This document shows, piece by piece, positions 1 to 36,531 of a stretch of DNA of 36,531 nucleotides. Both the position numbers and the translations under genes were made by a program. This DNA is from a virus (lineage: Duplodnaviria > Caudoviricetes). How positions within the stretch are numbered: the stretch's first letter is position 1; the number at the start of each line of letters is the position of its first letter. The notes below the pieces were generated by a model, which searched no databases, was not told the DNA's origin, and worked only from the letters and a program-made list of their open reading frames with translations. The stretch is taken from positions 1-36,531 of the IMG/VR virus record IMGVR_UViG_3300011335_000561; one strand, written 5' to 3'.

Positions 1-117
1 TGGAGTAAACATTCCAATTTGACCAGCTGTTAAATTTGCTGTACTACCACTTGAAGCTAAAGCGATTGTACCTGATGCAGGAAGAAAGCTCTTCCTAAAC
101 GAATGTGGAAAATACAT
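1..117 (-). CDS. 5' part of virion structural protein (auxiliary capsid-like), truncated by window edge
   Basis: ATG at 117, open to base 1 (MYFPHSFRKSFLPASGTIALASSGSTANLTAGQIGMFTP); lies downstream of the capsid/ring genes, as in the crAss-like capsid module. Confidence 0.6.
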   Translation of the reverse strand, partial: MYFPHSFRKSFLPASGTIALASSGSTANLTAGQIGMFTP

Positions 118-184
118 AGTTTTTAAAATTTAAGGGGCTTATAAATAAAATTTTTTTATTGTGTTTATAATATAATATAAGGAA

Positions 185-649
185 TTATTTTAAGAATAAC
201 AATTTATATTTTGTTGAGTCAATTAAACTTTTAACATTGTCAAGTTCATTAACTATTTCACTGTGAGGCATAACTGATTGTAAAGCTATAACTTTATCTT
301 TTATTTTTCTAAGATAGTCAATACCTTCTTCTACAGAATTTAATTCTGCTGGGGCTGTATTAGGAAGTTCTAATATTTTTTCTTCAGCTCCTTGAAAGTG
401 TTCTACTAAATCATCAGCATGATCACCAATAGCTTCATAGAAAGATCCAAGAGCTTTATGAGCTGCATAAGAACCAAGCCCAGTAACTTTAAGATGTAAT
501 TTATGAAAGCTTGTTACACAGTTTAACAAGTCTTGAGCTAGTGCTGATGTTTGCATACATAGAGCACATGATTCAGATCCACCATCCATAGAAACCATAA
601 CGGTTACTGGATTAGATGAGAATATACTATTTCTAGATATTTTTTGCAT
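185..649 (-). CDS. Dps/ferritin-like four-helix-bundle protein
   Basis: FHKLHLKVTG..SYAAHKALGSFYE..DDLVE resembles the Dps H-x11-H...D-x3-E ferroxidase pattern. Confidence 0.75.
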   Translation of the reverse strand: MQKISRNSIFSSNPVTVMVSMDGGSESCALCMQTSALAQDLLNCVTSFHKLHLKVTGLGSYAAHKALGSFYEAIGDHADDLVEHFQGAEEKILELPNTAPAELNSVEEGIDYLRKIKDKVIALQSVMPHSEIVNELDNVKSLIDSTKYKLLFLK

Positions 650-659
650 ATATTATAAT

Positions 660-1361
660 TTAAGTATTTGTTTGTACAGCTTGTTGTTCTCTTTGATATT
701 GTGTAACACTTTCAATATCCCCAGCTAATATCATAGCTGTATTGTCAGCTATTATTTCAGCTACATCATCATTAAACTCACATGTTTGGTCAGATGTATA
801 AAAAGTACCATCTGCTATATCTATACAACCATTGAATTTAATTTCTCTAGGTTTTCTATAATATATCAAATGACATTCAGGAATAGCAAACTGATTGTTT
901 GTATAAACTTTAAGTTTATTACTCATTATAGTTGAAACTGTTTCAGCCCAGTCAAAATTTGGTTGTTTATTTTTATCATCTAATATGATAGATATATTAG
1001 CTTCTTCTACTTGGTAAACTGTCATCCTACGTGCAGGACAACATTCTTTCTCAGCAAATACATCTGTTCTAACATAGTGAAGATAATCATCTGGTAGATT
1101 AGAGCATTCATAATAAATACCTTTATCCACCATTGGTAATTCTACATGTTTTAATAACTTCTGTACATCATCAACTATTCCACTACTTTGTTCAGCACCT
1201 TCTTTACGGGTATTGATGGCATATAGTTGTCTTCTAGTCCATTCAATCTGAGCTTTATTAGCTGCTTCTTGAATCTGCCAACACTCTAGATTATCATAAT
1301 CCAATGAGGCTAACTTATTCAGTCTCTGCTTTATTTTAATCTGTAAGAGGTTATTATTCAT
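660..1361 (-). CDS. Virion ring/neck (head-tail connector) protein, crAss-like
   Basis: 233 aa, LPDDYLHY and YYRKP motifs typical of crAss-like ring/tubular proteins; position in capsid module. Confidence 0.65.
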   Translation of the reverse strand: MNNNLLQIKIKQRLNKLASLDYDNLECWQIQEAANKAQIEWTRRQLYAINTRKEGAEQSSGIVDDVQKLLKHVELPMVDKGIYYECSNLPDDYLHYVRTDVFAEKECCPARRMTVYQVEEANISIILDDKNKQPNFDWAETVSTIMSNKLKVYTNNQFAIPECHLIYYRKPREIKFNGCIDIADGTFYTSDQTCEFNDDVAEIIADNTAMILAGDIESVTQYQREQQAVQTNT

Positions 1362-1932
1362 AAGTTTTTATATAATTATTATATTCTTCTAAATCCTCAT
1401 TTTTATCACTATTGGCTAATAAATATATTCTAGCAAATTCTAATAATTCTGGGTCATCTCTAAAATGTCCTAATCCTCTATTACAATGATTGCAAAGCAT
1501 TTCTCTTACAAAATTATTTTTATGATCATGATCTACTACTAATTTTTCTATAGAACCACATATAGTACAGCATTCTGTTTTTAATAATTCAACTAAATCT
1601 TCATCAGTAATCATTGATCTATATAAACCTCTTCTAATTCCATTTCTATATGTGGCTCTACATACTTTACACCAACTATCAAGTTGATCTAATGTTTTAA
1701 AGTTTTTAGGAAAAAATTCATTAGTTCTTGGTTTTTCTAAATTACATTTAGTACAAACTTTATTTTCTGAAAAGCCTTGATTTAATATTTTTTTATTTCT
1801 ATATTGTGTTCCACAATGAATACTACAAAATACAGCTCCAGAATTTTTTAAAGTTTTTTCTATAGCATATTTTTGTCTTTCAAATTCTTTGTTACAAAAA
1901 CAACAATTTGATTTTATTTTAACTGATGCCAT
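1354..1932 (-). CDS. Endonuclease VII-family (His-Me) free-standing homing endonuclease
   Basis: CTICG..LVVDHDH..VREMLCNHCNRGLGHFRDD; N-terminal CxxC Zn modules. Confidence 0.85.
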   Translation of the reverse strand: MASVKIKSNCCFCNKEFERQKYAIEKTLKNSGAVFCSIHCGTQYRNKKILNQGFSENKVCTKCNLEKPRTNEFFPKNFKTLDQLDSWCKVCRATYRNGIRRGLYRSMITDEDLVELLKTECCTICGSIEKLVVDHDHKNNFVREMLCNHCNRGLGHFRDDPELLEFARIYLLANSDKNEDLEEYNNYIKTYE

Positions 1933-1933
1933 A

Positions 1934-2179
1934 TTAACATTTCCATTTTTTTCTTGCTAATCTTAATCTACTAGTAGGATCTTTAGCTGCTTTTGGAAAC
2001 ATTTTCATCTGTCCTGCAGATCTTGCACAGAAGGATTTTTTTCTAGGACCTCCTCCTGGTTGAGGAGCTTTAAGATGAGAACCTGGATGACTACTATTAT
2101 AAGAATCTCTTCCTTTTTGGTTTAACCCACCAGTTTTATTTTTACCTTCTTTTCTGGTCCAAGCTGGAGTCTTTGCCAT
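1934..2179 (-). CDS. Small basic conserved phage protein
   Basis: 81 aa Lys/Arg-rich, AWTRKEGK..GGLN..RKKSFCAR..KWKC. Confidence 0.8.
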   Translation of the reverse strand: MAKTPAWTRKEGKNKTGGLNQKGRDSYNSSHPGSHLKAPQPGGGPRKKSFCARSAGQMKMFPKAAKDPTSRLRLARKKWKC

Positions 2180-2183
2180 ATTA

Positions 2184-2417
2184 TTACTTTTTATAAGGAT
2201 GTTCTTTATGCCATTTCTTAACTGAAGCTATTCCTTGTTTAACAGTCTTAGCTTTAGATTTTTGTGTAAGATCTATAGTATCCCATTTACCTTTATCTGA
2301 TGTAGGATGGGTTACCATAATACTACCCTTTTTACCTTTACCTAAACCTGTAGCACTTTCTTTTTTATACACTACATGTTTTTCACCACCTGCTGTAACT
2401 TTAGTTTTCTTAGCCAT
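2184..2417 (-). CDS. Small basic protein
   Basis: 77 aa Lys-rich ORF tightly packed between neighbours. Confidence 0.75.
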   Translation of the reverse strand: MAKKTKVTAGGEKHVVYKKESATGLGKGKKGSIMVTHPTSDKGKWDTIDLTQKSKAKTVKQGIASVKKWHKEHPYKK

Positions 2418-3391
2418 TATTTTGGTAATCCTGCTTTAAAAGTTGTTGTTAAATCAGTAAAAGTTGATGCATCTTTTGCTAGTTTTTGAAAACTCACTAC
2501 ATCTATATAAGCTTCATATCCATCATCTACATTTATAAATGTACCACTCATAAAAAATATATCTCTTGTACTACCATTAATTAAATTTGTTCCACCTATT
2601 GATTTTATACCTGTAGAACCAGTTAAAAATGTTTGACCTGCATCTCTTATTTTTTCAGTAGCATACACCATTCTAGCAGATGTATCTGGTAAAGCAGCAA
2701 GAGCAGATTTAAATGGATATAATGTATCAGTTAATAAAAACTGTTGATAATCATTAATTAAAAAATTTGCACCTGAACCAAATGTAGGAACTGATCCATT
2801 AGCAGCTACCCAAGTGATGGCTGCAAGTACAGCACCACAAGATGTATTTAATGTAGTTTGTCCTCTACGTAAACTTTGTCCTACCACTCCACTATTAGAT
2901 ATACCTATATGAGGCATGTTAATTACAAATAAAGCTCCTGTATCAGTAATATGACTTGCAAAAGCTCCCAATCCTGTAATACCTGTATGAGGATAACCAG
3001 CTAATCCACCTGAATAAAAAGGTCCAAGAAATTCATTTACTGAATTTGGTCCTTGACCTATATTATCATAATCTATAAAGTTTGGTCCATTTAAATCATC
3101 AGAACAAGCTGAAATAGAAGTAACCATATTATTAGCAGGATACCCTAAGTTCTTTAAAAACTTCTTAGTATATTCTCCAAATGCTTGAGCTGATACAGCA
3201 TTAGGGTATGTAACTCTAACTGTATTAGTATAAGAAGTTGGATTTCTAAAATCTGTGTTTTCATTTAATACCTCAATCCAATCTCCTGGTTTAGGTTTTT
3301 TAAATGAATAAGTTAATGTACCAGCAGCTATAGAACCATCTGGTGTACGTAGTACATAAGGTTTTTTAGGTTTGGTATTATAACTTCTCAT
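2417..3391 (-). CDS. LCIB/theta-type (beta-like) carbonic anhydrase domain protein with N-terminal extension
   Basis: SACSDD, GGLAGYPHTGITGLGAFASH, PHIGIS..G.VG..R.GQ and SCGA motifs give the Cys-His-Cys Zn ligand set of the LCIB family. Confidence 0.8.
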   Translation of the reverse strand: MRSYNTKPKKPYVLRTPDGSIAAGTLTYSFKKPKPGDWIEVLNENTDFRNPTSYTNTVRVTYPNAVSAQAFGEYTKKFLKNLGYPANNMVTSISACSDDLNGPNFIDYDNIGQGPNSVNEFLGPFYSGGLAGYPHTGITGLGAFASHITDTGALFVINMPHIGISNSGVVGQSLRRGQTTLNTSCGAVLAAITWVAANGSVPTFGSGANFLINDYQQFLLTDTLYPFKSALAALPDTSARMVYATEKIRDAGQTFLTGSTGIKSIGGTNLINGSTRDIFFMSGTFINVDDGYEAYIDVVSFQKLAKDASTFTDLTTTFKAGLPK

Positions 3392-3392
3392 T

Positions 3393-3476
3393 TTACTTTT
3401 TAGATTTTATTTTTTTTTCTTGTTTAAGCATTTCAGCAGATGGTTTTTTTCCAGAGCCTTTAGCAGCCCTGATGTT
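3393..3476 (-). pseudogene. Orphaned 3' half of the small basic gene at 4095-4262
   Basis: No ATG at the 5' end of the frame; reads NIRAAKGSGKKPSAEMLKQEKKIKSKK*, paralleling NLRSKAAQNKKTGAKPKAPTKAMLSQEEKIKSKGK* upstream of the GIY-YIG gene. Confidence 0.65.
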
Positions 3477-4098
3477 ATATTATAACATGTTTCCAACTTT
3501 TACCTCGATGAATATCCTTCACAGAATGATAACTTACTTGTAAAGTATCTGCAACATGTTTAGGAAGAAGACCAGTTAACAAATGTTTCTTAATCTCAAT
3601 GACTTGTTCTTCTGTAAGTTTAGCCATTTTATGATTAGAACCAGTTTTCCAATTCTTTGATAAGTTTTCTAAATGTTTATTTCTATAATTCTCATCTTTC
3701 CAGTTCTGTTTTTGAGAAACTGATTTCTTATACTTAACTTCTTCAGTTCTTTTTATACCAATATTGCTACCAGCAATCTTAGCAATGTTGTAATGCGGTT
3801 CAAGACTATCTATATACCGTTGTTCAGTTTCTAGAATTTTATCAGTAAAACACTCACAAACAATCTCAAACTTAAAGTTATCTTCTCCATGTTTATTAAC
3901 TGCTCTAATTAGTTTAACACAAGTATTTTTATTAGAACGTATATCATGTATATGAGTGTAATATCTTTTTATTAAATTATTTGTACTTCCTATGTAAAAC
4001 TTACCGTCAATAGTATTAGTAATTTTATAAATAACTCCTCCTTTTTTCTTTTCAGAGAAGTATTTTTGTTTACACTCATCACTAATAACTAGTATCAT
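3475..4098 (-). CDS. GIY-YIG homing endonuclease with NUMOD/HTH DNA-binding tail
   Basis: GVIYKITN..KFYIGST..R..H, EQRYID..YN; KRTEEVK (NUMOD3-like); C-terminal AKLTEEQV..GKSWKH HTH. Confidence 0.9.
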   Translation of the reverse strand: MILVISDECKQKYFSEKKKGGVIYKITNTIDGKFYIGSTNNLIKRYYTHIHDIRSNKNTCVKLIRAVNKHGEDNFKFEIVCECFTDKILETEQRYIDSLEPHYNIAKIAGSNIGIKRTEEVKYKKSVSQKQNWKDENYRNKHLENLSKNWKTGSNHKMAKLTEEQVIEIKKHLLTGLLPKHVADTLQVSYHSVKDIHRGKSWKHVII

Positions 4099-4262
4099 TT
4101 ACCTTTACTTTTAATTTTTTCTTCTTGAGATAACATTGCTTTTGTGGGAGCTTTAGGTTTAGCACCAGTCTTCTTGTTCTGGGCAGCTTTGCTTCTCAAA
4201 TTATCCCATAATCCACGTTGAGAGGTAGAACCATCTTTACGTTTAATCATTTGCTTACCCAT
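4095..4262 (-). CDS. Small basic protein (55 aa), homing-endonuclease target gene
   Basis: MGKQMIKRKDGSTSQRGLWDNLRSK...KGK*; its TGA overlaps the GIY-YIG ATG (ATGA); below ORF-track cutoff. Confidence 0.75.
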   Translation of the reverse strand: MGKQMIKRKDGSTSQRGLWDNLRSKAAQNKKTGAKPKAPTKAMLSQEEKIKSKGK

Positions 4263-4263
4263 A

Positions 4264-4446
4264 TTATTTTATTTTAATAAGACTAGCCACTTTAATACTA
4301 TCAATCTTAACACTGTCTTTTACTTTTACACTGTCAATATCTTTTACTAAAACTGAATCAATAGGAGAAACTACTTCTGAACCTGATTGACAACTGTTTA
4401 ATATAACTAATGATACTAATACTAAACTTACAATTACTTTTTTCAT
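4264..4446 (-). CDS. Small lipoprotein
   Basis: MKK + hydrophobic stretch + LNSC lipobox, then DSV/DSI repeats. Confidence 0.7.
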   Translation of the reverse strand: MKKVIVSLVLVSLVILNSCQSGSEVVSPIDSVLVKDIDSVKVKDSVKIDSIKVASLIKIK

Positions 4447-4466
4447 GTTTTTATTTTGAGGGTTTA

Positions 4467-4646
4467 TTACTTTTTTTTCTTAGCACCTGCTATTTTATCA
4501 GCAAATGTTATTTTATTTTTAGGGGGAGCTAAAGCTGCAAACTTTTTCTGAGCAGGTGTTTTACCAACTATTCCACCTTTTTTCATTTGTGTATCTCTCA
4601 TCATAGTTCCATTAGACATACCACCCATTTCCATTTTCTTTTTCAT
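4467..4646 (-). CDS. Small basic protein (59 aa) with MxxGG motifs
   Basis: MKKKMEMGGMSNGTMMRDTQMKKGGIVGKTPAQKKFAALAPPKNKITFADKIAGAKKKK*. Confidence 0.7.
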   Translation of the reverse strand: MKKKMEMGGMSNGTMMRDTQMKKGGIVGKTPAQKKFAALAPPKNKITFADKIAGAKKKK

Positions 4647-4647
4647 A

Positions 4648-4791
4648 TTATTTGTTTTTAGAAATCTTTCTAAGAGTGATAGCTAAAGCTTTTCTTTTAG
4701 GAGTACAAGTGGATTTAGTCATAGGAGTACAATATCCTTTATGAGCTGGGTTAATAGCTCCTTTTATCCAATTTTTTTTACCTTTAGTCAT
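4648..4791 (-). CDS. Small basic protein (47 aa)
   Basis: MTKGKKNWIKGAINPAHKGYCTPMTKSTCTPKRKALAITLRKISKNK*. Confidence 0.7.
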   Translation of the reverse strand: MTKGKKNWIKGAINPAHKGYCTPMTKSTCTPKRKALAITLRKISKNK

Positions 4792-4804
4792 GTCTTATAA
4801 TTTT

Positions 4805-5821
4805 TTATTGATTCCAATGTTTTTCTACTTTCTTAGTTAAGTCTCCAAGAATTTCTTCATTTAGAGGATTTCTAAGATATTCTATTACATCAGTTAGATT
4901 ACGTCCTAATAATGTAGTAGTTTGCATATGATAAATAAACCCATCAGCTTTGGTAGCAATATATCTATAGTAATTACTTTCTTTCACTATAGCTTTAATT
5001 TTCAAAGCTTCCATATCTAAATTAGCAGCCTCAATAAACTTCTCTGCAGTTTTTCTTTTGTTCTTATCTACAGATTCTCCGTTAATATACTTATCCATGT
5101 TATCATAGATGATGTCATTAGGAGTGGTTTTTTTATACTGAGCACCATTGATGTCAAGTGTTTTAGCTACTAAGAATAACTTATTTTGATTCTTATTATA
5201 AAGTTTTTCTAATTCAGAAAGAGCTTTATTTCTAAGTTTCTTAACTTCTGTATTCACTGATGCACTCTCTTCAAGTTTATCTAAATAGAATTTAGGAGGA
5301 GTAGCCATTCTACGTGCTTCTTCTAAAGATTTAGCCACCATAGAAAATCCACCAGCTTCAATTGCATAAAGTCTAATTAAATCATAAGGATCTGTAGCTG
5401 GTTCTAAATGAACTGGTTCATTTCCACATCTGATTTTAATCTTATCCCAGAAATCACTATTATCTAGTTTAAGTAATTTTACTTTATTCCAGAACATTTC
5501 ATCATTAGGATCAATAACATTAGCAGCTAATTCTTTTTCTAACTGAGCCACTATGCTTCTAATTTGTTTCACCTTAGCTTCTAGTTCTTCTAAAGGAAGA
5601 TTTTTAACTTCAGGTGCATACTCATTTAATCCTGTAAGGTATCTTTTAATACCATTAATTTCTAAACAAGCAATAGTTTCTTCATGGAAAGCTCCGTCAA
5701 AAAGACTAAGTCCATACTTCTGTAAGCCCATATTATCTACTTGAATATCAAAATACGGACGTATTGCAATACTAGATTTCTTGTTCTGTGGATACTTTTC
5801 CACAATTGTTACACTACTCAT
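4805..5821 (-). CDS. Conserved crAss-like capsid-module protein (gene 75-like)
   Basis: 338 aa ORF downstream of the major capsid gene (YLTGLNEYAPEV..FWNKV..IEAGGFS..YLRNPLNEE); synteny. Confidence 0.65.
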   Translation of the reverse strand: MSSVTIVEKYPQNKKSSIAIRPYFDIQVDNMGLQKYGLSLFDGAFHEETIACLEINGIKRYLTGLNEYAPEVKNLPLEELEAKVKQIRSIVAQLEKELAANVIDPNDEMFWNKVKLLKLDNSDFWDKIKIRCGNEPVHLEPATDPYDLIRLYAIEAGGFSMVAKSLEEARRMATPPKFYLDKLEESASVNTEVKKLRNKALSELEKLYNKNQNKLFLVAKTLDINGAQYKKTTPNDIIYDNMDKYINGESVDKNKRKTAEKFIEAANLDMEALKIKAIVKESNYYRYIATKADGFIYHMQTTTLLGRNLTDVIEYLRNPLNEEILGDLTKKVEKHWNQ

Positions 5822-5896
5822 TTGTTGGTTTTTTTGTTTTTTTTATATATCTAATTCGGATTTATTCCGAGTAAACTATTCTAATTTTACATCAAA

Positions 5897-6433
5897 TTAT
5901 GATGTAGCAAAAGCTGTAGCAACTGCACCACTTCCTAAATTATTTCCTTCTACTAACCATTGTGTTGCAGAAATACAAGTAAATTTAAGATTTGTTCCAA
6001 TAAGACCCCCTGTTGTTGTACCTCCCATTGTTAAAGCTACATGAGTAGTACCATTTCCAGCAAAAAATTGTACAGCATTAGCTGTAGATGTTGTATCAGT
6101 ATCAAAACTAGCATAAGCACCTACTAAAAATGTAGATGAATTTGATGTAATTATTTTATAAGAATTACTTGTTACAGAACCTGTAGCAACAACTTGAAAA
6201 GTAAGTCCAACTTTAGCAATAGGAAGAGTGATTACAATACCAGCAGCTCTATCTAAAACAACAATTGATTTAGATTGATCTTCTCTTAATTTTACAGTAG
6301 ATCCAGAACCACTTATTATAGTAGTTTTATTAATGTTATCAATAATAGTATTTAAATGACCAAACTTTGCTAATGACATATCAGGTCCTTTTAACAAATT
6401 ATCATCTGGTGATTTTGGGTTAAATTTTTTCAT
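5897..6433 (-). CDS. Putative head fibre/decoration protein
   Basis: Short N-terminal segment (PKSPD..DMSLAKFGHLN) followed by a Thr/Gly/Ser beta-rich domain (ITLP..GLTF..TGG.IG..W). Confidence 0.55.
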   Translation of the reverse strand: MKKFNPKSPDDNLLKGPDMSLAKFGHLNTIIDNINKTTIISGSGSTVKLREDQSKSIVVLDRAAGIVITLPIAKVGLTFQVVATGSVTSNSYKIITSNSSTFLVGAYASFDTDTTSTANAVQFFAGNGTTHVALTMGGTTTGGLIGTNLKFTCISATQWLVEGNNLGSGAVATAFATS

Positions 6434-6466
6434 TCTTATATATTTTTAATTTGTTTAAATAATTGG

Positions 6467-6524
6467 AATCTAAGAAGAGTTGCCAGCTCTCTATGTGATC
6501 AGCATAGTTGGCATACCTTAGATT
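6467..6524 (-). ncRNA. Structured leader RNA upstream of the fibre-like gene
   Basis: AAUCUAAG/CUUAGAUU, UGCCA/UGGCA, CUAUG/CAUAG (loop CUGAUCA), AGAG/CUCU pairings. Confidence 0.5.
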
Positions 6525-6558
6525 AAAACCTATACTACTGAGAATACAGGGGGGAAAC

Positions 6559-6598
6559 TATTGGTGAATGGAGGGTAGAAATTACCCTCTCACCAATA
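6559..6598 (-). other. Strong hairpin after the 6604-6783 gene (terminator or processing site)
   Basis: TATTGGTGA..GAGGGTA / TACCCTC-TCACCAATA inverted repeat. Confidence 0.6.
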
Positions 6599-6603
6599 CT
6601 AAT

Positions 6604-6783
6604 TTAACATTTTTTTCCTTTCATACTACCACCCATTTTGTATTTAGTCATTGCTGACTTAGGTGCAGAAGAAGAAACTACTCCTTTACCAGCATTCTTA
6701 CCTACCATTACACCTTTTGTAGATGCAGAAGGACGACCACTAATTGGAGCAGAAGATTTTGGAGTTTTTGGATTACCTGCCAT
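6604..6783 (-). CDS. Small basic protein (59 aa) directly after the major capsid gene
   Basis: MAGNPKTPKSSAPISGRPSASTKGVMVGKNAGKGVVSSSAPKSAMTKYKMGGSMKGKKC*. Confidence 0.7.
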   Translation of the reverse strand: MAGNPKTPKSSAPISGRPSASTKGVMVGKNAGKGVVSSSAPKSAMTKYKMGGSMKGKKC

Positions 6784-6812
6784 GTTATTTTTATTTTAAA
6801 TTGTTTGTAATT

Positions 6813-6853
6813 AAAAAACAGGGACCTGGAGGAATTTCACCTCCAGGTTTGTT
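6813..6853 (-). terminator. Rho-independent terminator after the major capsid gene
   Basis: ACCTGGAGG/CCTCCAGGT stem followed on the minus strand by a T-run. Confidence 0.8.
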
Positions 6854-6865
6854 TAAAAGTTTTTA

Positions 6866-8485
6866 TTAGAATGATCCACCAGTTACAGGGTTTCTCATAA
6901 CAATTTTCAATACTTTGGTTGGATCTTTAACCCAAATTGCAGGCATTGTTTGTGTCATGAATACTCTATAACCATTGAAGTTACCAGAACTTTGGAATCC
7001 TTGAGTACGTCCCATGTAATCCATTGTACCATTTTGATAGAACCATTTCAATTGATTATCCCAAGATAATTTCAATAAGAAGATATTATCATTAGTGTTA
7101 TCAGTGATGTCAAAGATAATGAAATTATATGAACTTAATGGGAAACCATCAATAATTGGGTTTTCAATATCATTTGTATGAACATTGTCAAATGCAGGGT
7201 TCAATACAAATTTAACGTTAGCTAAGAATGGGATGATGTAACTAGTGTATGCAAAACCAAAGTTTAAGTCCATACCTGTACCAGTAACAGCTCCTAGTTC
7301 ATGAGCATTAAGAACTAAACCAGAATTAACTGCTTCTTTCTTAATTGCTTCATTAACAAGTTTCATACCACCCATACCTGTTTGTACAATCAAAGATCTT
7401 TGAGGATCTGGTCCTTTAAATTCAACTTTACCATTGAAGAAGTTGAAGATTTCAGATTTAAACAAGTCTAAGTTGAAAGAAGCTTTATTGTAAATTCTCT
7501 TATAAGAATTATCTAATTGCTTCCAAAGACCCACTGATAAACGAATATCATCTGGTCCATCTTGTCTAACCTTACCACCTTGACCCCACATTAAGTAAGT
7601 TTCAATGTCATTAGCAATTTTAGTTAAGTGTGCTGCTTCTAAAGTAGTTAAAAAAGAACGTGTAAGTTGACCATTAGCATAAGCTTTTTTTACATAGTCT
7701 TTACCCATTTTCTCAGCCATTGTTTCCAAATTGGTTACAGATGGATCTACATTTTTGTCAAAGTTTCTCCACATTTCAATAACTGGGATAGTACCATCAG
7801 CTTTCATACCACCTTTCATCATTAAGTCTGCACGACTAGAAATAGAATAGTGTACGTGAGCTTCTGCTCCACCAACATAGTTATAGAATTCACGGAAACC
7901 AGCAGATACATTACCTAAGTCTGAGAATCTTTCTCCATACTCTCCACGAGCAGAACCTTTTCTGAAAACTTTAGTACCCACTTTCAAATACTTGTTGTCT
8001 AAGTATTTAGTGTTATCATTGTTTACCAATTGTACAGTGTAGATAAAACCATCACCAGCTGGGATGATATCATCAACTGTAATGTACATTTCCACACCAT
8101 TGTACTTGTCATAAGTAATGATGTCACCATGTCCAAATGAACGTTTGTTCAATTTGATTTTAAATGTTTGACCATCAATACCTTTAGTAGCATTACTTGA
8201 TTCAATATCTTCAGTGATGTAAGGAAGATCTTGAGCTACAGGTATTTGCCATTTGTACTCACCACGGTTATTATCTACTGAAATAACATTCTTTCCACCA
8301 AAACTAGACATTTGGTATAATGGCATTTCTACTTTTTGAGCCATTGCCCATAAGTCCACTGGACCTAAATCTGTAGGTTCAGCTGATTTAAGGAGGTTAG
8401 AAAGGTGATAAGAGTCTACGTGTGAGCTTGTTTGATAATGGTTATCACGTAGAAATATACCATTATTTAAAACTGGAGTTGCCAT
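6866..8485 (-). CDS. Major capsid protein (crAss-like)
   Basis: 539 aa; YLMWGQGG, GLWKQL, TGMGG, NPAFD, IWVKDPTK motifs; position after the scaffold-like gene. Confidence 0.9.
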   Translation of the reverse strand: MATPVLNNGIFLRDNHYQTSSHVDSYHLSNLLKSAEPTDLGPVDLWAMAQKVEMPLYQMSSFGGKNVISVDNNRGEYKWQIPVAQDLPYITEDIESSNATKGIDGQTFKIKLNKRSFGHGDIITYDKYNGVEMYITVDDIIPAGDGFIYTVQLVNNDNTKYLDNKYLKVGTKVFRKGSARGEYGERFSDLGNVSAGFREFYNYVGGAEAHVHYSISSRADLMMKGGMKADGTIPVIEMWRNFDKNVDPSVTNLETMAEKMGKDYVKKAYANGQLTRSFLTTLEAAHLTKIANDIETYLMWGQGGKVRQDGPDDIRLSVGLWKQLDNSYKRIYNKASFNLDLFKSEIFNFFNGKVEFKGPDPQRSLIVQTGMGGMKLVNEAIKKEAVNSGLVLNAHELGAVTGTGMDLNFGFAYTSYIIPFLANVKFVLNPAFDNVHTNDIENPIIDGFPLSSYNFIIFDITDNTNDNIFLLKLSWDNQLKWFYQNGTMDYMGRTQGFQSSGNFNGYRVFMTQTMPAIWVKDPTKVLKIVMRNPVTGGSF

Positions 8486-8516
8486 AGGGCTTTAAATTTT
8501 AAGGGGTTATTAAATT

Positions 8517-9785
8517 TTATCTTTTAAAAATATTTTGAGGTTTACTTATTTTTTTAGGTCTATCTTGTTCTTCTTCTTGATAAGTGGATATATTCTTACG
8601 AGACTGTTCAGTTTTTAATTGTCTAACTGTTTGTTCTACAGCTTGAGTTTTACCTTGTTTCATAAGATTACCACGATATTCATCAGGGTTAGATAGTAAC
8701 CAAAGAGCTTCTGCTATTAAAGGATAGTTAGGTTCTACAAATTGATATCTCTCTAAAAGATGTCCTAATAAGTTAGTAGGTTTACCTGATATAGAAGCAT
8801 ATTGTGGTTGAACCAATCCTGTATATAATTGAGCTTGAATTTTCTTATCTAATTTAAGACCATTAATTTCTGCTGGTCTTAAAGCTTCAAATACATTCTT
8901 CTGATATGCATCAGCAGCATTTTGTTGTTGTTGTCTTCTGTACTCCTGTTCTTGAAGTTGAGCTTGAACAATTTGTTCCTGCATCTGATCCAACTTAGGT
9001 TTAAACTGTTTAGCTTTCTTTTCTAATGTTCCTAAATCTTTCCAAGTTGTTAGCTCTTCATCAATTTCTTCAGCTGTACCAAAATTAGTAGCTTGTAAAT
9101 ATTGACGTACAATGTGTTCTTGGTCATTATCATCAGTTGGATCCATTTCTCTTACAGCTTCCACTTGAGCTAAAGCTTGAAACAATCCTTTTAAATCTTG
9201 TCCTCCATCAGCTACATATTTAGCAGCATATTGAAGTTCTTCTGGAAGAGACTGAAAAAACTCTTGTGGAGTAGAAGAAGCCACTTCATCTTTTATATTA
9301 TTGACATTAGCTTGCCAAAGTTCTTCTACATCCTTTTCTCCCAGTCCACCAAGATAGTCATCAAGAGATTGTTTAGTTTCATCATAATCATCAAAAGCAA
9401 ACATCTCATTGTTTTCTATCCTTTTCTTTAAGAATTCAACTAATCCAGATTTTTCTGTTTTAGGTCTTCCTTTTTTAGGAGAGTCATCTATTTCAGTAGG
9501 ATCAGTTTCATCTAAGATTTCATTTAGTACAGCTTTGATATCTTCATTACCTTCTACATTATTTGTTGTAGAATTAAATGTTTTACCAGTGTCTTTTTTA
9601 GAATCATCCTCATCTAAAAAATCTAGATTAACTTGTTTTTTACTAAAGATGTTGGGTTTAATTTCTGTAGGTTCTCCACTTGGAGTAACTATGTTACTAG
9701 CTGCTGGAGCCCCGTCAAATAAACTATCAATATCTAAATCTACTTGTTGTACATTTGTCTGTACATTTCCTTGATTAAATTCCAT
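8517..9785 (-). CDS. Acidic scaffold-like protein (crAss gene 77-like)
   Basis: Acidic disordered N-terminus, coiled-coil C-half, between portal and capsid genes. Confidence 0.7.
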   Translation of the reverse strand: MEFNQGNVQTNVQQVDLDIDSLFDGAPAASNIVTPSGEPTEIKPNIFSKKQVNLDFLDEDDSKKDTGKTFNSTTNNVEGNEDIKAVLNEILDETDPTEIDDSPKKGRPKTEKSGLVEFLKKRIENNEMFAFDDYDETKQSLDDYLGGLGEKDVEELWQANVNNIKDEVASSTPQEFFQSLPEELQYAAKYVADGGQDLKGLFQALAQVEAVREMDPTDDNDQEHIVRQYLQATNFGTAEEIDEELTTWKDLGTLEKKAKQFKPKLDQMQEQIVQAQLQEQEYRRQQQQNAADAYQKNVFEALRPAEINGLKLDKKIQAQLYTGLVQPQYASISGKPTNLLGHLLERYQFVEPNYPLIAEALWLLSNPDEYRGNLMKQGKTQAVEQTVRQLKTEQSRKNISTYQEEEQDRPKKISKPQNIFKR

Positions 9786-9878
9786 TTTTCTGTTGGTTTT
9801 TTATGTGTATCTCTACATTAATAATATAATACTTTAAACTATATAAATTTACATTTACTTATTTTTAAATAACTAAGG

Positions 9879-9898
9879 TATGGATTATAGAGCTATAA
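9879..9898 (-). promoter_or_regulatory. 20-bp regulatory motif, copy 1 (TTATAGCTCTATAATCCATA)
   Basis: Identical to 33142-33161 in opposite orientation; contains palindrome TTATAG-CT-CTATAA. Confidence 0.6.
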
Positions 9899-12652
9899 TT
9901 ATTTTTCTTTCTTTTTAGCAGGTTGTTTAAAGTCATATTTGTTTTTATTTTCTCTAGCCACCTGAAGTTGTTTATCAGCTATCTGTTGTTGAGCTTGAAG
10001 TTTCTCTCTTTCTATATTGTGTTTTTCTTGAGTTTGAGGAGTTCTATTAATTTCCTTCTCACGTTCAAAGTTCATTGTTTCCTGATAGTTTTGTTGATCC
10101 TGAATTTTAGCCATAGCATCTATATAATCAGACTGTTCATTTTTATTAATATCAACCATAGCTCCCATACCAGAAGCTCTAATCTGAGCCTCAAGGATTC
10201 TAGCTTTTCTATCTTTCTCAGATTCATCAGCTTTAAATTGATTAGAAGCTTGTAATGCAGCTTGTTCAGCTTGGATTTGTTTATCCTGCATTTCTTGTTG
10301 ATGTTGTTGTTCCTGTTGTTTCTGAGAATTAACTTTTTCTTCAGCAGATTTAAGAACACCTGTAAGTTCAGCAATGGATTCTGATTTAATAACATTACCC
10401 AAATCATATATAGAAGCTCCTGTAGCATTATTATTAAGAGCTAGTTGTTTAAGCTGCTCCATTATAGCACGGGAATTAGTTTTAGTTGTACAGAATATAT
10501 TTAAATCTCTAAGAAGTAAATCTGTTCCATTCATTTGGAAATTAATCTTCTCATCAGCTCCAGTGATGTATTGTAAACGTAAGCTAGGTTTTTTAGAATT
10601 ATAATACTGAGCTAAGTCAGTTCTCATCTGATGCACTCTAGGCATTAAGTTATCACTATGTTGAATAAAGTATTGTTCTGTCTGAGCATAAGAAGCATTA
10701 GCTGCTTGTTCCACTCCTGTAGCAGTTTGTTGTTGAGCAATCTGCATACCCATTCTTTGTTGATTCAATCCAATCACTTCAAAAGCCTGTGTTTTAAAAT
10801 ATGTAGCTAATTGTATCCTAGATAGTAAACGTTGAGTTTGTTCTAAGTTTAATACTTGATAGTGTTGGAAGTTTAATGCATTTTCTGTATTAGTGATGCT
10901 AGTGTCTAAAGGAAGCATTTGAAAGTTCTTCATAGCTACATAAGCTTTAGCTAGATTGTTCTTACCCCAGTCTTCTCCCAATGAGTGACGTGGTAGGGCA
11001 TTCTGATCTAACATAATCACTGTACCAAGTTCATCCACTAGAATATCTGCTATCTGATTGTTTACAATATTATATCCAATCTGAAATGGTTTCATTAAAT
11101 CTACAAGAGACACTGAACGGGTATTTCTATCTCCAAATACAGATCCTTCTACTGGAAGTTTACATCAATAAACTGTAGCATCCCCTTTAAACTGAAAAGG
11201 AACACGTCCAGGTCTACCACCATTAAGTCCTAAATATATAGGGTTTATACCTCCAGGGTTATTCATACCCCAAAAAGCAGGTCTGTTAGGTCCAATTTTT
11301 ACACCACCCCAAACTTCATTAATCCATATCCAATCTATATGTTCTCCAAACACTAAATTATCTTTAGTTTTTTGTTTCCATATAGAAGTGTCATATTGTG
11401 GTTTATCTGTAACTTTATATTCTTCTGATATAATCTCTTGTATAATATCTCCTTCAGTTGTTATTTTAGTAAGGTGTCCAACTTTTCTTTGACTCTTCCA
11501 ATAGATAGTTGACACTCTAAGCATATAACTTTTACCAAAATCTTGTAAGTCTTCTGAGTCTGATAAAATCCATTGTACAATATCTCCAAATTGACTTCCA
11601 GCATCATATAAAGACGTAAACTGTCTATACCCCAAACTAGGCATTTGTGTATTCCATTCATGAGTTCTTTTTGGGTCATAGTAACTTCCATCATTTTGCA
11701 TTCCTTGTATAGCATACCCAGCTGAACGTGCAGGGTATATAGCTTCTAAAGCTTCTAATTGTTGATCATTCATCATCCATCCATACTTATCTACAACATC
11801 TGATATAGACATCATATCTAATTTACCCACCCAGTTACCTTGAGATACGTAACGTACATCAGGGCTTTTGTGATAGAAAGTAAGTAGAGGATTCCATAGT
11901 TCCACCTCATAATCATCCTCCATCATATTAAAATGCCAAAATTCTCTATCTGTAATAAGACTATCTCTAAAAGCTCTTTCTTCTAATTCTTGCATTCTAA
12001 ACCTTTCTTCATCAACTTTCATTTGATGATCAGCCCATTCTTCAATCATTGATCTATAATCTTTCTTAAAGAATTGTTCTATTTCAGGAAGGCTTTTAAG
12101 TTTTTCAGGATTTAATTGTTGTTGAGCTTCTTCACTAGATGGATCCAATCCCATTTCCATTATAGTAGCCATTTGTTTTTGTTGAGCCTGTTGTAACAAC
12201 ACTTGTTCAATCATTCCTCTTTTCTCTTCTAACATCTCATTGTATGACATGTCATCAACAGCTCTAAACATTATTCTTGAACTTCTTTTAGAAAATTCAT
12301 TTGTAAGAACATTAATTACATTAGGAATAATAGGATAGAATTTTAGCTCAAATGCTGACACATCTTCTTTAGTGAGAGTATCAATAAGATCAGCCATCTC
12401 ATTATCTTCTTCTACAATATAATCTTGTTTATCAATAATACCTTTAGCTAATTTATAGTTCTTCATCAAACGTCTAGCATTACGTCTAAGTTGTTTCATT
12501 CCCTGAAACTCTAACCAGTCAAGATTCCATGCTCTCCATTGATCATCCTTTTCTTTTTCTGGTACAAACTGAAACGGTTGTATAAGAGTACCCATCTTAT
12601 TGTACTCCACTTTAGCACCCTTTTTCAGTTGTAAAGCATTATATATTTGCAT
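9899..12652 (-). CDS. Portal protein (917 codons) interrupted by one in-frame TGA at 11165-11167
   Basis: ORFs 11165-12652 and 9899-11113 are in frame, joined by 17 sense codons (TVY*CKLPVEGSVFGDRNTRSVSLVD); YPIIPNVIN, WINEVWGG and LVDLMKPFQ motifs; follows terminase. Confidence 0.85.
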
Positions 12653-12657
12653 GATTA

Positions 12658-12759
12658 TTAATTAGTTATAATGTAAAATATTTCTGTAATAGAAGATGTA
12701 GTATTTGAATATACAAATTCCCCAGCATATACATCTGAAAGTGTCATAGTGTATTCCAT
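12658..12759 (-). CDS. Small hypothetical protein (33 aa)
   Basis: MEYTMTLSDVYAGEFVYSNTTSSITEIFYIITN* fills the terminase-portal gap. Confidence 0.4.
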   Translation of the reverse strand: MEYTMTLSDVYAGEFVYSNTTSSITEIFYIITN

Positions 12760-12760
12760 A

Positions 12761-14983
12761 TTATCTTATGTTTTTAAATGCATTTCTGGAAGGTCTCATC
12801 ATTGATGACCCTGCTCTACCAGCTCCAATATGTTTAAAGGGGCTATAGTTTAATTTACTAAATTTTTGTGAGTTATCCAAATGTATATTTGTAACCTCTG
12901 TACGTTTAGACATTCCTCTGTTAGATTGTTGTACTTTAGCAAAAGCTACAAGAGAACAAAATGCTACAAGTCTATCCACATTCAGTCCATCTTGATACAT
13001 CTGCATTTCTTTTAATAACATAGGATCAGGGATTCTTTCCACTCCATATATTATTTTTATTATGTTTCCATTTACATCTGTTTCATGATCTAGCTCTTCT
13101 TGTAGATATTCTATGCCATATGAAAGAATGTTCCCTTTAAACAAAGTTCCAACGTTTTTCCAACCATATTCTTGGAATACATTTCTGTTAGCTCCAATAT
13201 CTTTTAAAAATAACACCATGTCTTTTGGTACCAAATATCTTTGCTTTCTTTGAGAAATCATATATTGTATAAACAAAGCCACGTTGTTCTCTACAAGAGT
13301 CCAAGCATTATACCATTCTATAAGTATTTCTAAACGTTCATGAGTTTTTTTAATATCATCAAATCTACCACACCAACTAGCTACAATTCCATCTCTTTCT
13401 ATATGACTTTTTACATCTCCATTACCCCCATCCTTTATAACCTCTACAGGATTTTTGTATACATATATAGAACAAAGAGAATCTGATGTTGTTGTTTTAC
13501 CCTCTCCCACTGGATCCACACTAGCATAATACATACCAAATGTTGGATTTTTACATGGACGTTCATATATACATAACACCCCTTCTTTATCTTCAGATTT
13601 TTTATTTATAGGAAACTCCATAATAGGAGCTTTTCTAGATGGTTTATCTACAATTTTACCTTCATCATTTCTTGTAAGTTCCAGATACTCAACACTATAG
13701 GTCTTTTCTTCTATACGTTGCATTTGTTTAGAAACCAAATGAGGAGGAAATATAGATTCTTTTCTAGTAGCAAAAGCTTCTTCTATTGATGTAGGTTTTT
13801 GAGATATACGTAGCTGATATTGATCAGGAGGTAAATCTTTATACCATTGTTTACGTTCTTCAAATATAGCTTCCAAAGCTTCTTTAACTAATGAGTTACC
13901 AGCTTCATCTATATAAGGAGGCATACTCCATTGTTCAGGAATAAATAATCCTGTTTCTCCAATAGTCCCTTTCTTATCTATAAGATTGGTTTTAACAGCA
14001 AACATTCCATATTTATGAGGATATAATATCATATCCTTTAGAGGTTGGCATTGTTCAAGATCACCCACTGAACCAGCTGCTATAAATGTACCAGTGGTCA
14101 CCATACCACTCTGCATAGCTGGTCTCATAAACTCATAAGTGTCCATCATCTTAGGAGCAATACCTGCTTCCTCATGAAAGAAATAAGTTACAGGACCACC
14201 CACACCATTTGTAGGATCTTTCTCAAAAGAAGTACCTGTAATGATAGATTTATTTCCTTTATAAGTGTCACGGTTGTTTATTCTAACTTTAATACGTTGT
14301 TGCCAAGAGAATATCTTATCAGGTTCAGAAGGTCTATACCAGGCTGTATGTTCATTAAGAAAGTTTCTATATTCATTTAACATTCTCCAAGACCCTTTCT
14401 CAGAGATGTAATCTTTAAGGCTGGCACCTATTTTATTTACAGATCCTTCTTCAAACCAATACTGGTTTATTAACTTAGCCATATGGAAATATGAACTAGC
14501 TATCTGACGTTTCTTTAATATAGGAAGATGTTTATAGCATAGCTCTCCTAGACATTCATATAGAGCCATATGATACTGGGTATCCCTAATATCAGCAAAC
14601 CCAAACTTTTTTATTTCTTTATTATAAATAGGTAAGAAGTTTATCCACATATAGTAATCTCTAGTAAGATACCATGTTAATCCATTTTCTATAAATATCA
14701 CTCCCCATCTACATTTAGCTTTTTGGTCATTCCAATAATCCATAAAGTCTTTACTCTTTAAAGGAGCTTGACAATAGAATCCATAAGATTGAAATCTTCT
14801 AGCCTCATTATTAAAATGTTTAGAAATGTTTACAGTGAAATTATACCCCTCATCAGGACCAGCATCTTTAAATACTGAACGTACAAAATCTCTTAGATCT
14901 TCTCTAGTTTGAAATGTTGTACTTCCCCATTTACCATCTGTCCATGTAGGAACTTCAGCATATACTTTGTTTATACTAATCAT
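12761..14983 (-). CDS. terL: Terminase large subunit
   Basis: LKKRQIASS (Walker A variant), FFHEEAG (Walker B), AAGSVG coupling motif, ASVDP..DS nuclease, NVDRL. Confidence 0.92.
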   Translation of the reverse strand: MISINKVYAEVPTWTDGKWGSTTFQTREDLRDFVRSVFKDAGPDEGYNFTVNISKHFNNEARRFQSYGFYCQAPLKSKDFMDYWNDQKAKCRWGVIFIENGLTWYLTRDYYMWINFLPIYNKEIKKFGFADIRDTQYHMALYECLGELCYKHLPILKKRQIASSYFHMAKLINQYWFEEGSVNKIGASLKDYISEKGSWRMLNEYRNFLNEHTAWYRPSEPDKIFSWQQRIKVRINNRDTYKGNKSIITGTSFEKDPTNGVGGPVTYFFHEEAGIAPKMMDTYEFMRPAMQSGMVTTGTFIAAGSVGDLEQCQPLKDMILYPHKYGMFAVKTNLIDKKGTIGETGLFIPEQWSMPPYIDEAGNSLVKEALEAIFEERKQWYKDLPPDQYQLRISQKPTSIEEAFATRKESIFPPHLVSKQMQRIEEKTYSVEYLELTRNDEGKIVDKPSRKAPIMEFPINKKSEDKEGVLCIYERPCKNPTFGMYYASVDPVGEGKTTTSDSLCSIYVYKNPVEVIKDGGNGDVKSHIERDGIVASWCGRFDDIKKTHERLEILIEWYNAWTLVENNVALFIQYMISQRKQRYLVPKDMVLFLKDIGANRNVFQEYGWKNVGTLFKGNILSYGIEYLQEELDHETDVNGNIIKIIYGVERIPDPMLLKEMQMYQDGLNVDRLVAFCSLVAFAKVQQSNRGMSKRTEVTNIHLDNSQKFSKLNYSPFKHIGAGRAGSSMMRPSRNAFKNIR

Positions 14984-15191
14984 TAAGTAATTTTTCTATA
15001 AGATTTTTATCCCCTTTAATTTTGTGTAATAACTCTAATAAAGTATCCAATTCTTTACTCCTTAATATTTCAGGACTAGAAAAATCATTCCAATATTCAT
15101 TATATGTTTCACGTGGAATAGCTGCCCATTGATTTCTTAAAGAACTATAATGGAATACCCAATCATTTAAATAGTTTAAATTATTTTCCAT
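14976..15191 (-). CDS. Hypothetical protein
   Basis: 71 aa, coupled to both neighbours. Confidence 0.7.
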   Translation of the reverse strand: MENNLNYLNDWVFHYSSLRNQWAAIPRETYNEYWNDFSSPEILRSKELDTLLELLHKIKGDKNLIEKLLND

Positions 15192-15630
15192 ATTTAATTT
15201 TTTTATGTGGAAGTTTTAAAAGATCTTCTGTAAGTACAAGACTAATTATATCTTGTCTTCCTTCTCGGTTATATAATTTGTATAGTTCTTTTTTTCTTTT
15301 TGGTTTCTTGTCTACAATTACTTTTCTACACCAATCAAGAAGTAGTCCTCTATCTATAAGTATAAATTCATTGGGTATTTGAAAAGCTATATAATCTGCT
15401 TTACCATATATCCAACCTTTATTTCCTCTAACATTTTGAAACTCTATCCAATGAATATCAGGACTAAATGAATCATCATACCTATTAAACTTTTTTATTC
15501 CTTTTACATCCACTGTGTATTCAGGTGTTATAATATCTATATGATCATACATATCAGACTCATCAGTTGACCAATCACAACCTTCTACCAAACTATAAAA
15601 TAATTTTTCTGATTCAGTTCTTGTTCTCAT
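15181..15630 (-). CDS. PD-(D/E)xK nuclease-like protein
   Basis: DMYDHID..VDVK..WIEF..GNKGWIYG.ADYIAF. Confidence 0.75.
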   Translation of the reverse strand: MRTRTESEKLFYSLVEGCDWSTDESDMYDHIDIITPEYTVDVKGIKKFNRYDDSFSPDIHWIEFQNVRGNKGWIYGKADYIAFQIPNEFILIDRGLLLDWCRKVIVDKKPKRKKELYKLYNREGRQDIISLVLTEDLLKLPHKKIKYGK

Positions 15631-15632
15631 AA

Positions 15633-16145
15633 TTATTGATCATAAGCTAAATTCTGTCCACCACGTACAGAAGATTGTTGTTCTTCCATAAGGTCTCTAA
15701 ACACTCCTTTAAATGATTGTCTCACTTGGTCATACTTCTCAGCCATTCTAAGAAGAGCTGGGCTTGATCCATCTCTACCAAATGTTAAAGTTTCTGTAGC
15801 CATACTTTTAGCCATATTATCTAAGAATATTTTAATTCCTTGATATGCTCTATATGTAGGAGTTTCATACATCTTCTTACACATATTAATAGCATGGGTT
15901 ATTTTATCATCATCTAAACTAAAGTCAGCATCTATTTCTCTTAATATCAAAGACTCCTTATCTTCTTCAGGTATATCAAAGAAAGGATTCATATCTGGAT
16001 TGGGACAAGTCATATAAAAAATATACGTATATATCTGTAAATATTCGTCTGGATACGTATCCATTATATCTTTAAGAAACTTTAATGTGTAACAATGTTC
16101 ACTAGGAATCACTTTACCATTTGATATATCTAATAGTCTTATCAT
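15633..16145 (-). CDS. Conserved crAss-like protein upstream of terL (possible small terminase)
   Basis: Helical, ends VRGGQNLAYDQ; position. Confidence 0.5.
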   Translation of the reverse strand: MIRLLDISNGKVIPSEHCYTLKFLKDIMDTYPDEYLQIYTYIFYMTCPNPDMNPFFDIPEEDKESLILREIDADFSLDDDKITHAINMCKKMYETPTYRAYQGIKIFLDNMAKSMATETLTFGRDGSSPALLRMAEKYDQVRQSFKGVFRDLMEEQQSSVRGGQNLAYDQ

Positions 16146-16149
16146 AATT

Positions 16150-16344
16150 TTATTTTCTTTCTAATGAAATATTCTTACAGAACCTTAATTCTTTATTATT
16201 CAATGTCCATATCTCCCCATCATCCATAGCACAAGTAAACAATAAGTTATGTTCTTGACTATAATCTATAACTAAAAAAGCATACCCCTCCATATTATCT
16301 GATATTCTTTTTATAGGGAGCATTGGGTTTAATTGGAGTATCAT
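16150..16344 (-). CDS. Small hypothetical phage protein
   Basis: QLNP..G.A..VIDYSQEH.L..GEIW pattern. Confidence 0.7.
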   Translation of the reverse strand: MILQLNPMLPIKRISDNMEGYAFLVIDYSQEHNLLFTCAMDDGEIWTLNNKELRFCKNISLERK

Positions 16345-16579
16345 TGTTGTTTACTATTTGTGGTTGTCTCAATAAATCTTTACCTGAACTCTTACCCATT
16401 TTTCTAAGAAGAGAATGTCCCCTTAGTTCATGATCATGCACCCATGTAACAATTCCTTTATGTTTATGTAATTCTGTAAGATAACATTTATGAGCATTGT
16501 TCTCTGGTATAAGAAGTCCATCATCAAAACTATTAAGAAGGTCTTCTAATAATTGAATTTCATTATTCTCCATATTCAA
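16295..16579 (-). CDS. Hypothetical protein
   Basis: 94 aa in operon direction. Confidence 0.55.
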   Translation of the reverse strand: MNMENNEIQLLEDLLNSFDDGLLIPENNAHKCYLTELHKHKGIVTWVHDHELRGHSLLRKMGKSSGKDLLRQPQIVNNNDTPIKPNAPYKKNIR

Positions 16580-17213
16580 AATTTAAAATTTTTCCAACTA
16601 AATCACTTCTATGATTATGTTTAAGTTTAACCCATTCAATGCCGTCAATCTTTTTACTAAGTTCTATAGCATAAGACAACCCATTGAAAGGGTCTTTAAT
16701 ATCTTTTTGTTCATTATCTCCATTGATAATAATCTTACCATTTTTTCCAAGTCTAGTTAGAATAGCTAACATTTCAGCTTTAGAAAGATTTTGGGCTTCT
16801 TCTACAATAAGAACATCATCTATTGTTTTACCTCTAATAAACTGTACAGGAAGAGCATTCACTTTTTTACTAGATATTATTTCATCAATCCTCACCTTAT
16901 CATAACACTTAATTAAGTTCTCTTGAAAAGCTTCTAAATAAGGATCAAACTTTTCATTTAAACTTCCTGGAAGAAATCCTAATGAATGACCCACTTCTAC
17001 AGCAGCTCTAGTAACTAGTATTTGTTCATATTGTTTTTTAAATAAAAAGTCAAGGGCTGTTACAGCAGACACTAAACTTTTACCACATCCTGCTCTACCT
17101 GTAATGATAACTATTTGATTATCAATAATTAATCTTTTAGTTTCTTTCTGTTCTTCATTAAGTGATATTTTATATTTAATCTCACCCTTTAAAACTTTCT
17201 TTTCTTTTTCCAT
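16563..17213 (-). CDS. phoH: PhoH-family ATPase
   Basis: GRAGCGKS, LGFLPG..EKFDPY, FIRG.T, EEAQN, LTRLG, GD..Q.D, HRS.LV. Confidence 0.92.
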   Translation of the reverse strand: MEKEKKVLKGEIKYKISLNEEQKETKRLIIDNQIVIITGRAGCGKSLVSAVTALDFLFKKQYEQILVTRAAVEVGHSLGFLPGSLNEKFDPYLEAFQENLIKCYDKVRIDEIISSKKVNALPVQFIRGKTIDDVLIVEEAQNLSKAEMLAILTRLGKNGKIIINGDNEQKDIKDPFNGLSYAIELSKKIDGIEWVKLKHNHRSDLVGKILNFEYGE

Positions 17214-18043
17214 TAAGATTTAGCTTTTAGATTATGTTTATTATCTTCCAACCAATGTATAATATCAATAGTTTCTTTTTTTAAATAGGGTAGATCATAT
17301 TGCACTACTTCAGTGACAATAGGATTACCATCATTATCAAGAGCAGATATAGGGTTACCAAACCTATCCCGTCCTGCCTCTTCAAACAGGATGTGATGAA
17401 TTGTAATGGTACCAGCAGTAAGCTTAGGATTATGTTTAAGAATAATAAACATGTACATACTAAGCTGAATAGCATAATGATTGAGATTACAATCATCAAG
17501 ATGGTTGAGAGGAGAAGCCATCTTTTGAGAGACACCTTCCCAATTAGTAAAGCCTTCAAGTTTAATTTCTTTATTAGTTTTATAATCTGTTATGTGTACA
17601 ACACCATTAATCACTTCTACTAAGTCAGACTGACCACAAATACCAGCAGACTTTAAATACACCATATGTTCTGGATATACACCATTACCTATTTTCTGAA
17701 TGGGAGAATATTTAATTCCTTCTTTCTCTATAGGTTTAAAAATAGGAACAGTGGTTCCATATCTTTCCATGTTATCTAATCCACATATATCAGCTTCACG
17801 TTGGTTGTGATACCATGTACCTAAAGATGTAGCTCTATTAGCTTCAGACTTCCAGGCTTCTTTAATTTCTGTAGGAGTCATCCCATACCATTTACTCTTT
17901 TTACTTTTAGCAACTTTAGCAGCTATTTTTTCTGCATCAAAAGGTTGTTTAAAGTTTGATATTAAACTAGTTACACTTAACCAATTAGTATCATCCCCAC
18001 TTGTGTATTTGTGATTGTGTGCTGTAAATTGTAATATACTCAT
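17213..18043 (-). CDS. PD-(D/E)xK exonuclease (RecB/Cas4-like fold)
   Basis: SVT, GT..H, CGQSDL, ITDYKT, Y..QLS.Y. Confidence 0.85.
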   Translation of the reverse strand: MSILQFTAHNHKYTSGDDTNWLSVTSLISNFKQPFDAEKIAAKVAKSKKSKWYGMTPTEIKEAWKSEANRATSLGTWYHNQREADICGLDNMERYGTTVPIFKPIEKEGIKYSPIQKIGNGVYPEHMVYLKSAGICGQSDLVEVINGVVHITDYKTNKEIKLEGFTNWEGVSQKMASPLNHLDDCNLNHYAIQLSMYMFIILKHNPKLTAGTITIHHILFEEAGRDRFGNPISALDNDGNPIVTEVVQYDLPYLKKETIDIIHWLEDNKHNLKAKS

Positions 18044-18375
18044 AATGCTAATTTTAAATTTAATTGGTCCTCTTCTTCTTGAGATAGTTCAGCATGCCAA
18101 TAATTCTTAGGACAACCAGAACTAAGACTTCTAGTCTTAAATCCTAGTGAACAACCACATCCTCCTTTAAGGCTGTTACAACATGGAGCAGTTCCTGGTA
18201 CCATACATCCCTCTCCTGATTCATCATATAAATCAGAAGGACATAGTTTACAAATCCTCATTCTTTCTGCAGCTATTTCTTCTACATCCTCACGTTTAAA
18301 TACACTATTTGTAATACCCTCTATTATTTGTCCTTTGTTTTTCCAAATAGATATTATATTATTTTTTAATGACAT
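18040..18375 (-). CDS. Cys-rich Zn-binding protein
   Basis: R..ICKLC..CC..CGC..K......CP...W. Confidence 0.75.
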   Translation of the reverse strand: MSLKNNIISIWKNKGQIIEGITNSVFKREDVEEIAAERMRICKLCPSDLYDESGEGCMVPGTAPCCNSLKGGCGCSLGFKTRSLSSGCPKNYWHAELSQEEEDQLNLKLAL

Positions 18376-18763
18376 TGGTACGTCTTTTATGTAATTTAAT
18401 AAAATCTTTTCTTTGACCTTCTTCTTGGATAACTTCTTTAACAGCCTTTAAGTTTATTAAGTTTTCCACTATTTTAAATCTAGCTGTCATTTGCTGCAAC
18501 CCTTTTTGTTTATTAGATTCTTCCCATCTTTCTAATAATCTAATTTCCTCATCAATCTTCCAGTGCTTTACAATAAAATCTCCTAGATTAGAAATATGTA
18601 TTCTAGAATGTTTCATACTACTAAGAGACTTTCTCACTTCTTGCCAATAGTAGTTTATAACATCTTCTACAAGTTTCTCATGTATAGATAGTTCTTTAGC
18701 TACAAAAGGAATATAGTCTTTAGCTTTTTTAGGTCTCAGCAACGTATGCAAATTTAAAATCAA
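18359..18763 (-). CDS. HU/IHF-like DNA-binding protein (start probably TTG at 18741)
   Basis: VAKELS..LVEDVI..IHISNLGDF matches the HU/IHF helix-helix-strand pattern. Confidence 0.55.
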   Translation of the reverse strand: MILNLHTLLRPKKAKDYIPFVAKELSIHEKLVEDVINYYWQEVRKSLSSMKHSRIHISNLGDFIVKHWKIDEEIRLLERWEESNKQKGLQQMTARFKIVENLINLKAVKEVIQEEGQRKDFIKLHKRRTNVIKK

Positions 18764-19094
18764 GAAGAATGTTTCCTACAGAGCAAACCCTCATCTCTGG
18801 ATTAATAAATATTTTTTTCTTATTCTTTCCTTCTTTAACTATAAGATTTCTTTTTTCCACTTTTCTAAGAGAATTACGTACAGACTGTGTAGAAGAAAAT
18901 ATATTTTTAGAAAAAGCTTTTTGACAAAAACTAGAAAGTTCTTGATCTCCTTCTATAGCAAGATAGGTGAGACAATTTAAATCTGCCTCACTAACTGATA
19001 TTTTATTTATATAACAATGTGTAAGTATTTGGTACTGTACAATTTCCCATCTATTTAACTTTGCTTTTTTATTTATTTGATTAACAATAGCCAT
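18729..19094 (-). CDS. Winged-helix DNA-binding protein
   Basis: SEADL.CL..L..STQSVRNSLRK.EKRNLI.K. Confidence 0.6.
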   Translation of the reverse strand: MAIVNQINKKAKLNRWEIVQYQILTHCYINKISVSEADLNCLTYLAIEGDQELSSFCQKAFSKNIFSSTQSVRNSLRKVEKRNLIVKEGKNKKKIFINPEMRVCSVGNILLDFKFAYVAET

Positions 19095-19531
19095 TATAAT
19101 TCTAATTTAAAACTCATATAATCTTCTTTAGTGTTGTTCCAATCCTTATATAAAAAAATAGGAACAGCTCCAAAGTTTTCAAATATTTTCCAACTGGCTC
19201 CTTTACGGGCTTCCCCTGTTAAATATTTAAAGGATGAATTAGTCCCCCACTCTATAGCTAGTTTTACTAGGTCATGACCTATTCCTTTTCTCTGATGTGA
19301 AGGAAGAACAGTTATACTATCTATATGTAGCACGTTGGTTGATTGCCACGATAGTAGGATTTCTCCTATTAGTTCAGAGTTTTCTTTAAGCCATATACCC
19401 TGGAAATTTTTTTCCTCTTGTAACATATACAGTTTATATCCAGTGTCCCATCTAAGTTCTTTAGGATGTTCCTTTTCAAACTTAATGGTTTCATTATAGT
19501 CTTTGAGTTTATACAGGGGGGACATATTCAT
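19094..19531 (-). CDS. GNAT acetyltransferase
   Basis: LHIDSITVLPSHQRKGIG (motif A), FENFG (motif B). Confidence 0.88.
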   Translation of the reverse strand: MNMSPLYKLKDYNETIKFEKEHPKELRWDTGYKLYMLQEEKNFQGIWLKENSELIGEILLSWQSTNVLHIDSITVLPSHQRKGIGHDLVKLAIEWGTNSSFKYLTGEARKGASWKIFENFGAVPIFLYKDWNNTKEDYMSFKLEL

Positions 19532-19533
19532 TT

Positions 19534-19908
19534 TTATACTTTTCTAAGTGTACGTTCTTTTTTTACAGGTTCTTCTTTTGGTTCTGGTTCTTGTGTTCCT
19601 GGTCCAGGAATTAATACTTCATCTCCTAATTGTACACCAGCTTCTACTAGATCTGGGTTATTATCCAAATCTTCCTGTGTCACTGTATGAGGAATAGCTC
19701 CTTCTGGTACATCACTAGACTGACGTTGAGGGTTGGTGATTTGAGCAATCATACTCAAAGCTTTAAGCTCCTCCATTCTTTGTACAGCTAACTGTGTGTT
19801 CAAGTTTTGTAATTCAACTTGAACTTTCTTCACTTCAATTTGTTCAGATAGAAATTTAATAACTTCTTCTTTAGTTGGAGCTTGTTGCTCTGTCTGTTCT
19901 TTTGTCAT
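19534..19908 (-). CDS. Hypothetical protein
   Basis: Coiled coil plus HTVTQEDLDNNPDL..GVQLGDEV module. Confidence 0.75.
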   Translation of the reverse strand: MTKEQTEQQAPTKEEVIKFLSEQIEVKKVQVELQNLNTQLAVQRMEELKALSMIAQITNPQRQSSDVPEGAIPHTVTQEDLDNNPDLVEAGVQLGDEVLIPGPGTQEPEPKEEPVKKERTLRKV

Positions 19909-19916
19909 GGTTTTTT

Positions 19917-20171
19917 TTATTTAAGTGTTAATAGTTTTACTACATTCATTTGAGCATTAAGAATTTCTCCTATAGTATGTTCTGCTAATCTTTTACGTAA
20001 TAAATCATCATTACTTGTTGACAATTTATTGTCATCATTATTGAGATGATTGACCAATAGATCAGCAAGTTCAGCACACAGCTCTTTAGCTTTTTGTTCT
20101 TTAGGATCACTACTAGGGGTAACTGTTAGTCCTACTAACCTTTCCCCAAATGTCATTTTTTTTGGTTCCAT
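19917..20171 (-). CDS. Acb2/Tad1-like helical-hairpin protein
   Basis: TFGE..VG...PS.D..QKAKE.CA.L.D...R......I..AQM.VVK.LT resembles Acb2-type sponge proteins. Confidence 0.55.
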   Translation of the reverse strand: MEPKKMTFGERLVGLTVTPSSDPKEQKAKELCAELADLLVNHLNNDDNKLSTSNDDLLRKRLAEHTIGEILNAQMNVVKLLTLK

Positions 20172-20181
20172 TGTTTTTTAA

Positions 20182-20481
20182 TTATAAATCTAAATCATTA
20201 TCTGAGCCTGGGGAATCTTCCTCTATATTATAATAAAATTCTTTAAACTTCTTAAAGAACTCTTTATAAGGAGTGTCTATAATATAAGTGTCCCCTCCCT
20301 TAGTATATATAGAAGTACACCCATACATAGGATCATCCTCTTCATCTGATGTAAGCTTGGCTGCCTCAATACATTCCATATCAATTATAAAAGGCATCCA
20401 CTTACCCTTATCCTCCATACCAAGAGCCTCTAGCTTAGAGAGGTCTAAAGATACACATTGTAAATTACATTCATGTAGCAT
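20182..20481 (-). CDS. Hypothetical acidic protein
   Basis: 99 aa in operon. Confidence 0.7.
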   Translation of the reverse strand: MLHECNLQCVSLDLSKLEALGMEDKGKWMPFIIDMECIEAAKLTSDEEDDPMYGCTSIYTKGGDTYIIDTPYKEFFKKFKEFYYNIEEDSPGSDNDLDL

Positions 20482-20482
20482 A

Positions 20483-20686
20483 TTATATATTAGTTTGTTG
20501 TTTAGGAGAAACTGAATACCTGTTGTAACTTATGTACCTACTCTTATTATTACCCTTAATAATACCAGCCACCATCATTCTTTCTGTTATCCCATCCCTT
20601 ACATCAATAACAGGAATCACTTTCTTTAAGCCATCCCTATTTATACTTTCTCTATAATGGGAACTTGTGTGTGGAGTCTTACTCAT
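20483..20686 (-). CDS. Hypothetical protein, first gene of the minus-strand block
   Basis: 67 aa; preceded by an AT-rich promoter-like motif. Confidence 0.6.
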   Translation of the reverse strand: MSKTPHTSSHYRESINRDGLKKVIPVIDVRDGITERMMVAGIIKGNNKSRYISYNRYSVSPKQQTNI

Positions 20687-20724
20687 AATACAATATACTT
20701 TAAATGTTTAAACTTAGCAAATTT
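20687..20724 (-). promoter_or_regulatory. Putative late promoter AAATTT-N5-GTTTAAA..GTATATT
   Basis: Similar motif on the minus strand at ~9818-9851, upstream of the scaffold/capsid genes. Confidence 0.45.
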
Positions 20725-20946
20725 ATTATTATAATTTTCATACTCCCATATAAAGATATGCCCCCATGTTAATAACATATAATACACCCCCCTCCCTCTT
20801 TCTTATACTAATTTTTTATATTAATTTTTTTTGTAGAAAAAAGTTTGATGTTAGAGAATGGGGTTGCCTATCCCTTAACCGACCCTACCCTAATTTCGGC
20901 AAGCGGGTAACCCCCATTAACAAACTTGCCGTTAAAACTAAATAAA

Positions 20947-21240
20947 ATGATTACAAAAGGTAAAATTGTAGAAAAAAAAACAAGTCTTATTAGTGTACAA
21001 ACTACTGATGGAACAGTTAATGTTAGTCTTCATAAACACGGATTAGTGTTTTTAAAACTGTCTTCTAAAAATGTTGGTGATGAAGTTGAACTTGATTGTG
21101 ATAAATCAGATGTTGCTCAAGGTTATTCGGGTAATATTTATTTAACTCAAACTAATAGAGTTAGTGAAAGTTTAATTAAAGCAAAAGAATTAATGTTAAA
21201 AGAACATAATTTAAATAATGCAATAAAAGGATTAGATTAA
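20947..21240 (+). CDS. Hypothetical beta-barrel-like protein, first plus-strand gene
   Basis: ATG at 20947 after an A-rich leader; followed by a terminator. Confidence 0.7.
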   Translation: MITKGKIVEKKTSLISVQTTDGTVNVSLHKHGLVFLKLSSKNVGDEVELDCDKSDVAQGYSGNIYLTQTNRVSESLIKAKELMLKEHNLNNAIKGLD

Positions 21241-21241
21241 T

Positions 21242-21268
21242 AAAAGGGGTGAAAAACCCCTTTTTTTT
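21242..21268 (+). terminator. Rho-independent terminator
   Basis: AAAAGGGGT-GAAAA-ACCCCTTTT + T-run. Confidence 0.85.
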
Positions 21269-21347
21269 ATATATATACACTATATAACATTCCTTCCTAC
21301 TTACATTCTTATTCTTATTCTTATTCACACATTAAATTCATTTAACA

Positions 21348-21485
21348 ATGAAACAAGTAACTCTTACATTTAGAGAATGGGATACCTTTAGACAAATTGC
21401 TAAGTTTATTTATGACTTTACAGTTAACAAAGACTCTGTTATAGTTAATTGTGAAGCTCATTACTTAGAGCCATTAGGTTATTAA
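21348..21485 (+). CDS. Small hypothetical protein (45 aa)
   Basis: MKQVTLTFREWDTFRQIAKFIYDFTVNKDSVIVNCEAHYLEPLGY*, AACA-ATG leader. Confidence 0.6.
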   Translation: MKQVTLTFREWDTFRQIAKFIYDFTVNKDSVIVNCEAHYLEPLGY

Positions 21486-21494
21486 CCCTACAAT

Positions 21495-21535
21495 AAGACC
21501 TGTATATATTATACATATATATGTGTACAGGTCTT
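21495..21535. repeat. Inverted repeat with (TA)n core
   Basis: AAGACCTGTATATAT / ATGTGTACAGGTCTT. Confidence 0.7.
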
Positions 21536-22379
21536 TACACTATTGACATTAATTCTTATTAATAACTTAACGTGTTACCTTAGTAGGCAAGAGCATCTTT
21601 TGAAATGATATATAAAGCTTGTCTATTAATACTAACTAGTAGGGGTCTTACAACTATGATAGAAGGAAATAGCTTACTCCATTGTAGACAATAGCCTTTA
21701 AGCCGTAATAAGTTTAAAGGCTTTCTTATATTATTTAAGAATAAATAAAGTTGTCTCCAGCCTGTGGACAAAGTAGACTTTGGTATTGATAATCAGTTAG
21801 TTATAAAAATAGTTTTTAGTGATTATGAGTGTGTATGGGAGTGGGTGAAAAGACACAGAGCTATCTATTAACACACAAAAAGTGCTCTAAAAAATAAAAA
21901 AATGGCGGATAAGATGGCTATAACTCTTGAGAGCTGAATAAACTCTTACAAACTTGTGGGGCTTCTATGTTATTTATATATAGTATTATCAGTACTAGAT
22001 ATATATTCAAACACTCTGATAAGGTGTTAATAACAAGATGGTGCAGACTTAAAAATCAAGTAGTGCTTATATATAGGGAATAACAGAAACCTATTTATTT
22101 AGCTCTTTAAGGCAGTAATGTCCAAAATCTGTAATGTTGTACAAACCACCTCAACATTTAGTCTATAGGTTTGTGGTAAACCTAATTAATAATCTATTTA
22201 TCTATAAGGATAAATTAGATGCTTCTTATGTTTAGATGTTAGACCGTCACTTCTTTTATGGTTAAAGGAAGATACATTAGGAGTTTTATATTAAACAAAT
22301 CAAAAGCAAGGGCTGAGACCACAGCCCAAAAGTCCTAACTCAAAACCTCTGTCTGTAGGTATATACAGATACAACAATT

Positions 22380-22646
22380 ATGTCTCCAAGAGATTTATTA
22401 TTAAATGCATGTAAGGATCATATGAATATTAACATATCTGATATTAAAGTGGTTTATGAAGAGTATATTCAGTATTTTTATTCTATGGGTAGTTCTAGAT
22501 ATTTTATAACAATATCTAAAGATAGACTTGCAACTGGTATTATTAATGAAGATGGTAACACTTATGCTAGTGGATTATTTATAGATGTTATTAAATATCT
22601 TATAGATAATTACAGTAAAGTTAATTTTAATGAGATGCAGGCTTAA
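22380..22646 (+). CDS. Hypothetical protein
   Basis: 88 aa, followed by a terminator. Confidence 0.65.
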   Translation: MSPRDLLLNACKDHMNINISDIKVVYEEYIQYFYSMGSSRYFITISKDRLATGIINEDGNTYASGLFIDVIKYLIDNYSKVNFNEMQA

Positions 22647-22655
22647 CAACTCTTT

Positions 22656-22695
22656 AAGTTCAGGGGAGACAACTTCAAACCTGAACTTTATTTTT
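22656..22695 (+). terminator. Terminator (paralog of 24547-24590)
   Basis: AAGTTCAGG/CCTGAACTT + T-rich tail. Confidence 0.7.
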
Positions 22696-22727
22696 CCTAG
22701 GCTTTAATTTATTCACATTTTAAAACA

Positions 22728-22975
22728 CTCTGTCTGATCAACAGGGGCTTGACTATAGTGGTCTTGCAGGAATAAGAGTTATGGGTAACAACCATAAATG
22801 TTGATTATGACTCATACAAAAGGTGAAGACCATTCCTATTAGGATGAAACTAATCCTATAAATCAACTATAGGTTTCCCTGGAAAACTGGTTATTAAGGA
22901 ATCATAGTTAACACTCATATTGTCTGATGTATCAGAAGTGTTCTACCTTTTTACCAGTTTTTACGGAATAAGGAA
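22728..22975 (+). ncRNA. Candidate structured non-coding RNA(s)
   Basis: AGTGGTCTT/AAGACCATT, TTATGG/CCATAA, TAGGAT/ATCCTA, GTTGATT/AATCAAC (crossing), AAAACTGGT/ACCAGTTTT, AACACT/AGTGTT. Confidence 0.5.
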
Positions 22976-23020
22976 GCAATAGAAAATAATATTTATTCAC
23001 AATTAAAAAACAAATATATT

Positions 23021-23338
23021 ATGCAAGTTTATCAAGTTTATAAAAACTATCAAGCAAATGATAATGATGATTGGAGTCGTTGGTGTGGAAATGAATCAAT
23101 TTCCTTTCATAGTTCTATAGAAGGAGTTTCCTCTAAGATTAAGTCTCTTATAGATGAAGAATTTAAAAGATTTGAAAATATTAAATCTTTGAACCCTCAT
23201 TTAAATGATAATCATTGGAGAAACCAAGAGAGTAATGTTAAAAATAATATTATTGTTATTTCCGAGGGATTTGGTAGTTCTTGCTCTTTTGAAGAATATC
23301 CTATATATGATTATAGGGTGATTGATGTTTTAGACTAA
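23021..23338 (+). CDS. Hypothetical protein
   Basis: 105 aa, A-rich leader. Confidence 0.7.
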   Translation: MQVYQVYKNYQANDNDDWSRWCGNESISFHSSIEGVSSKIKSLIDEEFKRFENIKSLNPHLNDNHWRNQESNVKNNIIVISEGFGSSCSFEEYPIYDYRVIDVLD

Positions 23339-23340
23339 CT

Positions 23341-23417
23341 AATAAGGTGCTATAAAGTGTCATACTAACCTGAACATAGAAATATGTCATAATTAGTGGA
23401 TGGACAGCCTTATTTTT
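23341..23417 (+). terminator. Extended hairpin with U tail
   Basis: AATAAGG/CCTTATT enclosing ACTAA/TTAGT and ACATA-GAAA-TATGT. Confidence 0.5.
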
Positions 23418-23611
23418 ATTAATGCACCATTCTCAAGTGGATATGAAGACTTCTTAGTTTTTAGGAAGCTGGGTTTAAACCAAAAGCTTAACTCTTGTAA
23501 AATATCTAAGATGTGAAACCACACTGATCATTAAATGTTAATGGCTATTATCAGTCAACCTCTGTTAATCAGTTTCCCAAGGGTGATAAAAAGATTTATT
23601 TTCCTAAACCC

Positions 23612-23642
23612 TTGGGAATGTGGTTTTATTGTTGTATCTTTG
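23612..23642 (+). promoter_or_regulatory. Bacteroidota sigma-A-type promoter (-33 TTG, -7 TATCTTTG)
   Basis: TTG 23612-14, 20-nt spacer, TAnnTTTG 23635-42, 4 nt before ATG 23647. Confidence 0.7.
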
Positions 23643-23646
23643 TAAC

Positions 23647-24177
23647 ATGATTACAATATACAAAATAACAAGTCCTACTGGTAAAATATATGTTGGACAA
23701 ACAAAAGATTATAAAAAAAGAATGAATTTATATAAAATTCTACATTGTAGAACTCAATATAGATTACATAACTCTTTGAAAAAATACGGTTTTGCAAATC
23801 ATATTTGTGAAATCATAGAAGAAATTTGTGATACAGTAGCAGATGAAAGAGAGCAATATTGGATTGCTTTTTATAAATGTTATTGGAAAGATGAAAATAA
23901 AGGTCTTAATCTCAATAGAGGAGGAAATAGACCTAAACATACAGAAGAAACAAAGAAAAAACTTTCTGAAATGTTTTCTGGTTCTAAACATGGTAAAGCT
24001 AAAAAACTATATCAATATACTCTCGATGGAGTATTTGTTAAAGAATGGTTTTGTATGAAAGATATAGAACGAGAATTTAATTATAAAACAACCTGCTTAT
24101 CTAAAGCAGCTAAAAATAATAGTAAAACTGCTTATGGATATAAGTGGTATTATGAACCTCAGCACGAGCAGTTGTAA
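23647..24177 (+). CDS. GIY-YIG homing endonuclease with NUMOD3/NUMOD1 domains
   Basis: TIYKITSPTGKIYVGQT..R, EQYWI..LN, KHTEETKKKLS, LYQYTLDG.FVKEW..TAYGYKW. Confidence 0.9.
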   Translation: MITIYKITSPTGKIYVGQTKDYKKRMNLYKILHCRTQYRLHNSLKKYGFANHICEIIEEICDTVADEREQYWIAFYKCYWKDENKGLNLNRGGNRPKHTEETKKKLSEMFSGSKHGKAKKLYQYTLDGVFVKEWFCMKDIEREFNYKTTCLSKAAKNNSKTAYGYKWYYEPQHEQL

Positions 24178-24299
24178 TTTGTGGTTGTCTATATGCAATC
24201 TATAAATTATCTTCTCGAAGGTAAACACTTTACAACTGAGTGCAGAGGGATATTTTTATTTAAACTCAAAAATGCCTAACAGAGCTTATCTGTATTACT

Positions 24300-24539
24300 A
24301 TGTTTAAAATAGGACAAACTGTAAAATTAATATCTAAAACGTTAGATGTTAATTCTGAATTTCATTATGGTCAAGAGTTTAAAATAGTTGCTGTTAATAA
24401 TCCTTCAGATAATACAGTGATTAGTATAAACTTAGTAACCAGCAACCCTAAACTTTGGGAAATAATTTCAGAAAATTTTGTAGACTATAATGATTTACCT
24501 GAGTCTATGGAATATGGTAATAACGAACTTAATAGTTAA
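24300..24539 (+). CDS. Hypothetical KOW/SH3-like protein
   Basis: FKIGQTVK start; followed by a terminator. Confidence 0.65.
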   Translation: MFKIGQTVKLISKTLDVNSEFHYGQEFKIVAVNNPSDNTVISINLVTSNPKLWEIISENFVDYNDLPESMEYGNNELNS

Positions 24540-24546
24540 TCTCTTT

Positions 24547-24590
24547 GAGTTCAGGGGATATGTAGAAATATATGTTCCTTGAACTTTTTT
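24547..24590 (+). terminator. Terminator (paralog of 22656-22695)
   Basis: GAGTTCAGGGGATAT/ATGTTCCTTGAACTT + T-run. Confidence 0.75.
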
Positions 24591-24597
24591 AACTACT

Positions 24598-24995
24598 TAA
24601 TGCATTCTTCTAATAGTATAAGCATCTTATTATAGGCTGCTCACTTTGCAAGGTAAGGCTTACACAAATCCTGCACCAGAGGACAACCGTTAAGACAACC
24701 ATTTGAGAACTGAGTTAGTTGAAAGACTAAGGAAGCTATAAGATGTGATACTAGCTGATTAATCCTGTACCCTTGAAAAACTCGTATTATTCAAAAGGGG
24801 TCATACTCAGAATTGGCACACCTACTAAAGAAGGTGACAGTGTTTGGGCACATTTGATAGATAAGCAGGAATTAAAGGGGTAGAAAACTAATCAGTTTCT
24901 AGGAGAATAGTGTAATATAAATCAAAGGGTTAGCCACAAAAAAATAACTTAGGTAGAGGGTTAGGAACTACCATTATTACACTAAATGCATAAAG
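24598..24995 (+). ncRNA. Large (~400 nt) structured RNA, paralog of 23417-24252
   Basis: UGCAUU/AAUGCA closing helix, UUCUUCUA/UAGGAGAA, CAUCUUAU/AUAAGAUG, AGCUGAUUA/UAAUCAGUU, UAGUGUAAUA/UAUUACACUA, GAAA tetraloop; no ORF. Confidence 0.65.
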
Positions 24996-24997
24996 AC

Positions 24998-25031
24998 AAA
25001 CTCCTTAATAGAAATATTAGGGAGTTTTTTT
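24998..25031 (+). terminator. Terminator closing the large RNA
   Basis: AAACTCCTTAATA-GAAA-TATTAGGGAGTTT + T-run. Confidence 0.85.
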
Positions 25032-25059
25032 ATTAAATAACAATTAAAAACAAACTAAT

Positions 25060-25353
25060 ATGAATTTTACAAGAATCAATGTTCCAATATTTAATGTTGT
25101 ATGTAAAACAACAAATCAATCAACTAATGAAGAACAAATTGATTTAGTTCAATTAAATGAATATGAACTAAGAACATTACAATATGAAGTTGGAAAAGGA
25201 ATACACCCTGATAAACAATTTAAAGTTATTGATAGTGACTTATTTGTAGCCACAATTGAACCTACAGGGTATTTAAGTAAAGAACTAAAAGGAATGAGTT
25301 TATCTCAAACATTAGCAATATCCTTAGTAGGATTAACAGGTAAACGATATTAA
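25060..25353 (+). CDS. Hypothetical protein
   Basis: 97 aa, A-rich leader. Confidence 0.7.
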   Translation: MNFTRINVPIFNVVCKTTNQSTNEEQIDLVQLNEYELRTLQYEVGKGIHPDKQFKVIDSDLFVATIEPTGYLSKELKGMSLSQTLAISLVGLTGKRY

Positions 25354-25375
25354 AAACAATTAAAAATTAAAAACA

Positions 25376-25585
25376 ATGAAATATTCAAACACAAGAATGT
25401 TTATAGAATACATTCTAATTGCATTTGCTTCCTATCTTATTCTATCTCTAGTTGTTACCATTATAGGTGGGCATACATATAGAGAAGTATTATGTTCTTT
25501 CTTTCAGCTTTATGCTGTTATGTTCCTTTATTGGTGGATTCCAATATTTAGAATAGTTGATATGGAGAAAGAAAATGACCAATAA
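25376..25585 (+). CDS. Small two-TM membrane protein
   Basis: Two hydrophobic segments. Confidence 0.7.
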   Translation: MKYSNTRMFIEYILIAFASYLILSLVVTIIGGHTYREVLCSFFQLYAVMFLYWWIPIFRIVDMEKENDQ

Positions 25586-25602
25586 CAATTAAAACAAACA
25601 AT

Positions 25603-26028
25603 ATGCAGAATGAATTTGTTCCTTATACTGAAGCATTAGCTTTAAAAGAATTAGGATTTGATGAACCATGTTTTTATAGATATAATCATCACGGAACAGC
25701 AGAACCAGACATTAAAAGAGATGGAAAATTAGTAAATAATCGCAAATGGGAGAAGTTTGGGGATTATGATGATTGTGTAGGAGCACCACTATACCAACAA
25801 GCATTCCGTTTCTTTAGAGAGAAGTATAATTTACAACATGAGATATACTATCTTGATGATTTAATTAAAAATGGTTACAAAGTTACAGACACTTCAACAA
25901 ACACAGAACTTACAGAATTTCAATACAAGCATAATTACTTTGAATTAGGTGGCTATGACTTTGAAGAAGCAGAACTTGAATGTCTTAAACAACTAATAAA
26001 AATAGTAAAAAACCAAACCAAAAATTAA
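25603..26028 (+). CDS. Conserved hypothetical phage protein
   Basis: EFVPY..ALALKELGFDEPC..APLYQQAFRFFREKY..EEAELECL. Confidence 0.8.
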   Translation: MQNEFVPYTEALALKELGFDEPCFYRYNHHGTAEPDIKRDGKLVNNRKWEKFGDYDDCVGAPLYQQAFRFFREKYNLQHEIYYLDDLIKNGYKVTDTSTNTELTEFQYKHNYFELGGYDFEEAELECLKQLIKIVKNQTKN

Positions 26029-26060
26029 TTTAAAACAACAAAAAACAAAATCAAAACAAC

Positions 26061-26186
26061 ATGAAAAAAGAATTAACACCAGGAAAAATATTCCTAATTG
26101 TAATACTAATTATTGGTATGTGTAGCTGTAGAAGAGAATCTTGTCCTTCACATGATAGTAAATGGTTCTATAACAATAGAATGTAA
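26061..26186 (+). CDS. Small lipoprotein-like peptide (41 aa)
   Basis: MKKELTPGKIFLIVILIIGMCSCRRESCPSHDSKWFYNNRM*. Confidence 0.55.
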   Translation: MKKELTPGKIFLIVILIIGMCSCRRESCPSHDSKWFYNNRM

Positions 26187-26197
26187 AATAAAATTTT

Positions 26198-26407
26198 ATG
26201 ACACAAAAAACAAATGAACAAGGACAAAAAGTCTATGAAGTGTTAAGTGAAGAATATATTAAGCTTAAAGAATTAGAACTTAATGAAATTAATTGGAAAA
26301 TTAGTGAATTTAAACATAGCATATCTAATGCTAAAGAATATTCTGATTTATTAAATAAGTCTGGTGAACTGTATTCTCATATAGAAGATTTAAAAGCAGA
26401 GCTTTAA
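26198..26407 (+). CDS. Hypothetical coiled-coil protein
   Basis: 69 aa. Confidence 0.65.
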   Translation: MTQKTNEQGQKVYEVLSEEYIKLKELELNEINWKISEFKHSISNAKEYSDLLNKSGELYSHIEDLKAEL

Positions 26408-26415
26408 ACAATATT

Positions 26416-26628
26416 AAATTCTCTCATAACTGAATAATCAATAGTAAATCAGTCAACAAGATGGAATAAAGCAATGAGATATGTCCTAGTCTCACGGTTT
26501 ACAGTAGAAGCTAAATCTACGTTATTGATTGGTAAGATAGACAGAAGAAGTGGAATTAACCACTGGGACGGGACTAAATGTACCTGATGTTTATTCCATA
26601 TTTAGCATTGTGGATTATGAGAGAATTT
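26416..26628 (+). ncRNA. Pseudoknotted structured RNA
   Basis: Perfect 14-bp closing AAATTCTCTCATAA/TTATGAGAGAATTT; ATGGAATAAA/TTTATTCCAT; crossing AATCAATA/TATTGATT and GTCCTAGT/ACTGGGAC. Confidence 0.65.
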
Positions 26629-26850
26629 TTTAAAATAGTAGTTTCTCGTACAGACTACTATTTTCGATCCTGAAAAATGAGAATAGCTCAACTATTCAAA
26701 ACAGCTCTGAGAGTCAATGAAATGAGTGTCGTAGAACAAGTAAAAACGTTATCACTCTATTAATAAGTAGCAATTACATTATAGTCCTGAGAAAATTATA
26801 ATGTAATTGTGAACATTAGTATATTTTAAAACAACAAAAACTAAAAAACA

Positions 26851-27078
26851 ATGGACATATTAAATGACATAATTAATAAATTGAATAATAAATATTCAGG
26901 AAAATTAAATTGCCAACAACAAAAAGCTGATTTATTTGTGTATGTAAATGGTGTAGAAGAATCTATAAAAGAAATAACTACTCAAAAAATATATTTCAAT
27001 AATAGTGAGTGTGATGTTGATTTAATTGATGCTGATATTCATTCACTTGTATATATTAATCATATTCTTGACTTATAA
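26851..27078 (+). CDS. Hypothetical protein
   Basis: 75 aa, A-rich leader. Confidence 0.7.
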   Translation: MDILNDIINKLNNKYSGKLNCQQQKADLFVYVNGVEESIKEITTQKIYFNNSECDVDLIDADIHSLVYINHILDL

Positions 27079-27089
27079 ACTAAACAACA

Positions 27090-27833
27090 ATGAATACTGT
27101 AAAAGACTTAGCCTTAAACTGGTGGAATAAATTATCTAATAGAGAAAAAGCAAAATTGACTTTTTATTTTGATGCTGGTAGAAGATGGGAATGTTTATTT
27201 GAAGCAGAAATAGAAGACATATTCTATCAAGAGGTGATACTCAAATGGTACGTTGGTAAATATGGTAAAGTTGAATTTGATTATAATGAACAACAAATCA
27301 AAGAAATATACCTTAAAGAACATACTAAAGAACAACCACAAAATGAATGGGTAAGTTGTGAAGGTTATTCAGCACAAGAATATCCTGATTTTAAAAAAGG
27401 ATGGGGAATAGAATGTTTTAATGGTACAAAAGGAACTATTGAAGCCTATCAGAACCCTTATTTGCTTATTGAAGGGCAAGTTGACAAAATCCATAAAATG
27501 AATGTTAAAGCCTATATAACTTTTGAACAACCACAAGATAATACTATTGATGTGGAAGAAGTTTTTAATAACCCCAATTTATGTGCTTCATATTTTGGAG
27601 GAGCTTTAGAAGTTAAACAACCTTATTTTAAAGGTAAAGGAGAACATTCAGTTAATGAATTAGAAAAGATGTGCCAACAATACAAAGATTATGTTTCTCA
27701 TATCAATTCACAACCCAAAGCAATAGAAGATAATGTATGGGATGAAGTAGAAAGAATACTTTGGAATCCAGACCAATCAACAGGAAATAAAGTAGCAATG
27801 TTAAAAGCTAAATACTCACTAATTAAAAAATAA
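27090..27833 (+). CDS. Hypothetical mosaic protein
   Basis: 247 aa with repeated EQPQ linkers. Confidence 0.75.
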   Translation: MNTVKDLALNWWNKLSNREKAKLTFYFDAGRRWECLFEAEIEDIFYQEVILKWYVGKYGKVEFDYNEQQIKEIYLKEHTKEQPQNEWVSCEGYSAQEYPDFKKGWGIECFNGTKGTIEAYQNPYLLIEGQVDKIHKMNVKAYITFEQPQDNTIDVEEVFNNPNLCASYFGGALEVKQPYFKGKGEHSVNELEKMCQQYKDYVSHINSQPKAIEDNVWDEVERILWNPDQSTGNKVAMLKAKYSLIKK

Positions 27834-27840
27834 TAAAACA

Positions 27841-28017
27841 ATGGGATTTTTTTCAAACATTATTTCAGCAACAGTTAAGGTTGCATTAACTCCAGTAGCA
27901 GTAGTTAAAGATGCAGTTGATATAGTAGTAGGAAATGAAGCAGATAATACTAAAGACTTATTAAGTTCAGCAGGTGATGATTTTATAGATGCTATTGATG
28001 ATGCTACTGGAAATTAA
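27841..28017 (+). CDS. Small protein (58 aa)
   Basis: MGFFSNIISATVKVALTPVAVVKDAVDIVVGNEADNTKDLLSSAGDDFIDAIDDATGN*. Confidence 0.7.
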   Translation: MGFFSNIISATVKVALTPVAVVKDAVDIVVGNEADNTKDLLSSAGDDFIDAIDDATGN

Positions 28018-28036
28018 TAAATTAAATTAATAAACA

Positions 28037-28585
28037 ATGAAGCAATATAAACTCATAAACAAAACAACAGGAGAAGAAACATTATGTACTAAGGTAGTAG
28101 TAGATGGATTTGATTATTACTTAGGTGAAGAAGTAGAATTAGAAATGGGAAATTTAAAAACTGAAGAACCATATATTGAGCATACTCAAATCAATCCTAA
28201 TAGATATTCTTTATTTAAAAGAACCGATGAACAAGAAACTATTGAAAATAGTTGGAAAATTTTAGCAACGAACAATCCATCTATTGATATAGGACAAGTT
28301 ATTTCAGATGCAGAAATAGCTAACATCAATAGAGGTATTGATAAAGCAAATGGATATTTAAAAGATGAATTTGTTATTGGTTACAACACCCATTCATTAA
28401 CACATACATTAAGTGATGATGAAGTAGTGGAGTTTATGGAATGGTATAAAAATCATTTAGTTCAAATTTATGATAAGAAAACTAAATTATATGAAATTGA
28501 ATCTAAACCAAGATGTAAAATAACATCAAAAGAACTCCTACAACTATTTAAAGAACAACAAATAAAAACTTTGATATATGAATAA
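28037..28585 (+). CDS. Hypothetical protein
   Basis: 182 aa, KILAT..PSI and TSKELLQLFK modules. Confidence 0.75.
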   Translation: MKQYKLINKTTGEETLCTKVVVDGFDYYLGEEVELEMGNLKTEEPYIEHTQINPNRYSLFKRTDEQETIENSWKILATNNPSIDIGQVISDAEIANINRGIDKANGYLKDEFVIGYNTHSLTHTLSDDEVVEFMEWYKNHLVQIYDKKTKLYEIESKPRCKITSKELLQLFKEQQIKTLIYE

Positions 28586-28850
28586 CAATACAGAAACAAT
28601 AGAACAAAAAGCAGAACAATCTTTTAAAGCACATCATATTGGACAACAAGATTTAGCAAAAGATGTTTATGAAGATGGATTTAAGGCTGGAGCAAATGAA
28701 ATGTTACCTATCATAAAGGAATTAGGTGAAGCATTGAAAGAATTAGATTTTATTTATGGTAATAAAGATGCTTATACTAAAGATACAATTGGTTACAAAG
28801 CAGCTGAAAGAATTAGAACAACCTTAGACAAATATCAAAATTATTTATAA
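28578..28850 (+). CDS. Hypothetical protein
   Basis: 90 aa, GFKAGA motif, coupled to upstream gene. Confidence 0.7.
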   Translation: MNNNTETIEQKAEQSFKAHHIGQQDLAKDVYEDGFKAGANEMLPIIKELGEALKELDFIYGNKDAYTKDTIGYKAAERIRTTLDKYQNYL

Positions 28851-28888
28851 CAAACAGAGAGACACTCTTAAAACTGTAACAATGGAGA

Positions 28889-29101
28889 ATGAATCATTCA
28901 AAGAAGTTGTATAATGGCTTAGAAGCTGTTAAAAAAAGACGTAGGGCTGTAATAACTAGATTGGAAAGACAATTAGCTGCTGGCACTAAAATAGTGTCTA
29001 AAAAAGCCCCTAATGGAGTTATTGTTAGTTCTGAAGAATTAACAGAATCTGACATTAAACGTATTAAAAAAGAATTATCAGTTATTAAAGAAAGAATTTA
29101 A
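28889..29101 (+). CDS. Small basic hypothetical protein
   Basis: 70 aa. Confidence 0.7.
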   Translation: MNHSKKLYNGLEAVKKRRRAVITRLERQLAAGTKIVSKKAPNGVIVSSEELTESDIKRIKKELSVIKERI

Positions 29102-29130
29102 AGCTCAATATAACAATAATATGAGCTCTA

Positions 29131-29213
29131 ACCAGGCAAATTTGAGCCCTAAGTATTACTAGTAATTATATATATTATATAATGGTATTACTTAGAGCTC
29201 ATTTTTGCCTGGT
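29131..29213. repeat. 83-bp imperfect palindrome with (TA)n core
   Basis: ACCAGGCAAA..TGAGC.CTAAGTA / TACTTAG.GCTCA..TTTGCCTGGT. Confidence 0.8.
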
Positions 29214-29263
29214 ACCAAAACAGTAAAAAATCAAATTAAAAAACACAAATTAAAATTATTATT

Positions 29264-29521
29264 ATGATAGAATTAGTTGCTATGTTAGCTAAAACAATGT
29301 CTTTTGACCAAATTGTAACAAAAATACAAATTGATATTGATGAATATAAAGAAGCCAAACTTCTTGGTAAAGATTTAGAAAAAAATGAAGAACATTTAAA
29401 ATTCACTTGTTATTTATTAATATTAAACCGTATGGAAGGTGAAGCTAAAGATATTATTAAAAATATGGATAAAGTGAAAACACGTATGAATATGTTTGAA
29501 GAAGGTACTAACCAGAATTAA
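29264..29521 (+). CDS. Hypothetical protein
   Basis: 85 aa. Confidence 0.7.
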   Translation: MIELVAMLAKTMSFDQIVTKIQIDIDEYKEAKLLGKDLEKNEEHLKFTCYLLILNRMEGEAKDIIKNMDKVKTRMNMFEEGTNQN

Positions 29522-29528
29522 TTTATAA

Positions 29529-29690
29529 ATGGGACAAACAAAAACTTTATTTATGAAAGAAAGAGAATTTCCCCCACATATTGAAGAACAAAATGATGGG
29601 AAAAAACTATGGATTATAGAAGGATATAGAGTATGGGCTATGAATTATGAACAAGCTCTTGAACTTCTAGTTCTTATTAAATCATTTTAA
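29529..29690 (+). CDS. Small hypothetical protein
   Basis: MGQTKTLFMKEREFPPHIEEQNDGKKLWIIEGYRVWAMNYEQALELLVLIKSF*. Confidence 0.6.
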   Translation: MGQTKTLFMKEREFPPHIEEQNDGKKLWIIEGYRVWAMNYEQALELLVLIKSF

Positions 29691-29692
29691 AA

Positions 29693-29872
29693 ATGAAAAA
29701 AATGAATTACATTAAAGAATTACTTTTTGGTGTAAGGGCTCAGGGACAACGTGTTTCTGAGCCTATGTTACCAAAAGAAAGACCAATGAATGATGAAGAA
29801 TTCAACAAATGGTCTAAAAAGTTTAACGTTGGTGCAAGGTATGGACACAGGGGCTCATTTTATCACAATTAA
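29693..29872 (+). CDS. Small hypothetical protein (59 aa)
   Basis: MKKMNYIKELLFG...FNKWSKKFNVGARYGHRGSFYHN*. Confidence 0.6.
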   Translation: MKKMNYIKELLFGVRAQGQRVSEPMLPKERPMNDEEFNKWSKKFNVGARYGHRGSFYHN

Positions 29873-29882
29873 TTAATTAATT

Positions 29883-30446
29883 ATGCCTACAATTAACATC
29901 CCTGATAAAATACGTACTAAAATTTGTAAAACATGTAAAGAAGAAAGAGAAATTTTATTGTTTGAAATAAAATCTAGAAATAAAAGACGTTCTGTTTGTA
30001 GATTTTGTAAATCTGCTGTTCCTTATTCATTTTATAATTATCAAACTAAAGAACATCAAGAACTTGCTAGAAAAAACAATAAAATTATTAATAAACATTT
30101 AAAAAGAATTAAATTAAATCGTCATGTTTGTTCTTGTGGTTCTATAAGAGAATTAGGTAAATCACTTTGTAATACTTGTAGATTAAATAGTATAAAAAAA
30201 AATAACTGTCGTAAAAGAAAACCTAGAACTATTGAACAAGAAAAAATTAAAAATAATAAAAATGTAGAAAAATTATCTTTAAAATATGTTAGGTCAATTA
30301 TAAAAAAATCTATTAAAAATACAAATGATTTAATTATAAAAAGTGAAGACATATCAGATGATCTTTTACAAAATAAACGTAATCAATTATTATTAAAAAG
30401 AAAAATAAAAAACAATGATAACAAAGAAGAACAACACAGTAACTAA
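29883..30446 (+). CDS. Basic multi-Zn-finger protein
   Basis: CKTC, CRFC, CSC, CNTC; very Lys-rich. Confidence 0.7.
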   Translation: MPTINIPDKIRTKICKTCKEEREILLFEIKSRNKRRSVCRFCKSAVPYSFYNYQTKEHQELARKNNKIINKHLKRIKLNRHVCSCGSIRELGKSLCNTCRLNSIKKNNCRKRKPRTIEQEKIKNNKNVEKLSLKYVRSIIKKSIKNTNDLIIKSEDISDDLLQNKRNQLLLKRKIKNNDNKEEQHSN

Positions 30447-30657
30447 AGTGACTAAAACTTTAACAATTGATGATGTCCGTGTAGCTAATCAAGATATGGG
30501 TGATCAACTTAAAAATACTTATGACAAGACTGGAGACATTAAAGTGGCTGCCACTGCTGTAGGAGCTTATAATGTAGCTATTAAAGCAGCTCAATTACAA
30601 CTAATTTATAAGAAATTAACTGGTACTCCAGCTAATATGACTTGTTTAGAAGGGTAA
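30415..30657 (+). CDS. Hypothetical helical protein
   Basis: 80 aa, A-rich leader. Confidence 0.7.
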   Translation: MITKKNNTVTKVTKTLTIDDVRVANQDMGDQLKNTYDKTGDIKVAATAVGAYNVAIKAAQLQLIYKKLTGTPANMTCLEG

Positions 30658-30935
30658 TGAAAAATCCAAGACTTAAAAATGGATATGGAATGGTCTCTAG
30701 CTCTGTAGTTAGAGACCCTTCTATTTCATTAAGAGATAAGGGTCTTTATGCTTACTTAGCTAGTTATGCTGATATAGATAATACACTCACAGTTAGTGTA
30801 AACAAAGCAGCCTCTGAATGCAATGTAGATGTTTCTACAATAAGAAGGATTATAAGCCAACTTAAAAAAGATGGTATTATAATCAGAGAATTTAGAAAGA
30901 CTGGTGAGTCTTACAAAACAATCTTAAATAAATAA
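30657..30935 (+). CDS. Helix-turn-helix protein (phage Rep-type N-terminal HTH)
   Basis: YGMV...VVRDPSIS..DKGLYAYL..S....A..C..STI.R.I..L...G.I. Confidence 0.75.
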   Translation: MKNPRLKNGYGMVSSSVVRDPSISLRDKGLYAYLASYADIDNTLTVSVNKAASECNVDVSTIRRIISQLKKDGIIIREFRKTGESYKTILNK

Positions 30936-30965
30936 TTATTAAAAAACAAAACAAAAAAACAAGTT

Positions 30966-31532
30966 ATGGACTTAAAACAAACAAACAATTTAGACCTATC
31001 TATTAATAAAGATGATTTAATAGATATAATGATTGATAACAAGCTTACAGAGCTTGAGGCAGAACTTAAAATGGTTACAGATAAGAAAGATGCTTTAAGT
31101 GAAAAAGTTTCAGATAATCATAGTGAAACATATGAAAAACATCATAAATATTTGTTAAAGAAATTTTTACCAAAAACAATTGTTACAGATGAAATACCTA
31201 CTGTTAATGGTGGATATTATTCTGGTACTACATTAAGATTTAAATATAATGATTATGAAGTTGCTATACATAATTGTGACACTAGAGATGTATCAGCCTT
31301 TTGTAAAACTAAACAAGCAGAAAATGATAAATTGAATGTACAAATTAGAGAATTGAATACTAAAATTAATGAACTTAATATTGAAATAGTTAATATTCAA
31401 AAATCTCCTAAACGTTTAAAAGCTCAAATGCTTAAAAACTTCTTAGGAACTTCTAAAGATGGACAACAAGTGTTGGAATTAATTAATTCAAAAACAAAAA
31501 TTACTGCTAAAGGATTGTTAGCTGGTAACTAG
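30966..31532 (+). CDS. Coiled-coil hypothetical protein
   Basis: 188 aa. Confidence 0.75.
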   Translation: MDLKQTNNLDLSINKDDLIDIMIDNKLTELEAELKMVTDKKDALSEKVSDNHSETYEKHHKYLLKKFLPKTIVTDEIPTVNGGYYSGTTLRFKYNDYEVAIHNCDTRDVSAFCKTKQAENDKLNVQIRELNTKINELNIEIVNIQKSPKRLKAQMLKNFLGTSKDGQQVLELINSKTKITAKGLLAGN

Positions 31533-31540
31533 TAACATAA

Positions 31541-31705
31541 TTACACGATTTAGGGAGCCGTTTTAGTATAAACTATAAATCCCCTGGAGTCAAGCAATGA
31601 ACAATAGAAACTATATAGATTTGTAGAAGATCTGTATATGTTATATTAAGTAATCAAGAAGACACTAGTGTTATGACATAGAAAAAACGTCCCCTAAATG
31701 TGTAA
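31541..31705 (+). ncRNA. Candidate structured intergenic RNA
   Basis: TTACAC-G-ATTTAGGG..CGTTTT / AAAACG..CCCTAAAT-GTGTAA enclosing TATATAGATT/GATCTGTATA. Confidence 0.55.
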
Positions 31706-31728
31706 ATACAAAACAAAAACAAAATAAT

Positions 31729-32064
31729 ATGAGAAAATTTAAAGTTTACAATACTTATGATAGTATTATTGAAGTACATGATTATGATGTAACAATAGAA
31801 ACCACTGATAAAGGAGAAAATATCACTTTATATAGAAGTAATGGAGGAGATTGGGCTGATGATTGTAGAGGTGAAAAAATACTTTCTTTATTAGATACAG
31901 GTAATGGAATTATATTTCCTAAAACTATATATTCCAAAGAAGTGGACTATAATCAGTTAGCTGAACTATTTGTTGTTTTATCAGTTATAAACAAAACAGA
32001 TAGAGCTCCTATATATGGAGGCAGAGTTGAAGAAGTGATTGAATCAGTAAATTTTAACATATAA
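31729..32064 (+). CDS. Hypothetical protein
   Basis: 111 aa. Confidence 0.75.
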   Translation: MRKFKVYNTYDSIIEVHDYDVTIETTDKGENITLYRSNGGDWADDCRGEKILSLLDTGNGIIFPKTIYSKEVDYNQLAELFVVLSVINKTDRAPIYGGRVEEVIESVNFNI

Positions 32065-32066
32065 CA

Positions 32067-32393
32067 ATGGACGCATTTTCATTAGCTAAAGGACTTCACA
32101 ATATTAACATGGCTCTTATGTATTTTAAGATTGTTAAAATAGATTGTAAAGGAGATGTTAAAAATACATTTAACGGATATATAAATAAATGTGAATACAT
32201 TATTGATGATGTTAAAGCTAGTTTAGGAAAAGAAATACGTGATGTATTTAATGAAGAATTAAGAGATTCTTTAGAGATATTTGATATTAATGATAAAATA
32301 TTACATTTAAACTCTGAACAAAGAGTGTTAATTGATAATGTATTAGATGAAATTATCAAAGGAAAAGATGTTAAAATTTCTGTAGAAGATTAA
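32067..32393 (+). CDS. Hypothetical protein
   Basis: 108 aa. Confidence 0.75.
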   Translation: MDAFSLAKGLHNINMALMYFKIVKIDCKGDVKNTFNGYINKCEYIIDDVKASLGKEIRDVFNEELRDSLEIFDINDKILHLNSEQRVLIDNVLDEIIKGKDVKISVED

Positions 32394-32404
32394 AACAAAA
32401 AACA

Positions 32405-32968
32405 ATGACTGAAGAACAAATTAAAATAATTAGAGAAGACTATTTAAGTTTTATAAAAGAAAACATACAAGAAGAAGGAAGTATGAGTAGTAGTATTGGT
32501 ATATTTGCTGATATTATTGATAGTGAAGATGGTAAACCAGCTCTTATAGAAATTCCTATACCTGAAGAATATTTAAATAATGATAATACAAAAGAACATT
32601 TTGTAGAAGAAATTCTCCCTCAGATTATTAAAGAGTTTAAAAAACGTTTTATAGCTCATTCTGTAGTATGGAGTGCTGAAGCTTGGTTAAGAACTGTTCC
32701 AAAAGAAAAGATGGCTAGTATGGAAAATTATCAAGATATTCCTATTGCACATGAAGCTGTAGTAATTATAATTGATTCTAAAAATGGAACAGAATCTTTA
32801 GTTTATGAAATACAACGTCCTGCTTTATCTATTTCTACTGATGGTGAATTAGTAGAAAAAAAACAAAAAAACAAAATTGAACTAGTAGAAATGCCAGAAT
32901 TAAGTGGTTCTTTTAATGAAACATTCACTGGTAGATTTTCAAACTTATACAAAAAATTTACTGATTAA
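32405..32968 (+). CDS. Hypothetical acidic protein
   Basis: 187 aa, SAEAW motif. Confidence 0.75.
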   Translation: MTEEQIKIIREDYLSFIKENIQEEGSMSSSIGIFADIIDSEDGKPALIEIPIPEEYLNNDNTKEHFVEEILPQIIKEFKKRFIAHSVVWSAEAWLRTVPKEKMASMENYQDIPIAHEAVVIIIDSKNGTESLVYEIQRPALSISTDGELVEKKQKNKIELVEMPELSGSFNETFTGRFSNLYKKFTD

Positions 32969-33141
32969 TGATTAATTTAAAACATCTTTTTGGTCCTTAC
33001 ATTAAAAACTTAGAAAAAGAATGTGAAGAACTGAAAAAAGAAGTTAGTGAGATTAAAATGAAGCTTGTTGAAAAACAAGAACATATTAATACCACTAATA
33101 AATATTATAAAAAAAAGCTTAAAGAACTAACTAAACGTTAG
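32968..33141 (+). CDS. Small coiled-coil protein (57 aa)
   Basis: TAATG overlap with upstream gene; ..LVEKQEHINTTNKYYKKK.. Confidence 0.65.
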   Translation: MINLKHLFGPYIKNLEKECEELKKEVSEIKMKLVEKQEHINTTNKYYKKKLKELTKR

Positions 33142-33161
33142 TTATAGCTCTATAATCCATA
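33142..33161 (+). promoter_or_regulatory. 20-bp regulatory motif, copy 2
   Basis: TTATAGCTCTATAATCCATA, identical to 9879-9898 (-). Confidence 0.6.
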
Positions 33162-33229
33162 GAATATGTTGATATTGAAATTTATATAAATTTTGTTTGT
33201 TATTTTTATCAGATAAAATTGTATATAAG

Positions 33230-33481
33230 ATGATGTACCAATTACCTAATGGACGTGTGATAGAAATGAGCACTGAACAATATTTTGAAATGTCTGATGA
33301 AGAATTAGAATACTTAATAGCCTTTAATTATGGGGATTTAGTTGAAAACCCTTGGCATGGATCTATATTGAACAAAATTGATTTAACAGAAGACGAACCT
33401 AAAATATTCAAAGAACTCACAGATATACCTGATTTGGAAAAACTTTCAGATTTAGATATAGATTTTGAAATAGATGATTAA
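33230..33481 (+). CDS. Small highly acidic protein
   Basis: MMYQLPNGRVIEMSTEQY..; Asp/Glu-rich. Confidence 0.75.
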   Translation: MMYQLPNGRVIEMSTEQYFEMSDEELEYLIAFNYGDLVENPWHGSILNKIDLTEDEPKIFKELTDIPDLEKLSDLDIDFEIDD

Positions 33482-33500
33482 AACAAAAAACAAAAACAAC

Positions 33501-33971
33501 ATGAGTAAAGTTACAATTGTAGCAGACAAAAACGGAAATGTAATTGGAATTTCCCAAAATAACCCTGATTATGGTTATATGAGAGTAGAACAACAAGCTA
33601 TTCAGATTAATAATGAAGGCTGGTTAAGAAATGTAAAAAGATCTGCCTTAATAAAAGGTAGGACAGAAGATCTTTTAAGTACAGGATATGTTGAAGGAAC
33701 AACACTTCCTGGTAAAATTGTAGTGGTGGAATCATTAATTCCATTTAATACAGAAAATCCTGATAGAGATTTAAAAATAGCTGGTGATACAGGTATTATT
33801 TGCCGTGTAGATGATCAACCTATTTATAGACAATCTTTCTATACATCAAATCCAGATGCTGTAGATGAGTTATTAACTCATGATAACACTAATGAAATTA
33901 AAGAAGTGTTAGCTGCTCAAAAAGAAATGAGTTCTATGATCACTAACAAACAATCAGAACCAGTTTTATAA
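33501..33971 (+). CDS. Putative ssDNA-binding (OB-like) protein
   Basis: Beta-rich, NNPDYGY.RVEQ..K.AG.TG..C...QPIYR; followed by a terminator; function inferred. Confidence 0.45.
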   Translation: MSKVTIVADKNGNVIGISQNNPDYGYMRVEQQAIQINNEGWLRNVKRSALIKGRTEDLLSTGYVEGTTLPGKIVVVESLIPFNTENPDRDLKIAGDTGIICRVDDQPIYRQSFYTSNPDAVDELLTHDNTNEIKEVLAAQKEMSSMITNKQSEPVL

Positions 33972-33991
33972 AAAAACAATTATAGAAACGT

Positions 33992-34026
33992 AAAGGGAGT
34001 CTACTAAAAATAGGCTCCCTTTTTTT
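33992..34026 (+). terminator. Rho-independent terminator
   Basis: AAAGGGAGTCTA/TAGGCTCCCTTT + T-run. Confidence 0.85.
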
Positions 34027-34052
34027 ATATTCACAATTAAATAAATTTTAAA

Positions 34053-34580
34053 ATGACAAAATTTAATGAACAGAAATCAATTTCTGCTAACTCCAATGGT
34101 ATTATAGTATCTTATGGAGAAAACAATAAACACCAATTTATGAGGTATGACTTCATAAAAAAGATTCAACAAGAAGGTACTGTTAAGTATCAAAAGATTG
34201 AGGAGAATGTTTTAAAACTATCTCTAAAACAACAAGATATTTATTCTAAAGTTGTTTATGGTTTCACTGCATATTCTATACATGAAATCAATGTAATGAC
34301 TGAAGAACAAAAAAGAAATGTTAAAATTACATTTACTAAAGCTCAAAGAATACTACGTAATTGGAAACAAGACATCACTTTTACAAATGTAGATAATTTC
34401 TTATTAGCATTATTTCCTAATAGTAAGTTAGTAAAACATTTAACTAATGTTAAAGGACATTTAGATGAATTAGAAGATGAAACATTTAGTTTTAAAGAAC
34501 TGGGGCTTAAAAAGATTGACATTATTAATAAACTTTTAGAAGTGGGGTTATTACCAAAAAACTTTTATCAATTGAGATAA
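34053..34580 (+). CDS. Conserved hypothetical protein
   Basis: 175 aa, ends L...GLLPKNF. Confidence 0.75.
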   Translation: MTKFNEQKSISANSNGIIVSYGENNKHQFMRYDFIKKIQQEGTVKYQKIEENVLKLSLKQQDIYSKVVYGFTAYSIHEINVMTEEQKRNVKITFTKAQRILRNWKQDITFTNVDNFLLALFPNSKLVKHLTNVKGHLDELEDETFSFKELGLKKIDIINKLLEVGLLPKNFYQLR

Positions 34581-34601
34581 TAATATTAATTTTACAGTCT
34601 T

Positions 34602-35006
34602 ATGGGAATACAAGTTAAATTAAAAATATGTACAGGATGTCAAGAACCTAGTTACATATATAAGTCTGAAGGTAAGAATGAAAAGTATTGTAAAACATGT
34701 TGGTTTAAAAAAGAAAAACCTAAAGCTATTGCTCCTGTTTCTAAAAAGAAAAAAGAAGAAATGGATATTTATTCTAAGCTTAGAACAGGTTTTCTTATTA
34801 TTAATCCTTATTGTCAAGTGAAACTTCCTGGATGTATTATTAGAGCTACAGATATACATCATCTGTATTCTGGTAGAGATAGAGAGAAGTATTATTTAAA
34901 GACAACTACTTGGAAAAGTTCATGTAGATTATGTCATGATCAAATTCACAATGAATTATCTTCAGATGAAGCTATAGCATTAGGACTTAAACTTATAGAT
35001 AATTAA
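34602..35006 (+). CDS. HNH-family nuclease with N-terminal Zn ribbon
   Basis: CQV..PGC..ATDIHH...GR..W...CRLCH..IH. Confidence 0.8.
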   Translation: MGIQVKLKICTGCQEPSYIYKSEGKNEKYCKTCWFKKEKPKAIAPVSKKKKEEMDIYSKLRTGFLIINPYCQVKLPGCIIRATDIHHLYSGRDREKYYLKTTTWKSSCRLCHDQIHNELSSDEAIALGLKLIDN

Positions 35007-35195
35007 AACTTTGTTTTACAAAGGCTACACACGTCCTTGTATTTCTATACTGGGGACTTTTATTTTTTAACAATTAAACAAATCAAATATGAAAATCTGT
35101 AATTTTGTAGACAAAATAGGAGATTGGATTAATAATCATCCTTTTGAAATGATTTCAATAATTATAGTATTAATTATAATTTTAAAATAATAATT

Positions 35196-35504
35196 ATGTG
35201 TACAGCAATATGTATTAATGATCAAAACCGTCCCAAGGAAATACCACAGAATAAGTGGTTAAAGAAAGGACAAGAATATACAATCATATTTACAACATTA
35301 TGTAAACCACAAAATGAAATAGGGGTACATATTGCTGAAATAGAATTAGATGAGTCTTGTTCTCCTTATGAGTTTTTCTTATTAAACAGGTTTGCTTTCA
35401 CTGAAGAGAATTTATTATTATTACAAGAACTAATAAAAAACTGCAATGACACTGATTTCTCAATTGAAGAATTATTGGAGCAAACTGTTCTCCAAGAAGT
35501 ATAA
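35196..35504 (+). CDS. Hypothetical protein
   Basis: AICIND..RP.EIP..KW..KG..Y..PYE.F...RF. Confidence 0.75.
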   Translation: MCTAICINDQNRPKEIPQNKWLKKGQEYTIIFTTLCKPQNEIGVHIAEIELDESCSPYEFFLLNRFAFTEENLLLLQELIKNCNDTDFSIEELLEQTVLQEV

Positions 35505-35685
35505 AATAGGAGATGAAATAGAATTTATACAAAAAATAGATTCTATTCCTACAAAAATGAGAGGGGTTATAGAAGATATTAATGAACGTTCTATGTATCC
35601 TTATTGTATAAAACTTTCTGATCCTTTTAATCATAATGGTTGGCAAGTGAGTTATATAAACATAGATAAAAAACAAATATTATGA
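35446..35685 (+). CDS. Small KOW-like protein
   Basis: YKIGDEI; TGA overlaps the next ATG. Confidence 0.5.
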   Translation: MTLISQLKNYWSKLFSKKYKIGDEIEFIQKIDSIPTKMRGVIEDINERSMYPYCIKLSDPFNHNGWQVSYINIDKKQIL

Positions 35686-36531
35686 AAAACTTAACAGGAC
35701 AATATATAGAAATTTCTTCAGAAGAAGAAATGGAGAAAGCTTCAAAATGGCTTGAATCAAAAGGATATAATAATGACTATGATAAAATATATTATGTAAA
35801 AGGTACTTATTTATTTATAAAAAGTGATAATAAGTTTCATTTTAATAATGGAGATAAACAATCATATTGGAAACCATTCTCAATATTATATGATGAAGGA
35901 ATGCCTAGAGATGTACTTATGGGATATAGAACAGCTGAGATAACTAGTAGTATCGGTTATATAGCTAAAGATGAAGAAGATTTATTAACTAAAGCTAAAA
36001 ACCTCTATCCTATAGGTACAAAATATAAATGTGCTGCTGGTGGTTATGAAGTACATACAGTGGAAAGTATGGATTGGTATCCTTCTCCTCCAGGTCATAT
36101 ATATGGAGAAATGAGTAAAGGATGTATATATAAACATGGTAAGTGGGCAGAGATTGTACATGAAGTTAAACCTGTAGAAAAATGGAGTGTAGGTAGTTAT
36201 GCTGTTTTCTTAACAGCAAATAAACATAATTATCCTAAAGGTACTATTGATAAAATTAAAAAGAATACAGGAGATACAGCTTGGTTTGAAAAATATGGTA
36301 GTTATATGCCAGCAAATCCTAGTTATCAATGTAATGAAGAGTTTAAATGGTTTCCTACATTAGAAGAAGCAGAAGCATTTTCTAAATCTCTTATACCATT
36401 AACTGAATTACAACCTCCTACACAAGAATGGAAACTACAAATAGGAGATTGGGTGGTTACAGATAATTTAAGAATTAATGATACTGGTGATGAGAAGTAT
36501 AATGGAAATATTGGACAAATATGGAAAATAG
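35682..36531 (+). CDS. Multi-module hypothetical protein, truncated by window end
   Basis: Open from ATG 35682 to the end; LL.KAK..YPIGTKY..GKWAEI module plus KOW-like WSVGSY and LQIGDWV repeats. Confidence 0.7.
   Translation, partial: MKNLTGQYIEISSEEEMEKASKWLESKGYNNDYDKIYYVKGTYLFIKSDNKFHFNNGDKQSYWKPFSILYDEGMPRDVLMGYRTAEITSSIGYIAKDEEDLLTKAKNLYPIGTKYKCAAGGYEVHTVESMDWYPSPPGHIYGEMSKGCIYKHGKWAEIVHEVKPVEKWSVGSYAVFLTANKHNYPKGTIDKIKKNTGDTAWFEKYGSYMPANPSYQCNEEFKWFPTLEEAEAFSKSLIPLTELQPPTQEWKLQIGDWVVTDNLRINDTGDEKYNGNIGQIWKI

What the first reader, a model, noticed from the sequence alone, without database searches (positions are those of the whole stretch)
23417..24252. Twister-ribozyme core expanded by an extra domain and split by a self-promoted homing endonuclease
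Seen: all twister hallmarks in order - U^AA (23420-22), P2 UGCA/UGCA, T2 CC/GG, L4 UCCCAAGG, P5, GA-GGG with T1 CCC/GGG, short P1 UAU/AUA. Deleting 23436-23572 and 23587-24167 gives a compact twister-like sequence (..UGCACCAUU-CUCAU-UUCCCAAGG-GUGAG-CAGUUGUAA..). The GIY-YIG stop codon lies inside P5. The cassette's ACCCUUGGGAA can sequester UUCCCAAGGGU (L4), and CCUCUG (~23559) can pair with the 3' CAGAGG. Known: endonuclease genes usually reside in introns or inteins. Inference: an endonuclease homing into a self-cleaving ribozyme, a niche I do not know to be described, possibly switching it off or making it conditional.
Basis: partly seen in the sequence, partly recalled or inferred. Interest (0 to 1): 0.88.

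Follow-up and report, generated by a model that had tools for sequence, protein, structure and literature searches.

The report
Homing endonuclease splitting a twister ribozyme
A DNA-cutting-enzyme gene with a predicted promoter of its own sits inside the gene for a twister-like, likely self-cutting RNA of a crAss-like phage and likely switches that copy off; uninterrupted copies are common in other phages, so ribozyme genes would be a landing site for selfish genes that I did not find described in print.

Summary
Confirmed. Window 23417-24252 is a twister-like RNA gene split by a 581-bp GIY-YIG cassette (23587-24167). Empty alleles are common: 105 of 109 distinct IMG/VR elements holding the junction motif lack the enzyme (70 compact, 35 with the same two-helix arm in L4), so the 'extra domain' is a family trait. 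P1, P2, P4, P5 and pseudoknot T1 covary and the catalytic G and A are kept. However, L4 has 9 nt, T2 is CC/GG and Rfam twister models do not score it: a variant, cleavage untested. The endonuclease is intact (dN/dS about 0.08) and sits at the same spot in other phages with other neighbours. 14 of 33 close protein relatives end in peptides read from the ribozyme. Two more distant GIY-YIG lineages occupy other positions of the same RNA family. In the native transcript local hairpins trap both halves and P4 is damaged, so the copy is likely dead, not a switch. The 3' mimic looks inherited; the inverted L4 copy overlaps the promoter and may be an operator or insulator. The scan reported the same cassette and the arm earlier on other genomes.

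The parts
23417..23436 (+). 5' arm of the twister-like RNA: P1 5' strand (23417-19), predicted scissile bond 23420^23421, P2 5' (23423-26), T2 CC (23427-28), 3-nt linker, P4 5' strand (23432-36; A at the last place where the family has C or U)
   Evidence: family conservation and covariation
23437..23573 (+). Optional two-helix arm between the P4 5' strand and L4: helix Pa (23437-40/23519-22) with a conserved A-rich internal loop and a variable arm; helix Pb (23523-28/23568-73) with a variable interior
   Evidence: 35 of 109 junction-bearing elements are of this form; Pa pairs GUGG/CCAC 25, GUAG/CUAC 4, GUGG/CCAU 2 of 31 parsed; the window's Pa arm recurs in L014 and L023
23574..23586 (+). L4 (9 nt, 23574-82) and the first four bases of the P4 3' strand; left junction of the cassette after 23586
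23587..24167 (+). Inserted cassette, 581 bp; GA is repeated at both ends (the relatives L009 and L007 repeat a longer stretch of L4/P4)
   Evidence: comparison with empty alleles and junctions
23608..23629 (+). Inverted copy of L4 (23608-18) and of the Pa 3' strand (23619-29); overlaps the predicted -33 box; predicted hairpin, or possibly an operator
   Evidence: the anti-L4 part is kept in L138 (=L009) and L007
23612..23642 (+). Predicted Bacteroidota sigma-A promoter: TTG 23612-14, 20 bp, TAnnTTTG 23635-42; the predicted start is the A of the ATG (leaderless mRNA)
   Evidence: only match of this pattern in the window; box at -12..-5 (PMC9723704); -33 element and spacing recalled; the box stands 4 nt before the ATG in L138, L007 HEG1 and L223 too
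23647..24177 (+). GIY-YIG homing-endonuclease gene, 176 aa, with a NUMOD3-like motif; its last codons are read from the ribozyme's P4/P5 strand
   Evidence: Pfam PF01541 above cut-off, PF07460 E=0.0016 below cut-off; PHROG homing endonuclease 1e-19; dN/dS 0.08-0.09
24157..24165 (+). Tail of the ORF that pairs with 24240-49 and traps P2 3' and the catalytic G; resembles the 5' strand of hairpin-only copies of the family
   Evidence: hairpin-only copies
24168..24252 (+). 3' half: last base of P4, P5 (24169-77/24230-38), AG, P2 3' (24241-44), predicted general base G24245, A24246, T1 GGG (24247-49), P1 3' (24250-52)
   Evidence: family model R1 scores 24146-24254 at 40.2 bits, E about 1e-8

Best explanation
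A free-standing GIY-YIG endonuclease gene sits at the P4/P5 junction of a phage twister-variant gene, likely uses the conserved core of that multi-copy RNA family as its homing site, and likely leaves the host copy unable to cut itself. Shown: the cassette, its limits, intact empty alleles, the same lineage at the same spot among other neighbours, and purifying selection on the enzyme. Inferred: in mixed infections the enzyme cuts empty alleles near L4/P4, and repair copies the cassette in, using the conserved 5' arm and the P5/3' arm as homology. The enzyme is made from its own promoter as a leaderless mRNA that lacks the 5' half and ends in the P5 hairpin. In read-through RNA, L4 is held by the inverted copy and the 3' half by the ORF tail, so the active fold does not form. 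The loss is tolerated because these phages often carry several copies and other ribozymes. No splicing is needed: the element is a parasite of a dispensable RNA gene.
For: Empty alleles: 105 of 109 distinct junction-bearing elements lack the enzyme, 3 are cassette 3' flanks and 1 is truncated. Twister fold: in 47 chosen compact copies 95.6% of cells pair against 84.8% shuffled, and 16 of 27 pairs change on both sides, including two T1 pairs. T1 in 64 copies from an independent scan: C-G 57 / A-U 7 and C-G 62 / A-U 2, no mismatch at these two places. Same enzyme at the same site: L009 (91%) and L007 (86%), and a contig of run X16 that bridges the left junction. 14 of 33 close proteins end in EQL/KQL or HQG, the translation of the ribozyme strand. 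No stored locus holds a close relative of the window's two neighbouring ORFs (one weak 36-aa match). A 28% identical GIY-YIG sits in L4 (L223) and a 40% identical one in Pa (L007). dN/dS 0.08-0.09. Cost of the twister fold: 31.2 kcal/mol native against medians of 8.2 (54 compact) and 7.8 (16 expanded); 32.5 falls to 17.8 when leader and tail are shuffled. Up to 4 copies per 5 kb in relatives; a hatchet ribozyme 1.4 kb upstream.
Against: No cleavage of RNA or DNA is shown. Rfam twister models give nothing at E<=10 on 20 loci and on two short natural copies, and the family lacks the invariant G-C pair and GC/GC T2 of the published consensus. T2 shows only one-sided changes. Only three contigs of IMG/VR (L009, L007, L223) were seen with an enzyme inside the RNA; 1 of 80 viral, 0 of 80 metagenome and 0 of 6 genome loci found with the protein had ribozyme flanks, the rest being distant (25-46%) relatives. 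T4 free-standing enzymes cut far from their insertion site, so the target need not be the ribozyme. The folding model ignores pseudoknots and proteins, and even a shuffled cassette costs about 20 kcal/mol. No joint that skips exactly the cassette was seen in 8 runs laid.
Confidence: 0.66

Rival explanations
1. The split ribozyme still works with the ORF looped out at the P5 branch, and the complementary strands make cleavage conditional (for example on translation of the ORF tail).
For: The insert lies at the P4/P5 junction, next to a stem whose interior varies from 29 to 404 nt. All catalytic bases, T1 and T2 are still perfect in the window, in L009 and (5' half) in the X16 contig. The stop codon lies in P5, so ribosomes would melt the tail hairpin (inference).
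Against: Predicted probability of P2 and P4 is 0.000 in the native RNA, and still 0.002 and 0.000 with the cassette removed. P4 keeps three pairs only. The anti-L4 hairpin (-22.9 kcal/mol, z -3.8) forms about 600 nt before the 3' half is made. mRNA from the internal promoter would not contain the cleavage site.
Confidence: 0.12
2. The enzyme cuts elsewhere, as T4 seg enzymes do, and merely rides in the ribozyme gene because these repeated RNA genes are recombination hot spots where any passenger can be swapped in.
For: 13 of 15 pairs of elements that share a P5 interior have unrelated flanks on both sides. T4 free-standing enzymes cut hundreds to thousands of bases away (PMC2988022).
Against: The lineage keeps one insertion site while its neighbours change, so no fixed distant target is evident. 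Three lineages sit at three points of the conserved core. The only ORFs of 100 aa or more found between a 5' and a 3' half were GIY-YIG genes (2 of 2). A target-like sequence overlaps the promoter, as with I-TevI.
Confidence: 0.14
3. The host RNA is not a ribozyme but a twister-derived structured RNA with another job (for example an RNA-stabilising or processing element), so the enzyme invades a non-catalytic RNA gene.
For: No Rfam score; 9-nt L4, CC/GG T2 and no invariant G-C pair; hairpin-only and G-less copies exist (window 24597-24990).
Against: T1 covaries at two positions and the U^AA, G and A bases are kept in nearly all intact copies. Hatchet, pistol-like and canonical twister ribozymes lie nearby.
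Confidence: 0.08

Closest known systems
Twister ribozyme, type P1 with optional P5 (Rfam RF03160; reviews PMC5408937, PMC6154101)
   Same: Order and pairing of P1, P2, P4, T1, T2; U^AA step; G and A of the active site; optional P5; no P3.
   Different: 9-nt L4 with a variable closing pair instead of the invariant G-C; T2 is CC/GG; P5 is long and always present; an optional two-helix arm at L4; not scored by Rfam; in this copy split by a gene.
Free-standing GIY-YIG homing endonucleases of T4 (segA-G; SegB among tRNA genes; PMC2988022)
   Same: GIY-YIG domain with a NUMOD-type tail, no intron or intein, own promoter, upstream hairpin, patchy occurrence.
   Different: Lies inside a structured RNA gene and breaks it, where the T4 enzymes listed lie between genes; predicted leaderless sigma-A transcript; predicted target is the insertion site itself.
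I-TevI in the td group I intron (operator overlapping the promoter, PMC2988022 section 10)
   Same: GIY-YIG ORF embedded in a catalytic RNA, ORF end overlapping RNA structure, target-like sequence over its own promoter.
   Different: The host RNA is a small nucleolytic ribozyme that cannot splice the ORF out, so insertion is predicted to destroy rather than preserve the host function.
HEARO/OMEGA and IStron elements (PMC13565253)
   Same: Nuclease ORF joined to a structured RNA.
   Different: No RuvC/IscB/TnpB protein; the RNA occurs mostly without any ORF; no guide is evident.

Membership tests
Twister ribozyme | Stem P1 next to the U^A step | tested here: met
   170 of 256 cells paired against 121 shuffled in 64 compact copies, best in the canonical register; 4 of 4 pairs change on both sides; 3 bp in the window
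Twister ribozyme | P2 of exactly 4 bp | tested here: met
   99.5% paired, 2 of 4 pairs with two-sided changes
Twister ribozyme | Stem P4 | tested here: inconclusive
   Family: 5 of 5 pairs covary. Window copy: three pairs left, A23436 mismatch, last base beyond the cassette
Twister ribozyme | Pseudoknot T1 (3 pairs plus A-A) | tested here: met
   C-G to A-U at two of three positions, no mismatch there
Twister ribozyme | Pseudoknot T2 formed by a conserved GC | tested here: inconclusive
   Pairing possible in all 47 rows but as CC/GG, with U-G one-sided changes only; the published consensus is GC
Twister ribozyme | Essentially invariant G-C pair closing an 8-nt L4 | tested here: not met
   L4 is 9 nt and the closing pair is C-G, A-U, U-A or G-C (the first parser fixed the loop length); feature from PMC5408937
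Twister ribozyme | Conserved general-base G and the adenines after the cut | tested here: met
   GA in 63 of 64 compact and 23 of 23 expanded copies parsed (the first adenine was required by the parser); G24245 in the window
Twister ribozyme | Score above Rfam twister models | tested here: not met
   No hit in the window, in 20 family loci (where a canonical twister elsewhere in L087 scored 49 bits), or in two short natural copies
Twister ribozyme | Site-specific self-cleavage | not testable with these tools
   needs in vitro transcription; the RNA runs available were contigs only
Free-standing GIY-YIG homing endonuclease | GIY-YIG catalytic domain with a DNA-binding tail | tested here: met
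   R, E and N of the catalytic motifs are present (positions recalled from I-TevI)
Free-standing GIY-YIG homing endonuclease | Occupied and empty alleles of one site | tested here: met
Free-standing GIY-YIG homing endonuclease | Outside an intron or intein | tested here: met
   no intron family in Rfam scan; flanks are non-coding and match intact RNA genes
Free-standing GIY-YIG homing endonuclease | Cuts the empty allele and is over-inherited | not testable with these tools
   purifying selection suggests activity but names no target
Group I intron with internal ORF | Group I core and splice junctions that restore a host gene | tested here: not met
   no Rfam hit; flanks are twister halves; no host ORF is interrupted

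The most novel reading that the evidence does not exclude
Phage twister genes are a homing niche with their own ecology. At least three GIY-YIG lineages recognise the catalytic core, the one part the RNA cannot change. The window's lineage carries an inverted copy of its target over its promoter that works both as an autorepression operator and as an anti-ribozyme strand. Repeated cutting drives the observed swapping of arms between copies and leaves hairpin-only relics when the gene is lost.
Probability: 0.25. Interest if true: 0.82.

Novelty: new variant of a known kind. Interest (0 to 1): 0.63.

Why it matters
Homing endonucleases are known in introns, inteins, intergenic DNA and a few split protein genes; three literature searches listed no case inside a small self-cleaving ribozyme. 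It gives a direct handle on an open question, what the many phage ribozymes are for (PMC6765202): occupied and empty alleles are a natural knock-out series. It also exposes a twister family of some hundreds of IMG/VR records that Rfam misses, with an optional arm at a loop thought to be closed to insertion, which bears on twister structure and on ribozyme-switch design.

Tried and rejected
Rfam on the window, on 20 family loci and on two short natural copies: no twister hit. BLAST against annotated phages found no copy of the element. Protein-seeded scans of metagenome and genome contigs gave only distant GIY-YIGs without ribozyme flanks. A pattern for the window-type 3' junction found 0 records; a promoter-plus-start pattern returned only the two contigs already known. 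Laying 8 runs showed no joint skipping exactly the cassette; contigs cannot show RNA ends, and the X16 contig that runs on 5' of the predicted cut has only 8 aligned letters there and may be DNA, so it is no evidence on cleavage. Hammerhead, hairpin, pistol or twister-sister cores in the arm were considered by eye from recalled consensus sequences and rejected; Rfam gave none. A UAA/GAN-type loop in Pa is a recalled resemblance; a paper search found nothing. The CCUCUG pairing was dropped as short and not conserved. The second GIY-YIG of the window (3475-4098) is not a close relative (33% over 75 aa). An exact pattern for element B found 0 records.

Full report
Setting. The window is a whole 36.5-kb linear virus record, about 30% complete, with a Crassvirus major capsid protein (PF23898), terminase and portal. 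The finding lies in the early arm, in a stretch rich in structured non-coding DNA, 1.4 kb downstream of a hatchet ribozyme (79.8 bits). Apart from three runs marked as possible sources, the stretch is held at 93% of its words by a sediment metagenome run, X4.

The observation. An exact 21-mer from the arm found 15 viral loci, most reading straight from the P4 3' strand into P5 where the window has 581 bp more. A junction pattern gave 120 loci, about 180 estimated in the collection: 109 distinct elements, of which 70 compact, 35 expanded, 3 cassette 3' flanks and 1 truncated. A pattern on the 3' end gave another 120 loci, about 340 estimated.

Is the RNA a twister? Defining features were taken from passages of PMC5408937 and section 2.1 of PMC6154101. 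I aligned 47 of 72 parsed compact copies (30 chosen for unusual P4 or T1, 17 of the majority type; one mis-parsed row and longer or redundant rows left out). With the twister structure, 95.6% of cells pair against 84.8% in shuffles (0 of 500 reach it), slid registers give 29-48%, and 16 of 27 pairs change on both sides, among them all of P1 and P4 and two of three T1 pairs (related rows inflate such counts). In 64 copies from the 3'-anchored scan, where T1 and T2 were not required by the parser, the third T1 pair is C-G 57 times and A-U 7 times, the second C-G 62 and A-U 2. Against membership: L4 has 9 nt, the invariant G-C closing pair is absent, T2 is CC/GG with only U-G changes, and Rfam's twister models miss the window, 20 family loci and two short natural copies while scoring a canonical twister in L087. 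It works like a type-P1 twister with P5 and is best filed as a variant; cleavage is untested. Expanded copies keep the core (GA 23 of 23, GGG 21 of 23 parsed, out of 35). Their arm has a covarying helix and a conserved A-rich internal loop, but shorter arms without the loop occur (L027, L051, L095), so I infer a peripheral, optional domain, not a second catalytic centre.

The cassette. The ORF 23647-24177 is a GIY-YIG protein with a weak NUMOD3 match. It is 91% and 86% identical to genes in L009 and L007, with dN/dS of 0.08 and 0.09. L009 has the same left junction and a longer repeat of L4/P4 at the right one. In L007 the cassette stands between a short complete copy and a second 3' half. A contig of run X16 is a further diverged allele that bridges the left junction. 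Of 33 proteins at E<=1e-30, 11 end in EQL/KQL and 3 in HQG, which are translations of the ribozyme strand; 13 end in PL(H)-like residues as in L007, which is ambiguous; 6 end otherwise. More distant GIY-YIGs are not tied to the RNA: 1 of 80 viral, 0 of 80 metagenome, 0 of 6 genome loci. Two other lineages have entered the same family: one 28% identical in L4 of a compact copy (L223) and one 40% identical in helix Pa (L007). No stored locus shares the window's neighbouring ORFs beyond one weak match.

Expression signals. The only TTG-N19-21-TAnnTTTG match of the window ends 4 nt before the ATG. With the box at -12 to -5 (passage of PMC9723704) the start would be the A of the ATG; the -33 element and spacing are recalled. 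The box stands 4 nt before the ATG in L138, in L007's first gene and in L223. Such an mRNA lacks the cleavage site and ends in the P5 hairpin.

Is the split copy active? Forcing P2 and P4 and leaving L4 and the active-site strands free costs 31.2 kcal/mol in the native RNA and 28.8 in L009, against medians of 8.2 (54 compact, 6.5-15.4) and 7.8 (16 expanded, 5.9-13.8); with the cassette removed it still costs 14.0, reflecting the damaged P4 (pseudoknots are not modelled). The MFE cost of 32.5 falls to 20.0 with the whole cassette shuffled (25 shuffles, highest 31.3), 22.1 with the leader, 26.6 with the tail and 17.8 with both. So the ends add about 15 kcal/mol, and the copy is likely silent in any case.

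What are the complementary strands for? The 5' hairpin is specific to the window's lineage (window, L138, L007; z -3.8, -4.5, -6.2) and absent from the other two lineages. In L007 it is kept although its forward arm is not part of a ribozyme half, which favours a role for the cassette itself: an insulator against read-through, or an operator, since it overlaps the predicted -33 box as the I-TevI operator overlaps its promoter (PMC2988022, section 10 and passages). These are inferences.

Mosaicism. Of 114 elements with a parsed P5, 15 pairs share 24 nt or more of the interior, and 13 of these have unrelated flanks on both sides. The conserved cores are thus recombination points, which fits repeated cutting but also supports the passive-rider rival. 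L091 has the window's upstream hairpin (72 of 73 nt) before an enzyme-free expanded copy.

Literature and novelty. Searches for homing endonuclease with self-cleaving ribozyme (8 papers), with twister (6), with free-standing and non-coding RNA (20 of 87 listed), for twister with crAss (9), for twister variants (25 of 77 listed) and for genes within twister (15 of 61 listed) showed no such arrangement in the listings. Passages of PMC10085705, PMC6765202 and PMC13565253 and the abstract of PMC10448857 did not describe it either. I did not see Roth 2014, Weinberg 2015 or their supplements, which may hold the variant. The scan's own notes report the same cassette in two other windows and the arm in a third; these are unchecked notes and were not counted as evidence.

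Verdict. Real and well delimited: a homing-endonuclease gene in a twister-variant gene, one of at least three such invasions of a large phage family that Rfam misses. Parts are of known kinds; the niche was not found in print. Interest 0.63.

Noticed in passing
window 21924-22061 (+): Hatchet ribozyme, 79.8 bits against a gathering score of 51.
   Followed up: no
window 24597-24990 (+): A second RNA with the same scaffold as the expanded twister variant (P2, Pa, Pb, P5) but U in place of the catalytic G and a degenerate L4; likely a dead paralogue. It holds nested modules matching Leptolyngbya phage Lbo-JY46 intergenic DNA (88% over about 110 nt) and a spacer in the tRNA array of cr126_1 (89% over 47 nt).
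   Followed up: partly
window 23342-23414 (+): Hairpin with conserved ends and a variable stem, just upstream of the element; the same motif precedes family copies in L024 and L091 (2 of 9 pattern hits; the other 7 look like unrelated coding DNA). No Rfam match.
   Followed up: partly
window 22740-22980 (+): Structured non-coding stretch with several hairpins; no Rfam match and no match in stored loci.
   Followed up: no
window 3475-4098 (-) and 1354-1932 (-): A second, distant GIY-YIG gene and an endonuclease VII-type gene.
   Followed up: no
window 2417-3391 (-): LCIB/C-type carbonic anhydrase domain (PF18599, E 5e-33) in a crAss-like phage; a PhoH gene lies at 16563-17213.
   Followed up: no
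L234, L291, L305, L314, L321, L010, L014, L091: Hairpin-only copies of the family, whose 5' strand pairs fully with the 3' end and which often lack L4; they resemble the 3' flanks of the endonuclease cassettes and may be relics.
   Followed up: partly
L007:1855-3295: Two different GIY-YIG genes in tandem, each between pieces of the same RNA family.
   Followed up: partly

Follow-up and report, generated by a model that had tools for sequence, protein, structure and literature searches.

Two related RNAs of a crAss-like phage on a twister-like ribozyme frame with an arm at loop L4

A stretch of viral DNA of 36,531 nucleotides (IMG/VR record IMGVR_UViG_3300011335_000561; hereafter, the window) contains two large RNAs that appear to share a series of short motifs in the same order, one with and one without the active site of a twister ribozyme. 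This raises the question of whether the two are truly related, what they derive from, and what has become of catalysis in each of them.

The RNA pair and its setting

The window represents 36.5 kb of a crAss-like phage, with a Crass capsid gene (6866-8485) and genes for terminase and portal; the portal protein is divided over two ORFs (9899-12652, minus strand), and a gene for an LCIB/C-type beta carbonic anhydrase lies at 2417-3391 (minus strand; E 5e-33). Strand use and GC skew change over near 20700-21000, and both RNAs lie within the rightward arm, which consists of small ORFs and gene-free DNA, 1.4 kb past a Hatchet ribozyme (21924-22061, plus strand; E 4e-15, 79.8 bits, above the gathering score). 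The Hatchet ribozyme is the only real Rfam match in the window, and it also occurs in three of 20 loci of the family described below; such neighbours are expected, since ribozymes occur in clusters (PMC6765202). River metagenomes of another study contain near-identical DNA, and contigs of its run X3 cover 23395-25111 in three records with no differing letter, indicating that this part of the window is not an assembly artefact.

Copy 1 (23417-24252) and copy 2 (24595-24995), both on the plus strand, had been described from ten motif positions, every one of which was exact, and TAAGATGTGA, TAATCAGTTTC and AGGAAGCT are each present at exactly two sites in the 36.5-kb window, counting both strands. 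The reported differences at the active site are also real: copy 2 has UCUAGG (24898) and UAAAG (24991) where copy 1 has UCCCAAGG (23575) and GAGGG (24245), the general-base G being missing in copy 2. As the initial annotation had proposed, copy 2 is flanked on both sides, by a terminator-like hairpin and U tract directly 5′ (24541-24586, plus strand) and by an intrinsic-terminator-like hairpin directly 3′ (24998-25027, plus strand), both from a hairpin search against shuffles; eight such hairpins lie in 20500-27200, versus 1.8 ± 1.6 in shuffles.

The paralogy of the two copies holds beyond chance. A profile HMM built from 41 other loci detected copy 1 (E 1e-30 and 1.4e-9) and copy 2 (24717-24787, E 4.7e-4), and an ordered-block profile from these 41 loci scored copy 2 at 45.1 bits against a maximum of 19.2 across 60 simulated windows, a score that favours copy 2 because the blocks were picked after it was seen. 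An earlier block profile that included the catalytic blocks ranked at least four other sites on that strand above copy 2. One of the supposedly common motifs, AGGAAGCT, turned out not to be homologous, because copy 1 carries it in arm A, in the variable loop, and copy 2 at the end of one of its nested modules; it is found in only one of 61 other long forms (see below), and a pattern coupling it with the arm matched no stretch in IMG/VR. Helix lengths do differ between the copies, by more than had been suggested: 580 nt of copy 1 are an endonuclease cassette, and about 230 nt of copy 2 are two foreign modules.

A twister-like core with an arm at L4

A 19-nt pattern taken from the 3′ end of copy 1 and run on IMG/VR found at least 121 loci, in an estimated 270 or so stretches. 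The 114 distinct 3′-anchored matches listed comprise 73 short twister-like RNAs, 17 long forms, three remnants behind an inserted ORF, six without L4 in which the 5′ strand pairs right across the active site, and 15 that are unparsed, partial or truncated. With L114 and L203, unparsed by the script and zipped by eye, the active site is zipped in eight of the 114 copies listed (six by script, two by eye). A 5′-anchored pattern gave 64 stretches, and 62 distinct long forms were parsed over all loci, window included. An arm-anchored scan, which leaves every core base free, returned 74 stretches, 68 of them distinct and one due to chance, with parses that were fully intact in 39, altered in 11 and without a 3′ end in 18.

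The Crass capsid gene is present in all three family-bearing records tested (and in four of five records overall, two of them chosen for the modules described below), and each of five near-complete genomes holds one or two copies. A GTDB scan gave 25 matches, seven or eight with family context, all on MAG contigs from scattered taxa, which are likely phage DNA in bins. Blastn of GenBank phages with long and short forms gave no real match, and the family pattern is absent from Lbo-JY46 and cr126_1.

Pairing was evaluated on 41 long forms, window excluded, remaining from 43 within the length limits after removal of one near-duplicate and one edge case, using a structure drawn on one of the 41. 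Among 2009 cells, 91.3% were paired, as compared with 34-45% in slid-partner controls, and 25 of 49 pairs changed on both sides, whereas shuffles gave a mean of 13.1 and none of 500 reached this number, in a control that ignores relatedness. The larger conserved architecture on a twister-like core that had been suspected exists and covaries. In the 62 distinct long forms, a conserved two-helix arm is inserted at the 5′ edge of L4, and P4 closes a multiloop from which both arms, A and C, emerge and which also holds L4. A U.U in arm A is invariant (41/41), its asymmetric internal loop is conserved, and all eight pairs of the arm C helix vary on both sides across the family. Pairing reaches 99-100% in P2, 97.6% in P4 and 58.5% in P1, with two-sided changes (those of P2 in L447, L461, L472, L482 and L503), and 95.9% in the T1 pseudoknot (L1-L4), which covaries in four loci (CCU/AGG in L246 and L470; CCA/UGG in L448 and L482).

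The arms can shrink independently, either arm A or arm C being a stub in L125, L486 and record 2 of run X10, and the variable tips are mostly unique (43 similar pairs among 252 segments). One long form (L244, minus strand, about 900-1500 from the far end) has a small ORF in the P5 tip and an otherwise intact frame.

The core of the long form has the order and bases of a twister: U-A-A, P2, L4, P5, G-A and the T1 strand. A1-A2 are present in 62 of 62 long forms, where the search pattern partly fixes these bases, and kept in 59 of the 64 copies of the arm-anchored scan, where core bases were free; GAGGG occurs in 52 of 54 long forms with a parsed 3′ end. Position 13, in rice twister numbering, covaries with the base that precedes the P2 3′ strand (C-G in 45/54 and U-A in 8/54; 53/54 together). 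In T2 (L2-L4), one C-G pair is invariant (41/41) and a second is possible in 49/54; since position 13 covaries with the fifth P2 pair, T2 would keep the single C-G pair. Other readings were rejected: a group I intron had no Rfam match, and both copies are intergenic; for this as for RNase P, HDV-like, pistol and K-turn readings the ordered elements, judged by consensus motifs, were missing and Rfam gave no matches.

The family shares with twister P1 with P5 (RF03160; PMC5408937, PMC11662667) the P1-L1-P2-P4-L4-P5 order, the U-A cleavage dinucleotide, A2, the general-base G, a CCC/GGG T1 pseudoknot and, save for the last base, the L4 of rice (PMC11662667). It differs in the two-helix arm at the 5′ edge of L4, a 5-bp P2, a T2 of probably one pair, a long variable P5, zipped non-catalytic members and the lack of a match to RF03160, which recognized none of five family-bearing records at E 10 and likewise not the one short member compared with it. 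An insertion in L4 is not described for published twisters in the available text of PMC5408937 and PMC11662667, nor is the armed variant in the accessible parts of the literature consulted, which held few subscription papers (PMC10085705, PMC6765202, PMC2988022, PMC5408937, PMC11662667, bioRxiv 2020.03.07.982082). According to PMC11662667, natural twisters tolerate a short P1 and a long P3/P5, and defects in pseudoknot T2 reduce their cleavage; short members of our family may already be among the more than 2600 twisters tested there.

We conclude that both RNAs derive from a phage twister-P1 variant missed by Rfam; the family is twister by anatomy, from which we infer cleavage. What had been announced as a new family of large ncRNAs with catalytic and non-catalytic members is indeed uncatalogued, no Rfam family matching it, GOLLD and ROOL models included, but it is not a new class. 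It is rather a ribozyme variant with occasional dead derivatives, because most members by far have an intact core. Both kinds of member, with an active site and without, do exist, although copy 1 is probably not a working one, its L4 being predicted to be locked.

The endonuclease cassette of copy 1 and the nested modules of copy 2

Every catalytic base is present in copy 1. The 5′ half of its core (23417-23436), a sequence invariant in 41/41 aligned long forms, comprises a P1 of 3 bp, the predicted cleavage site U23420/A23421, A23422, the P2 5′ strand (23423-27), C23428 and the P4 5′ strand (23432-36). It is followed by arm A (23437-23522), which the alignment resolves into a 4-bp helix, the internal loop, the helix with the U.U and a variable tip common to L223 and L271; by the arm C helix and variable tip (23524-23573), with two-sided changes in the family; and by L4 (23575-23582), consisting of the T1 strand CCC, AA and G. 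Alignment and fold place the P5 helix and its variable tip at 24169-24238, and the sequence at 24240-24252 provides the P2 3′ strand, the general-base G24245, an A, the T1 strand GGG and the P1 3′ strand.

A GIY-YIG cassette separates P4 from P5. Its leader forms an 11-bp hairpin that pairs with L4 (23574-23618; predicted −19.2 kcal/mol), and 4 nt before the ATG stands a TAnnTTTG motif (23635-23642; one of two such sites on the plus strand in 20600-27200), presumably, from its consensus, the Bacteroidetes-type −7 promoter element of the endonuclease. The ORF (23647-24177, plus strand, 176 aa) matches PF01541 (E 5e-6, 27.1 bits; cut-off 22.6), PHROG 314 (E 1e-19) and PHROG 5123, and its stop codon falls within the P5 5′ strand. 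A second GIY-YIG ORF lies elsewhere in the window (3475-4098, minus strand).

In copy 1, three of five P4 pairs are kept and the unpaired probability of L4 is at most 0.03, whereas 51 uninterrupted long forms show a median of 0.61 and never fall below 0.20, under a folding model that ignores pseudoknots, proteins and ribosomes. Copy 1 is predicted not to cleave, because the cassette splits P4 from P5 and the 11-bp hairpin locks L4; the blocking strand is transcribed about 630 nt ahead of the 3′ half of the core, which suggests silencing in cis.

Endonuclease ORFs at L4 were found in five loci and belong to two lineages, one formed by the window, L001 and L158 (82-91% identity; the window 91% to L001 and 86% to L158) and the other by L086 and L487 (68% between the two, 26-32% against the first lineage). 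The anti-L4 hairpin occurs in four of the five (window, L001, L158 and L487). In L158 the ORF is preceded by a complete core, and in L001 a short copy that is intact follows 260 nt further on; these intact cores beside a split copy fit replacement of a lost ribozyme. The homing site of the endonuclease is likely the highly conserved, multi-copy ribozyme DNA, with expression from its own promoter.

Copy 2 keeps all helices, with the active site zipped into a plain helix. Fold and block profile assign to its 5′ skeleton (24595-24629) the UAA, a 5-bp P2, the lost C14 position, an extended P4 strand (24606-12) and arm A strands; the arm A 3′ strands and the arm C 5′ strand follow at 24739-24761, and the 3′ skeleton (24889-24995) contains the arm C 3′ strand, P4, P5, the P2 3′ strand and the UAAAG replacing GAGGG. 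C14, T1 and the general-base G are gone, and P2, arm A, arm C and P5 are retained; the degenerate L4 has been taken into the extended P4 (24900-06), and P5 (24909-16 with 24976-83) has one pair deleted on both strands. The G-to-U change allows the active-site strands to pair (z −3.1).

The arm subtype of copy 2 is that of L296 and L307, both with intact cores, and a scan for it (112 loci, 97 distinct matches including the window) gave these two and copy 2 as the only real ones. All 23 metagenome matches to a copy-2-specific pattern were chance, and no close homologue or orthologue appeared in the scans made. Rfam gave no match to copy 2 at E 10, and none to the window at E 1 beyond Hatchet.

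No Bacteroidetes-type −7 motif is present near the start of copy 2, and the upstream hairpin ends about 10 nt before it. This hairpin has a paralogue at 22650-22695, the first 18 bases being the same but one, and both stand directly after a stop codon and directly before a gene-free structured stretch. The gene-free stretch at 22695-22985 (plus strand) is hairpin-rich and likely another uncatalogued RNA; its 3′ part recurs in L187 directly before the family P5 module. Further gene-free stretches with long complementary ends and no Rfam match lie at 26425-26625 and 21480-21900.

Module A (24630-24738, plus strand) has a near-invariant core of about 28 nt (24674-24703) in which one G-C/A-U pair covaries strictly, and before this core lies a hairpin whose last bases are ACCA; RNAalifold returned two pairs only, on an alignment with misaligned flanks. 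The module was found in 18 IMG/VR stretches and in cr126_1 (loci L205-L222 and L082), between tRNAs, within a tRNA arm or after tmRNA. It lies free in L211, with a gene on one side and a tRNA on the other (88% over 79 nt, E 1e-22), takes the place of the anticodon arm in a tRNA-like gene (L209, L218), and adjoins what we take to be a group I intron P7-like motif in L212, L214 and L219. Module B (24762-24884, plus strand; 88% over 109 nt, E 4e-28 to phage Lbo-JY46) is free-standing in Lbo-JY46 and L204 and has a shorter skeleton in G004. Its 5′ strands lie next to each other and have potential partners in two 3′ strands that lie apart (L081, L204 and L527; three or four sequences only), in what is possibly, on an alignment of three sequences, an H-type pseudoknot around a large inner domain. 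Neither module matches Rfam. Both are of separate origin from the copy 2 frame, and the family brings to light with them two further uncatalogued RNA modules, one of them in a deposited phage isolate (Lbo-JY46).

Catalysis, decay and known systems

Beyond the observed shared skeleton, covariation, cassette and missing bases, we consider it probable that the two RNAs descend from a phage twister-P1 variant with an L4 arm whose intact members likely cut, that copy 1 is silenced as predicted, and that copy 2 likely persists as a folded frame. Intact members would cut themselves at U-A, and the downstream RNA would gain a defined, base-paired 5′ end; the structured 3′ product, with the whole frame, the variable tips and often the next gene, would be released and stabilised. 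The inserted GIY-YIG cassette would silence the ribozyme in copy 1. Copy 2, its active-site bases gone, would act as a folded frame for the two nested modules, ended by a terminator, so that a ribozyme would have become a passive scaffold in this phage, and may be under selection as a frame; since it has no close homologue, such selection is not separable from recent decay.

Other members have also lost the active site. Among the 64 arm-bearing copies whose 5′ end was parsed, five show the zipping seen in copy 2 and are without A1-A2 (L449, L455, L473, L509 and L510), and all five lack the C14 linker (versus 2/59 of the others) and have lost the arm internal loop (versus 7/59; Fisher p 1e-4, on counts made by eye and ignoring relatedness). 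This joint loss links the arm loop to catalytic status, and the retention of the frame in these copies indicates that the frame outlives the active site, although neutral zipping by templated mutation may also account for such copies. The invariant internal loop may dock on the core or regulate it. A bolder reading, which we put forward only tentatively, is that the arm makes a naturally regulated twister, its internal loop binding a protein or ligand or docking on the core and so gating cleavage; that the RNA is a modular chassis whose three tips take other ncRNA domains; and that copy 2 is a domesticated, non-catalytic 400-nt scaffold presenting two modules. 

Template-switch mutation can perfect inverted repeats, and copy 2 and the other zipped copies could be dying pseudo-ribozymes in which such an event has perfected the repeat at the active site, the modules alone being of consequence. 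The 3′ end of copy 2 is indeed one base off the reverse complement of its own 5′ end, in L203 and L473 the two ends complement each other perfectly across the active site, and dead copies are few (5/64) and seemingly unrelated, copy 2 having no homologue in the scans. We nevertheless find this rather unlikely, given that copy 2 has also retained, far from the termini, both arms, a P4 that has re-paired and a P5 whose deletion affects both strands, and that L4 survives in four of the five dead long forms, all five of which have lost the arm loop, a pattern that is not uniform decay.

The near-invariance of the general acid A1, A2, the general base G and T1, with covariation, and the Hatchet neighbours make it improbable that the family never cleaves and is instead a twister-derived structural RNA (protein platform, decoy or stabiliser) that keeps twister bases for folding only. 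Such an RNA would agree with the unmatched Rfam twister, a T2 of likely one pair, an L4 that accepts an insertion of 110-290 nt, large variable tips and viable members without an active site, as well as with the abundant unexplained intergenic RNAs of phi14:2 (bioRxiv 2020.03.07.982082), although the latter lack family motifs. Very improbable is a role of the conserved blocks as DNA signals (phage promoters or recombination cassettes) with incidental pairing, for although an ORF starts within 60 nt downstream of 37 of 97 copies (the other 60 lack one; among 400 random positions the rate is 12%) and tips are occasionally common to different slots (four of the 43 similar pairs), the two-sided changes in 25/49 pairs, the tolerance of G.U and the pseudoknot covariation are signatures of RNA.

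Little is known of what self-cleaving ribozymes do in phages (PMC6765202). With descent from a twister-P1 variant as the preferred reading, one phage group offers hundreds of natural variants, whether short, armed, endonuclease-split or active-site-less, which make testable whether a twister functions with an L4 domain and a reduced T2, whether an appended domain gates it, and how a ribozyme changes into a structural RNA.

Positions 2880-4620 of phi14:2 contain no family motif; the stretch at about 4030-4500 (L531), one of its two abundant intergenic transcripts, has, by eye, tmRNA-like ends. The pair described here resembles those abundant RNAs in occupying gene-free stretches that head the early-type arm of a crAss-like genome (bioRxiv 10.1101/2020.03.07.982082). 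As for the cassette, T4 endonucleases have hairpin-plus-promoter leaders, and SegB and I-TevI, examples of the free-standing and intron-encoded types, share with it a GIY-YIG ORF in a non-coding RNA region, a promoter-like motif of its own and an upstream hairpin (PMC2988022). Unlike these, it lies inside a small ribozyme gene without being spliced out, and its hairpin is paired to the catalytic loop of the host RNA, whereas the T4-type hairpin covers the start codon (PMC2988022). Finally, the two RNAs are comparable to GOLLD and ROOL (Rfam) as phage multi-helix RNAs of several hundred bases, but they have no Rfam match and owe their size to insertions into a ribozyme frame.
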